From positions 248,001-312,000 of the forward strand of contig BAAIJX010000021.1 in the NCBI GenBank assembly GCA_054600435.1: a stretch of DNA of 64,000 bases. Reading direction: 5' to 3'. Numbering within the stretch: the stretch's first letter is position 1; every line of letters begins with the position of its first letter. This stretch comes from Neophaeotheca triangularis. Lineage: Eukaryota. Shown piece after piece: positions 1 to 64,000 of the stretch. The notes beneath the pieces are model-generated. The model searched no databases. It was not told the DNA's origin and saw only the letters and a program-made list of their open reading frames with translations. Both the position numbers and the translations under genes were made by a program.

Positions 1-456
1 GTCGATGTGTCCGCTGCTTGCATATAGACTCCTGTTTCCGCAATGCTCGAGCAGTATCCTCGTAAAGTGCACCAGTGTCTCTATGAGCTCCCTGTCGCCC
101 TCTACCGAATATCCGAGAGTGTCAAGTTCTTGCTCTTTTGACCCAACACCAGGGTACGGCGTGCCTTGCTCCGCATCGCCTTTGATGAGTAGACGGCGCT
201 CAAACGGCTGCGTCTGCGGACCTTGGGTGAGTGCATATTCCTGGGTGAAAAGTTCGAGAACGTGGTCGAATCGATCGAGAAGTGGGATCCAGTGGTAAAG
301 ATCGCCTCTGGGGAAGGGCCAGTTTTGTGGAAATGATTTCAGCAATTGGGGTAGTAGGTGTAGCGGCGTGGTTGTCGTTTCTTCGACAAATTGGGAGATG
401 GCGGGAGAGACTGTGGCGGAATGACGCTCCGTGGGCGTCTTCTTGATTTTCCCCAT
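1..456 (-). CDS. TOM1: HECT E3 ubiquitin ligase Tom1/Ptr1/HUWE1 family, N-terminal part (runs off the window start)
   Basis: Not in the ORF track. Manual translation from ATG at 456 gives MGKIKKTPTERHSATVSPAISQFVEE...WPFPRGDLYHWIPLLDRFDHVLELF...FTRILLEHCGNRSLYASS, open to position 1. This matches the conserved N-terminus (DUF908 region) of fungal Tom1. Confidence 0.9.
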   Translation of the reverse strand, partial: MGKIKKTPTERHSATVSPAISQFVEETTTTPLHLLPQLLKSFPQNWPFPRGDLYHWIPLLDRFDHVLELFTQEYALTQGPQTQPFERRLLIKGDAEQGTPYPGVGSKEQELDTLGYSVEGDRELIETLVHFTRILLEHCGNRSLYASSGHID

Positions 457-2154
457 CCCGTTGAAGTCGCGCTGAGTACGCCGGAGGGTTTCCTCAATCT
501 ACGAAGCTTGGTTTGGTGGTGGCAAGTTGAATCATGAGATGCCGACTTTTGTGGAGGTTGAAGGTGTGGTATTGACTCTCGAAGGTTCGACAGTATTCTC
601 CGTCTGAATGCGCTACCAAAACGCTCGGCGGTGATTGAGAATCGCAGTCACTCGTCTGAGTGTTCGTGGTGAGGGGCGAAGAAATAATAGAGCTTCGCAA
701 GCGGTGCAGGCGCTTGTTCGACTCTGATGTGGGTGAGTTCGCAGCTTCAGAACTGACTGGGGCCAGTCCGTAGGCAGGAGTAAGAGGTTCTCCGCAAGGT
801 GATCAGGGCCGCGACTGAAAGCGGCAAGGTTGTGTTTGTTGGAGGGAGGGTGAATAGGTAAGGTGAAGGTGTTGGAAGAGTGAGGTTAATTGCTAAGGTA
901 CCTAACCTACATACATACATAGTTGTACGGCAGGCAGCTTTGACGAGCGGCCAAAGCACATGTCTTGGCACCTACCTACTGCCTTATGTCATGCGGAGGA
1001 AGCCTCCCGCTCCCGTTACTCTTCCCCGAAAGGAAACACTCGCCGCTGGCCGACTCCGACTTCATCTCCTGACTTCATCCAGGTTAAGGTAGGTACCTAA
1101 TCTTCCACGTATCTTCCATAGCATTGAATATCCTCCACCTACGTTACAAGGTTGCCATCACTGCCTCGTTACCCGATGAACACAACACAGATCTCTGGGA
1201 CTTCCGCTACGAAAGCAGAGCACTCGCTCGTCTGTAAACGTCAAATGCATGCATTCATGATCGGCGAAGCCTCAATAAATCTTATACTGGCACACCCAGG
1301 GATGCGCATACCGAGAGCTTCTGATGGTTTCGCTTTCACGATTGCACGCGCCAGCCTCCCATGGGGGGATTATGACTTTCACTGTTGGCTTGCGTTCCCT
1401 CACAGCGGAGGCTAGCACGACAACTGATAACGTCTCAGTGGAAACGAGGGACAGAGTGTCGCCAAAGTAGACTCGCATAAACATCTCCTCGGTGTGTCAT
1501 GACTTCTTAACGGTCAGCTATACTCTATCTTACCTGTAGCTTGAGCGCTGCCGGTTTCAACAACCTCTTCGGACGTACACTTTTCGCTTTCGACTGAGCT
1601 TCTCGAATGGCAGCATCCGTTTACGGCAGCTCTACCTTTCGAAAGATCAATTCTCCTTCGCCTCGCTAGACCAGCTCCGCACTCGTGAACACGAGTGTTA
1701 CTAAGCAAGTTCAGACTTTTTCTACGTGGTTTTAAGTGAGTGCATGAGTTGCATTGTCTTTTCGAACCAAGAGATCAGTGAATGGAACTGCTACGTATCC
1801 TGCCATTTTTCAGATGAGACGAAAGAGCACTTGTTAGGTGAGCTGCGCCTCTTAGCTTTCATGTGCCCTACCCTGCCGTCCGAAGTATTCTCGATTTTCC
1901 CTGCCCAACTAAGCGCCACATTTTTTACTGGTGAATGCGACTAACACTAACGTAGAGCTGATCGAGATCTTCCCGACATTACCTTCTCCAAGCCGAGGGA
2001 AGCCACTGGAAAGACCGCTTGAGAAATTTGGTTCGTTCAAGGCAACACGCTGAGAATATTGCAACAGCATACTCCTCTCGACTCTTCTTTCACGAAGCCG
2101 TCTACGCAAGTACAACTCTCGGAGTCCTCATCCGTCGCTGTCCAGCGCCCACAT

Positions 2155-4278
2155 ATGCATGAGATGAGTTCCGAGATGGTATCTGCATCGGAGAAAGACT
2201 TGACTCTACACCCCGAGCCCTCACGATCAATCAACTCGGACATGTTGCCGAGAGCGGATTCATCACACCCAGTCCATCACTCGCACGATGAATCGTTGGC
2301 TCCCGAGGGTACGGATGAATATGCTACGGCGAATGACAGGATGAATGACGACGAAAACCCCCCCGAGGAGATACGAGGCGGCACCGCCAGTATCACAGTG
2401 GCTGAGTTCATGAGGATGGAGAAAGAACATGAAGACGTGGACGAAAGTGCTTACATGCTTCGGAGCAATGCGAGGTACTCTCAGCCCGGTAAATATACCA
2501 CGTACGTCGACAAGGATACGACAGGTGACTACGACCCGGAAGTAGAGAGAAGGGGGATGTTGAGAAGAAGGCGAACAAACAAGAGCCAGACCAATAACAG
2601 TGCTAGGAAGGATGCTAATGTCGACTCGACCTCCCACAAGCGCGAGGCTTTCTTGCCCCCACCGGAGCTGATCGTCACTTTGAGATTATGTACTCCAGCG
2701 GCAAAAGCTGAGCTAGCTGCGTGCCTTATACGCTCTACTGCCAGCACATCAAAGACTACTGAGGAATGCTACAAGGGCTATGGTCTACGCAATCGTGTCC
2801 GCAATACCACCATCGAAGAGCAAGATAATTCGAGTGATCTGCTTCCGGAAGATTTGACAGGCCATCCTGTTGCTAGAGGCTGCTACGCTTGTGCTTCACT
2901 TGCACTCACATGCCCACTACTCAATCAATCAGAACTCACTTGGCCTTGCGAGACGTGCGAAAAGGATGGAAACGAATGCCAGCTCCTCGTGGAACCAGTG
3001 GAGAAAACTGCATGCGAGCGATGCAAGAGACTGAAACAGAAATGCTCTTTCACCATTACTACGAATCACAAAGGGCCATGCAAAGGCTGCAAAGAAGATG
3101 ACACCCTCTGCATCGCAGGTCCAACAAAGGCTGCTGCAGCCACAAGAGTTCGTCTGACCTATGATCGGGACTACACCGTCTTCCCCCTCACCAGACCGCC
3201 AAAGTTTCGCGAAATGAAGTCTTGCAAGCAATGTCAGGATGCTGAGCGCGAATGCTCCTACGACTTTGACGATCACGACGGTCCTTGCACAGCTTGCGAA
3301 ATGGACGAAATGCTGTGTGAGCGAGATGGAAACGCTTTGACGGCAGAAGACTCCGACGAAAAGGCACGCAAGAAGAAGAAGAAGAAGGGCAAGAAGAGCA
3401 AGGGCAAGAGCAGCGGGACGTGGAAGCGCAAAGACAACAATCCGGACGCAGATGAGACCGAACCATGGTCACCTCAACATCTCGCCGAACCCTTCCCTAC
3501 CGACGAAGATGCGGTGATGGAAGATGTCGCTGAAGACTCCAACAAAGCTGCCATTGAAGAGAAAAATACCACAACCCGGAGAACCGCAACCAGGCCCGTT
3601 GAACCCGTGCAAACAAAAACCATCAAAACCAGATTCTGCCATCCCATCATCTTCGACCACGACATCAACTCGGAATGTAGCTTCTGTCGCACTCCAACAT
3701 ATTCCTTCCTCGGCATCGCCCCACGCACTCCAACCGTCAAAGACCTCCCCTTCGGCAACGGCTACGAAGAAATCTCCAACGGCCATTCTAGCGAAGGCAG
3801 ACAACAGACAACCCTCTGCACCGTCTGCACCCACGAGCGCGCCGGCGTCGTCGCCTGCGAGACTCACGACTTTCGCATGCTGCCCATTGCCCAAATGACC
3901 GACGTAGCCCGCACTACCGAGACGCAGTGGAACATTCTCAGGACCCGCTCTTGTAAGCCCAAGTTCTGGTGCTCGATTTGCTGCAACATGGCTTCTTACG
4001 AGTGCTGCGCGATCCAAGACGACCAGAGGCTGGTCTATGGATGTGGTTTGCTGCTCTGTCAGCCTTGCCGTATCGATATGAGGGCTGCCGAGGACGATTT
4101 TCAGGGCTTTCTCGATCGGCTTGAGGGCGTGGGGCGGACGGTTCAGAGGCCGAGAGGGTTGCGGGCGGATTGGGAACTCTACAAGTCGGCGCCCAGGGGG
4201 TTGTTGGCGAGATTTTTGGTGGAGAAGTATCAGGCGCAGGCTGAGGCGGAAGGCGAGAGGATGGACGTGGGTTATTAG
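2155..4278 (+). CDS. Multi-Zn2Cys6 (C6 zinc cluster-like) protein with a Cys-rich C-terminal region
   Basis: ORF 2059..4278 with first in-frame ATG at 2155. Three CxxCx6Cx10-11CxxCx6C modules (CYAC.., CERC.., CKQC..), a basic NLS-like tract KARKKKKKKGKK, and further Cys/His clusters near the C-terminus. Start codon uncertain. Confidence 0.8.
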   Translation: MHEMSSEMVSASEKDLTLHPEPSRSINSDMLPRADSSHPVHHSHDESLAPEGTDEYATANDRMNDDENPPEEIRGGTASITVAEFMRMEKEHEDVDESAYMLRSNARYSQPGKYTTYVDKDTTGDYDPEVERRGMLRRRRTNKSQTNNSARKDANVDSTSHKREAFLPPPELIVTLRLCTPAAKAELAACLIRSTASTSKTTEECYKGYGLRNRVRNTTIEEQDNSSDLLPEDLTGHPVARGCYACASLALTCPLLNQSELTWPCETCEKDGNECQLLVEPVEKTACERCKRLKQKCSFTITTNHKGPCKGCKEDDTLCIAGPTKAAAATRVRLTYDRDYTVFPLTRPPKFREMKSCKQCQDAERECSYDFDDHDGPCTACEMDEMLCERDGNALTAEDSDEKARKKKKKKGKKSKGKSSGTWKRKDNNPDADETEPWSPQHLAEPFPTDEDAVMEDVAEDSNKAAIEEKNTTTRRTATRPVEPVQTKTIKTRFCHPIIFDHDINSECSFCRTPTYSFLGIAPRTPTVKDLPFGNGYEEISNGHSSEGRQQTTLCTVCTHERAGVVACETHDFRMLPIAQMTDVARTTETQWNILRTRSCKPKFWCSICCNMASYECCAIQDDQRLVYGCGLLLCQPCRIDMRAAEDDFQGFLDRLEGVGRTVQRPRGLRADWELYKSAPRGLLARFLVEKYQAQAEAEGERMDVGY

Positions 4279-4464
4279 GGGATGGAGTATATTGTGAAAC
4301 ACGGGGAAAGGCGGGAGAGGAGAAACTCACTTTCCATCCATTCCCCGTGAGCCAAACATTCGATACACCAGCAGAGAACTTTCACGTAGAATCATACAAA
4401 TCATAACCATGAAAACACCTCTAGGTACAAGACAAACACCTCGGGAAACATACCTCCCAGCCCC

Positions 4465-6618
4465 TCATCTAGCCTCACACTCATGACAAACATGCCCCAA
4501 GATCAATTCCCCATCCTCCCCAACCTGACACTCGAAAGCTTCCGAATCACACCCATCCCGGTCCGCAGGCTCGGCATGATGACAAGCCCTGGGCTTCTTC
4601 GCCTTCTTCTTCTCGCGCTCATACCCACTTACGCCGCTTCTGCGACTTCTGCCAGCGGAACTCACAGATGGTTCTCGGGAGTAGGTGCTCGCTTGACTTG
4701 CGGAACCGACTCGGCTTGCTTTTGAAGCTTGACGAGAGGCCGGGTTGGCGTTTTGTTTGGGGTTTCTGGAGGATGCTTGGGAGGAAGATGCTTGGGAGGA
4801 ATACGTTGCCTGGGGAGACGATGCTTGGGAAGACGATGCTCGGGAGGATGTTCTGGACTGAGGTACAAATGCGCTCGCTCCGGGTTGCGTCGTCGACTGC
4901 GCAGCTGGACTGGCGTATTGGTTTGCACGGGCCTGAGCGGCTGCTGATAGGGGTGGGTTTGCTGGTCCCCAGTTGGGCTGTGACTGCGGGGGTGCGAAGG
5001 GGTGTCGGGCCTGCTGGTATGGAGTATATTCGTTTCCACCATTGTGGGACTTTTCATTACTGCCTTGATTGCTAGCGCTGCGTTGCGGGCTTATTGGCGC
5101 ATCGGGTCTTGGAGACGGCATGGGTTCGTTGAAAGTAGCTGGCCTGATGGTTGACGTGCTGCTGGTTTCGGATGGCGCAGCGTGCGATCTTCTCTTTGAC
5201 CCATGACTAACTCTACTCTCGGTCGAAGCCGTCAAGGTGCTTCCGGTTTCAGATGGCGCGGCGTTTGATTCTCGTCTTGTCCGGTGGCTAGCCGTAGATC
5301 GTGCGCTTTGTGGGCCAGCACCATCCTCAGGAATTTGAGAATAAGGGGCAGGCCCTTGAACAGACCCTGATGCCGACCGCGCTCGCGAGCCATGTCGTGA
5401 GCCATGTGCGGGTATTTCATTATGACCGACGAAGTCTGCTCTCGTAGGTCCCGCTGCTGACGCGAACCCTCCCGACCGCGATGCGCCACCGTATTTCGAA
5501 GCATTGTAGTTCGAAGCCGATGATGGCGCTCCCGTGTGGCCAGTCTGTGGTTGGTCGTTTTGGTAATTGAATCCGGTGTTGGACGGCGTCTGCTGAGCGA
5601 AGGGCTGTCCCTGATGGCCTGTTTGGTCTTGGTAGGCCAATTGCTGTCCTGTCCGCGAGCTCCTGTCATCGGGGTCGTCAATCCTTGCCTGAATCGACGG
5701 TCCAACGGATTTGCTTCTCTGAGAGCGTTTTCTCCTGCTATGCGAGCCGTGGCTATTGCTGTGACGGCCGTGGTCTCGACTTCGACTGTTCCGCTCGCCG
5801 TATTTGATCCTTTCCTGTGCGAGACCCTGCGCTTGGATTCTGTTTCCAAGCTTGTACTCCAGCCTCTTAATCTCGCGCCAGCATGAATCGCAGAAGGCAG
5901 TACCCATGGGATGAATGACCCTCAAGGTCTCGAAAGTCCAGTTCTCCTTCTTAGCACTCTTCTTGAATATTAGCTTGTAGATCTTTGCGCCAAGTCTGGC
6001 CAGAGCGATGAGAATGTCTCCCGCGCCGCCTTCTCCGCCTGTCTCTTCCTCCGTACCCCGAATCTCTTGGCGTCGGAAGGTAGACTTCAGCCGCTCCAGC
6101 TCGCATTCCAGTGCCGCGAGGTGCTGCCGATGGACCTCGTAGGCTTCCCTTACAAACTCGAGACGTACAGGGCCGTCGGGTAAGACCTCATCGTCGGTGA
6201 AAAGCCGCAAGACATGTTCGCTCATTGTTTCCAGAGTGTCTAAAGGGGGCGGGTACTGGAGATTAAAGTCGCCGGGACCGGCCGCTTGCCTGTGTGGAGG
6301 CACACTGTCGTTGTTGTAAGGTTGCAAAGCGCCTGACTGAGATTTGCCTCGTGTGCTTGATCTCCGAGTAGCTATTGTATTGTTGTCATGATAGTATTCG
6401 TCGTTTTCCCCTTGGCCGTAAATTGCAGGGGCAGAAAATGCATCCTCTGTTGGGCTTGCTACGCCGCCATATCCGGCTTGGTTCTGTTGCTGGTACTGCA
6501 GAGGGTTATCTACGAGTTGTGTCGGGAGGGTGTTCGATCTTCTAGAATGAGAGCTTCGTCCCCCCTGTTGTTGCTGTGGTGTCGGAGCGAAGTCAGTAGG
6601 ATGGTAGTAGTTAGCCAT
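4465..6618 (-). CDS. Hypothetical low-complexity Ser/Gln/Arg-rich protein (717 aa)
   Basis: Long uninterrupted ATG-started ORF with a short predicted helical region (~aa 130-270), internal SSQASS repeats and a C-terminal Cys/His cluster. No family recognised. Confidence 0.7.
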   Translation of the reverse strand: MANYYHPTDFAPTPQQQQGGRSSHSRRSNTLPTQLVDNPLQYQQQNQAGYGGVASPTEDAFSAPAIYGQGENDEYYHDNNTIATRRSSTRGKSQSGALQPYNNDSVPPHRQAAGPGDFNLQYPPPLDTLETMSEHVLRLFTDDEVLPDGPVRLEFVREAYEVHRQHLAALECELERLKSTFRRQEIRGTEEETGGEGGAGDILIALARLGAKIYKLIFKKSAKKENWTFETLRVIHPMGTAFCDSCWREIKRLEYKLGNRIQAQGLAQERIKYGERNSRSRDHGRHSNSHGSHSRRKRSQRSKSVGPSIQARIDDPDDRSSRTGQQLAYQDQTGHQGQPFAQQTPSNTGFNYQNDQPQTGHTGAPSSASNYNASKYGGASRSGGFASAAGPTRADFVGHNEIPAHGSRHGSRARSASGSVQGPAPYSQIPEDGAGPQSARSTASHRTRRESNAAPSETGSTLTASTESRVSHGSKRRSHAAPSETSSTSTIRPATFNEPMPSPRPDAPISPQRSASNQGSNEKSHNGGNEYTPYQQARHPFAPPQSQPNWGPANPPLSAAAQARANQYASPAAQSTTQPGASAFVPQSRTSSRASSSQASSPQATYSSQASSSQASSRNPKQNANPASRQASKASRVGSASQASTYSREPSVSSAGRSRRSGVSGYEREKKKAKKPRACHHAEPADRDGCDSEAFECQVGEDGELILGHVCHECEAR
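4765..4850. repeat. Degenerate ~15-nt tandem repeat (GATGCTTGGGAGGAA-like) encoding SSQAS repeats
   Basis: ggatgcttgggaggaagatgcttgggaggaa...gatgcttgggaagacgatgctcgggagga is visible directly. It lies inside the 717-aa ORF. Confidence 0.75.
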
Positions 6619-8454
6619 GATGGAGAAATCAGTGTGGTAGTGGATAGGGATTTGATAAGAAATAAGGAAGATGTTGAGGATATAGTTTTGGAGTAATAGA
6701 GCGGTGGATTAGAGAGCTCTTATAGGAGGCCGGTGCTCGTCACTAAACCAAACCATAAAAATTGTGTTGACGGTATTTGCGCCTTAACGTGTATATGAAG
6801 CCATTCGTTATGGACTGTTCGTGACGGGAAAGCCCCATCTATTGATTCAGTAGTGACAGTATGTCTGTTCACGTTAGCAATTCAGCACACATTGGAGTGT
6901 TGGATCAGAAAGTCTTCCTGATCAGAAGACGAGTATAAGGTGCGTGTGGAGTTGACCGTGGATAAAGTGACATGCCAGGTCCCCGTCAATCAAAGCAATA
7001 TGTGTTGATTTTCCGTCAACTCGAAAAGAACAGCATGCAATCTTAACGACACGGCTGATGCTCGCGCTGGTAGTACCTATGGCTTTACCGGTAGCGGTTT
7101 GTTAAATTGACGACCAAACCCGGCAAACAAGCGAGGCAAAGGTGACTGTCCGTCTCCATAGCAAGCACAGTCGATCCAGGTACGCATGGCTCCAGGCATA
7201 CCTTACTGTCGATGATTATCTAGACTAGGCGAGCGATAGAAAGGACCGGTGAGGGTCAGAGTTTCGGCACCTGGAAGTCTTACTAATTTGGCTGTATTCA
7301 TGGCGATGTCAGTTGATAGTACTATGTGTGTATACCTCTACTTACCAATAGTCCACGGGTCGTCGTTTGTCAGAGCAATCGGCTTATCGCAGTCAACGAT
7401 AAGGTCGTGCTATATGCGCCCACCGCCGACGCTCTAGACAGGGGCAGGCGATTCTTGTATTCATGTGCGGTGGTAGTATATAGGAGAGGCCCGTCTACTC
7501 GTAATCACTAACCTACTTTACCTGTACTGTACCTATAACTATAACTATGTTAGAGCCAGTCTGACTAAACGTCAAGCCAAGATGAACAAAGTCGGCACCG
7601 TTGCTGGCGGTCAGTTCGGCCGAGCGGGAGGAGACGGTGGACATGGAGGGAGCGCAGATGCGGCAGCAGATTGGGCAATGTCGAGTGTGAGTGCAGTTTT
7701 CAGTAGTACTACCAATATTAAATGTGCCTCCTAACGTTAAGGTATTATTACCTTCCGGCTCTCGGCGAGATTCAAATGGAACACACACCCGGACGGTAAT
7801 AAAATACATCCACTTTCCACTTTCCCTCGGCCCGTTACAGGAACGAACGAACGTCACTGGAGCGTGCCCAGGTGACGGTGACGGTGACGGCGGGGGAGGT
7901 GAAGTGAGGCCTCACTCCACCAGAAGGAAGCAACACCAGAAGCAGCAGCACCCCGCACGCACCAGGAAGAGACGGCCTTTGCCTACCTACAGTACTGCTA
8001 GTACTACTAGTTAGTACCGTTGCTACCTTACCTTACCTTACCTGCCCTTACTACCTCCCTCCTACACACACTCCCGGACTTGAGTGAGAGAGCCTTTCGA
8101 CAAGACGTCCCGTCACCTCCGACATCACCAACATCACCTCACTTCACATCACATCACATCACCCCCACCATCATCGGCCAAAACCGAGCACACGACGGGC
8201 TGCCCTGAGCCACCACAAACATCCGTGTCGTGAAAGCTTTCGCCGACAATTTGCCCTCCTTCAGCCCCACCGTGACCGACAGCAGACGTACCTCCATACC
8301 CACAGCCTTCCTCCAGGAGCTTTGTCGTAGAGCTTCTTCACTTTTTACTACTCATATCCAACAAGAGCTGGAACAAGGCGGACCCCATCCACCCATCTAT
8401 CGCAGCAGAATCTCGCTTTCAAACAACCCGCCCGCCCCCAGCGTTTCGCCCACC

Positions 8455-10001
8455 ATGGGAACTGTTGGAGAAACTGTCAAGCTGGATGTCCCTCTCCAAG
8501 AGCCCGAGTATGCGCCAGCCGGCGAGAGGACGACAAAGTCACCACAGGGAGACTTTATGAGGCCAGCAGCGCGAACGCGGGCGAGCTCTGGTGCTAGGAC
8601 TAATGGTGTAGGTGTACAGGTCGAAGATACTCGGATATGCGTTGTTATGGTCGGATTGCCGGCGAGAGGAAAGAGCTTGATTGCACAAAAAGGTGGGTGA
8701 CACGACTGAGCCAATGCCAGCGGGGTGAATGCAAAAGCTGACTCGGAAAACTAGTTGTTCGATACCTTGGCTGGTTAAGCATTACCGCCAAATGCTTCAA
8801 TGTTGGAAACTACCGCCGTACCAACACTCCCCAGCCCACAGCCTCCTTCTTCGACAAGGGCAATGCCGAAGGCGAACGGTTACGGAAAGCAGCGGCCGAG
8901 GCCGCAGTCGCAGATATGGTCAAATGGTTTCAAAGCCCCGATCATCTCATTGCTATCCTCGACGCCACCAACAGCACCAAGGATAGGAGGAGATGGATCA
9001 AAGATCGTTGCGACAAGGAAGGCATAGAAACGCTGTTCGTCGAGAGCAAGTGTGACAACGAAGAAATCATTATGAGCAATATCATGGAAGTCAAGACTAC
9101 ATCTCCTGACTACCAAGGCCTTGACCCGGAGGAGGCAGCAAAGGACTTCCGGGACCGGATACGCATGTACGAGCGGGTATACGAAACGCTCGACGAAGAC
9201 GAACAAGACCTCACCTATTGCAAGCTCATCGATGTCGGCAGCCAAGTCATTATCAACCGCCTGCAAGACTATCTGCAATCCCGCGTCGTCTACTACCTCA
9301 TGAACCTACACATACGCCCTCGATCCATCTGGCTCTCCCGACACGGCGAAAGCATGTACAACCTCTCGGGACGTATCGGCGGTGATGCCGACATTTCGCC
9401 TCGTGGCGAAATGTACGCCAAAACCTTGCCAGATCTTGTGAGACAGTCGACCGGGGGCAACGTTCCGCTCACCGTCTGGACGTCAACGTTGAAACGCACA
9501 GCGCAGACTGCACGCCACCTCGAGTTCGAAAAGCTGTCGTGGAAAGCGCTCGACGAGCTCGATTCCGGTGTTTGCGACGGTCTGACCTACGGTGAAATCG
9601 AAAAGCAATACCCTCAAGACTTCAAAGCCCGTGACGAGGATAAGTACAACTACCGTTACCTCGGAGGTGAAAGCTACCGCGACGTTGTCATTCGACTCGA
9701 GCCCATCATCATGGAGCTTGAGCGGAGTGAAAACATCCTCATCATCACCCATCAAGCCGTGCTTCGGTGCATCTATGCTTACTTTATGGGCAGCACGCAG
9801 GAGCGGAGTCCTTGGATGGAAGTGCCGTTGCATTGCCTTATCAAGCTGACACCGCGGGCCTACAAGACCGAGGAGGAGAGATTGGTCGCCGACGTTCCGG
9901 CCGTGAGCACGTGGCGTGAGAAGGGAAGCGCAGCTGTGCACGCCGATACTCCGGATGCGTCACGGATGGGGAGCCCCATGCTGAAGGGCCAAAGCAAGTG
10001 A
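8455..10001 (+). CDS. FBP26: 6-phosphofructo-2-kinase/fructose-2,6-bisphosphatase (2 exons; intron 8693-8754)
   Basis: Exon 1 has the P-loop VMVGLPARGKS. The intron GTGGGT..CTGAC..TAG joins it to VVRYLGWLSITAKCFNVGNYRR. Also ILDATN and the histidine-phosphatase motif RHGES with its catalytic His. Confidence 0.93.
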
Positions 10002-10273
10002 TGAGAAAAGGGGTATTCTTTGCATAGAAAACCACGAAGCTATGAAACGTCCGCGTCATATCTCAGGGTGACCGCAGCATATAGTCGCCAGGACTATGTA
10101 CATATGTATCCAGTCACAATGCATCGTCACCAGAATTGACCCAAGAAGCAGTGAACAAGCCATCTACAAATGGAACCCCAACGCCTCCAATATTCTCCCC
10201 GAAAGCTTTACCTCGCAAGACGTCAGTTTCCTACTCTAGGGATCATTCTTACACTTCCAGCACCCCACCACTC

Positions 10274-13017
10274 TCACGGCCGCCCAGAGGTACCAGGATT
10301 CTGCATCTGATCGAAAGTGTAAGCAATCAACTCAACCCAACACTCTATCATACAAACAACCTCAGATGTTGGTAAGAAGACGAGGTAAAAATTGAGCAAC
10401 TCACGCAATAATCGAAATTCCTCTCCCCGCCAAACCCATTGCCCCAATACGGCGGAAACGGCACCTCTTTGCCAGACGCGCCGAAGACGGCAAAGGTGAG
10501 GATGAAGACGAGAACCTGCGTGCCCCCGTCCATGGCCGCCGATAGAATGTAATTGTACTTGCGGAACCAGGCCGGTTTGCGCACGCGCAGGTACCATTGG
10601 CTCGTGTAGCCTACGATGAAGTAGGAGAGGACGCTGCTGTTGATGCCGACGCAGAGCCAGCCGGTGAAGTAGGCGAGGATGGCCGTGTTCCAGTGCTAAA
10701 AAAAATTATACGCCGCGAGTGAGTTGCGTGGTTTTTATCTTCTCAAGGGGCTTGGACGGGGCGACTTACATCGAGCCGCAGTTTGGGAAAGTAGCGGTGG
10801 CCCAGCCAGAAAGGCACGGGCAGCGTGAAACCTATGAGGAATGCGTACGCGACCCAGTCGTAGCGTGAGCCGGCTGAGAACATTTCCTTGGCCAGCCCGC
10901 CCCAGGCGATGGCTTGGGAGTTGAAGGATTGCACCGCTTGCCCGGACCAGATGTTGGTGCCTTCGATGGAGAGCAGGATTTCGCGCTGGTTGGTTGTGAT
11001 GCTGTCCATCATGATGTACGACAGAATTGCGCCGACGAGTGTGCCCGTCATTTGCATGGTGAAGGTGCAGCGAGGGCTGAGGTGGGCGTATTGGGCGAAT
11101 TTGAGGTCGCGGAGGAGAAGCTGGCCTTGCACTACTGAGTTGTAGCCGAAGAGGACCTGATGGTGAATGGGAGTATTAGTAGAGGGGGAAGGCGGGGAAG
11201 AGGCTGGAGCTTTTGGGAGGTGGCGACTTACAAAGTACATGTTGGCTACTGGCTTTCCTGGATGCATATATCCTCCGATGAGTTGCATTACCGGCTGGAT
11301 GATGAACTGGAATCCGGTGATTGCATATTGAGCGCCGAAGAAGAGTATACATACGGCTGACAGTAGACAAGCTACTAGGAACCCATACCAAGGCAGGGAG
11401 CTGTTGGCGAGGTAGCAGCATGTGAGCCCGACCGCCACTGAGAAGAGCAAAACAGTTGCGTACCACCAAGAGGGAGCATCTTTGTACGCTAGCATTAGCC
11501 GATAATGGGGGTCGAGGTCCATGTCTTCGCTAGCTACCGATGGGGCGTCCTTGTCGTCGTCCTGCCAGAAACGCCAAGAAGTGCTCTTCCAACTCAACAA
11601 GCTTCTGATGCGCGACCATGAAGTGAAAGACCAGGCGGACTTGAGGTCGTCGTAATTCCAGAGCAGCATGTGAGTAAAGGTTGCCGTTATTGCCAGATTG
11701 CTGCAGAGGAGGTAAGTAAGCCAGGTCCCGGTGAACCAAGGGAGGCCTTGCTGTTGTACCAGGTCCGGCAAGACGGTGTTTCCTGGTCCTAGTATTTCCG
11801 ACTGATTGTATCTGACGTACGCGGTTCCGTTCGACTCTGCCGTGAAGAGCAACTGGGAGAGGAAAGGGAAATCCCGAGAGCTCCAGACATTGCCGTAAAA
11901 CACGCCAGAAAAGACCACGATACATAGGAGATAGCCGACGAGGTTGTTGTTTAGAGTCTGCAGTGGCAGCCACATGGGACTCGCCGAGCCAACAATGTAC
12001 TGCCAGTCAAGACAGATGGAGAGGAACCCCAACCCTTCGTTTCCATTTGTCCCGCCGAAGATGTTGGTGAAGACAAGGCTGTCCCGTTTTGCCAGACAGA
12101 AGAAGCTGATTCCGATCAAGACGGGCATGACATACTGCGGAAGCATCTCCCAGAAGAAAAGCATGAAGAATGCAATATAGAAGACTCGGAGCTGTCTCTT
12201 CGTTTCGTCCTTGTCCCTGTGCAAAGTCTCTAGCAGAGTGTTCAGCGGCAGATTGATAGGGTATAGCATCTTTGTGGGATGGACCAAAATACTTCTGAGC
12301 AGCCCTGCAATGCCGTACCCCAGACACTGGCTCGAGATCATGAGTAAAATGCCAACTCCGGCATTGGGCGCTTGGCCATACCAGAGCTTCTGTACTGCCA
12401 GCACCTCGACAGCTATAGGGGCGTTTGCAGCGGACGCTGCCATGATGACGATGGCGGCATGCTCTTTCTGGTTGAACGGATGAGGATTGAGCCAGCGGCC
12501 GATGAGTCCTCGACGGGGAATTGTCAATGCCAGAAACTCTCCGATCACATAGCCCACGACGGCCAGGAAGACAGCGGAGACTGCCACGGTTTGCGGCTTG
12601 AATTGGTAGATGGTGGCGAGCGCGCCGCCGAAGCAGCTGAGTCCCAAGCCCGTGAACCAGACCCGAAACGTCCATGGATTCAGCGTAGGATCGTCCTGCT
12701 AAACGGTCAGTGAAGAAGCGGTCAGTCAGTATGGTCGTACTCACCTCTACATGCAGCACCTCAGTCACTAGGTCTCTCGCAGTCTCCACGGGAAGGATGT
12801 CGTGCTTTCCACCCTGCTCAGTGTCCAGCGGGTACCAGGGCCGAGCCTGAGCATATTCGGTGCCGCCTACAATCGCCGTTGTGCCGTCGTTTGCTGAGTG
12901 TTGGACCACACGACTAGACGCTCTCTTCTTGCTTTCACGTACACTCTGTCCGTCGTCGAGGTGTGAGATACTATAGTCACTGTCTGCCCGTGAGGAAGCA
13001 GGACGGTGCGTGGCCAT
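10274..13017 (-). CDS. OPT-family oligopeptide transporter (introns 12696-12744, 11157-11231, 10696-10769, probably 10307-10404)
   Basis: Spliced motifs DDPTLNPWTFRVW, NPHPFNQKEH, DWQYI, YKDAPSWWY, KPVANMYF, DLKFAQYAH, KYNYILSAAMDGG and many hydrophobic segments. The last intron and terminal exon (MQNPGTSGRP*) are less certain; the unspliced alternative stops at 10348. Confidence 0.92.
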
Positions 13018-14006
13018 GTCGCTTCGTGTACCAGGGTGAAACCAAGTGCCACGAGTGGGAGCAAGGAGCTTGGTTGAAAGGGAATAGAGACCTCTCACAG
13101 AGTCGCACCTACCTTCGCGAAGCCGCAGCTTTTTGAACGACGAGCTGACGCTCTGTCACACCTGAGTATCGGCAGACAAGCCACGATGTCCGCCTTCTTG
13201 GTGAGGTTGCCCGACGGTGGTGTTACACTTGGAGCATGCTCGAGCAGGAGATCATCTGTACGCTAGCTCCCAATAAAGATACCGCGTCGCACGCAAAGGC
13301 AGCTTGGCTGGTTGACGTGCTTTTGTTGGCTACACGATGCCGTGTCTGGCCATCGAGGAAACTCAATCAACTTGAGCAGGTCGCATGCGCTGCCCGACAG
13401 ATCGGAAACTCAAGGCAGTCGTGAAGACAGTCTTTCCTCGGTAGAGCACATGTTCTTCTAGCCAAAACCAATTCTTGCATGCCGAGCTGGCAGTAAAGGC
13501 TCTTTGTGCAAAATTCTCGGGATCCTTGAATAGCTCGTCCATGTTGGATAACAGGTGCTCGTTCCTGTGTTGCCTGTCAGTCGTTCGGAGTGCGAGCGTC
13601 CAAAAGCCATCGTGCCAACGCTATCGAACGTCCGGTGTCCATGTTCCTCTGGTCGTGAGGCTGAGGCTTCGTTCGAGGCTCCACGCTTGCGGTCTTTCCT
13701 GCAGAAGAGAAATTGGTCACGAAACCCGAATCACCGAGATGTTCCTAGCACAGCGTCCATGCCAGTAGCCTCTCCGATGAGGGGACAGCATCAAGCAAAG
13801 CGTCATCCCACCCGTAACCGCAAGCCCGAAGATTGGGTTAAAAGAGTACCCTCAAGCGGGGTGAGGTTGTACGAAACACCTTGGCGCAAGCACAAGCATT
13901 CATAAAAGACTTTAATGCTACATTTGTGTAAGCCCCCCAAGTCTCTTCGCTCTAGCTTTCCTCCTCTGGATCGTTCGACGTGCTCGTTTCGGCTTTGGCC
14001 TCCCGC

Positions 14007-14632
14007 TTAGCCTGACCACTCTTGTGCATCCATGTCCCTCATCACCTGACCAAGATAGAGACCATCATCGTCCTCCGCACCTTGACCACGGTAGCAACGG
14101 GTCACACCATCTCTCTCAACGTACCTTAGGTTTCGTCCCCATCCCCGTATGGCTGCAAGCCAACCACCAAATTTTCCAGCGGACCTGCATTCATCATCTC
14201 CTCGACCTCATCGTTAGTGTCAACGTATTGAGTGTAGAAATCGTACTGGATTGCGTCAACTGCTGCTTTGGGTGATCGCGCTCCAAGTTTTGCGTGGTAT
14301 TCCTCCTTGACAAGATGCAGACAGAGCTTGCCGTCGTTCTCGATAGCCAAGTAAGCATGACCGACGAGGCGACTGACGGCGGGAGTCAAATTAATTGGCT
14401 TGCGAAGATCGTCGGCGAGCTCTAGGAGGAACTTGCGGGCGACTACCGCTTGCTCATTGAGGTCGAATGGGTAGAAAGGTGCAATGTTCTTGATGCGGCC
14501 AGCCAGAGGGGCTCCGAACTGTTCGCGGTAGACGTCACGGAGTTGTTTGACCAGGCTCTTGTGAGGCGCTTTTGCCTTTTCTCCTTCGCCCTCGTTGAAC
14601 ATGTTCTCTTCTTGGAAACGGGTGATGACTCA
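14007..14632 (-). pseudogene. Truncated ClpA/ClpB-like AAA+ ATPase C-terminal fragment
   Basis: FGAPLAGRIKNIAPFYPF...EEYHAKLGARS resembles the D2-small/sensor-2 (GAR) region. An in-frame TGA at 14630-14632 sits just upstream, no Walker A/B is seen, and a plausible tail continues in a shifted frame after the TAA at 14126. Confidence 0.6.
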
Positions 14633-15097
14633 GAGGGGAGCAATTGCCTTAAGTAATCTGCGGTCATTGTCCGGTCCAGTGATCGCCGTAGGCAGGTTGA
14701 CGTGTGGAAGGCGAAGATCCTCTGTAGGTGTCTTTTTCTTTGGCATCGTGACTGACTTTGAGGAAATCAGATGAAGTAGTGCACAAGTTACTGTCCTAGC
14801 AATAGAGGACTGATACTTTCCCAAGCGACACCGCTATATGTATTTTCGGATTGCGTCAAAGGTTCGCACTTCTTTGTGTTCTGCTCAGCAACACATCATG
14901 CTTTTGTTCAGACTAATCATTGCTGCAAAGCAGGATGTCGGAAGCTCAAAGTGATAGATGAGCGATCTTGCATCTCACGATGTCTCATCTTCAGCATGTA
15001 GCAGTTGGAACGTAAATGGCGAGTCTCAAGGCGCCCGCGGGCATCAAGGTTAGACATGAACCTCGACCAGCTGATCTGCTCGTAGTCCTGAGGATAT

Positions 15098-16438
15098 TCA
15101 ATACTCTTCCCTGAAAACCATCATCTTCTCTCGGCCACTATCATCAATCCATACCCGGAACAGTCCACCACAGTTGAAATCAGCTACGACTTTCCCTGCG
15201 CCATTCGAGAAGTCGATGCCGATCATGCCCCCTTCACCTTCTCCCGTCTTGTGCCAGCGATCCTCAGCAGATTGTTGTAGCATGCCGTGCGGACCAACCA
15301 CAGCCGTGACTGCAGCCTGTAACGGTGCCAGACCAACTTGAGCTTCCGGTCCTGGAGAAAAGCGGGCCATAGCAGCAGCTGTGCGGGCTGCGCTCAAACG
15401 GAGGAAGGAATCGCCATTGCCTGTACCACCCACGGCAACGGCACGAAGAGATCGAGACCCATAAGGGGTGTCATGCTGGCCGTCCTGGATCAGCGGAGTG
15501 TAATTCGAAAAAAAGGGCATGCAAGCATTGACCAGTGATTTTACCACTGGCGGCATCGAGAAAATTGGTGTTAAAGGTATTGAGGTTGAAGGTGCATGCC
15601 ACTCCTCCGCCCAGAAGCCGGCCCCGAGTGTAGGCGTATCGCCAATTCGGCCGGGTAATTTATTGGTTATACCGCCAGTGGACGTGGCTACGCATAAAGT
15701 GCCACTGCTGTCAAGCACTACGCAACCTACGGTTCCTTGGGGTAGATAATCGCGTCCAGACCAGCTGGGATCATCCGAGGCATGTAGTTGCGAAGCGACG
15801 TTCTCTTCTTGGCAGGCTTCGCGCGGAGTAGATGGGGTGCAATCAAGGCACTTTAGCAAACCTCTATGCTTCTCGTACGTTTCGTGGTCTGTCGACTTTC
15901 CGAGCGCTTTTCTGTGCTCGTCCCAGCGCCGCTTCGTCCAAAAGTAGCCAGGAGGAACCGTCTTCAAACCCCAAGAAACTGCAAGTTTGTCGCAAGTCTC
16001 TCCCTCTAGCTGCACATGGCTTTGCGCACCACCGCCATTTTCCTCTTCACCCCTTAGCAACATTTCTTTTGCTAACAAGATTGGGTTTTTCGCTTTCCGC
16101 ACTTTCATAACTCCGACACCTCTCTTCTGGTACCCTCGGCTGACCATGATGGAAGCTTCAAGTTCGTGAGTCTCGTCTCGAGTAAAGACAGCGCCGTGAC
16201 CGGAGTTAAACAGCGCATTGTTCTCCAAGAGCGTGACAGCATGAGCTGCCGTATCTAACGCTGTTGCTCCAGGCTGTGATAAGCGACCGCACGATTCTCG
16301 TAAGATTGACAGAAGGGCCGAGCGGTAAGTATTGTAAGCATCTGGTGGCAAGTTGTCTCGAGTAATGTTGCCAGCACCGCCGTGAATAATGATACGCGGA
16401 GTGACTGCGTGCTTGGAGGCACTGTCGTTTCCGTACAT
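15098..16438 (-). CDS. Isoaspartyl peptidase/L-asparaginase (type 2, Ntn-hydrolase)
   Basis: IIIHGGAG, LENNALFNSGHG, ELEASIM, autocleavage site QG/TVGCV, ATSTGG, GRIGDTP, GTGNGDSF and GEGGMI. The ATG at 16438 is preferred over the GTG at 16570. Confidence 0.92.
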   Translation of the reverse strand: MYGNDSASKHAVTPRIIIHGGAGNITRDNLPPDAYNTYRSALLSILRESCGRLSQPGATALDTAAHAVTLLENNALFNSGHGAVFTRDETHELEASIMVSRGYQKRGVGVMKVRKAKNPILLAKEMLLRGEEENGGGAQSHVQLEGETCDKLAVSWGLKTVPPGYFWTKRRWDEHRKALGKSTDHETYEKHRGLLKCLDCTPSTPREACQEENVASQLHASDDPSWSGRDYLPQGTVGCVVLDSSGTLCVATSTGGITNKLPGRIGDTPTLGAGFWAEEWHAPSTSIPLTPIFSMPPVVKSLVNACMPFFSNYTPLIQDGQHDTPYGSRSLRAVAVGGTGNGDSFLRLSAARTAAAMARFSPGPEAQVGLAPLQAAVTAVVGPHGMLQQSAEDRWHKTGEGEGGMIGIDFSNGAGKVVADFNCGGLFRVWIDDSGREKMMVFREEY

Positions 16439-16786
16439 AGTGCCTTGATGGGAAGGGCGTGGCTGTAGGAGTGGGAAGAATGGATCGAAAGGAAGAAGGC
16501 GAGATAGGGAGCGAAAATGAAAATTTATACCACCTTGTAGTATTGCGAGGATCTCACGACTGTTTCTCACCAGTGTGACAGGAAGAGGCGAAGTAGAAGT
16601 AACCTGACCTGGAGGACTCCGATGGCGCTTGATAGAAGCCTACCTTCCTAATTCGGTTGGACCGAGGCCCAAGCTCTCTAACCACCTCATCTTAACTTTG
16701 TGTCGGAAAATAAGGAGGCAATAACTGCATCGTGACAACATATACACCGTACAGGAAATTATCAAGGTATCCGACATCAATCCCCT

Positions 16787-18448
16787 TTACGCCTTGAAGG
16801 TCTTGTTGACTTTGGCATCCTGAGAAGCGTCGACGGTGAAATTGGTCGTGCCAAGGTCCTTGTTGCCCGGCACAATGTAATTCTTCGTCTTGGGAAGGTT
16901 GTCCACGAATGTCTGATCGACGTTGAGGGTATCCTTGACAACTTGCTGAGGCGTCAGTCCCAACCACTGGCTTGCGCTGATGTCACTGTATCGCGGAGCC
17001 TGGAGGATTTCCATGTACACGACGGGCTCAGAACCCGTGTTCTCCACGTAGTGCGAGTCGGCCACTGGAACATAGCCGACATCTCCCTCTTGGAAATCGA
17101 ATGTGCGCGAGGCCGAGGGACCTTCGAAGACGGTCACACGACCCTGGCCACGTAGGAAGAAGTTCCACTCATCAGAGGTCAGGTGCCAGTGAATCTCGCG
17201 CATCGCACCCGGCTCAATGGTGAAAAGGCCCATGCTGTAGTTGTTGGCAATCGGGAACGTGGTGGGGTCAACAAGCTTGACTGAACCACCGGGTACCATA
17301 AGAGGTTCTTGAGCAGAAAGATGGTATGCCATTGACTCGTTGAGAGGCATCTCGCCAGCAGGACCCATGGCTTGCTGACGAGCCTCTTCGAGGGTGAGAT
17401 CGTCGCGCGTGCCGGTGAAAATGTACCTCTCATCCTGAGGGATGTTGTCGAATGCACTGACGTCGGTCTGGAAGTTCTTGGCCAAAACCTCTTTCGGGTT
17501 GCGCAAGAAGAGCTCGCTGACGAGATCGGTACCATCTTCGGAGAAAGTACCTTGGTTGAAGACCAGAAGAAATTCAACGCCATCAGGCGTGGCTTGAATA
17601 TTGTGGGGGACGCCAGCGGGGAAGAACCAGAGGTCGCCAGCAACGACATCGTCCACGAAAGTCTGACCGTTCTGGTTGACGGCAGAGATCCGGGCGCCAC
17701 CGGTCATAATGTAAGCCCACTCGTTGGCCGAGTGCCAGTGAAGTTCCCTGTAGGCGTTGGGTCCAAGTCTCATATCGACGCCCGCCATCGCCTGAGCAAC
17801 TGGCATCTGCTCGACGTTCTGCTGCCGAGCCCAACCAGATTGCATCCCGCCAGTGCCTGGCCTTGCGCTCGAAAGCCCCATGGGCCATTTGGCGTTGGGT
17901 ACGTCTCCGGAATCGGTACCAGGGCGGGCAAACAGGTCGCTGTTTTGCCTGTCGATTGCTCGGTTTCCTAAGATGCATTAGCTTTAAAGCCCGTATTGAT
18001 TCTCGAAGCACCTGTACTAACTCGGTCCAGGATCGGTTGCACCCTCGTTGCCACGAATGGGCTGCGGGTTCTCAGACTCGGTGAAGTCAAGGTACAGTCC
18101 CAAGTCTGGATCTTCCTTTTGGCCATCGACCAACTCATAGTCTCCCACGTACTGCTCAGAGTCCCCTGTCTGAAGAGGCTCCCCGCCGAGCTCTATGGGT
18201 GTGGCATCAGAGCCTTGGTTGCCCAACAAATTATCGCCGTAGATGCTGCCTTCCGCACCAGGTGGAGGGACGGGCTCGTACTTGATAGCGGAGTTGTCGA
18301 TCTGCGGCCCGTTCGGAAGGCCCTTAATTTGCCTCTTGCGGATGACCTCTTCACCACTACGGGAACGGGTAGGAGCCGGGGCTGACAGGACAGTCACCAG
18401 CTGGGATGCTGCGAGGACGCTGCTGGCAAGGCTGAAAGTGTACTTCAT
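16787..18448 (-). CDS. oxdC: Secreted bicupin oxalate decarboxylase (intron 17968-18021)
   Basis: Signal peptide MKYTFSLASSVLAASQLVTVLSAP. Two Mn-binding cupin motifs (RELHWHSANEW...PH and REIHWHLTSDEW...SH) and the lid segment FSEDGT. The intron GTTAGT..CTAAT..TAG joins the two track ORFs in frame. Confidence 0.92.
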
Positions 18449-19914
18449 GATTGTAAGTTTTGAGGGAGATGGGAGAGAAAGAAGAAGGGCGGTAGCTTGG
18501 AGAATGAGAACATCATATATATACCTAAACGCTGGCAACAGTGGTCTTCTCCCAAGGACCGATCCTCTCCAAGATCTCCTGGTCACCAGGAGATTTGGAG
18601 ACTAAGACGTCGTAATCTGACATCACGAGCCATGGATACTTTCGAAGTGCGCATTCGCTCAACGCTCATCTCAACTCAGGCTTCATGCTACACTACCATC
18701 CCTGGTGGAGCGTGGTGGATAAATCGGGACGTCGGCACTTCGACCACCTCGACATCATTGCCTGCAGCCTACATCGCTAAGGCTTTTCTCCCACTGGGGT
18801 ACTCCGAGCTTCGCAAGCTTGGCATGGCTTGTGTCCTATGCTAGCCCTGAACTTGTGGAGCCTTTTCCGTGTCGATCACCCGCCGGGAGGTCTCCAAACG
18901 TGAAATGTTAAGTGTAACAACGACTCTGACCCAACGTCGATCGTTCAAAACGAGCGCCCGCCCCTTGAGAACTAAATTCTCCAGGGCTCACTTGCGTCGA
19001 CACGTGCGCGTTTCCACGCAAGTGGCGTGAACGGTGACCGGCATAATCTTCCACCTTAACTCCGTAAGGCTGACAAGAACGGCGCTCCAGACGGGTAAGG
19101 CTAGCCATAAAGTTCAACTAACAAAGACAAACACTTGCAAGTCGCCTCAACCCCTCCCCTCTGAAACCGATTCTCCGAGCCCACCGCTCGCTCTATTGTA
19201 GAGTCCTACCCATTGATAAAGACGCCCTACGTAATCTACGGCTGGACTGTGTCCCATTGGATGGCATACAGGGCACGAAGCCCTATAACACGCCGATCGC
19301 TCCACCAAACATTCAAAGCGGCACTCCAGCCCGTTTGATCAAGGTAGAATCCCGGGCATTTTCCAGTCCAGCAGCATACAAACTTCCATTTCGATCGTCC
19401 GTTATAAGCGCCTACGTTCGGTTGCCTTCAAATGCCGACCTAGCTTGCGCGGATTGATTGCGGATGACGCCTCTCATGAAGGGGGAGCCAGATATGGAAT
19501 ACAGTGACATCTTCACCTCTGGATGTTTCAGGACCGGGTCAGCTGAGAGGCCCCTCTTCGATCATTACAAAAAAGTCCTCCGAGCTTCACCTTGTTACCC
19601 AGCTGCTGTCCAGACCCACCGCTTCTGGTCTCTGTTCAAACGCCCTTTTTGATTCTCAGAACCCAGCACGATGACCCGATCCTGCAGAGAAAGTCAAAAA
19701 GTGGCGTACTCTCCGACGGTATCGTAGGCCACTACAGCCCAAAAGACTCGAGTCCCGGTGTCAAGCAAGATCACTCAGCTGCATTCTGTCTCGATAAAGT
19801 AGATGCGGATATAAGTTATACCCCGGGCCATTCGTGGTACTTGTACTCCTCGCCAGTCATAAGCTTGACTCCAACCTCGCAAGCCGACTGTTCAAGATCT
19901 GCCTGGACTCAACA

Positions 19915-21600
19915 TTACAGCTCCTGCATAACAACCCGAGGCGCCTCCTCCATGGTCAAATTAACACCCCAAGCCGGTAACTCAACTCTTCCCTCTCCCC
20001 AAAAGACAATTTCATTCACAGGCATCCCAGCGTAGCTAAGAATATCCCAATTACCGATGCAGAAGTCTTCCCAGGGCTCAGTTCTCGCTCCAGACTTGTC
20101 TTGCACGGCCAGAATCCGCCAAATCTCGCCCTTCTGTTCCTCCTCGTTCTTGTAAAGCAATGTAGGCACCAGCTGTGCGTGCCAAGGGAGCGAAGTGTCA
20201 ATCTCTCCCAGTAAAGGGAGGACGGCATGTAAAACGTCCGTAGAGTTTGAGACGAACTCGGTCATGGCCAGGCCCGTGGAAGAATGGGTTGCCAAAGTCA
20301 GCGATGACTTAAGCTGGCTGCCTTCAGTGGGCGTATAGACTCCGTCATGATGACCAGAGACATGCGTCCAGACTGCTTCTTCGGCCACTGGAAGTAACGC
20401 TTCCGTGACGATGGAGACGATCTTCTGTACCAACACTTGATCGCCGGCAACTAGGACTGAGAAGCCAAGGCCGTATTCGGGCATCATCACAATCCTCGAA
20501 AAGTAGCTTGGCAAAGCCCCCGACTTTGTCACGAATGTTACAGGGCGTCTAGTATTCGGCAGAAGGTTCTCGGACCTGTAAATTTCGAAAGGCATGCCGT
20601 AAGTCGACCCGCTCGCCGACCAACTAGCCGGCTGAAACCAGTTCACCCCAGTGGCGATTCCGTTATAGTGGGTCAAAATGTATCTCGAGAATGTGCTCAT
20701 ATCGCTGGAGCTGGCGTACAACCCGCCAGTAGGCCGTTGCACGCCCTCATCGACATCCCACCAATTCTCTCCTAAAGTCAGCACTGCATGTTCATCATCT
20801 GGCTTCTCTAGTGACGCAAAGTCAAGACCCAAAGGTTCCAAGATTGCCGTTTCGATGTAGCGACTGTAGTTCATCCCCGTCACGTTCTCGAGCACGAGCC
20901 CCAGCAACGAGAAGGCCACGTTGGAATAGGTGCTCTTCTGGTTCGGCGCAAAGACCGGCTTGCTCTTTTTCGCAGATTGCAAAAGATCTTTGCTAGTGCA
21001 GGGCGTCTCGCTGTTCACGCAGTGTGGCAGGCTACTTCTGTCTGCAGGTGGGAATCCCCATTTCGTTGGGTCGGGTGTGGCAAGAGCGTCGGTCAGATCA
21101 AAGTCCCGAGGAATACCTGAGAGCTGGCTTGCCATGCTTCGGATGGTGATGTCATGCCATGGTATCTCTCCTGCGTCGTCTGCGGCCAGCTCGGGGATGT
21201 AGTCCTTTACGGGGTCGTCGAGGCTGAGATTGCCGGCTCGCTGTTGGTATAGGATTCCCAGGACAGTAAAAACTTTGCTGATGGAAGCGATACGGTACAC
21301 GCTTTGGCTGTCTACTACAGATTTCCCAGGGCGCGTGGTGTTTCGCTCGCGAGCGGTGTGATGACTGGTCCAGAGCGTGGCACTCTGGGAAGTTACTTCC
21401 ACGGAGAGCGAAGAAGTGTTGTAAGCTTCTTCGCTTATCAAGGTCTTTAACCGCTTCTCAATAGATTCAAATGCAGTACTCAAGGTCTTGATGCCGTGTT
21501 CCCATTGAGGGACATGAAAGGCCGGGGTTGGGTTGAAGCAAACCGAATGAATCAAAGTCGTACAGGAGCACAGTAGAAGTGCTGTCACTGTAGTGAGCAT
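19915..21600 (-). CDS. Secreted beta-lactamase/transpeptidase-like serine hydrolase
   Basis: Hydrophobic signal peptide, RIASISK (SxxK), LDDPV, YSN (YxN), GGLYASSSDM and KSG triad. Confidence 0.9.
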   Translation of the reverse strand: MLTTVTALLLCSCTTLIHSVCFNPTPAFHVPQWEHGIKTLSTAFESIEKRLKTLISEEAYNTSSLSVEVTSQSATLWTSHHTARERNTTRPGKSVVDSQSVYRIASISKVFTVLGILYQQRAGNLSLDDPVKDYIPELAADDAGEIPWHDITIRSMASQLSGIPRDFDLTDALATPDPTKWGFPPADRSSLPHCVNSETPCTSKDLLQSAKKSKPVFAPNQKSTYSNVAFSLLGLVLENVTGMNYSRYIETAILEPLGLDFASLEKPDDEHAVLTLGENWWDVDEGVQRPTGGLYASSSDMSTFSRYILTHYNGIATGVNWFQPASWSASGSTYGMPFEIYRSENLLPNTRRPVTFVTKSGALPSYFSRIVMMPEYGLGFSVLVAGDQVLVQKIVSIVTEALLPVAEEAVWTHVSGHHDGVYTPTEGSQLKSSLTLATHSSTGLAMTEFVSNSTDVLHAVLPLLGEIDTSLPWHAQLVPTLLYKNEEEQKGEIWRILAVQDKSGARTEPWEDFCIGNWDILSYAGMPVNEIVFWGEGRVELPAWGVNLTMEEAPRVVMQEL

Positions 21601-22277
21601 CTTGAGCCAAAGCCAAAGAGTAGAATGAGCAATGAGATGATAGCCTCAGGTCTGCTGCTTGGACTTGATGACTTATGTCGACGTTGGTATCGGGTTTGCG
21701 GTAAGGGTACCCTGGGTACATATTGTATTGTTATACAGGTGGGAGCTCACCCCGCTTTTCTCGTAACCTTGTGCTCTTTTGCAGAAGCGAATGCGCGACG
21801 ACATGCTTTGACAGCGTGCCAATTGATCAGATTGGCGCTGATAGACTCGGAGGATCCTCGCACGCTGCTGGAAGAGTTGACTGGGTGGCTGGAATCCTAG
21901 TGAGAGTGCTAGCTTCCACAAAGGAACACATCTCGGTGTCAAATGTTTGCATCTGCCAACACTGTAGCTGTGCTGGATGGAATGATCCGGCGGCGCAAGT
22001 GCGAGAAGCAAGTCTTGGTTGGACGGGAAGGGGTCAAGCTGAGCATTGCTGTACTGGAAATACAAGTATCCGAATCCTAACGCTTAGAAGCTCATCGGCT
22101 ACCCATAAGCACACCTTTTGAACGCCAGTGACCCACGCTGCTCTGAAATTGCATTTGTTGACAAGCGAGCCCATTCCGCAAATTGACAGTACGAAAGGCT
22201 TACCGTTCTTAACCTCCATCCCAAGTCATGCCCATCGTGCCTCATCGCATATCCGCCCCACATCATCGAGCCGCCTT

Positions 22278-23391
22278 TCAGTGATATCCGTTCTGCCTGC
22301 CTCCGATGGCGCCCTTACCTTCCATGAAGTAAGGGTGCATCACTGCCTGCTTGGCGCTGATCCTGCCAGCCGGATCATACACCAACATGCTCTCCAAGAG
22401 ATCCAGCCCGTCCTCACCAAGCACCTTGTACCCGTCATTTGAGACTAACAGCTCCTCCGGTTTGCGAACCCACTTGGGGAAGCTGCTCTTGAAGTCTGGG
22501 AAGCTCGTCACACCAGGCCAGTCCTCCTCGGTCGGCGTACCCAACACTCTGAATATCTTGAAAATCTCGTCGATTTCGCTATCCCCGGGGAACAAGGGCT
22601 TGCGAGTCGCCATCTCCGCGAAGATGCAGCCAACAGACCACATATCGACGCCAGTAGAGTACTGTCGCCCTCCAAGGAGAATTTCGGGGGCACGGTACCA
22701 GAGAGTGACGACTTCGTGGGTGTAGGTTCGCAGCGGGACGCCGAAGGCGCGCGCAAGACCAAAATCGGCGAGCTTTAGGTTGCCTTCTTTGTCGATGAGA
22801 AGATTTTGTGGTTTGAGATCGCGGTGAAGGATGCGGTGGGCGTGGCAGTAGCGAACTCCCTGAAGGAGCTGGCTGGTGAAGCGCTTGACCTGCAAGGCTT
22901 TCGTTAATATTTATTTATCCTCCTGAGAAGTTTGCGCAGCACGTACCATGGCCTCTCCCAGCCCCAAATGACCAGCTCGGCCGTCCATGACACCATCTGG
23001 CAGAGGTTTTCCACGCCCACCCTGGCTGACCGGCAGCGCCTCCATGTACTTTTTGAGATCAAGATCGAGGTACTCGAAGACGAGGTAGAGCTTGTGGCCG
23101 TCGGCGTGGACGATGTCAAACAAGCGGACAATGTTCGGGTCGTTGGTTTCCTTGAGGAGAGAGATCTCGCGAATGGCTGTAGAGGGGACGCCCTCATCCT
23201 CGGCTTCAAGACGGATCTTCTTTAGGGCGACGACGCGGTGGTCTGGGGTTGTGAGATCGCGGGCTTTGTAGACAACGCCGTAAGTGCCTGTGAGACATCA
23301 ATTAGCCAACAGCCTCGGGAGAGAACGATCATTCTGTGCAAGATTTGAACATACCCTCCCCAATCTTCTCCATCTTCTGGTAGTTCTCCAT
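22278..23391 (-). CDS. CDC28: Cyclin-dependent kinase 1 (Cdc2/Cdc28/NimX) (introns 23288-23354, 22890-22946)
   Basis: Spliced [61 protein letters not shown] and GDSEID. Confidence 0.98.
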
Positions 23392-23789
23392 GGCTTCTGA
23401 TGTTTGTTTTGTAGTTTCAATGGTCACTGCTACGATGGGCTGGATGCCTTTTATGTACCGTGGGCCTGTGCGTTCGCTTCACTGAGATGGAGGGGAGTGT
23501 GGGATCTACAGAGTGCCCGTATCGTCCATGCAGGTCCAGGGGGAGGAGGTCGTCCAGAAAGGGAAGGCAGGTTGTCGGATTGGTAAGGTATCGTGAGAGA
23601 TCCAGATGGTCGGAGTAGGTACGGGCGGTAGAAGGGACAAAGGGCAAGGAGAGAGTGTGGTAGATACAGTACCTTACTGTAGGATGTTATGTAGTGTTGG
23701 CACCTGGGTAAGGTAGTAGCAGCAGCAGGTAAGGTAGGTATGTTGGTTGGTGGGGCTTTCGACTTTGGCAGCCGTTCCTGCATCTTCAA

Positions 23790-23808
23790 GTCAACAAATA
23801 AAACGCGC
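23790..23808. promoter_or_regulatory. Putative forkhead (GTCAACA) plus MCB-like (ACGCG) element in the CDC28/RAD4 divergent promoter
   Basis: GTCAACAAATAAAACGCGC, with a second ACGCG at about 23833. Motif match only. Confidence 0.35.
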
Positions 23809-24180
23809 TAATTCGCTTCCGAGCCCAGCTGCACGCGCTTGCTGGAAACGTGCAGCGGGAAGGACGGTTCTTCCCGGCTGGCCTTGGCACTGAAACCTCG
23901 ACCCCCAGCCCCAGGCATCAAGCATCTTCCACTTGCCACCTGCATCTTCTTCGTACCGACGACTCGACCTGCTTGCGCCTAATCACTACATCTACTCAAT
24001 ATCGTCAAGTCGAGGTTTCCTGTCCCCCTGATAGCCCTGGTGAGACAATCCCAACGAATGCAAACACCTGGATTATTACATAGCTTCACCTCGGACCGCC
24101 ATCGCACGTGATCCGCGACACTTTCGCGACATGACAGGCTGAAACCCGCTGGTGGCCACGGAGAACTTTCTCAGAGTAAT

Positions 24181-27100
24181 ATGGCTTCAGTCAGGGGCAA
24201 AGGTAAGCAGCGAGCAACTGCGCCTCCACGTTCGAGCCGTAGGCGAACAGCAGGCTCGCGCAAATCGCCAGAAGCTGGCCCGAACGTGTACGATGAAATG
24301 CTCGCAGAAGCAGCGGCAGCTGAGTCTCCGGAACCGGCACCTCCTCTCAAACGGCGCAAGGTTGTCAAAGAGCAACCCCTTGCTTCGCCAGCTCGCGTGC
24401 CTGAGATCAAGGTCACCGACGAGCCAGCTTCCGATATAGCCCACCGCCCTCAAACCGTGGAGGACTCTTCCGAGGACGAAGATAGCGACTTTGCCTTTGA
24501 GGATGTAGACCTCGACGAGCCGGTCGCCGAGAGTAGCAGCCGAGAGGACGATCGAATAGGAGACATCTCTGTGTCCATCGATCCGACGTCCGCACTCAAA
24601 GGCCTCTCTCCAGCCAAAGCCAAACGAAAGCCTCCGACAGCGGTAGAGAAAGCGGCTCGCGTGCTCATGCACAAGACAGATGTGTTATGCCTACTTGCAC
24701 ACTGCATACGTGTAAACTCATGGTGCAACAATTCGATCGTTCATGGGAGATTGCTCAGTCTTTTGGACGAAAAAACCAAGAAATACCTCGTTCCGAAGTC
24801 TTCTTTCTCTCAATTCAGGCGCAATCAGTCATTCATGGAAGGTCTCGAGAAGGCGTGTGAGTCGTTCAGCCTTCAATTTTCGGTCACAGAATCCAGTATG
24901 AGCACAGCTCGGTGGAAGACAACGGATGCCAATGTACCACCTACCCATGCGAAGCCAGAGCCAGCGGAGCGCAAAAATTTCATGAGAGCTGCTAAGAGTC
25001 TCAAAGGGTCGCAAGATACTGGAAATCAGCTTTTCTGTGCCCTGTTGCGCGCAGCTGGGGTTGAGGCTCGTCTCATCTGTTCCTTGCAGCCGTTTCCCTT
25101 TGGAACGTCTGAAATAAAAGCACCTACGCCTAAAAAGCCTCGGAAATCTACAGTCTTTGCAATTGCACCCGATCGTGACCTCTCAGCCGGTGATATTAGT
25201 ACGGACGACGCTAGCGTGAAAAGTTCGACAAGCATTGGCAAGGTTCCCACCGCTCGAAGAAGGCTCGGTCAACCAAGTTTTGCACCAGAACCAGCTCTTC
25301 CAAGGGCTCCTCCCAACCCGAAAAGAAAGATTCTTAAGCTCGCTTACCCAGTCTTCTGGGTTGAGGCTTTCGATGAGGCTCACCAGAAATGGATACCCGT
25401 TGATCCTGTTGTCACCAATACACTGAATAAATCCTCTAAGTTGGAGCCGCCGTCCAGCTACGCACATAATCAAATGTCCTACGTGATTGCTTTCGAGGAC
25501 GACTGCGTCGCAAGAGATGTCACTCGCCGGTACGCAAAAGCTTACAACGCCAAGACCCGCAAGCAAAGAGTTGAAAGCACTGGGGAAGAAGGCACTCGTT
25601 GGTGGAGGCGAGTCATGCGCTTTTTTCGCCGATGTGGTGTTCTGGATCGCGATCAAGTCGAGGACGCTGAGCTGTCCCACAAGGAAGCCCGCGAAGGTAT
25701 GCCAACCAATGTCTTGGATTTCAAAGGCCACCCTCATTACGCACTGGAGCGACATCTGAAACGGCACGAAGTTCTTCATCCTCGTAATAGAGTAGGCAAA
25801 GTTAACGCTGGAACACCTGCGAAACCTCGCATGGAAGAAATCTTCAGAAGAAGGGATGTACTCTTGTGTAAGACAGGCGACAAGTGGTACCGTCTTGGCC
25901 GCGTGATCAAGCCTGGCGAACAACCTCTCAAGCACCTCGTTGCTGCCCGAGCAAGAAGGGGTCGTTCACCACAGGACGGCGAAGAGCCTGACGATGTTGC
26001 TCGCACGGCTCTCTACGCTCCCTTTCAGACTTCGGTCTACCTCCCAGACCCTGTAGTCGACGGCCGCGTTCCTAGGAATAACTACGGCAATCTGGAAATC
26101 CATGTGCCTTCGATGATTCCGCCAGGAGCCGCTCACGTGAAGCACGGGTTGGCGCAAAAGGCAGCAAAGCTGCTGCGTGTTGACTTTGCAGACGCTGTTA
26201 CCGGGTTTCAATTTAAGGGTCGTCAAGGCACTGCAGTCATCGAAGGCATCATCGTGGCTGCAGAGAACGAAGCTGCAGTGCATGCCGTCATTGAAGGCTT
26301 TGAGCAAGAGGTAGAAGACGATCAATATCAGGCACGATCTTTTGAAGCCTTGCGCCAGTGGAAAAGGTTTCTCGTCGGCTTGCGCGTACGAGAGAGAATC
26401 AGTGAGTATGGCGATGGCAAGGAGGTAGATGTCCGGAATGAAATCGACAAAGCGGAGGACGAAGAGGACAAGACTGTAGAGTCTGGGGGCTTCTTTCCGG
26501 ACGAGGGCGCGGATCAAGTTGCCTTGCCCACAGCGGGCCGCTTCTCGCTGGGAGATGCAGTCACTGCCAGCAGGAGCATTAAGGCTAAGAGTAAAGCAAG
26601 AGCAAGGCAAAACAGTGAGAGTGGGTCAGAAGCCGGCGGAGACACAAGGTACGAGGATAATCGTGAATCGTCTGCACCTACTCGACGCTTGCCAAAGCGG
26701 GCGGCTACGGGGCGAACAGTCGTGGAGGACGATGAAGACGAGGACGATGAAGAGGACGAACAACGGCCGGCCGTCAATGCATCCGGTCCCAACGCTGATC
26801 GACTAGTCGCGAGTGAGGGAGGTGGTGGCTTTTTCCCGGAAGACGAGCCTGCTGTTTCTCCTACCAACGAGCGGCGGTCTGATCCCAACAATGGTCCCAC
26901 TTACGAGACCGAGGGAGGTGGCTTCTTGATCGACGAGGATGCTCCAGACAATGTGCAAGGTGTACCGATAGAGATGGGGAAGCGCCATGCCAGCAACGAT
27001 GATGCTAGCCATGCGCTGCCGCAGCTTGATGGCAACGGAGACGATGCAGCACTACGAGGATCCCATTCGGAGCACGGACTGGACGAAGAGGAACTCTTCG

Positions 27101-27441
27101 GCTCTGCGACAGCACCGTCAGAGGAGCGCACAACAGCAGAGGTCACTGAGCTTTGGGAGCCACAGTTAGGACGGACGCAATGCGAAGTCGATGATGCTCC
27201 AGTCGATGAGCGTGGATCTCTACCATCGTCGAACCCAAACTCTGCCAGCCCATCTCGACCGGAGGATGTTGTGCCCGAGCAAGCTTCGGAAGACGTCATG
27301 ATGGCTGGTGCAGCGCCAGTAACTGGAAGTAGGATGCAAGCAGAGGCGGGGGAGGAAGAAGACAGTGACAAGGGCTCAATGCTTTCTCACGACCCTGAAG
27401 ACAGTGATGCTGAGCCGGACTGGCTGGCGGACGGCGATTGA
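24181..27441 (+). CDS. RAD4: Nucleotide excision repair damage-recognition protein Rad4/XPC
   Basis: QLFCALLRAAG, YPVFWVEAF..WIPVDP, RDVTRRY, DFKGHPHYALERHL, VPRNNYGNLE and AVTGFQF (transglutaminase-like plus BHD1-3 domains). Confidence 0.96.
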   Translation: MASVRGKGKQRATAPPRSSRRRTAGSRKSPEAGPNVYDEMLAEAAAAESPEPAPPLKRRKVVKEQPLASPARVPEIKVTDEPASDIAHRPQTVEDSSEDEDSDFAFEDVDLDEPVAESSSREDDRIGDISVSIDPTSALKGLSPAKAKRKPPTAVEKAARVLMHKTDVLCLLAHCIRVNSWCNNSIVHGRLLSLLDEKTKKYLVPKSSFSQFRRNQSFMEGLEKACESFSLQFSVTESSMSTARWKTTDANVPPTHAKPEPAERKNFMRAAKSLKGSQDTGNQLFCALLRAAGVEARLICSLQPFPFGTSEIKAPTPKKPRKSTVFAIAPDRDLSAGDISTDDASVKSSTSIGKVPTARRRLGQPSFAPEPALPRAPPNPKRKILKLAYPVFWVEAFDEAHQKWIPVDPVVTNTLNKSSKLEPPSSYAHNQMSYVIAFEDDCVARDVTRRYAKAYNAKTRKQRVESTGEEGTRWWRRVMRFFRRCGVLDRDQVEDAELSHKEAREGMPTNVLDFKGHPHYALERHLKRHEVLHPRNRVGKVNAGTPAKPRMEEIFRRRDVLLCKTGDKWYRLGRVIKPGEQPLKHLVAARARRGRSPQDGEEPDDVARTALYAPFQTSVYLPDPVVDGRVPRNNYGNLEIHVPSMIPPGAAHVKHGLAQKAAKLLRVDFADAVTGFQFKGRQGTAVIEGIIVAAENEAAVHAVIEGFEQEVEDDQYQARSFEALRQWKRFLVGLRVRERISEYGDGKEVDVRNEIDKAEDEEDKTVESGGFFPDEGADQVALPTAGRFSLGDAVTASRSIKAKSKARARQNSESGSEAGGDTRYEDNRESSAPTRRLPKRAATGRTVVEDDEDEDDEEDEQRPAVNASGPNADRLVASEGGGGFFPEDEPAVSPTNERRSDPNNGPTYETEGGGFLIDEDAPDNVQGVPIEMGKRHASNDDASHALPQLDGNGDDAALRGSHSEHGLDEEELFGSATAPSEERTTAEVTELWEPQLGRTQCEVDDAPVDERGSLPSSNPNSASPSRPEDVVPEQASEDVMMAGAAPVTGSRMQAEAGEEEDSDKGSMLSHDPEDSDAEPDWLADGD

Positions 27442-28416
27442 TGAATGAATGTCATTCCATTGATAGTGTGTGGCGTATCAGATCCGTCTCCTCTGGCGGG
27501 GGAAACAAGGCCCCTAATCTATGATTGACCGTATATAATTTGATATCAACACACATAATGCCACCTCAAGCCAGTATAACGGCGCTCCTGACCTTCATGG
27601 TTCATTGTGAACGAATCCTGGTACCCGAATCCACCACCTACGTCTTGGGAAGAACACTGACTATCTCCACACGAGGTGCTGCTTACAAGAGGATCAAAAT
27701 GCAGCTAGTAGGCAGATAGACCTACTCCTGAGTCGAATACTCGAACTCAAACACTTACCCTAAGGTCTCGAGATCCATCCCCCAGACACACTTACACAAC
27801 AATAGTCCCCTATCGTCTCGTGGGCTGATGGCGAATAGAGAAACGTGCGGAGATTGAGAGGAATGGAAGCATCAAAATCAATGGTAGATTTCATAATGCA
27901 CGCCGCGCTATGGTTCTTTCGCTATGGAGACCACTGCTGCCCAGAAGGGGCTTTGCTTCTAGACCCGAGTTCACTAGAGGCTGACACGCATCCAGGATTC
28001 AGGAAGTCACGAGCTCCAATGTATGAGCTTCACCGAGCGTCTCTGGGCAGAGGAGGCTGGGCCATTTGGGGTGTATTTGTTAGTGTGTGCAAAGAAAGCA
28101 GAGTCTTACGAGTTGCGACACCAAGAAACGGCTTTAGAATAGAAAATACGATGGGTTCGTCAGTGCAACTTACCAATAGCGCCTTGTCCAATAACATCGA
28201 TTATGCCTTGAATTCATGCAGACGCATGCGCGGCCTTTCTCATTTCTGAGAAGTAGGGCCAACTTGCAGCGTGATTCCGTGATGGCGACGGGCGGTCTGC
28301 ACTGGCGCCAGAGGCTACTGTTCTACAGTCCGGATACAGGCGAATCTGCGGTCGACTGGTGATCCTTGACTCGAAAAGCAGGAAGGAATAACAGTGATCC
28401 AGATAAGGGAGAGGCT

Positions 28417-29301
28417 TCAGGTCTTCGGCCTTCCAAACGGATTGATCGCCGCACGAGTATTGCCGAGCAGCTGCTTTCGCAAGGCATCCTTACGACTCTC
28501 TTTGGCGGGTTTCACGTTGCCCGACCGACCCTTAGCTGCTGTTGAGGTGGCGAAGAGCGGCTTCTTGGCAGCGTCGTCCTGACCGAAGTCATCAACCGAC
28601 GGACCAAAGTCGACAAGCTGTGCTCGTTTACGATCGCTTTCTGATTCTGGTAGAAGCGTAACGCTGGTGCCCAGTCGCTCCTGCAAAGCTTCATCTTCGT
28701 CGGCTTTTCTTTTGAGGACTTTCCTCTCGCGACGGAAAGAATCCCTCAGCCGCTTGTTGGCCGCTCCGGGGTCATCCCAGTCTCTAGCTTTGGCGTGATA
28801 CAGCTCTTGAATTCGCTGAGAGTTGTCTTTGATGCGCTCCTTCTCTTCGACCTTGCCTTCGAGCTGCGCAAAGGCATCTTCCCTTCGTTTCTCTCGCTCC
28901 TCGGGCGTCAAGATAGGCACACCTCCTTCGCCCTCCCTGATTCGGTCGCCGTCATCGCCATAGTCCCTCGCTTTTCCGCCATCTGTGACCACGTAGGCCG
29001 TATTCTTGGGATCGGTCCTAATCTCAATGGTCCCTCCGCAAGCCGGGTGCTTCATGCGAAACTGCCAGATGGGTGTGCTGTAGTAGTAACCAACTTTCTT
29101 CTTCTCGGCGTTGAACCGTACGCCCTGTCCGATGATGATGTCCGGTTTGCAAGTTTTGCACCAGGTAGCGAAGGGCATCTCGAAGCGAACGGTCTGGGTT
29201 CCATCCTTGCGCAGAGCTCCGGGAGGACGTCGCTTTGCTAGTCGGTTTGCTGATGTTGTGCCTTCATGGTCGGCAGGGATGTAGCGGTTGAACCCCTGCA
29301 T
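28417..29301 (-). CDS. CWC16/Saf4/CCDC130-family splicing factor (DUF572)
   Basis: MQGFNRYIP, VRFEMPFATWCKTC, GVRFNAEKKKVG.YYSTPIWQF and IRTDPKNTAY. Confidence 0.9.
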   Translation of the reverse strand: MQGFNRYIPADHEGTTSANRLAKRRPPGALRKDGTQTVRFEMPFATWCKTCKPDIIIGQGVRFNAEKKKVGYYYSTPIWQFRMKHPACGGTIEIRTDPKNTAYVVTDGGKARDYGDDGDRIREGEGGVPILTPEEREKRREDAFAQLEGKVEEKERIKDNSQRIQELYHAKARDWDDPGAANKRLRDSFRRERKVLKRKADEDEALQERLGTSVTLLPESESDRKRAQLVDFGPSVDDFGQDDAAKKPLFATSTAAKGRSGNVKPAKESRKDALRKQLLGNTRAAINPFGRPKT

Positions 29302-30035
29302 GATGGAGAGCGAGCCAGACCAGCTCTGGGCAGATCACTGCGAAGGACTGGTGCTATTCCGGCAGGATTAGGTGTGTAGTGAAGGTGGTCGATTTGTGAC
29401 GTTCAATCTAGGGCAAGTGAGCCGCGGCCCGCTACCTCTCGAGGCGGGACGTTATTTCCGGGATAAACCCGGCAAGGAATCCAATCACACCTCTATCGCT
29501 TACCTCTCGAGCCTCCTACCTTACCTACGTTCAGCTGGTGGGCCTACCCTCGTACCTCAAAGACGCCCCTATGCTGATGCTTAGTCTTCGACAAACACAC
29601 TCATTCCGGATATAAGATGCGCAACGTCCCGTTGACCTACCTCCATGCCAGCTCAAGACGCTCTATTCAGAATTCAACAGCGGCGTATGGCTCGTCAACA
29701 GGGGTGTCTTCCAACCTTCATGGCCCGCCGACAATGCAGACTTTGCGCCATAGAAATGCAGGGTTCTGTAGTCGCACTAGACTTGTCGGACACCTTCAAT
29801 ATTCTCCTGTGGATTCAGGTAGCAGTCAGTTATTGAGGTCATTGTTCATTATCTGCGCAGTGTTTATGTGTGATGAACAACTCCAAACGAGAAAAGGGAA
29901 GGCATATCGAGAGATAGGAAAGAGGCCAGAGAGAGACCTGCATTGAGGGAAATTTATCAAAAGAAGCCCGCTTAACTTTGCCGCTAAATCACAAACGTGA
30001 AACTAGACTTCCATCTACTCCTAAGGCAAGATCCA

Positions 30036-31365
30036 CTAGTAACCAAGGTCGCTCGTAGTCACGTCTTCAATGAAATGCTTCTCCCGATTAGCCCTGGTAA
30101 ACCACAAGAACCAGGGGACGACGTAAGTCTTGATCGTATGACCAAGCCAACCGGCGTCGGAGACGGTTTTGACGACGCTCTTGGATTCCTCGAAGGCGGC
30201 CTCTATGCGACCTCGCCGCAATTTCTCATATGCATCGAAAGCTTCCTTCATGGTATTTGGTTTGCCCTTCTCCATCCATCTAGCAAGGCAGCGTGAGAAT
30301 AGAACGGTGTCTTCAAACACGATGCCGGTGCTTTCACCCTGGGGGGGCATAGCGTGCTAAACGGGGATTGTCAGTACACCCAAGTTTGTGACCCGCACAT
30401 GCCAAACTTACAGCTGCATCCCCAAGAAGCATGGTGCGGTTTGTGGCCCACTTGCCGAACTTGGACAGCGTGAAGACGGGCCAGAGGAAGAAGTCTTCAG
30501 CCTTCTTGATCAGAGGCTCAATACACTCAATCTTTGCATCCCCGAAGCGCTCCAGAATATCTGCACGCGTCTTGTCGGCATCCTTACCAGCAGCTTTCCA
30601 CCCGTCTCTTGACCCGATCTCCGGAACCTGCATCAACGCTCCTACGTAAACGGAATTCTTTGAGGACGAATGATAACTGGTCAAAAGCATGCCCCTCCTC
30701 GCGAAGTTGATGGCTGTGCACTGAAAATGTACGCTGAAGTCCGGCTCAATGGGGGCGAAGGAGAAAGCGTTGCAGACACCCGAGTACGTCTCTTGACGGT
30801 CTGGGTCAACGTGTTTCAGTCGAGTAACCGAGTGAATGCCGTCGCAGCCCATGAGCAAGTCAGCCGTAGCTGAGCCACCATCTTCGAACTTTATAGTCAC
30901 GTTATCGTCCGTCTCGTCGATGTCCGTAGTCCGCTTGCCGCACGTGAGAGTGATGTTCTCGTGCTGCTCCACGGCAGCCAACACGCCCTTTAATGCATCA
31001 CCTCGGGTGATTCGCAAAGCCTTGTACGGCGGATTTCCGATTCCTTTGCCTTCAGGCCCTTGGAAACTGGACTCTGCGAGCTTGGTGCTGTAGATATCGA
31101 AGACCTCGAGGTAGTCAATGGTCATGCCATAGTCGCGCTCGCGGATGATTGGCAGCGCGCCGAGGTGGTCGAGCAAGCGGAGAGCATTAGGTGTGAGGTT
31201 GACGGCACCGCCTACCGTGGCTGGCTCCGGGCGGATCTCAAAGATCTGAATGCGTGGGATTTGACCCTGTGGTGCGAACTTGGTGAGAGCGAGGGCGGTC
31301 GTCAAGCCGGCGATGCCTCCGCCAAGGATGATGACGTTCAAGCCGTCTGGGGATGCTGGCGCCAT
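30036..31365 (-). CDS. Group A FAD-dependent monooxygenase, salicylate hydroxylase-like (intron 30357-30411)
   Basis: GGGIAG Rossmann motif, GCDGIHS (DG motif) and spliced LLGDAA/HAMPPQG (GD motif). Confidence 0.92.
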
Positions 31366-32762
31366 CGCGACACCGAGACTGAGAGGTAGATACTAGGAGA
31401 ACGTTATCACTGCAACATAACAATCCAAGCGTATGAAGCCAAGAGAAAATACTGGGATCTGTTAGGGGGTCGTGAGTAGATTTGATGAACGGAAGTGATA
31501 GGGAAGTGGCCAGGGCGACGAAAGTTACCAGATAAACCGATCCGAGTGTCCATCTGAGAGTCACTTCTTTCGCAGTATTACCTGGGGGGCCGATGCGCTA
31601 CGTCTCCATGTCGGTACGAACGTGAACGGCGGAAGTCTCACTACATCCTTATATCGCCCCGTCAATCCTAGCGCTCAGCCAAATGAATCTGCTCGTAAAG
31701 CATCTGTCAAGAGAGTAAGAAAACAGACCAGAGCAGTTCCCCAACTGGCTTTTGGAGCGCTTCTACTCCACGAAGCTTAATGAGGTTCCGTTGACTTCCC
31801 GTCTTTCAAGGGTAACCGTCTAGTACGGATGTGCCATCAAGTGCGCGGTACCGGCCTCGCAATCACCCCATGGAAGACGCTCACGCAAAAGTCCGAATCA
31901 CCTCTCAAAAGGAAGTCTTTCAAAGGCTAACGCGCCAAAAGGTGCGCTCTAGGATACACACTTCGTGGCTAAAGACATCTCATTGAAGCTGGGACCGGTT
32001 AAGACGAGAAGTCTAGACTATGTAAACTAACCGTACGCGTGACAGAAACCGACAAGCCATGAGCTCAGTCGGATTTGAGCCAGTGAAATAGGTAGCCATG
32101 AGTGAGAGCCCCATGGTCGAATCGACAACAGTCTCAGCCTTGACGAGAAGTGAGGTGACGCAGCGCGTAAGTAGTCTTTAACATGTTTCGCCAGCGGATT
32201 GCCACGAGTTGGGTCCTGAAAGACGTTGCACCCCCGAGGTTTTAGAGTCGCCATGCGAATGCCAGACTTCTTCCAAGCCTGACCCAAAGGAAATAAGGTA
32301 AAGGTGTACGGTCCCACGCCTGCTCTCAAGTAGTGGTCGGGTATCTAGTAACAGGAAGAGTCTTGAAAGTGGACAGGCGTAAAAGCCAGACAAGGGGCTT
32401 GAATGGCACCGCGTAGAGGTCGGCGGGAAGGATAGGTATACTAAAGATGCCTTGAAGGTTCCTACAAGGTTACAGAGAAAGACCAAGGTATCGAAGGGTC
32501 CTTCAGACTTTTTCAACCACAAGACAAACGAACCGGTAAGTTACCGTCGAGGTTCATGTGTTGCCGGTAGTGTCATTGTGAATGGCGGCGAGGTCGGCTT
32601 AGCCCATTCCCATGTTTACTTGGCCCCTACAGCTTCGCTTCAAAACCTCACCTACCCACCTCCCCCTTCATTCAAACTCCGACACTCTTTCTCCGCAACA
32701 CCAATAACCTCACACACCCATTCATCACCGTCTCCAGTACCTTTACCTTCGCCGCCGTCGCG

Positions 32763-34154
32763 ATGAGGACGCCAGACCGTATCCCCGATTCGCTTGAAGA
32801 ATTTCGCCTCATGTTCGCACCGTCCCGCGATGGTATGAGTTCCGAGGCTGTTGCAAGAGAAATCTATGCGAAGTTCGACCTGCTGATCCAAATATGCAAG
32901 CGCGCGGAAATCAACCAGGAAATGCAGATGCCAACAAATCAAGCCTTCACCACATCCCCGCCGGCCAAAAGTTGTTCAAGCTGCGGAAGTGAAGCCCACC
33001 TGGTATGCCGCGCGTGCGTCGAAGGCCAGATCTCGAACGGCGAACTCACACCGCTGACGTACTACTGCAACAAAAAATGCCAGAAGGCGCACCGCAAAAG
33101 CCACAAACCCTACTGCGACACCGTAATTCGCATTCGAGGCGTCCATCAGGCTGGTGAGCTCCTGAAGCAAGTCTACGCACTCTGGAAGATCTACGCACTT
33201 TCATGCGCAGAAAACCATGATCACTACGTCATTGCGTACTGGACAGACTTGGTATCTCACGACAGAAGTGTTGAAGCCAAGGACTCAGCCACATGGATCC
33301 AAAACAAGAGGCGGGACAAGCTACCGGAGAGCATTAGCGACCGAACGACTTTGCTGATGGCGGCTAATGGCGACGACTTGGTCTCGTTCATGGCGGACTT
33401 TGTGGGCAAGTTGCTAAAACGTGAGTATAACTACCGAGGAATTATCAGAAACAGACACTCACTGACTTTGAATCCAGCTTACTGCATGGACATGTACGAA
33501 GTCTGCATCACTGTCGACAATACAGACCTAGGCGTGGTTCCCTCCAAGTTCGAAAACGGCAAAATGGTCGATAAGCAAAAGGCGCATTGGGTCTTCAAGG
33601 TCTTTGTCAAGGGAGAGCGCGACAACCACAGCATCCCTTTTGCCATCGACCTCAATGGTGCGCAGTACTTTCAGCACAAGCCGGGGATGCTCTGGGACAC
33701 CTACGAGCAGATGTTGCCGGGCAAGATCGCAAGCATCAAACAGTTCGGATCGATGCGTACGCGCTTCGAGACGCTCTTTCAAGAGGCCGAGGACTCGGAT
33801 TCGGACGAGGCACCGGTCAAGCTGGAGTTGGAGGGGTTGGAGGAGTGTCGCCACGGATGTCGCATATGTCAGAGAATTGAGCCCCACATAGTCAAACACC
33901 CTGCCGAGGGAGACGAGGTAGATGGATTCGTCCTGACGGGTGTGGATGATCAAGTGATACTGGAGGCCAAGGTCAAGATGGCGCGGGCGTTGACGGGAGT
34001 GACTTGGCGCAATGAGCACAAGCAGAGGATCAGTGATGTGGTTGGTGAAGGCACGCGTGAATTCCAAAAGGCTAAGCCTTCAATGATGGGACATCTCAAG
34101 GCTCTTCTCGAAATAACCTGCAAGAAGGCTGAAGCTGAAGCACACATGGGGTAG
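32763..34154 (+). CDS. MYND zinc-finger protein (probable in-frame intron 33421-33477)
   Basis: CSSC...CRAC...YYCNKKCQKAHRKSHKPYC MYND pattern. GTGAGT..CTGAC..CAG 57-nt intron. Confidence 0.8.
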   Translation: MRTPDRIPDSLEEFRLMFAPSRDGMSSEAVAREIYAKFDLLIQICKRAEINQEMQMPTNQAFTTSPPAKSCSSCGSEAHLVCRACVEGQISNGELTPLTYYCNKKCQKAHRKSHKPYCDTVIRIRGVHQAGELLKQVYALWKIYALSCAENHDHYVIAYWTDLVSHDRSVEAKDSATWIQNKRRDKLPESISDRTTLLMAANGDDLVSFMADFVGKLLKREYNYRGIIRNRHSLTLNPAYCMDMYEVCITVDNTDLGVVPSKFENGKMVDKQKAHWVFKVFVKGERDNHSIPFAIDLNGAQYFQHKPGMLWDTYEQMLPGKIASIKQFGSMRTRFETLFQEAEDSDSDEAPVKLELEGLEECRHGCRICQRIEPHIVKHPAEGDEVDGFVLTGVDDQVILEAKVKMARALTGVTWRNEHKQRISDVVGEGTREFQKAKPSMMGHLKALLEITCKKAEAEAHMG

Positions 34155-34860
34155 GGAGGTACGCTACTAGTATTGCTGTGCAAGATAGGAGAGGAGAGGC
34201 TTGCCTAGTGGCCAGTGGACAAGGATATGGAGTCGCGTAGTAGCAAAGACAACATAAGCTACTACTAGTAATGATGCGTGTCAATGGTTTGTGCGCTGTT
34301 TCATTTGGGGCGTTTTGTTCTTTACGGATAGCATGATACAATCGTAATAATCTGGACAAGTCAGGAGGGCGGAAGAGGGAATGTGCTACGCAGGACTTTG
34401 AGTTATTGTAGACTTCATCACTGAGGTCGGGAGGGTCGTTACTATGTACTTACTGTACGTTAACTAGAGCTAGCCAGACAGACAAATGAGACAAGTGTGG
34501 AATTTGAGTACGAGCTGGACGTCAAGTTCAAGTTCAAGTGAAGTTCAAGGTTGGCGGCGGCGGCGGAGGCTCGGTAGATGGAGCTGCAGAGATGGGACGG
34601 GACGGGCCGACGCGCTTGTTTGTCAACAAAGCAACAGAGCATTGAAAGCGCGCTCCAGCTTCGAAGCTTGCCCAAGAAGTTCCAATACCACCTGCTGCAG
34701 TCCAAGGTACATAACTTACCTCTGCTTTGCCCCTTCTCACACTGCACTGCCATTCGACTGCACTTTGATTCTGGATCGCCAGTCGATTGCCATCGTATTG
34801 CGTCCCAGCAGCAGCATATCATCGCATGAAATACTCGTTACCAGGCATCCTCTCGCAGTC

Positions 34861-37779
34861 ATGGCCTCGCGAAACATGTTCCGCGAGCTTTCTCGCGGCT
34901 CAAGGACGAGCTCACCCCAGGCAGACGTCTACACTACTGCTTCAGACTTCGATGTCAATGGCGACGACCAGGTCCTCCACTCCACGCAAATCATGAATAA
35001 TAACACAAACTCCACCGCCAACGCCTTGCCTCTGCCTTCAAGACACAGCCGCTCCGCCGAGCCTTCAGAGGACGGCAGCCACGAGATGAGCATCGAATTG
35101 GGTCGCGGCATCAAAGGCTCTGCGCGACGGAACGACGATGATCCCTCCCTCACAGGCGTCATGGGATTCAGCATCGGAGACAGCGACTACGAAGTCACCA
35201 CCACGCCCCCAAGGCGTTCTTCTCAGCACAAAGGCAGCGGCAAGCTTAGGAAAGAGGCTACAACCAGGCGCGCCAGTCAGGCTATGCAGGGCGAGGACGC
35301 GCCGCAGCGTGCATTCAGCAACGCAAGGCCCCGCCAGCTCTCCGAAGTTTTGGCACAGCAGAGTGGTGATAACAACTCTTCGCTTGGATCCAACGACTTT
35401 CCCCAACAGACAGCCACTTTCAACGCGCGAAACACACGCTTCACTCGTGCCCGGAATTCTTCTGCGCAAGGGTTCGGTGTGTCGCGTCGCGGAGACGGTC
35501 CCCAGACGGATGGCAAAGCGCAACAGACACCACGTCGCGCTGTCACTGCCAATGCTACCGTACAGTCTGATGGTCAGTCATGGGCACTACCTGACACAGC
35601 CAACCTTGATAGAATCATTGGGAAGCCAAAGACGGCCACACCGGGTCTGTACAGTGCTAAATCGCGCTCTCGCTTTACTTCTACCGGATATAGACCACAG
35701 CACGCCCGGCTCGAGGGAGTTTCCATTCCACAAGACGAGAAAGCCATCTTTGCATCCTTGCAAATCCTCCAAAACCGCTATGCCGACCTTGAGACCGAAC
35801 ATGCCGAGACGCAGCGACGTGCCAAGGAGTATGAAACACAAGTTATCGATCTCCAGAGCCAAGTCAAGGTGGAGCAGCGTTTGCGCCGACCGGACAGCGC
35901 ACTCGGTTCGGACGAGGAGACTGCGCAGACGAAGTGGAAAAAGGAGAGAACAAACCTTCGGGCTTCGATTGAGTCGCTACAGCAGCGTCTTGAGCAGTCT
36001 GATCGCAAAGTTGGGGTTACTAGCACCCAATTGAAGAACGTGACCATGGAACGCGACGAGCTAGTGCTGAGGTGCGGGCACGCGGAACAGGAGAACGAAG
36101 AGCTCGAAGCAGAGAACGAGGAATTCCGCCGCGCGAATGGTGTCTTGCAGAATACGAACGATCACCTGCGTGAAGAGATTGCCTTACTCGAGCGAAACAA
36201 CCAGGATCTTAAGAGTGTGCTTGCGGAGTACAAGGATGTCCGACTTGAAAACCTGAATAGCGAAGGAAAAAGCAAAAGCAGTCAGCAGCGGAACCTCTCG
36301 CGGCGTTTGGACGGGACACACGCTGAGGATGGTCCTATCAAGATGGGAAAGCAGAGAAGGCGGTCGAATGTAGAGGACCACGACGACATAACAAGGGATG
36401 GATCCATTGGGCAGCACACAAAGCGTCATGTGGCGGAATCCGTCGATCGGCGAGTCCAGGAGTCCAGGAGCGTTCAACCCGGCTCGTACCAACGAAAGAA
36501 TGTAGTTCGACCATCTCGTAAGAGGGAAACAAACCTTCGTTCGTCCAGAGAAGATGCGGAGCAGCGCGCTCCTGTGCCGAAAAGGTCGTTCTCTGCCCCG
36601 ATCGAGAGCGATGCGAGCGATGTTCCGACGACCACGGAGCTCGAGATCACTTCAAAAACCCAGGACAGACTCCAAAAGCGATCTCAGCAGATAGTGGAGC
36701 AGACCGCAAAGCACGAAGCCGCCGACGATATCACGTGTCTTAGCTCGATCACGAATGAGGCCGAGGAAATTGGAGGCCTTCGAAAGGCGTTGGAGCAAGA
36801 GAGGTTGGAACGCAACCAAACCCGTCATGCATCAGCTCCAGCCCAGCAGACCCAGCACAATGACATGACCGGCGCCTCGAAGCAGCATAATTTTGTTACT
36901 CGAAAGTCTTCTCTGAGGGACGTCAATGCAGACTTCGATGCTGGCACCGGGCGGCTCAGCATGCATCAAGACGAGCAGACCAGAACTGCTAAAGCCGTTC
37001 GCATCCAGTCGCCGCACACATCTGATGGGTCCGAATACCCTCAGCACTTTGAAGACGAGGAAGCCGGAAACGTTTCTATGCTCAGCAACACCAGCCGTCG
37101 TCGAAGTCGTCCAACAAAGGATGATGAAACCTCCACTTTCATCATTCCCGACATCACCATGCGGAACCCAGTCCGGGAACCAATTCAAACCGCCACGGAA
37201 TCACACGTTCAATCCATCAACCACAACAAGTCCACATGTACCCAGTGTTCGCCCAATCTGGAGAAGCCGGAAACCTTTCAGCCAACTCCAGTAACCGATC
37301 GCGATCTCGAGGACCTAACCACCAACACCATCCGACCATCCGAGCCTCCGCCAGTCGCCTTGGGCAAAGTCATCAAACAGCTTGAAGACGAAGTCACCCA
37401 CCTCAAAATCCACCAACAAAAAGACATCAACTTGTACCACCAACACGACCCTGCGCTCTCGATGCGCCAACGCCTCCAACTACGCGCAAGCATCGACAAG
37501 TACACCAACGAGATCGAAGCGCGAAGCAACCAAATTTACGCCCTCTACGATGTTCTCGAAGGGCAAAAGGCCGCCGGTGATATCAAAAGCAAAGCCGAGG
37601 AACCAGAGGTGGAGGAGACGCTGCAAAGTGTAGGCATGGATGCCGCGGAGATCGCTGGAAGGGTTGGAAGGAGTGCGCCGCCTAACCTTGGGGGCCTTGA
37701 CGGCGCTATCGACGATTTGAGCGATGAGGATCAGCTGCCTTGGGGGGATGATAGCGACGTAGAGAGTGAGGTTAACTGA
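34861..37779 (+). CDS. Ppc89/Cep57-like spindle pole body coiled-coil protein
   Basis: Start MASRNMF at 34861, central coiled coil, and C-terminal LGKVIKQLEDEVTHLK..YHQHDPAL..NQIYALYDVLEGQK, which resembles the Cep57 microtubule-binding domain. Confidence 0.78.
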   Translation: MASRNMFRELSRGSRTSSPQADVYTTASDFDVNGDDQVLHSTQIMNNNTNSTANALPLPSRHSRSAEPSEDGSHEMSIELGRGIKGSARRNDDDPSLTGVMGFSIGDSDYEVTTTPPRRSSQHKGSGKLRKEATTRRASQAMQGEDAPQRAFSNARPRQLSEVLAQQSGDNNSSLGSNDFPQQTATFNARNTRFTRARNSSAQGFGVSRRGDGPQTDGKAQQTPRRAVTANATVQSDGQSWALPDTANLDRIIGKPKTATPGLYSAKSRSRFTSTGYRPQHARLEGVSIPQDEKAIFASLQILQNRYADLETEHAETQRRAKEYETQVIDLQSQVKVEQRLRRPDSALGSDEETAQTKWKKERTNLRASIESLQQRLEQSDRKVGVTSTQLKNVTMERDELVLRCGHAEQENEELEAENEEFRRANGVLQNTNDHLREEIALLERNNQDLKSVLAEYKDVRLENLNSEGKSKSSQQRNLSRRLDGTHAEDGPIKMGKQRRRSNVEDHDDITRDGSIGQHTKRHVAESVDRRVQESRSVQPGSYQRKNVVRPSRKRETNLRSSREDAEQRAPVPKRSFSAPIESDASDVPTTTELEITSKTQDRLQKRSQQIVEQTAKHEAADDITCLSSITNEAEEIGGLRKALEQERLERNQTRHASAPAQQTQHNDMTGASKQHNFVTRKSSLRDVNADFDAGTGRLSMHQDEQTRTAKAVRIQSPHTSDGSEYPQHFEDEEAGNVSMLSNTSRRRSRPTKDDETSTFIIPDITMRNPVREPIQTATESHVQSINHNKSTCTQCSPNLEKPETFQPTPVTDRDLEDLTTNTIRPSEPPPVALGKVIKQLEDEVTHLKIHQQKDINLYHQHDPALSMRQRLQLRASIDKYTNEIEARSNQIYALYDVLEGQKAAGDIKSKAEEPEVEETLQSVGMDAAEIAGRVGRSAPPNLGGLDGAIDDLSDEDQLPWGDDSDVESEVN

Positions 37780-38930
37780 AACGGCGGAACGAAGGGGATG
37801 GTTCTATCTCTTTGCTTGGGGGCTTTTTTGGATCGAACTTTTGGCAAGCAGGGAGTCGTGGTGTTTTGATTGTCAGTCTTGATCGTTATTCTTCTTTGCT
37901 TGTAGGTAACGTTGAGGTTTGAGTCTCCTGGTCATGATGGCGTTGAGTAAGCACTCCCTACCATTTTGGTGGGTCGAGACTGCAACGCTGTTTGATCATG
38001 GGTAAGCACTCCCTCTTCCGGTGTCTACAATAGTTCAAGAGCCTTTCCAACATTACGGATCATTTCGAGCCGCAGACACTGTATTTACTTGCTTTGACCC
38101 CTATCATGCAGCGTCCAACCTACACTGCATGATTAGCAAACCTCGAAGCTGGTATAAAGACCTACCTAGGTAGACATGGCAATTAATCGACGCCTATCAT
38201 AACGCAAGATGCTGAGTGCTCTACTGTTCCAAAATCGTCAAGTGTTCCCTTTACACCCCCTGATCCAGCATGGCATTCCACCGTCTGTTACGTTTGCCAA
38301 AGCCAAGCTATCCTCACGGCATCAGCGAGCCATTAACCAGGGCACACGCCCAACGACTATAAAAGCAAAAGGCTTTTTTTTTCCCCAAGCATTTTTGTCA
38401 ACACTTCATGAGTAAGTAGTGCTTCTACTGGATGAGTTGAGATTGAGGCACTGGAATGTGTGAGAATGGGACCAGCTACAGTATGTATGTACTTAGTGAT
38501 CAAGTGTGATGGTTGACTGGACAAAGCGGGTGGTTTGATAAATTGGCTGTCTTGACCTTCGTGGCTTGATCACAATACATTCGTTTCTTTTCATACTGCT
38601 CTATCCAACGACCAGGCTTGTGATACGGTCTAGAATGGTTTACCGACCCAAGAAGCTTACTGAATCCCTCAGTAGCTGCTGCTGCTGCTATAGCATTGTC
38701 GAGTAGGCTACGAAGGATAGGGCTCGTCATGTCTATATGTTAAGCTGACTATCGAGTTCTTTTGATTCGATAGTAACATCACAATACAGGACATTGGTCC
38801 GACCATCAGTAGAAGCAAAGCAACAACGAAAAGATACTGTTTAGGGGATCTGACTAGGAATGAGGATCGAAAGCCTCCGCAAAGACGAAAGTGAAGCCGT
38901 TAAAGCGTAGTAAGCAACCCCTTACAGTCC

Positions 38931-40386
38931 TTAACCAACATATGCGTTTCTTCCCCCAACCGCCAGCGTCATCAGTTCCGGCTGGCCGCTAAAAACGGCT
39001 CCTTCCTGCCCCTCAGCACCGTCGGGTGTCACGTCGTCATATGGGAAGGCATACCCTTTGCCGTCGAGGTTGGTAGCATGGACGATGCGGGAGTAGTGCT
39101 ATTCGAACCCAGCTTGTTAGTAACAGCATTACGAAGCTGGATCGAAAGGTTTGAACTTACGTTTGTCACGGGATTGGTGTAGTATTGCGCAGATCTCACG
39201 TCGTTGGGTAGGTTGTCTCCCAGAAGCAGAGTGCTACGGTTGAAAGCGGCAGCAAGGCGAGGGATGATGGCGTTGGCGGCGGCGTTGGACCCCGTGGCGA
39301 AAGGACCCGTGCTGCAGGAGAAAATGTCCCTGGCAGTAGGCTTTGGGAAGATGCCGTTGGGGCCGAAGTTGAGGTTACCGGCGCTACCAACACGGCCTCG
39401 AACGTTGCCAAAGGACGCTTGGGTGTTGATTGTTAGATTCTGGGTGGCGTAGCGCGAGTAGACGGTGTTGATGTAGTCGCGGTAGTAGGTTTCGAACCAG
39501 GAGGGGTTGAGTAAAATGCCGGAATTCGGGCTCAGTGCTCGCAGGGGCTGTCCGTTTGGGCCGTTGACGATTAACGAGCTCCATCTCCTGCCGTCTCTGG
39601 CGGTTTGCTGTCGAAGACCTTCGCAAACGGCTTGGAGGCCGTTTTCTGGTAGGCCTGAGACGTGTTGCGTCCTGCCATTGGTCTCGCGGAGGGTCAGCGA
39701 CACGGGTAAACTTACAAAGTCGACGTAGCTGATGTTGGCAAAGACTTGGAAGGAGTTGAAAGTGAATTCGGCGAAGCCAAAATTGATGTTGACGTTGGGG
39801 TCGGCTGGGTTGAACACTGAGGGCTCGACGAGACCCGGACCGGGGTTAAGCAGGAATGTCAACTCCCTGCCAACAGAAAACCAGATGCGGCCGCCGGCAA
39901 TGCGAGGAATCGTAGCCGTGACGGTGTTTCCGGGACGTCCAAGTGGAATGGCAATGTTCGCACCGATAGGCTGGCCCGTTGAAGAGGGCGATGACGGATA
40001 GTATGGGGTCCTCGCATCGGACCTCATGAGAATCAACGCGTTGTTGTTGTCGATGGCCTGACCGGCTAGATCACGAAATGTTAGCCTGAGGTGACAAGTA
40101 GGGACCGCTATGAAGATCTCTTACTGATGTACGCAAAGACTGTGTTGGAATCCGTCTGATTTTGTAAAGCTATGCGAAGGGTATTGGGGGTTGCGGCGAT
40201 TGTGAGCGGCTCCTGCTGTTCAATGGCCGCTGCCGGCGCCCCATAAGCACTGGTCGAGGTATCCATAGGGGGAGGCTGTGATGTATTTTGTTGCTGCCGT
40301 TGTTGTTGTAGCTGCTGATTACCGTCTACTACAGGTTTCTTCCTGAAGATGCGCCGGATCCTGTCCAACAAAGGACTGGAAGGCAT
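38931..40386 (-). CDS. GH64 beta-1,3-glucanase (introns 40066-40124, 39099-39160)
   Basis: Spliced FAYI/TGQAID, GGRIWFS, LVEPS, FAEFTFN..FANISYVDF, RLAAAFNRS and TN/HYSRIVH..GYAFPYDDV. Confidence 0.9.
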
Positions 40387-41711
40387 TGCCCAAGATGTGC
40401 CGAGGCGGTCTGCAGGGGGCTACTTCCGCCAAACAGGGACGGCGCGCGTGGAAGGCGGGAAGTAGAGTTTATGCACGGTGAAAAAGAGGAGGAATGATCT
40501 TGATTTTCGAGCTGATCGAGACAGAAGTCGAACAAATGGAAATATATACTACCGCTGTTCTCCTCCCTCTTGAATCCCATCTTGCCTTTGTCGAGGAAAG
40601 GTTGCCACGAGGTGTCTTGTTATCCCGTCGAAACAACGAGCACTGCAGCACTAAAGGAAGCCAGCCATATTAATCAGAGACAGCGATTGGCCGAGAGCAA
40701 ATCATCATACAATGAAAAGATACGTCGAAAGTCGAAGCAGCCAGTAGTGAGCATAGCGTGCTCCATTTGGTGGTGAGCGGATGCAACGACTCCAAAACCT
40801 GGCAGAGGTCATGACGCTCGGCGATAACCGTTGAACCATTCTGTCCGTAGCCGAAGTGTAGTAATAATAAACGCGTGGCGCTGCGCGCGAGGTCCATAAT
40901 ATGCGAATTTGTTGTCAATCAGGCGGAGAGAGTGCGCATCTAGGATGTTCGATAGCTCATGAACTCCATCCACGGCAGCGAATCTGTGAGTACTTCAATT
41001 GCTCCTAACGGTGACGGAGGGGTGACTTTGTTCACAGGCCAGAATAAGGGAGAAGTGAGGTTAATGAAAGTTGCTTTCTCCGTGCGGGGCAGCTACTGTA
41101 CTTCCGTAGGATGCCAGGACTGTGAGACACAAGCCAGCCTGATCGATGACAGTCGCCCACGAGAGAGCGCTTAGAATCGGCTTGCATGTTGCCAACCAAT
41201 CGAGCCCGTCAGTTTTCACACACAACATTGCACACTTTTGAAGCTACGCTCTTTCAAGAATCCGAGCGGCGATACATTGCGGGCACCAATATGTCGTAAC
41301 CGCAACGTTCTGTCGTTGTAATAGACCACCCGCCTTCGGCTTTCAAGTAATAAAGCGGAGCGCTCGGTGCCATGTACTGTTCGGAAAACAATTGCGTGTA
41401 GCGCTGGATTTGATGATGAGAGACGATATTCATCATGCCCTCAGCTCCAGGCATCCACTGTTGGTGACTCACCAGTGTGATTAGACCTCTTCAAGACAGA
41501 GATCAGGCGCTATAGTATTCAGTCTGCCAGACGGAGAGGCAGGATGACTCCGGCCTCTTGTGAGGCTCGTAAATTTGGAGGCCAATGTGGCTTGAGCCTC
41601 CCTTCAAGCACCCAACGTCAACTGACTCTGAGCAACTTCGCCACCTGGTACAAGGAAGCCGACGCGTTGGTGGCATGGCGTTGCCGGGGGTCCACGAGAG
41701 AAAGGTCAAAT

Positions 41712-42854
41712 TCACGGCATTGCCCCAAATCTCGTCTTGCCATAAGCGCCACCCATCTTTCGTCGCTCTTCAAGCGCTCGCTTGTATGGAGGCGCTGTGG
41801 GTGGCTGCACTGGGTCAAGACTAATATGTCCTTCCGGCAGCTTGTGCGAAGCATCAGCGTCGTAAGCACTCAAATCACCACAAGCTAGGAAAGGTGCGAT
41901 CCATCGAGTATCTTGCGGCGAAGCAGAATCTTTGGCTGGCGAAGTGCTTAAATGTAGTTCCGTGACACCATCGTCCCGCAAAATGCGCGTCTGATCGCTT
42001 GTGACAGTGGCCTGCTTCTCCTCTGCAGGCTCTTCGAGTTTCCTTCCCGTTCCCAGCGGGTTCTCGAGACTTGCCTTGAAGCCAACTGGCGGTCGGAAGT
42101 TGGTGCACACAATGAAAGCCTCAACGCTACTCGCCCGACTGCTTCTGGGCTTGGCTACGACGACGCTCTCAAAAACCACTTTGAGCTGAGCATACAGGAG
42201 GTCGACGTCTTTGCCCCTGAAGATCTTTGCGACGAACCTGCCGCCTGGCTTGAGCACGCACAGTGCCAAGTTCAGCGCTGCCCATAGCAGCTGAGACTGT
42301 ACATAGATGTCCAAGTCATGGAGACCAGTGACATCCGGAGCACCATCAGAGAGTACAAGGTCGACAGGGTGAGAGGCCGCGGTATCTGTCGAGGCATGGG
42401 CAGGATCGAGAGCATTTAGCAGCAATGGGATGGTAGATGGATGGGTGATGTCGGCTTTGAGCGTCGTAATGCCTTCGAGTGGACTCATTGGCTGCAAATC
42501 GATAGCAACTATCTTGACGTTTTCGCGGACGTTGGAGTTGGGTGGTTCCAATGTGACGTCGTGGGGACTGTGCGAGGGGTCCAGTTGGCCAGCATCTCGA
42601 AGGCGTAAAAGTTCCGCGTACCGCTTATCTTCCCATGCTGCTCGCCCTAATCGCTCGCCCTGGATGAGCACGCGTGATAGCACTTGAGACCATGACCCTG
42701 GAGCAGCACAAAGATCGACTACCCGGGTAACGCCTTCGAATAGATGGAATTCCTCGTCGAGCTGTAACAGTTTGAACGCTGAACGTGCGCGCCAGCCTTG
42801 CTCCTTGGCTAAGCGGTAGTAGGCGTCCCGCTTATCCTTTGAAGATTTGCCCAT
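41712..42854 (-). CDS. TRM7: tRNA (cytidine32/guanosine34-2'-O)-methyltransferase, FtsJ family
   Basis: [65 protein letters not shown] and [10 protein letters not shown]. Confidence 0.96.
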
Positions 42855-43213
42855 GAGGTGTTTATGGGATCGATCAGGCGATGACGAGACGTTGGATGCA
42901 GTTGGGCTGCATGTGGTGATAGTTGGGCAGTAGTGCTAGCAACCTTGTAACATGATATGGATTTATTTTTGATATCATCTTTGGATAATTATTACTCACT
43001 TCCCAAAGCGGCTAGATGGCCCTCTTAGCGTCGGCATTTTGTGACAGAAAGCACCGACGTCATCAATATTCCTTTGAATAATAATTCCTGCCCGCCCCCT
43101 CACTTTCCTTCACCATAAACGACAAAGTAATTGGCCAACACCCAACGATATCGTACTTGTGCCTGCCTAACAACTTCTCATACCATCTGTTCCGGCCTAC
43201 ACATAACTCCGCC

Positions 43214-44914
43214 ATGGCGACTCTGGTCCACGACGCCCCTTCGGCGACCCAGCCGGCCGCCCAGCCAGTCTCAAACCATCCCTTCACATGCAACACCTGC
43301 CAGGTTGCCTTCCGTTCTAGCGATCTACAGCGCACTCACATGCAGTCCGACTGGCACCGCTATAACCTCAAGCGTCGTGTTGCCTCTCTTCCTCCGCTGG
43401 CCTCGGACGTTTTTGCAGAGAAAGTGCTGGCCAACAAAGCTACAGCGGCCGCCACAGAAGCTAAGGCCAGGTTCGAGAAGCGATGTGAGGCGTGTGAGAA
43501 GACCTTTTACAGCGAGGGAGCATACTCGAATCATCTGGGCAGCCATAAGCACCGAATGCTAGTTTCGAAGATGCCGGCCGGTACGGATACCGAGAGCATG
43601 GCCGATTCGTCTTTCAGCTTGGGCGAGCCGATGGAGGTGGCAAGCACCGCAAGCACAATCAGCACAGCAGACCCGCCTGCCGAAACAGAATTCGAACAGG
43701 TAGTCGAGGGGATGAAGCAGACGAGTGTGAACGGGAACGCTGAGCAGGCTCCTGGTCGCCCAGGCCGACCTACTCCAATGTCTGCTGCTCAGCAGAAAGA
43801 GCACCCCTTGTCGGCTAGCTCAACGGAACCAAGCCCTGCGGCGGGAGAAAAGGAGGACATGGAGGAAGATGAGAACTACGAGCACAAGGCTGATCTCAAG
43901 CAATGTCTCTTCTGCAACTACATGTCGCCGACCGTTGACCTCAACACCAATCACATGTCCAGGCAGCACGGCTTCTTCATCCCAGAGAAGGAGTATCTTG
44001 TCGACTTGTCCGGTTTACTCACATATCTACACGAGACTATCACAGTCCTCCACCAGTGCCTTTTCTGCCATAAGCAGATCCACACAGCTTCTGGCACACA
44101 GACACACATGCGGGACAGGGGACACTGCATGATTGCGTACAGTACCGAGGAAGAGCAAATGGACGTTGGCGAATTCTACGACTTCCGTAGTACATACTCG
44201 GACGACTCCGGCTCAGACACCGAGGGCGAAGAGGACGAAGGTGGTGTTGCATTGGGAGCCAAGCGAGCAGCCAAAACAACCTACCAAAACGAGGCGGGCG
44301 AAGACGTCGACATGCCCGAGGGTGATGACGAGGGCTGGGAATCGGACTCTTCAGATTCGTCGGTACCGACCGACGAAATTACATCGGTACCAGTCGACCA
44401 CTCGGCCCGCCACCACTCGCACCACGACTCTCGCAAACACAAGAACAGCGACGGTTTTCACAGCCACGCCCACCACACACCTTCAGCTGTGTACCACGAC
44501 GGAAATGAGCTCCATCTTCCCTCAGGACGCACAGCCGGCCACCGCAATCTGCGCACATACTACCGCCAGAACCTGCGAAACTACCCCACGCCAGAAGAGC
44601 GCGCCAACCAGCGTTTCATCGAAGACAGTCGTCACGATTCCGACGCCGACGACGACGACGATGCTTCAGACACCAACACCGAGCGTGCCGTGCAGGTCAA
44701 CAACCCTCGCGGCCGCGGTAGGGACCAGCGTATTGTTACGAGAGCTAACGGTGGTCTCGGTATGCTGGGTGTGAGTGAGGCGAAGAAGAAGGAGGCCCGC
44801 AACATGGAGAAGAAGGAGTTGATTAAGGCACAGAGGGCTGAGAACAGGTACAAGGCGGGCAACGAGAGGAGGAATAACCACCAGAAGCATTACCGTGACC
44901 CATTGCTGCAGTAG
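43214..44914 (+). CDS. REI1: Cytoplasmic pre-60S maturation factor Rei1/Reh1 (C2H2 zinc fingers)
   Basis: FTCNTC..HMQSDWHRYNLKRRVASLPP, HGFFIPEKEYL, LHLPSG..GHR..YYRQ and terminal QKHYRDPLLQ. Confidence 0.93.
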   Translation: MATLVHDAPSATQPAAQPVSNHPFTCNTCQVAFRSSDLQRTHMQSDWHRYNLKRRVASLPPLASDVFAEKVLANKATAAATEAKARFEKRCEACEKTFYSEGAYSNHLGSHKHRMLVSKMPAGTDTESMADSSFSLGEPMEVASTASTISTADPPAETEFEQVVEGMKQTSVNGNAEQAPGRPGRPTPMSAAQQKEHPLSASSTEPSPAAGEKEDMEEDENYEHKADLKQCLFCNYMSPTVDLNTNHMSRQHGFFIPEKEYLVDLSGLLTYLHETITVLHQCLFCHKQIHTASGTQTHMRDRGHCMIAYSTEEEQMDVGEFYDFRSTYSDDSGSDTEGEEDEGGVALGAKRAAKTTYQNEAGEDVDMPEGDDEGWESDSSDSSVPTDEITSVPVDHSARHHSHHDSRKHKNSDGFHSHAHHTPSAVYHDGNELHLPSGRTAGHRNLRTYYRQNLRNYPTPEERANQRFIEDSRHDSDADDDDDASDTNTERAVQVNNPRGRGRDQRIVTRANGGLGMLGVSEAKKKEARNMEKKELIKAQRAENRYKAGNERRNNHQKHYRDPLLQ

Positions 44915-45198
44915 TCGTTTGCCGGTTAGCATGCGTTTGGGTTGGACAAAGAAGCTCGGCATTTTTTGTCTTCTGCACGTTGGCGTAGAGAAGGAATTGC
45001 AGAATACACACGAGTTCATGACTGAGTCTCCTCATGATGTGCATTCTCAGCTGTTGTGCAAGCCATATCCCAAAGCGCACGCCAACGGTCCAATCCAGAT
45101 AAGAAGCATACAGCCCGACTAAACGAAGGTGGTATCATCGTACTAACCGCAAAGTGAAAACAGGCCAAACGCTTGTACGCAAGAAAAAGCCACTTCGT

Positions 45199-48100
45199 TC
45201 AAATGTTCCCAATGACAACCATAAACCTCAACTTTCCATTACCATCCCCGGCACCCCTTTCCCTGAAAGCTCCAGCTCCAGCTCCAACGCCTCCACCACC
45301 ACCAGCAACCCCACCTCTCCTCTCCTCCCCAGCACCACCACCGCCACCCATAAAACCCCCCTCATCCTTCTCCATCTCCCCCTGCTCCCCACCCTGCTGC
45401 GAAGAGAATAACCCCTCATCCAACATGAGCGTGCTACTTTTCCAGCCCCAACTCTGGCTGAAATTAAACTTATCCGGCGCGCTCTCGTACACACTTAGCA
45501 TGCGGCCGCCGCGCGAGGGGCTGTAGATTTTGAAGTAGGTTTTGATGGTAGGGCGGCCATCGACGTAGGGGGGTAGGGTCGGCACGTGGAATTTGCTTGC
45601 TGGTGTCGTGGTTCTTGGGCCAAAACCGCTGCTTAGGGCTTCGTCCGAGTCGGAGTCAGCGTCCGAGTCCGAGTCGGTGGCTGAGGGGGAAGGGGAGAGG
45701 AGCGCGTTCGAGAGGGCGCTCGTGGCGGCTTGCGGGCCGGGGCCTTGGGTGTTGCTGCTTTGCTGTTGGCGAGACGTGGTTGGATCGCCGCCGCCGTTCC
45801 GGGCGAGCAGGTTGCGCATTGTCCTGGATTGTTGGGTCAGGCCGTCGTTGCCCACGAGAGTGCCTTCTGGATCGCCCGCGCTACCGGAACTCTCGGCGCC
45901 GTCCGGGTCGTGGCCGTCGGAGCCGAGTGTTGTGCGACGCCGCCTTCGACGCTCGCGGTCCTCGCTTCGTAGGATCATCTCACGCTCTAGTTGGCCTATG
46001 CGTTCGTCGACACTTCCCTGTGCCAAGCCAGCAGTGCCTGCGACGACTTCTTCCGTTTCTCGCTCCTTTGCGCGATGCAGGTACACACCCAATTGCTTGG
46101 TTCGAGGAGAGGCTACCTTTTGCACGTAAATGTTCCACAGGCTGCCGGCGTAGAAGACCGTGCGAGAGTAGATCCTCTTCCTCTCTTTCATCAAGCGAGG
46201 GTTTTGGAATTCTGCAGAGAACCTGAATGGTGGGAAATGAGTATAGTTGACTGGTGGTGGCGCGGGCTCTGCTTGGCTTTCAGCCGTGCTTGGTCGCGGT
46301 GCTGTACTGCTTGCCGCAGCAGCTGCAAAATCCGTCCCCCATTGCGCGTCTTCCGGTTGGAGAGTGGCTGAAAGTCTGTTGGCGTGTCGCTGCGATGCTG
46401 GATTGCTAGAGGTTGCAATGACAGGGTCCGCATTTCCGCCCATGACGATGTTGCAGTCTGAGCTGGGGATCCAGAATTTGCGCGGTTTGCCATTTCCATC
46501 CCAACTACCACTGTCGAGGTCCTCGTACTCAGCTTCTGCCGGGTCGTCTTCGAATGACGTAGCCTTCTGTTTGCCCTTTGAAAGAGGAGGCGACGATGGC
46601 GTGGTGATGGACATGGTTGTGTCCTTGCTCGCGGGAACCTCGCCTTCGACCTCCTCCGCAGCTTGAAAGCTGATGCCAAGCTCCATTTCATTCTCGCGCG
46701 TGTTCATGATGCGTTGACGAAGCTCCATTTGTTGCCATAAAGCATCACTCATCACTTTCTCGGGCATCACGGGAAGCCCAAGTACATCGCGCGAGCGTCG
46801 GATGAACTGTAGTTGCTCAAAATCGAGATGCAAGTAGTGAATGCCTTCGTCCAGCAGTACGAGTATTGGTTCGACATCGGTGTGGGTGTATGGGGCAATC
46901 CAGCGTTGCAAGCCATCCGGTACGCCTCTCCCTGTACCTACGCTGTTTCTACGATAGACGGTGTCGAAGCGCACAGCCATAAGATTGACAGTGTCTGGAG
47001 CCTTGAGCACCTTTCGGCGATTACCAGGCATCACCAGTCCACCCTCAATGGCCCGGCCTTTGAGTCGACGGTCAAGTATCCTTTTGGCAAGGACCCAGCG
47101 ATCCCACTCCCCATCTACGAAGAAGCCATCGCCCCCTACTATCTCTCGAATGATATCACCAGGAATACCGTCCCAATGTTTCAAACGCATTTTCCAGCCA
47201 TCCCTGCATAACATGGCCTTTGCGCTAGCCAGTATCTTGTCGCCCGCCCTACCGTAGTAATTGCTAGTCACTAGCTTGATTAGAGGGGAAAGTGTCGCAG
47301 GGGTCATTTGCCTGAGCATAGACTCTATGGAAGCGTCGATGAGGTCCTGCATCTCGAGCCAGCATCCAGTCGCGAAAAGGCCAATGGCGTCGGCGTCTTC
47401 TTCGCCCAGGCTATTGCAGCCATACAAGCGCTTGAGCGCCAATTCAAAGCTATGCTGCGTGATTGTAGAGTCAATGTCTTCCGGGTGCACTGTCATTTCT
47501 TTTGCATTGGCTTCCAGCCACGGCTCAGAAAGTGCAATCGTGAAGAAGGGTGCACGATCGAGGATGATCCTGTGCAGTTTGTAACCATGACCAAAAGCAA
47601 AAACGGTGATATCCGAATGTCTCCCATCGATGAGACCTCTTGCATAAAGATGATCTGTTAAGCCGGCGCCCTCGGCAGATATAAGTTGCCTCGTGTAGTT
47701 TGACATTTGTCTCTTGGGGTGACTTGTGTAAGAAGTGCTCCGTGACTGCTCTGGAGAAACTGCAGCTTGCACAGCAAATAGCCGACTGAGCGTGGTCATT
47801 GGGGTTGAGCCTCGTCTGTTGATAGCAGTGCTTTGTGGTGAAGTCGGATCAGTAGGGTCATCTGCGTCCTTTTCGACCCGCGGCATTCTCCTTCTCCTGT
47901 CAACGGTCGCTCTGACCTCGTCAGCATATTGGTCGTTTCTCCTCCCTTCATTGGATGCGCCCGATAGACCAGCCAGTGGGCCTGAGGCTCTAGGAACTGC
48001 CTCCTCTTCATCATCTTGGCTGGGATGCGTCAAGCTAAGTAGCGGTGGCCGAGCTGGCGGTGCTTCTTGAGATGGTCCCGAGCCAAAGATAGAGGAACTG

Positions 48101-48438
48101 CCACCTCCAAAGAGCGTTGCAGGGACATCACTGTGCCTCCCACCTCTAACAATCTCTCGTTTGTGTGAAGGCACAAATTGTCCGGCCAGCTCTTGTTCAA
48201 GACGTTTTGTAGCGCTCAAAGCGGCCGGAGAAGTATCGTCGGCAGGTTGAGAAGCTTTGGGTCCTGCAGAAAAGTTCGAGGTGGAGGAATCAGCACCAGG
48301 CAGCGACTGGCTATCTTCATGATGCCAGAATGAGCGAGGTTGGCTCTGCTGTATTGGACGAGAAGCTGTGGAAGATGAGGGTGCTTCGGCGCGGAGTCCG
48401 GGCCTCGAGGCATCGTCTGGGTCGTCTAATCGAGGCAT
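45199..48438 (-). CDS. BTB/POZ-domain protein with MATH-like C-terminal region (putative Cul3 adaptor)
   Basis: HSDITVFAFGHGYKLHRIILDRAPFF (BTB). C-terminal FPPFRFSAEF, FYAGSLWNIYVQK, SAPDKFNFSQSWGW and LRFMVVIG. Confidence 0.8.
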   Translation of the reverse strand: MPRLDDPDDASRPGLRAEAPSSSTASRPIQQSQPRSFWHHEDSQSLPGADSSTSNFSAGPKASQPADDTSPAALSATKRLEQELAGQFVPSHKREIVRGGRHSDVPATLFGGGSSSIFGSGPSQEAPPARPPLLSLTHPSQDDEEEAVPRASGPLAGLSGASNEGRRNDQYADEVRATVDRRRRMPRVEKDADDPTDPTSPQSTAINRRGSTPMTTLSRLFAVQAAVSPEQSRSTSYTSHPKRQMSNYTRQLISAEGAGLTDHLYARGLIDGRHSDITVFAFGHGYKLHRIILDRAPFFTIALSEPWLEANAKEMTVHPEDIDSTITQHSFELALKRLYGCNSLGEEDADAIGLFATGCWLEMQDLIDASIESMLRQMTPATLSPLIKLVTSNYYGRAGDKILASAKAMLCRDGWKMRLKHWDGIPGDIIREIVGGDGFFVDGEWDRWVLAKRILDRRLKGRAIEGGLVMPGNRRKVLKAPDTVNLMAVRFDTVYRRNSVGTGRGVPDGLQRWIAPYTHTDVEPILVLLDEGIHYLHLDFEQLQFIRRSRDVLGLPVMPEKVMSDALWQQMELRQRIMNTRENEMELGISFQAAEEVEGEVPASKDTTMSITTPSSPPLSKGKQKATSFEDDPAEAEYEDLDSGSWDGNGKPRKFWIPSSDCNIVMGGNADPVIATSSNPASQRHANRLSATLQPEDAQWGTDFAAAAASSTAPRPSTAESQAEPAPPPVNYTHFPPFRFSAEFQNPRLMKERKRIYSRTVFYAGSLWNIYVQKVASPRTKQLGVYLHRAKERETEEVVAGTAGLAQGSVDERIGQLEREMILRSEDRERRRRRRTTLGSDGHDPDGAESSGSAGDPEGTLVGNDGLTQQSRTMRNLLARNGGGDPTTSRQQQSSNTQGPGPQAATSALSNALLSPSPSATDSDSDADSDSDEALSSGFGPRTTTPASKFHVPTLPPYVDGRPTIKTYFKIYSPSRGGRMLSVYESAPDKFNFSQSWGWKSSTLMLDEGLFSSQQGGEQGEMEKDEGGFMGGGGGAGEERRGGVAGGGGGVGAGAGAFRERGAGDGNGKLRFMVVIGNI

Positions 48439-49067
48439 GGTAGCGTCGAAGGCTCGCCGCAGCTGCTAAGAGATGGAAAGACGACGACAAGAAGCACGCC
48501 TAGATTTGTATCATCATGGCGCCTGGCGGGGCATATAGGTAGGCAGTAGGCAGAGGTTGTGGGCGTCGGCTGACCGCTTTCCAGGCAGGTTTGCGATGAT
48601 GCACGGAAGGACGAGGTGCTAGTAGCCTGTGCGCCACTGGCGAGCTGTTGTAGCTACAGCAGCATCTGATGAAGGGTGTTGAAACCTGTATCGCCACCTC
48701 CCGTCCCCTATGCTGTGGCGTCGCAGTTGTATGTCTCCCCGATGATGAGAAAGATCAGAATACCTTAGGTGCCCAAATTTGTGTAACAATGCATGGCATG
48801 AATTGATGGAGCCCATCAAAGTGTCAAGTAAAGTTGCGGGAAGCGTTGACCCGAAAGCGACGAAAGTGGAGTGATTTGTTGCGAGACCAGACCCTGCATT
48901 ATTATCCAATTTGATGATGAGGGGCGGCCAGTGCTTCTTTCCTCTTTCGCAGAGACGACTCAGACGATTACCACGATATTATTTCCATAGGCGATTACTC
49001 TCGACTAGACAACGACAGCACCGAACGATCAGCCTATCATTTCGACCACGGCGAACAAAGCAACCCC

Positions 49068-50612
49068 ATGGCCGGCACGACGACCCTCTCCGGCAGCTCG
49101 CCGTTACGAATGCGCCTCTCGCAACTCGCCCAGGAGGCATTTGTATGCCGCCGCTGCTTGCACCAACAAGCGCAGACACAGTCAAGACAGTCTATCCGCT
49201 CTCTCCGCCAGACACCCTTCCTCAAGGCCTTCCGTCAACCACGGCCCCCTCAGGCCCGCCATCAAAGTTCCGCAATCCCCCAATCACATCCCACCTCGTC
49301 GCCTCTGGGAGCTCTAGGCCAGAACATCAAACCACTCTCACGGCATTCGTCCAAAACCACAAAGTCGTCTTGGCCCGAAACAAATAGCAAATCCGTAGGG
49401 TACTGGTTGCTCGGCTCCGCAGCATCGGTGTTCGGAATCGTCGTCTTTGGCGGCTTGACCAGGCTCACCGAGTCCGGCCTCTCCATCACAGAATGGCGAC
49501 CAGTAACGGGTTCGTTTCCGCCTCGGAATCAAAGCGACTGGGAGGAGGAGTTCGCGCGGTACAAGCTGTCGCCTGAGTTCAAGATGCTGAATTCGAGAAT
49601 GAATTTGGAAGAGTTCAAGCAGATATATTGGATGGAGTGGGGACATCGACTTTGGGGTAGGGTTGTAGGTATTACTTTTCTGCTGCCGACTGCGTACTTT
49701 GTCGTCAGGCGGCGGGTGACTCGTAACATGGCTCTGAAACTCACAGGGATCTGCGGGTTGATCGGCTTCCAGGGCTTTTTGGGGTGGTGGATGGTCAAGA
49801 GTGGGTTGAAAGATGATCTTTTCGCGCAGGGCTCGCATCCACGTGTGAGCCAATACCGCCTCGCCGCCCATCTGGGTACAGCCTTCCTGTGTTATTGCGC
49901 CATGCTCTGGAATGGCCTAACCGTTTTCAAAGACCACCGCCTGCTCAAAGACCCTGACGCTGGCCTCCGCACAGTCGAGACACTTCAACGCCCCGAGCTC
50001 CGTCGGTTCAGACGCTCAGTAGCAGCCCTCAGCCTCCTGGTCTTCACCACCGCCATCTCAGGAGCATTGGTAGCCGGCCTCGACGCCGGCCTCATCTACA
50101 ACGACTTCCCCTGGATGGGCCAAAACATCCTCCCCCCCAAGCGCGAAATGCTCGACCCCTTTTACTCGCACACGCCGGATCAAAGCGACCTTTACTGGCG
50201 CAATGCGCTCGAGAATCCCGTGCTCGTGCAGCTCGACCACCGCATCCTCGCTACCAGCACTTTCACCGCCATCATGTCGCTCTGGGCTTACACGCGCTTC
50301 AGCCGAAACGTCCGCTCCACGCTCCCGACGGGCGGTAAAAAGGGCGTCCTCGGTCTCGTGCACCTCGTGAGCTTGCAAGTTACTCTCGGCATCACTACGC
50401 TATGGTATTTGGTCCCTACCTGGTTGGCGGCGTCGCATCAAGCGGGTGCACTGGCGCTGCTGAGTGGCATTGTTCTGCTAGGGAATCGTGTTTGGATTCC
50501 TGGTAGGACGATCAGGTTGTTGAAGTCGAGGCTTGCCGCGGCCAAGGGTGCGACGTCTGGTCATGGCCCTAGGGCTGGGTTTGCGCAAACGGAGTTTGTG
50601 GCCAAGAAGTAA
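49068..50612 (+). CDS. COX15: Heme A synthase
   Basis: Basic mitochondrial-type presequence, GGLTRLTESGLSITEW, EWGHRLWGR, RVSQYRLAAH, GALVAGLDAG, QLDHR and AASHQ. Confidence 0.97.
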   Translation: MAGTTTLSGSSPLRMRLSQLAQEAFVCRRCLHQQAQTQSRQSIRSLRQTPFLKAFRQPRPPQARHQSSAIPQSHPTSSPLGALGQNIKPLSRHSSKTTKSSWPETNSKSVGYWLLGSAASVFGIVVFGGLTRLTESGLSITEWRPVTGSFPPRNQSDWEEEFARYKLSPEFKMLNSRMNLEEFKQIYWMEWGHRLWGRVVGITFLLPTAYFVVRRRVTRNMALKLTGICGLIGFQGFLGWWMVKSGLKDDLFAQGSHPRVSQYRLAAHLGTAFLCYCAMLWNGLTVFKDHRLLKDPDAGLRTVETLQRPELRRFRRSVAALSLLVFTTAISGALVAGLDAGLIYNDFPWMGQNILPPKREMLDPFYSHTPDQSDLYWRNALENPVLVQLDHRILATSTFTAIMSLWAYTRFSRNVRSTLPTGGKKGVLGLVHLVSLQVTLGITTLWYLVPTWLAASHQAGALALLSGIVLLGNRVWIPGRTIRLLKSRLAAAKGATSGHGPRAGFAQTEFVAKK

Positions 50613-51170
50613 ACGTGCTGTGCCTTATGTAGTATCATGGGGCTTTTGTATCTCTACTGTACGTTTTTGGATTCGTAATTTCTATTGCAGCCACTTATCC
50701 ATGCTGCTACGTCGCTTTCTAGTCACATCACGTGACGCTGAACATCTAATTCTCCCCTTCGTTAATCAATAGAGCTTTCTTCCATCGCACTACCAATCTT
50801 TTGCTTTGCTACAAGCTCTGTGCCCTCGCCCGACAGACTTTTGATGTCGTCAAACACCGCCTTTGACCCCCGCAGCCCTACAGTCGCGCGGGTCACACTC
50901 CGACCTTGAGCCGAACCCTTTCTCCCGAAGTAGCTGCAACAGTAAGCATAGTCGAAGCTCTCGACGTCTGTTCGGCCATAGGCGCTTGCTAACTGAGTTA
51001 ACAGTTTTCTCACCCGACCAGAGCCAGACCTCGTCCGTGGTAGTCTGGCAGAGTGTTTGATACCGCAAGGCGATCCTTCGAGACAGCTTTGTCGTGGAGA
51101 CTCTGCGATGGAATCGTCTTCGGGCCAAGCAGCAGCTACGGCCTTTATATTCCACGTCCATAAGAATCTC

Positions 51171-52907
51171 TCAATGACCACGGGTGTCGTCGCCAACGGT
51201 GTAGCCCCTCGCAATACCACTCCTCCCTTCCTCCATAGCCGCGCCACGAATTTTGCCGTTCTCGTCACGCTCGTAAGCGACTTCGTGATCGCTCCCCAAG
51301 CCCTGCCAGGTGCGTTGACTGCGGAGGAATTCCGCGGCCGGGGAGACGGTGCCGTTGACGCTGGCCAGTTCGCCCTTTGTGCGTTGAATCAGTGCTGAAC
51401 TTGAAGCGGCTGACTTGTTCGAGCCGTTGGTGTTGGGAGTTGGTGCTAGGGGGTCGCGAGGCCGGCCCATGGGTCGGGAATGGCTGACGTAGCGGCCTGT
51501 GCGGAGGTCGAATTCGGGTGGCTCGTCATCGGAGGGCTCGTCTTCCCAGTTGCCTGTGGAAGCGGTTCCTTCCTGCTGTGCGTTTTGCGTGTCCGTTGTC
51601 TTCTTCTCCCTGCCCAACAGAGCGGAAAAGTCGCCCACCCATTCGTTGCCCCACACGCGCTCCTTGTCGTCAGTCAAGGCCATTTCGAGCTCGAACGGCG
51701 TGATGATCGGACGGAAGAATTCCTTGCTTTCTATGAGAGAACTTTCCCAACACCCTATAACGACCCAGCCACCAATCTCAGAGAAGTTTGCCACCTTGGC
51801 AGCGTTGACTTTGCCGACGACAAAGACGTAGGCTTTCTTGCCCGCTCGAGCTATCAGGTCTTGACAATGCTGCAAAGCGACGAGGTAGTTCTTGACACTT
51901 AGCGTGTTGATGAGGATGCCGAAGACTCCGACGGTGGATAGTCTCGTTATCAAAGCATAGCGTCTCCGGAGCACTTGGCTCGTGAAGGCTTCCAATGCTT
52001 CTGGCCTGCCAGTAGCTGTGGATTCGGCATCTGTGGGATAGATGTGGATGCTTTGTACGCGGGATGAGAGGATGAGTAGAAGAGAGGTAGGAGGCGAAGA
52101 GACGTGGAATATGGCATAATCGTCCAACCCTTTGCCGTCTGCTTGCACATCTTTCGGCAGCGTTCTGTTCGGTAGAGGGGAGGCAGGATTCGCCTCGATT
52201 TCGGTAGGATGGACTTTGCTATAGCCAGCAGCCGCCAGCTTCCTGTAGAGTCCAGGTATATGATGAGCGTAGGGTATATCCGCCATGAGACACACTTTTC
52301 GGTCGTGGTCCTCGTAGGTGCTTTCGAAACTCGCTACAACTGCATCCAGATCCAGGGGCTTTGTGGTGAAGACGTAAATGACAGGCAGCCGTGCTGTCGG
52401 CGACAAGCAGGATCGACCATAATGCACAACCACATCAGCATCGACGTGCTCAGCCGCCACCTCATCGACGCAGCACGCGCCATAGGACGTATCACCTAGA
52501 ATACAGAGCTTTTGCGAAAGTGCTGCTGAAGCACTGGCTGGCTCGCTTAACGATAAACCCTGCAGCTTCTCAGTCGCGGCTACGGCGCCAGAGTCACTCT
52601 CATTGCCACATCTTCTGGCTGCGGCCCCGGCCTTTTGCAAACCGTCTTGGAGCAACTCGAAAACTCTGGGAGCGTCCGTGAGCATGTGGTCGGGAAATTG
52701 TAGAGCGACGCTTTTGTATTGTCCTTTTCGAAGCTCGGAAATGGTGCGTTCGATCTCATACTGAACGGATAATTGCTCATCGGATAGTTTGTTGGAGACG
52801 TGGGACTGATGAGTCTGTATCTGTATTTGCATCGAGGTGGCATCCGTCGATTCCTCAAAGATGTGCTCGGCAGGCGTCGATAGCACTGGCGCACTTTGGC
52901 TCGCCAT
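51171..52907 (-). CDS. DPH2: Diphthamide biosynthesis protein 2
   Basis: VALQFPD, GDTSYGACCVDEVAAEH, HYGRSCLSP, GKVNAAKVANF, RTWQGLG and terminal EGRSGIARGY, typical of Dph2 rather than Dph1. Confidence 0.93.
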   Translation of the reverse strand: MASQSAPVLSTPAEHIFEESTDATSMQIQIQTHQSHVSNKLSDEQLSVQYEIERTISELRKGQYKSVALQFPDHMLTDAPRVFELLQDGLQKAGAAARRCGNESDSGAVAATEKLQGLSLSEPASASAALSQKLCILGDTSYGACCVDEVAAEHVDADVVVHYGRSCLSPTARLPVIYVFTTKPLDLDAVVASFESTYEDHDRKVCLMADIPYAHHIPGLYRKLAAAGYSKVHPTEIEANPASPLPNRTLPKDVQADGKGLDDYAIFHVSSPPTSLLLILSSRVQSIHIYPTDAESTATGRPEALEAFTSQVLRRRYALITRLSTVGVFGILINTLSVKNYLVALQHCQDLIARAGKKAYVFVVGKVNAAKVANFSEIGGWVVIGCWESSLIESKEFFRPIITPFELEMALTDDKERVWGNEWVGDFSALLGREKKTTDTQNAQQEGTASTGNWEDEPSDDEPPEFDLRTGRYVSHSRPMGRPRDPLAPTPNTNGSNKSAASSSALIQRTKGELASVNGTVSPAAEFLRSQRTWQGLGSDHEVAYERDENGKIRGAAMEEGRSGIARGYTVGDDTRGH

Positions 52908-53332
52908 TGCTGACACTGCCTGACACTGACACTGACTGGCACGCGGTTGATTGAAGAGAACCTTGGGAGTAGGCAATCATCAGCTAGCACGTGTCGTGTC
53001 GTATCGTGTCGTGTCTTTCTTTAGTTTGGTCAGGCTCATGTAGTCACGAGCCTGCAAATGATTTGATCGTTTCTGGCGGAAAAAGTTACCGTACCGTACC
53101 AACGTACCTAGGTAGTTATTATAATAATGCAGAACGGCTTACTGGCTGCGCTTGCCAAGACTCGTGCACGGTGCAGTCTGCCAGCTTCCGGGCTTTAACC
53201 ACGCTACCTACAGGTATTAGACCAACATCACCGCCTCTTTCTCTTTCCTAATTACCTTACCTACACCCTCCAGACCTTCCTGCCACCTGCCAACCTTCCA
53301 CCACCTTCGCAACTGGTATTCTCAAGGCGAAC

Positions 53333-55456
53333 ATGGAGCTGCTGAACATAGAGATTCAGCGCCAGACTCTTGAGCAAAATGTTGCCAAATTGCAGCAAAG
53401 CCTGAAGCACTGGCAAACTTGGGAGGCCGAATATGAAGGCCTGAAGGAGGAGATTTTGGGTGTCGAAGAAGAGCTTACGCCTGACCACCTCTCAGCGCTT
53501 GCTGAAGATTACCAAGGCGAGCTGCTCAACGCCGGTGAGATCCGGGACCTCGTCGGATTCGACAAAGTTCCACCCCGGGAACGCGGGCAGATCGTTGGCT
53601 TGATAGCACGCAGGCAGGAGTACGTTCAGAGGAATGTGCAAACCATTGAGAAGCAGCTTGAGGTTGCCCAAACCAGTTTGCGCCAGCTTGACGAAGCCTC
53701 ATCGACCGCAGGCGAAAGTTTGCCACTGACCGAGATTACCGAGGAGTTGGACGATGACGACAATGTTATTGTCAGCAAAACGACCAGGCCTGAAGAGACC
53801 CAAGCAAAGCTCATGACATCGCTGCGCAAAGCCGGATTGACCGAGAGTGATCTTGAAAAAGGGGCTGCCAATCAAGTTGCGCCATCCGCTGGCCAAAAGA
53901 CAGTAACAGCGCCCGAGGAGGACGGCAATAAAGCCATGGATCCCTCAACGACCGAGAACGTAGCAAAGCCCTCTTCCGCAGACGACACTTCAATTGCGGT
54001 TGAGGATGTCTCGCTACACGAGGACGACGCTACACGTCCGCAACGGCCGCCAGCACGTAAAAAGTCCGTGTCGTTTAGTGCGGACACAAAGCCGGCTCCC
54101 GAGTTAGCGCGCGAAGACCCTCTTGATGGGAAGAAGAGCGTCTCTTTTGCCGGCAAGATCGCGGTTGCTCCCGCTGCAGATCCACCCGATTCGAGATCGG
54201 TCTCCTTCTCGCCCCAAATTGAAGAGATACCAGCGCAGCCGGAAGCCAAGGTCTCCTTCTCTCCAAGTGTCGAGGAAATCCCGCCGCCACCACTTGGGCC
54301 AAACAACCCTGATCTCAAGGTCTCTTTTTCTCCTGAAGTAGAAACTATTCCCCAACAGCCTCCAGGTCCACCCGAAAATGCTTCTTCTCAGGCAAAAGGG
54401 GAGCTACAAGCGCAGATGATCAAACCCGGCGAGAAACTCATCGAGCTTGATGAGGAGGGCAACAACGTGAATGAACAACTCGTTGTCCCAGACGACGAAT
54501 CTGAAGACGACGCTCAGACTCGTCGCGAAATGCTCGAATATCACTTGAACGAAGTCGGCAACGTTGTGGCTCAGATCGACATGGAAGAGGCTTTTGGTGA
54601 TAACGATGACGCCAGATCTGATTTCACGAGTTCCGAGTACATGGAGGAAGAAGACACTCCTTATACCAGTGGTTTAGGATCTGATGATGAAGATGACGAT
54701 TACGACGATGAAGACGAACACGGACGATCCAAGGGTGCCGTTGTGACGGATGAGATGAAGAAGGAAATGCAAGAACTTCAACAACGCCTGATCGGCAACC
54801 TCGGACCGCATCCCAGGGAGCAGGAAGTAGAGGATGCGGTACCCGACTTCGATCCGCAAGAGTTCCGCAAGCTGGTTATCCGTGACAATGGGAGCAGCGA
54901 CGAGAAGCCCGTTAGCCAAGACACTGGCAAGAAGGCTGCGCAGAAGAAGCAAGTAAGCTTCTCAGACGAGCTCGATGTTGCTCAGCCGGAGGTACCAAAC
55001 TTATCACCTGAGCCCGAGGCGGCAGCAGAGCCTGTTTCGGACATCGTACCCGAGAGAAAGTCACTTGAGCCCACGGCGACAGCTTCGGTATCTGCCCCAA
55101 AGCCGGCCAGACCTTCGCGATTCAAAGCCGAACGCTCTCGCGCTACAAACGAGGAGGAAGCGCCGGCTGCGGGAGAGGGCCCGATTTTAGCTGATTCGCT
55201 TGTCGAGCGACCCGCCGCCGCGCCTACGCATGCGCCTTCGACAGACTCGCACGATCCCCTTCTTGCACGTCGTGAGCTGGCTGCAGACTACTATCGCCGG
55301 CGCAACGAGATGGTCAGGGAGCAAGGCGGCTTCAAAGTGCCAACGGGCAACGAAGACGAAGGCATCGGGGAGCTTATGGAAGAAAGGGATGGCAAAGTGA
55401 AGAAAGTCAGTCGTTTCAAAGCCGCCAGGATTGGAGGAGGTAGCGGTGGCTCGTAG
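53333..55456 (+). CDS. BUD27: Unconventional prefoldin URI/Bud27-like protein
   Basis: N-terminal prefoldin-like coiled coil (LKHWQTWEAEYEGLKEE..RRQEYV), EITEELD, acidic tracts, KSVSF repeats and C-terminal VSRFKAAR. Confidence 0.78.
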   Translation: MELLNIEIQRQTLEQNVAKLQQSLKHWQTWEAEYEGLKEEILGVEEELTPDHLSALAEDYQGELLNAGEIRDLVGFDKVPPRERGQIVGLIARRQEYVQRNVQTIEKQLEVAQTSLRQLDEASSTAGESLPLTEITEELDDDDNVIVSKTTRPEETQAKLMTSLRKAGLTESDLEKGAANQVAPSAGQKTVTAPEEDGNKAMDPSTTENVAKPSSADDTSIAVEDVSLHEDDATRPQRPPARKKSVSFSADTKPAPELAREDPLDGKKSVSFAGKIAVAPAADPPDSRSVSFSPQIEEIPAQPEAKVSFSPSVEEIPPPPLGPNNPDLKVSFSPEVETIPQQPPGPPENASSQAKGELQAQMIKPGEKLIELDEEGNNVNEQLVVPDDESEDDAQTRREMLEYHLNEVGNVVAQIDMEEAFGDNDDARSDFTSSEYMEEEDTPYTSGLGSDDEDDDYDDEDEHGRSKGAVVTDEMKKEMQELQQRLIGNLGPHPREQEVEDAVPDFDPQEFRKLVIRDNGSSDEKPVSQDTGKKAAQKKQVSFSDELDVAQPEVPNLSPEPEAAAEPVSDIVPERKSLEPTATASVSAPKPARPSRFKAERSRATNEEEAPAAGEGPILADSLVERPAAAPTHAPSTDSHDPLLARRELAADYYRRRNEMVREQGGFKVPTGNEDEGIGELMEERDGKVKKVSRFKAARIGGGSGGS

Positions 55457-56105
55457 TCGGTCACTGCCCGTAAGATGAAGTACTTGAATGCCACTCGAAT
55501 ATGCATGCGAAGTGTGCTAGCAAGGTAACGGTAGGTCATTTTCTCACTAGACCAGGCCAGCCAACGTTTCTCATCCATTGAGCCCCTGAATTGTTTCATC
55601 GGACGCTTCTACAAGTGCCACAGCTTCCTGAAAGCGCTGTGGCGCCTTACAAGCTGTCCTACAGCAATGTTGGTTTAGGGTGCTCTGACCTCACGCCTTT
55701 AGAAAAAGACGGGCATGTGGATTGAATACGCTCTAACATTTCTGACATCGTACCTAATGCTCATTGAATAGAACGCTCGAGATCTTGGTTTAGATGATAT
55801 TGCAACATGTATTTCACACGAGTCCTGTATGACACCGAGCCAGTGACATAATAGTGATAAGAACATTTATGGTATTGTACACAGCTGTAGTCGAAAGTAC
55901 ATAAAACAGACGGTCCCCAGACCCAGCCTTCTCGGTCTGACCGTGTCCGTGGAGAGTAGAGCGTAGATGTAGATTGCGGTCCACCATCACCCACACGCCA
56001 CGCTATGCAGGCCCCAAGAATCAGTAGAACGCCGATAGCGCTTTCAAGCGCAATTGTGTCGTCCCTATAGTATCCACCTTCCCCCTTCCCTCTTGCCAAA
56101 CAGTT

Positions 56106-56739
56106 TTATGCGGCTGCTGGCAACCGTCCCTCGCTCCCAGTCGCGCTCGGTGTCTGGTTGGGCGGTGGCGGAGGGAGATCCAGCTTCGTGTTCTCCGCCA
56201 TCATCCGTTGAAACCCGATACCGACGCCCTCAATGACAGCAAGCAAGATGGCACAACCGATAGCTCCGTTCCTGACAGCTTTCGCTCCTCCACGCACAGC
56301 GAGCGCTCCACCAGTGAAGAAACCGGCGATGATGGCGTTCCAGGGATCCTCCTTCTTACGCACACCTTTTACTGCGCAGTCAAACGTACTGAACATGCCT
56401 CCCCAAACGCCAAAGTTCCCTCCAAGAACAGGAGCTCGTGCTTTTATCGCCGTGACAGCTGGGTATGGGAGTCAGTATTCGCGATGTCCGGCCTACGGGT
56501 CTGGTTTAAGGCTTTCGCGTACCTCCTATTCTCCGCTCGCCGTAGGGGCTATTTCTGAAGCCTTTGACACCGTGCCATACTGCGCCACCGATGGCCTGTA
56601 GCTCTTGGTCAGCATGTATCCATCAAAAGAGTGAGTACTAGGCGTATCGTACACCCATGCAAAATGCGCCTCCAAAGTCTGATAGTGCTACCCATGGGCA
56701 CGGGTCTCGGGTGTGGTCAAGGCCATGACTGTCGCCCAT
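56106..56739 (-). CDS. TIM17: Mitochondrial inner-membrane translocase subunit Tim17 (introns 56596-56652, 56459-56522)
   Basis: Spliced [75 protein letters not shown]. Confidence 0.97.
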
Positions 56740-57020
56740 CGTTGCGGAGATCAGGAGGGGAAAATTGAGGTGGACGGTTCGAAGGTGTCGTCGCTATATT
56801 ACGATTTGGAGATGTAAAGGCGTGTGATGAGAGGACGGATGATGACTTGTGGAAATATTGAATCCATGTTATGTCGCTCTTCTGCTTCAGAGACGAAGCG
56901 CGGAAAATTCCGTCCTCCGAAACCGCCCGCTGTTGTCTATGTACCTCAGTACTATTAGTATTGAACGCTACAATAACATCACTTCGCCTTCCCAGTGACT
57001 GCCGTTCTTTCGGACTCAAC

Positions 57021-58196
57021 ATGTCGCGCCTTGCGCAAAGCAAGCCTACGCCGGCTCCGCGGAAAGAAGCGCGGATTGGAGGACTAGGTGACACGCAAGA
57101 CGGTGAGCTCGAACCAAGCGCATGCGGAATCCGCTCACTTCATACTAACACGCTCACAGAGATATGTCCGGTCTGCAAGAGCAGCAGATACCTTAACGCC
57201 AGCCTTCGCTTCCTCGTAAATCCAGAATGCTACCACAAAATGTGTGAGTCGTGCGTCGACCGCATCTTCTCCCACGGCCCCGCGCAATGTCCAATCTCCG
57301 GCTGCCCAAGGACACTTAGGAAGCACAGATTCCGTGAGCAAACATTCGAGGATATCAAGGTAGAGCGAGAAGTGGACATACGGCGGCGGATAGCGGCGGT
57401 GTTCAACAGGCGCGAGGACGACTTTGAGGATTTGAGGGCTTACAACGACTATCTGAACGAAGTGGAGGATATCACGTTCAACCTCGTCAACGGTATAGAC
57501 GTGGAGGAGACGGAGAAACGGTTCGAGGCATACAAGAAGGCTAATGCGGACGATATTGCTGAGAACACCGAACTGGCCAAGAAGGAGAACCTTTCATACT
57601 CGAGTCTTCAGAAGCAGGAGCGCGAGCAGGCACGTCTCCGGAGGGAGGCTGCACGGCGTGAAGAGGAGGAAGATCGTCGCGAAGCGGAAGAAAACAGGAG
57701 AGACGTGCTTGCGCGGTTGGCTTCTGGTCAGGATGCTGATGCGATTGCGAAACACGGTCAACAGGTTCAGCTCAAGAGGCGCATGGACAGGCAAGAGCAG
57801 GCGGAGCGGCAACAAAGGCTCAAGAATGCATCTGCGGCAAGCAACGGCGCTGCACCGCTCATCAAAGGTCTGAAGCGTCGCAAGGATGCCGGGCCCGAGG
57901 CCCCTATCGATCCGTTTGGTGGCCTTTCATTCGAGGGCCGCAAGCACTTCAATTTGCTGGACGACTATGTTTGGCAGGGTATTCGGGAGACCAAGGGTGC
58001 GGTCAAAAGTACAGCTGGCGGGTATGATGTGCGAGACTTTACGAATAGAGCGCTTACGGAGGCCTTTGGTGGTCTCGGCATCTTTCTCGCCGACGACGTG
58101 CATGAGGGCGAGAAAGCAGGGCAGGACGCTTTAAGTGCTGGTACTGCGAGGGCTGAATTCGGAGCTGCAGACGTGAAGATGCTGGACGCAGCCTAA
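57021..58196 (+). CDS. TFB3: TFIIH/CAK assembly factor MAT1 (in-frame intron 57103-57159)
   Basis: RING CPVCKSSRYLN..CYHKMCESCVDRIF..CP..C, FEDIKVEREVDIR and YNDYLNEVEDI. Confidence 0.95.
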   Translation: MSRLAQSKPTPAPRKEARIGGLGDTQDGELEPSACGIRSLHTNTLTEICPVCKSSRYLNASLRFLVNPECYHKMCESCVDRIFSHGPAQCPISGCPRTLRKHRFREQTFEDIKVEREVDIRRRIAAVFNRREDDFEDLRAYNDYLNEVEDITFNLVNGIDVEETEKRFEAYKKANADDIAENTELAKKENLSYSSLQKQEREQARLRREAARREEEEDRREAEENRRDVLARLASGQDADAIAKHGQQVQLKRRMDRQEQAERQQRLKNASAASNGAAPLIKGLKRRKDAGPEAPIDPFGGLSFEGRKHFNLLDDYVWQGIRETKGAVKSTAGGYDVRDFTNRALTEAFGGLGIFLADDVHEGEKAGQDALSAGTARAEFGAADVKMLDAA

Positions 58197-58830
58197 TGTA
58201 AGTTGAGGTTTAGCAAGCGTGGCAAGGCGGCGTTCGGTCATTCCGGGATTTGCATTATAAGATACCCCGGGAGCAAAGGGAAGGCGATGCCATTGTTGTA
58301 TCGTTGGGATAGAGGAGCCATAGAAGGGTCAGTCTTCATGATTAACACCTTTTCCAAAGACCGTAGACGTTTGCTGGGTTACCTTGTCTCCTGTTGGCTG
58401 CGCACGGCACGTGATTGCGGTGCTTCGGCCTGAAACAGCCCAGGGTTAGAGTTTTGGTACTGTCGTTCTTTCCAGTGACAATTGCTGCCTCCTCCCGATT
58501 CACTTGAACCTTCAATCAAGCCTCACTACGTGTCTTTCCCAGGGTCTCTAGGTGATGTTTAGCAGGCGATATTCTGTTGAGTCTTGAGTCGCACTTCACT
58601 TCGAAGGTCACCTACGCTTGTGGTTAGAGTGAAGCCAGGCATCTTTCGCACACTTCCAAGTGAACTCTTCTGATTGTCACCTAGATTTTCGTGTCACCAC
58701 AAACTATAAGTACTTGACACCCTCTCCACGCATCTGCAATCTCTCCCAACCTGATGAAGAAGAGCGACGGTTGGAACGAGCTTGTTGCTCATCACTGCGG
58801 TCACCGACTTACCTTCTGACAGGCGAAAGG

Positions 58831-60975
58831 ATGTCGTTGATACCACTTAGCGACTCGCGCGAAGTCGTGCTGTATGTTAAACCACGCCGACTTGCTCGGT
58901 ACGGAAACACTAACAAGAGACTCAGTCGCCGCGGCAATGCCATTGTAATTTACGACCCGCATTCAGAAGAGCTCTCCGTTCGGGATGCGGCTGAATCGAC
59001 TGTGGACATCACCAACTGCCCTTACTGCCAGCGCCCACTACACGAGCCAGAATACCCCCCACGCGCCAGTGCCGACGAACAACATGGACGGCCGCTCGGT
59101 TCGGATCGCCCTTTTGTGGACCCCGAGTACTTTGCCATGCTCGCGGCGAGCCAGCGGAATTCACCATCTTCTTCAGCACCCGGCACGCCAGTTCGTCGAC
59201 ACGTCCAGCCAGCTCTTCGCTCAGGACGGTCCAGGGATGTCAGTGGTGCTGGTGGTCCACCTCCGAGCGGAGCCGAGTTTGTCGGGAGCGCTCCTTCCAC
59301 AACGAGTGGCAAAGGTATCAGCAGCAGCGCTTTCAGCCCCGGATACTTTGCCCAACATTTCTGCGAGGAGAAGGAGCTAGGTAGGGGCGGAAATGGAGTT
59401 GTGCTGCTTGTAGAGCATTATCTTGACGGCGTCTCTCTAGGTCATTTCGCCTGCAAGCGAATCCCAGTGGGCAACGATCATGAGTGGTTGAAGAAGGTCC
59501 TGGTAGAAGTTACGCTGTTGCAGAAGCTCCGCAACAAGAACCTTGTCCAGTACTACTTCGTATGGCTCGAAGACCACCAGCCGACTCGATTCGGTCCACC
59601 TGTTGCATGCCTATGGATCCTTCAGGAGTTCTGCAACGGAGGGGACCTACACACATACGTGACAGGGCCTGGGGAGAATACCTCAACAGCGGAGAAGCTC
59701 AAAAACCGCTACAGGAGGAAATCAAAGACCAGCCCCGAGCCTGCAAGAGACCTTCGTGGACCCAGCAAGCTCACTTTCGAGGAGATTTTCTCGTTCTTCC
59801 GAGACATCACTTCCGGACTTCATGAGCTGCACACAAAGGGATACATTCACCGCGATCTCAAACCATCGAACTGTCTACTACAACAAGATGGTGGAAGGAC
59901 CAAAATTCTCATTTCAGACTTCGGTGAAGTACAGGCTGCTGGTGCGAAAAGAGGTTCGACGGGCGCCACCGGCACGATAAGCTACTGCGCACCAGAAGTG
60001 CTCGCTCAAAACGCGATGGATGGAAGTTTCGGTGCTTTCACGACGAAATCGGACATCTTCTCGCTGGGGATGATCGTCTACTTCATGTGCTTTGGTCGGC
60101 TACCATATGCCTCCGCCGTGGAAGATGAAGACAACGAGGATCTCGACGAGTTGAGGGCGGAGATATCGGCTTGGGAAGGCTTCAACGAAGAGGCAAGAGC
60201 TCGGCAGGATCTACCCGAGAGACTGTACAAATACCTCAAGCGCTTACTCAGTGTCGATCCCAACGAACGCCCCAGTACCGAAGAGATACTGGCTAGCATC
60301 AAAGGGGGTGCTGCGCTAGGAAACGAAGGAGAAGCCTACCCTACTCGCATCTCGAACATAGACTCCCCTCTTCGTCGTCCATCTACTCAGGGCCGTCAGC
60401 ATTCTTCCGGAACAATGAGTAGGCCAGGTTTGTCTTCGTTGGGGAGAACAGCGTCATCTTCAGCAGACACTACTAGGACCGTCATCGCACGCTCCACGAG
60501 CCCAGCAAAACGTCGCGACAGCAGTCAGGCTACCAGCCAGAGCCGACCTCAAAGTCCACTGGAATCCTCTATTATACTCCGCAATCGTAATGCAGAGTTT
60601 TCTCCAAGCGACGGCACAATCCCACCATCGGCTCAGCAAGAGAGTGCGCGACTCATGCTGCCACCCCCACCTACCCGACTGCTGGACACTGAGTACTCTC
60701 TTCCTCTGGTCGTTAGGGTGGTGCTCCTGGCGCTGAAGCTGGTCTCTGTGTCGCTGCCATGTACCCCTTACGCTCCGAATCCCTGGATCGGATACCCTCT
60801 GCTATTGCTGGCGCTGCTGGACGTCGACGACGGTCAATGGGCGCCGGGAGGTATGTGGGCCAGCGGGGACTTGAGGTTTTCATCTCTGGTCCTGGTCGTT
60901 CATATTGCCGTGGTGTTGGGGGCCGTCAAAGGCGACGGGCTCTGCTGTGGGGGAATGGGAGTGGGTGAGCATTGA
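58831..60975 (+). CDS. IKS1: IKS1-family Ser/Thr protein kinase with hydrophobic C-terminal segments (in-frame intron 58872-58925)
   Basis: CPYC, FVDPEYF, LGRGGNGVV, FACKRIPVG, HRDLKPSN, ISDFGE, GATGTISYCAPE and KSDIFSLG. Confidence 0.88.
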   Translation: MSLIPLSDSREVVLYVKPRRLARYGNTNKRLSRRGNAIVIYDPHSEELSVRDAAESTVDITNCPYCQRPLHEPEYPPRASADEQHGRPLGSDRPFVDPEYFAMLAASQRNSPSSSAPGTPVRRHVQPALRSGRSRDVSGAGGPPPSGAEFVGSAPSTTSGKGISSSAFSPGYFAQHFCEEKELGRGGNGVVLLVEHYLDGVSLGHFACKRIPVGNDHEWLKKVLVEVTLLQKLRNKNLVQYYFVWLEDHQPTRFGPPVACLWILQEFCNGGDLHTYVTGPGENTSTAEKLKNRYRRKSKTSPEPARDLRGPSKLTFEEIFSFFRDITSGLHELHTKGYIHRDLKPSNCLLQQDGGRTKILISDFGEVQAAGAKRGSTGATGTISYCAPEVLAQNAMDGSFGAFTTKSDIFSLGMIVYFMCFGRLPYASAVEDEDNEDLDELRAEISAWEGFNEEARARQDLPERLYKYLKRLLSVDPNERPSTEEILASIKGGAALGNEGEAYPTRISNIDSPLRRPSTQGRQHSSGTMSRPGLSSLGRTASSSADTTRTVIARSTSPAKRRDSSQATSQSRPQSPLESSIILRNRNAEFSPSDGTIPPSAQQESARLMLPPPPTRLLDTEYSLPLVVRVVLLALKLVSVSLPCTPYAPNPWIGYPLLLLALLDVDDGQWAPGGMWASGDLRFSSLVLVVHIAVVLGAVKGDGLCCGGMGVGEH

Positions 60976-61747
60976 GGTAGACAGACGTCTAGCGGTCAAT
61001 GAGCGCTGAAAGGTTTGCGGGTCGGTGGGGTTCATCATGTCTCTATTACTGCTCCCGGCCAATCATGTTACTCTTTACAGGGACCGTCAGTATACGATAG
61101 GCTCTGCTGAGGGGATGGAATGGGCGTGATTGCGCAGTGAGCTAGGCGGACTTAGGAGATAGGTCCTCGCCGTAGTCCCCGTCGGATGGTATCAAATCAC
61201 ACTGCACCAGCTATCACATCCCAATTGTCTTTCATTGTAGTCACTGACGACAATCATTTCCCTCTTACTATGCCAAGCCATATTGAGTCCTGTTCATGGT
61301 CGCCGAGGAATAGGAGAGACAAGGGAAGAAAAGTCGAAAAAGCCCCAAGCTGACGTCCTGTATACTGAAGAGCTCCCTCAATCCCGGCGTGATGAGACGA
61401 GCACGAACGTATAGTGGCTAGCAAGAGACCCCCTACCAGCCACAGGTCTCCCACCCTTTAGAGGATCATGCCTAGCATCCACACTTTGCGCGGCGCCGCC
61501 ACGAAGCGGCGCGCTCATGCAGTAGTAGGTTGTGAACTCACCAACTCAGCTTAACCGACCTATGATTATGATTATGCTTATGAACTGATTTGATTGGCCA
61601 ACGTGGTCGGCGAATTCGTCTTCCAGCCTGAATTGTAGAGGTCGTCGTCGCCAAGTCAGCCCCAAAGGGCAACATTTTGCAGGCTTCGAGCCGCAAGTAT
61701 CTGGTGATATTGAATGGTTTTATATCATTTTACAATGTGTTGACCGA

Positions 61748-61809
61748 TCAGATCAGATCAAGACCTTGATGATTAGGTCGGTGTTGGGTCAGATCAGAAT
61801 CAAGACCTT
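61748..61809. repeat. Imperfect direct repeat TCAGATCAG(A)ATCAAGACCTT x2 (possible DNA-transposon end remnant)
   Basis: Copies at 61748-61767 and 61789-61809. The transposon interpretation is inference only. Confidence 0.55.
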
Positions 61810-61992
61810 ATAACATGAGGCTCCAGGTGTTCTAATTCCAATGACCATCAAGGTGAACACTTGTCACCATAGAAGTATTCGGGACTAGCCGATTCGGCTG
61901 TTCGATCCCCTCCTGAGTTTTCTGTGAGAGCTCTTGATGATGTATGTAATATATGCAGTTTTGCATGACCTCAGTCATCGATTACACACCTC

Positions 61993-62120
61993 GGTCGGTA
62001 CGTCTAGTCTAGAATCTACTTCCAAATATGCATCCACTAACACTCATCCAGGTTAGCTCAGTTGGTTAGAGCGTGGTGCTAATAACGCCAAGGTCGCGAG
62101 TTCGACCCTCGTACTGACCA
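61993..62120 (+). tRNA. tRNA-Ile(AAU), apparently split in the acceptor stem (exon 1 61993-61997, exon 2 62052-62120)
   Basis: Joined sequence GGTCG+GTTAGCTCAGTTGGTTAGAGCGTGGTGCTAATAACGCCAAGGTCGCGAGTTCGACCCTCGTACTGACCA is 74 nt. Stems: acceptor GGTCGGT/ACTGACC, D GCTC/GAGC, anticodon TGGTG/CGCCA with loop CTAATAA (anticodon AAT), T GCGAG/CTCGT. A and B boxes are intact. Confidence 0.9.
61998..62051 (+). other. Spliceosomal-type (U2, GT-AG) intron inside the tRNA-Ile acceptor stem
   Basis: GTACGT donor at 61998, CTAAC branch at 62037-62041, CAG acceptor at 62049-62051, 54 nt long. Same signals and size class as the mRNA introns in this window. Confidence 0.82.
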
Positions 62121-62129
62121 TTTCTTTTT
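62121..62129 (+). terminator. RNA polymerase III terminator (T-tract)
   Basis: TTTCTTTTT immediately follows the discriminator base of the tRNA. Confidence 0.8.
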
Positions 62130-62907
62130 GCTCTCTTTCAACTGCCCTGCTGCCCTCTTTGGCTGCCATTGAGATCAGTCTCGTTACAAGGAGAGTCTCG
62201 ATCTCTATCGCTCCTTGAGTGTGATTCTGGTACTTGATCAGGCCAGGGCGCGCGTCAAGTTTTTTTGCGAAATGCTTATAAACACACGAAAATCCAAGAA
62301 TTTTCAGTGTACAACAGAACATTTTGAGTGAAGGAAGGGAGGAGGTTCCAGACTTGGGTGATGCCTAAGGTAACGTACATCTGGTATTGCCGGTATTTGT
62401 CGGGGGCTACGATGCCCGTGGCAGTCCCAACATCCTCCAAGCCAAGCGGTCAGACTAGCCTAGTCAACAATTCTCGTATTCCCTCCTTCGCTTGACTGTG
62501 GACGAGATATTGTTCTTCTGTTCATGAGATATTATGGCTGGATATATGTAAGTTCGATGGCACTACTTTCCAGTGTTCTCTGGGAATGTCGACCGGCGAC
62601 GGGATTTGGTTGCCGAGACAGCGATGTATGAGCTGTCTGGGTAGCTTAGGGGTTTCCTGACATGGCAGCGCGTTTTCTCATTGCGAAGCGGGACCAGCTC
62701 ACTTGAAATACAGACTCGAGCCAAGGCAGCTGATTGTCCTATCTTTCATTATCACTTGAGCCGTGTACCGCCCGATACTAAGATATACCCTTTTTTCGTC
62801 GATTGCCGACAGCAACCACCATTGAACCAATTTAATCACCCCACTCGCCCGCCCCTCTCCAGCACATACACCTCCAAACCCTAGCACCACCCCAAGGCCC
62901 CCAACCC

Positions 62908-63549
62908 TCACCCCAAACACTTCAGAATCTCCGGCTGATCGATCAAAACGAGATACCTCACGAGCCGCTCGCCAAACGCCTGCCTCAGCCGCTCCCAAGG
63001 CTCATCGGCCCTCTCAACCACCCTCCTCAAGATCTGCACGCAACACTCCATAACCCTGCCCTCGGCAGCCGCAAACGTAATCCCAACCCCTTCTCTCCCT
63101 CTTCCCCCATGAGCATGCATAAACCGCAACCACGACCCCAACTTGCACCAATCCGGGTGTAGACCTAGATGGCATCTCCATCAGCTACAACAGACAAAAG
63201 CGTGAGCCATCCTCTTTTTTTTTTTTTTTTTATCCAAGACTGTGTGAAAGGGAAACGAACCCGTTAGAGCCACTTCGACTGCACCGGGCACAAGCCAGCG
63301 CTTGAAGGTTCGTGCAAAGAGGAGCAAGCGGCTGGCGTCGCAGTTTAGGACGTCAAAGTGGAAAGTGTTGTTGCCGAAGAAGATTTTGTAGCTGCGGTCG
63401 CGGAGTTCGGTGCAGGTTGCGCTGATAGGGGGAAGAGGGAAGACGGGGATTGTGGGGTGGATGATGAGGGGGGAGGGGGCGAGGAGGACGGCGCGCAGGA
63501 TTGTGTCTTGGAGTTCGGTGGGGAGGCGGCTGAGGGGGGAGTTTTCCAT
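62908..63549 (-). CDS. Hypothetical protein with F-box-like N-terminus (intron 63165-63260)
   Basis: MENSPLSRLPTELQDTIL..ISATCTELRDRSYKIFFGNNTF. The intron GTTCGT..CTGAT..TAG (containing a poly-A run) joins in frame to GLHPDWCKLGSWLRF...*. Confidence 0.7.
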
Positions 63550-64000
63550 GTCGGCAGGGAGTGCGGTTTGGAGGGAGTTCTGTGTTGGCCGAGCGGTGAT
63601 GTTGTGGTTTTGTCGGGGGAAGAGACCGTGGCTAGAGTAGAGTCATGACTTATGTGATATTCGCGTCTCAGGACTGATGGGCCAGCCGGATGCTGTACAA
63701 TGGTCATCAATTTTCAGACCTGGCGTAAGCCGATTTCCTCGCTATCGGAGTCGAGATGCAAAGAAAACTGTGGGCAAAACGTTAATGCCAAAGAAAATAC
63801 CCATATCCACACTCTGCGGCAATTGAACATGCAAATTCCCACCTAGCGCCGTTGTACTCCATGCATGCCTTCATAAACGTCAGAAAAATCATCGATACTG
63901 ATCCATAAACTCTTGATGAAACTTCGTAATTCTGCCAACCCAGTCGGTCCCCGGCGCCAAGAAAGTCGTCCTGAAATGCAAGGTACCCTCCTTTTGCCCA

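Follow-up and report, generated by a model that had tools for sequence, protein, structure and literature searches.

A putative spliceosomal-type intron in the acceptor stem of a fungal nuclear tRNA-Ile(AAU) gene

The locus described here raises the question of whether a nuclear tRNA gene can be interrupted by an intron of the type that the spliceosome removes, and whether a gene interrupted in this way may still work. According to textbooks, spliceosomal introns are not related to those of tRNAs, and each class is handled by a machinery of its own. The same separation is made in introductory passages of a 2025 paper, where the two appear as unrelated classes with separate machineries (PMC12530127).

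The window, that is, the whole 64-kb stretch of DNA that was analyzed, is about 53% GC and is an ordinary fungal chromosome region with housekeeping genes. The tRNA-Ile lies about 1 kb after an IKS1-like kinase gene, within a 1.7-kb spacer, and a minus-strand gene apparently ends toward it from the other side of the spacer. A 103-codon antisense ORF (62053-62364, minus strand) extends over the tRNA body and its 3' flank and is most likely spurious. The parts of the locus and two of its neighbors are as follows:

56862-58193: MAT1, a housekeeping neighbor in the window
58831-60972: IKS1-like kinase gene, upstream of the tRNA-Ile
61947-61955, plus strand: TATA-like, AT-only element TAATATATG, 38-46 nt 5' of exon 1
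61993-61997, plus strand: putative exon 1, tRNA positions 1-5 (GGTCG), which pairs with 62115-62119 and has G5-U68 as its sole wobble
61998-62051, plus strand: insert of 54 nt, a putative spliceosomal-type intron with donor, branch and acceptor signals that were read directly
61998-62003, plus strand: donor GTACGT of the insert, directly 3' of GGTCG
62037-62041, plus strand: branch CTAAC of the insert, with A62040 as the branch A, 11 nt from the insert end
62049-62051, plus strand: acceptor CAG of the insert, 7 nt after CTAAC
62052-62120, plus strand: putative exon 2, tRNA positions 6-73, with the D arm, the anticodon arm (AAT), the T arm, the 3' acceptor strand and discriminator A
62121-62129, plus strand: T-tract TTTCTTTTT, with T5 at 62125-62129, a trailer that resembles a Pol III terminator

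Direct reading of the sequence bore out the coordinates given in an earlier note on this DNA, including that of the branch A. When the DNA is read contiguously, the first four of the seven bases before tRNA position 8 are unpaired with the 3' strand. The tRNA body outside the 5' acceptor strand is undamaged, with all other stems paired, and no base of the body or of the insert signals has decayed. ARAGORN reported zero tRNA genes in the whole 64-kb window, and zero in the unspliced locus. After 61998-62051 had been excised in the script, the same program found a 74-nt tRNA-Ile(aat) with a complete cloverleaf, the acceptor stem of which is 7 bp long and paired throughout, with one G-U at 5:68; it was only with this segment removed that the complete cloverleaf was obtained. 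The minimum free energy (MFE) fold of the spliced RNA is also the cloverleaf, at -25.1 kcal/mol. In the unspliced DNA, the Rfam tRNA model RF00005 matched 62051-62120 at 43.8 bits, against a gathering score of 29, and its alignment deletes acceptor positions 4-7 and marks their four partners as unpaired. Excision at GT/AG was said in the earlier note to give a 74-nt tRNA-Ile with a 7-bp stem and one G-U, and this product was reproduced with ARAGORN; the comparison of spliced with unspliced sequence, which the note had proposed for tRNAscan-SE/Infernal, was made with the same program. The note also expected standard finders to miss the gene: ARAGORN does, and the Rfam model sees a damaged copy only. 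Taken together, these results support the restoration of the tRNA-Ile identity by removal of the insert at GT/AG; that this removal takes place by splicing is what we infer.

The insert was compared with introns from the same window. A crude screen for GT...AG segments that join two long ORFs, combined with Pfam matches on the flanking frames, gave a reference set of six Pfam-supported introns within the 64 kb:

8693-8754, plus strand: intron of a 6-phosphofructo-2-kinase gene, 62 nt, with the less common donor GTGGGT
17968-18021, minus strand: intron of a bicupin (oxalate-decarboxylase-like) gene, 54 nt
22890-22946, minus strand: intron of a CDK-like kinase gene, 57 nt, with donor GTACGT
30357-30411: Pfam-supported intron of an FAD-binding gene
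40066-40124: Pfam-supported intron of a GH64 glucanase gene
44771-44833: Pfam-supported intron of a zinc-finger gene

The 62-nt intron splits the 6-phosphofructo-2-kinase gene (8209-9998, plus strand) at position 32 of the Pfam profile. The six introns are 54-63 nt long and have a GC fraction of 0.41-0.55, GTAAGT-like donors, branches of the CTAAC or CTGAC type, and YAG ends. The tRNA insert (54 nt, GC 0.41, GTACGT, CTAAC, CAG) lies inside this range in length and composition, and its signals agree with the donor (GTRNGT-like), the branch (CTRAY, between a few and about 20 nt from the YAG) and the YAG end of U2-type introns of filamentous ascomycetes. As far as length, GC and signals go, the insert is indistinguishable from the six introns. 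Two likenesses pointed out earlier were found again: the donor said to equal that of CDC28 intron 2 occurs as GTACGT in the intron of the CDK-like kinase gene, and the length said to equal that of the oxdC intron is that of the 54-nt intron in the bicupin gene. No run of four or more T is present inside the insert. This lack was considered as an adaptation to Pol III, an idea that was dropped; none of the six reference introns has such a run either, and the lack is therefore uninformative.

To what extent chance could produce this arrangement was estimated from the window itself, with all of its 127,580 strand-positions taken as mock junctions. On this basis, AG stands directly before a junction with a frequency of 0.067, and a CTRAY-type branch lies 6-25 nt from the end with a frequency of 0.105. 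For a pairing 5-mer with GT after it, located 40-120 nt upstream and with wobble permitted, the frequency is 0.014; it falls to 0.00063 when the 5-mer is followed by a GTRNGY donor within the same distance. As the product of these frequencies, the joint chance per junction is about 1e-4 for the loose donor and 4.5e-6 for the strict one. The strict donor with a pairing 5-mer that belongs to the insert is the only one in the 64-kb window. The architecture is thus real and statistically unlikely, and it reads as a spliceosomal-type intron within a tRNA acceptor stem. We put at about 0.5 the rough probability that the locus represents a living nuclear gene for tRNA-Ile(AAU), from a fungus resembling filamentous ascomycetes, with a U2-type GT-AG intron between positions 5 and 6.

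Both borders of the insert carry a direct repeat of 3 bp, GGT, at 61997-61999 and 62051-62053. Because of this repeat, four cut registers give the same product, and only the 5/6 register is GT-AG; the interruption can just as well be placed at tRNA position 7/8. In appearance, the repeat resembles the short duplications that arise from DNA insertion or break repair. In the unspliced RNA, exon 1 and the first two intron bases can form a full 7-bp acceptor stem. In its MFE fold, 61993-62002 pairs with 62110-62119 in a 10-bp helix, and this helix with the tRNA 3' end can sequester the 5' splice site. Since the unspliced RNA can form the full acceptor stem, RNase P is not obviously blocked before splicing, and the claim of the earlier note that the spliceosome must act before RNase P is not compelled. 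Splicing would nevertheless be placed before RNase P, because the 5' exon would afterwards be only 5 nt long.

The transcription of exon 1 deserves separate attention. The 128,000 strand-positions of the window contain 23 copies of TATAT[AG] and 17 of TATA[AT]A, so that the share of 20-nt spans expected to include a TATA-like hexamer is well below 1%. The TATA-like element is a candidate start-site selector for a transcript that would include exon 1. It supports GGTCG as the probable original 5' end of the transcription unit, not its present use. Between 61963 and 62051 there is no run of four or more T, and Pol III could therefore read through. A T4 run is present at 61959-61962, after the TATA-like box and ahead of exon 1; with a later start it would be harmless, and it would be a weak Pol III stop if the start lay further upstream.

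The A box of the tRNA-Ile begins at 62054, 61 nt from exon 1. At TFIIIC-directed promoters, the A box normally follows the Pol III start site at a distance of about 18-20 nt. A start of this type would therefore fall near 62036-62040, inside the intron, and exon 1 would be left out of the transcript. This spacing, which the earlier note did not weigh, is the main difficulty for reading the locus as a living gene. TATA-directed starts are found in fission-yeast Pol III genes. A TATA-directed start, or transcription by Pol II, would solve the promoter problem. The 5' part of the intron also holds TAGTCTAGAATC at 62005-62016, which agrees with six of the nine specified positions of the A-box consensus TRGCNNAGTGG and sits where an A box would be relative to a start just before exon 1. 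A match of this grade has a rough chance of about 40% per 54-nt stretch, and is offered only as a thought.

Relatives of the neighboring gene provided a comparison set of 47 fungal metagenome loci that encode IKS1 relatives with 46-64% identity and amount to 438,811 nt; at least 1.3 kb of downstream sequence is available in 30 of the 47. ARAGORN found a tRNA in none of the 47 loci, Rfam found none in the 438,811 nt, and blastn-short with the tRNA body gave zero matches against the same loci. There is thus no orthologue among these relatives, and the comparison is uninformative on conservation rather than negative. Two other small RNAs were seen near IKS1 relatives: a fungal U3 snoRNA in locus L043 (128-348, plus strand), which scores 121.3 bits, and, in locus L047 (973-1069, minus strand), a box C/D snoRNA that belongs to A. 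fumigatus family Afu_335 and scores 69.2 bits.

Several explanations other than splicing have to be weighed. The tRNA could be a 5'-truncated relic, with GGTCG, GT, CTAAC and AG upstream of it by coincidence. The match in exon 1 consists of just 5 nt, and very many windows were scanned, so that rare coincidences are expected somewhere; however, the joint probability of 1e-4 to 4.5e-6 per junction, the TATA-like box at the right distance from GGTCG, the perfectly kept tRNA body and the terminator make this explanation very unlikely. Slightly less likely still is an artefact or a product that is never spliced, which might be a 54-nt mis-join, an RNA used with its insert, or a 5' end repaired by a 3'-5' polymerase. 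The full acceptor stem that the unspliced RNA can form would agree with such a product. All sampled words of 61700-62500 occur in two sequencing runs from two studies, which counts only weakly against a mis-join, as both runs are marked as possible sources; in two further runs the shares of these words are 0.27 and 0.20, and the RNA runs contain about 0.05 of the sampled words, roughly the share expected from the conserved tRNA body by itself. Donor, branch and acceptor signals would not be present at a mis-join, and, to our knowledge, repair of tRNA 5' ends by a 3'-5' polymerase is limited to mitochondria of other lineages and to positions 1-3. The least probable of these readings is that the tRNA splicing endonuclease cuts the insert as a bulge-helix-bulge (BHB) intron, of the kind found in archaea, Cyanidioschyzon and nucleomorphs, and that the GT-AG borders are incidental. 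Introns of the BHB type do exist in the acceptor stems of archaeal tRNAs, but the insert lies at position 5/6 instead of 37/38, and an explicit search of the insert borders found no bulge-helix-bulge, a motif in which two 3-nt bulges surround a 4-bp helix and further helices flank them. All four cut registers that give the same product were covered, with bulge sizes from 2 to 4 nt and central helices from 3 to 5 bp, and every candidate had a central helix of just 3 bp, flanked by at most one pair on the inner side and none on the outer. A BHB or TSEN-type intron was rejected on these grounds. Introns of groups I and II were rejected as well: the insert is only 54 nt long, where such introns measure hundreds of nt, and contains no ribozyme core by Rfam, which, at E up to 10, gave the tRNA as the only real match in 61000-63000. 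A T-loop-like string near 61901-61912, considered as an upstream tRNA relic, has no Rfam support at the same threshold and was set aside.

The main rival to a living, spliced gene, for which the odds are about even, is an inactivated copy. In this explanation, a recent insertion that was derived from an intron or resembled an introner killed a real tRNA-Ile gene, which has not yet decayed; the insertion may have come about by intron transposition, as a DNA-level introner or through break repair. Pol III would then start inside the insert and make a product that lacks positions 1-5, and other Ile(AAT) copies would carry the load. The GGT repeat flanks the insert as a target-site or repair duplication would, exon 1 and the A box are 61 nt apart, and, with a tRNA in none of the 47 related IKS1 loci, there is no sign of an old origin of the arrangement. 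Body and signals would also still be perfect after a fresh insertion. On the other hand, the absence of any decay in body or signals can be read in favor of a gene in use, and the insert has a regular intron length. Neither the insert nor its flanks is repeated in the 64-kb window or in the 438,811 nt of the 47 related loci, which together are a very small sample of a genome. Moreover, if the insert had been reverse-spliced into a pre-tRNA, the same RNA would by definition be a splicing substrate. On balance, we consider an inactivated copy unlikely, and yet far more plausible than coincidence, artefact or a BHB intron.

In the preferred reading, that of a working tRNA-Ile gene whose intron is removed by the spliceosome (again roughly an even chance), transcription would start near 61975-61990, positioned by the TATA-like box at 61947-61955. 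The transcript would comprise a short leader, the 5-nt exon 1, the 54-nt intron and exon 2, and would end at the T-tract. The polymerase is probably Pol III, as for the intron-bearing U6 genes of fungi, and Pol II may also be considered. The spliceosome would recognize GTACGT, CTAAC (A62040) and CAG and join G61997 to G62052, most likely while the leader is still attached. RNase P cleavage, 3' trimming, CCA addition and deamination of A34 to I34 would then yield an ordinary tRNA-Ile. The fuller statement, that this nuclear tRNA gene works and that its RNA matures only with the help of the spliceosome, from a precursor that is probably made by Pol III with a start upstream of exon 1, is more tentative and is held at a little under even odds. 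The spliceosomal interpretation proposed in the earlier note stands at the sequence level, where all intron signals are present, the tRNA is restored, no BHB motif can be drawn and no second copy of the insert was found in the DNA compared; its order of RNase P and spliceosome is the part that does not necessarily follow.

Introns of the mRNA type are already familiar from other structured RNAs of fungi. According to a review, canonical introns are present in fungi in the genes for rRNA and for the snRNAs U6 (transcribed by Pol III), U1, U2 and U5; for most such ncRNA introns, expression and splicing still await validation (PMC5855946). The U6 introns described there come from Schizosaccharomyces pombe and from numerous other fungi (Tani and Ohshima 1989, 1991; Canzler et al. 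2016; as cited in PMC5855946). In the features given in those passages, the fungal U6 introns resemble the tRNA-Ile insert: they are short, have canonical signals, are otherwise unconserved, and sit in a small structured Pol III gene (PMC5855946). The tRNA-Ile differs from U6 in that its host molecule is a tRNA, for which no contact with the spliceosomal active site is known. Its intron is located upstream of the internal A box, which is thereby shifted 54 nt from the 5' end; U6 has no promoter problem of this kind. Furthermore, the tRNA-Ile case is a single locus, whereas U6 introns occur in many fungi.

A second parallel is provided by the U3 snoRNA, which, according to parts of another paper, has introns in most of the Pezizomycotina analyzed (PMC5832005). 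Like the tRNA-Ile insert, the U3 intron described there is of the spliceosomal type and interrupts a small structured ncRNA in its 5' part, in hosts from the same broad fungal group (PMC5832005). In those parts, U3 and U6 are named as the only small structured RNAs so far known to be often interrupted by introns; tRNAs, unlike the tRNA-Ile described here, are not among them (PMC5832005). The closest likeness in position is offered by disrupted tRNA genes. Archaeal acceptor-stem BHB introns and the disrupted tRNA genes of Cyanidioschyzon and nucleomorphs (PMC3978253) share with the tRNA-Ile an interrupted 5' acceptor strand, a gene that finders miss, and a stem that splicing must restore. In a review on this subject, spliceosomal introns come up for protein genes only (PMC3978253). 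The tRNA-Ile differs from the BHB systems in that no BHB can be drawn, the signals are of the U2 type, and the insert lies at 5/6 in a fungal host, whereas the tRNA introns known from fungi are at 37/38. The earlier note knew of no description of a spliceosomal intron in a tRNA acceptor stem; in agreement with this, a full-text literature search, with most subscription journals outside its scope, did not turn up any tRNA gene reported to contain a spliceosomal intron.

In sum, if the preferred reading is true, this tRNA would be the first for which a need for the spliceosome is known, its intron would be the first spliceosomal one in a tRNA, and the spliceosomal and tRNA intron classes would become linked. 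Introns of the mRNA type in structured or Pol III RNAs (U6, U3, U1, U2, U5, rRNA) would extend to the most abundant class of small RNA. The locus would also bear on the origin of introns, that is, on reverse splicing into abundant RNAs versus DNA insertion with short direct repeats. For the annotation of fungal genomes, it would mark a blind spot, in which tRNA finders systematically miss or mislabel genes of this kind.
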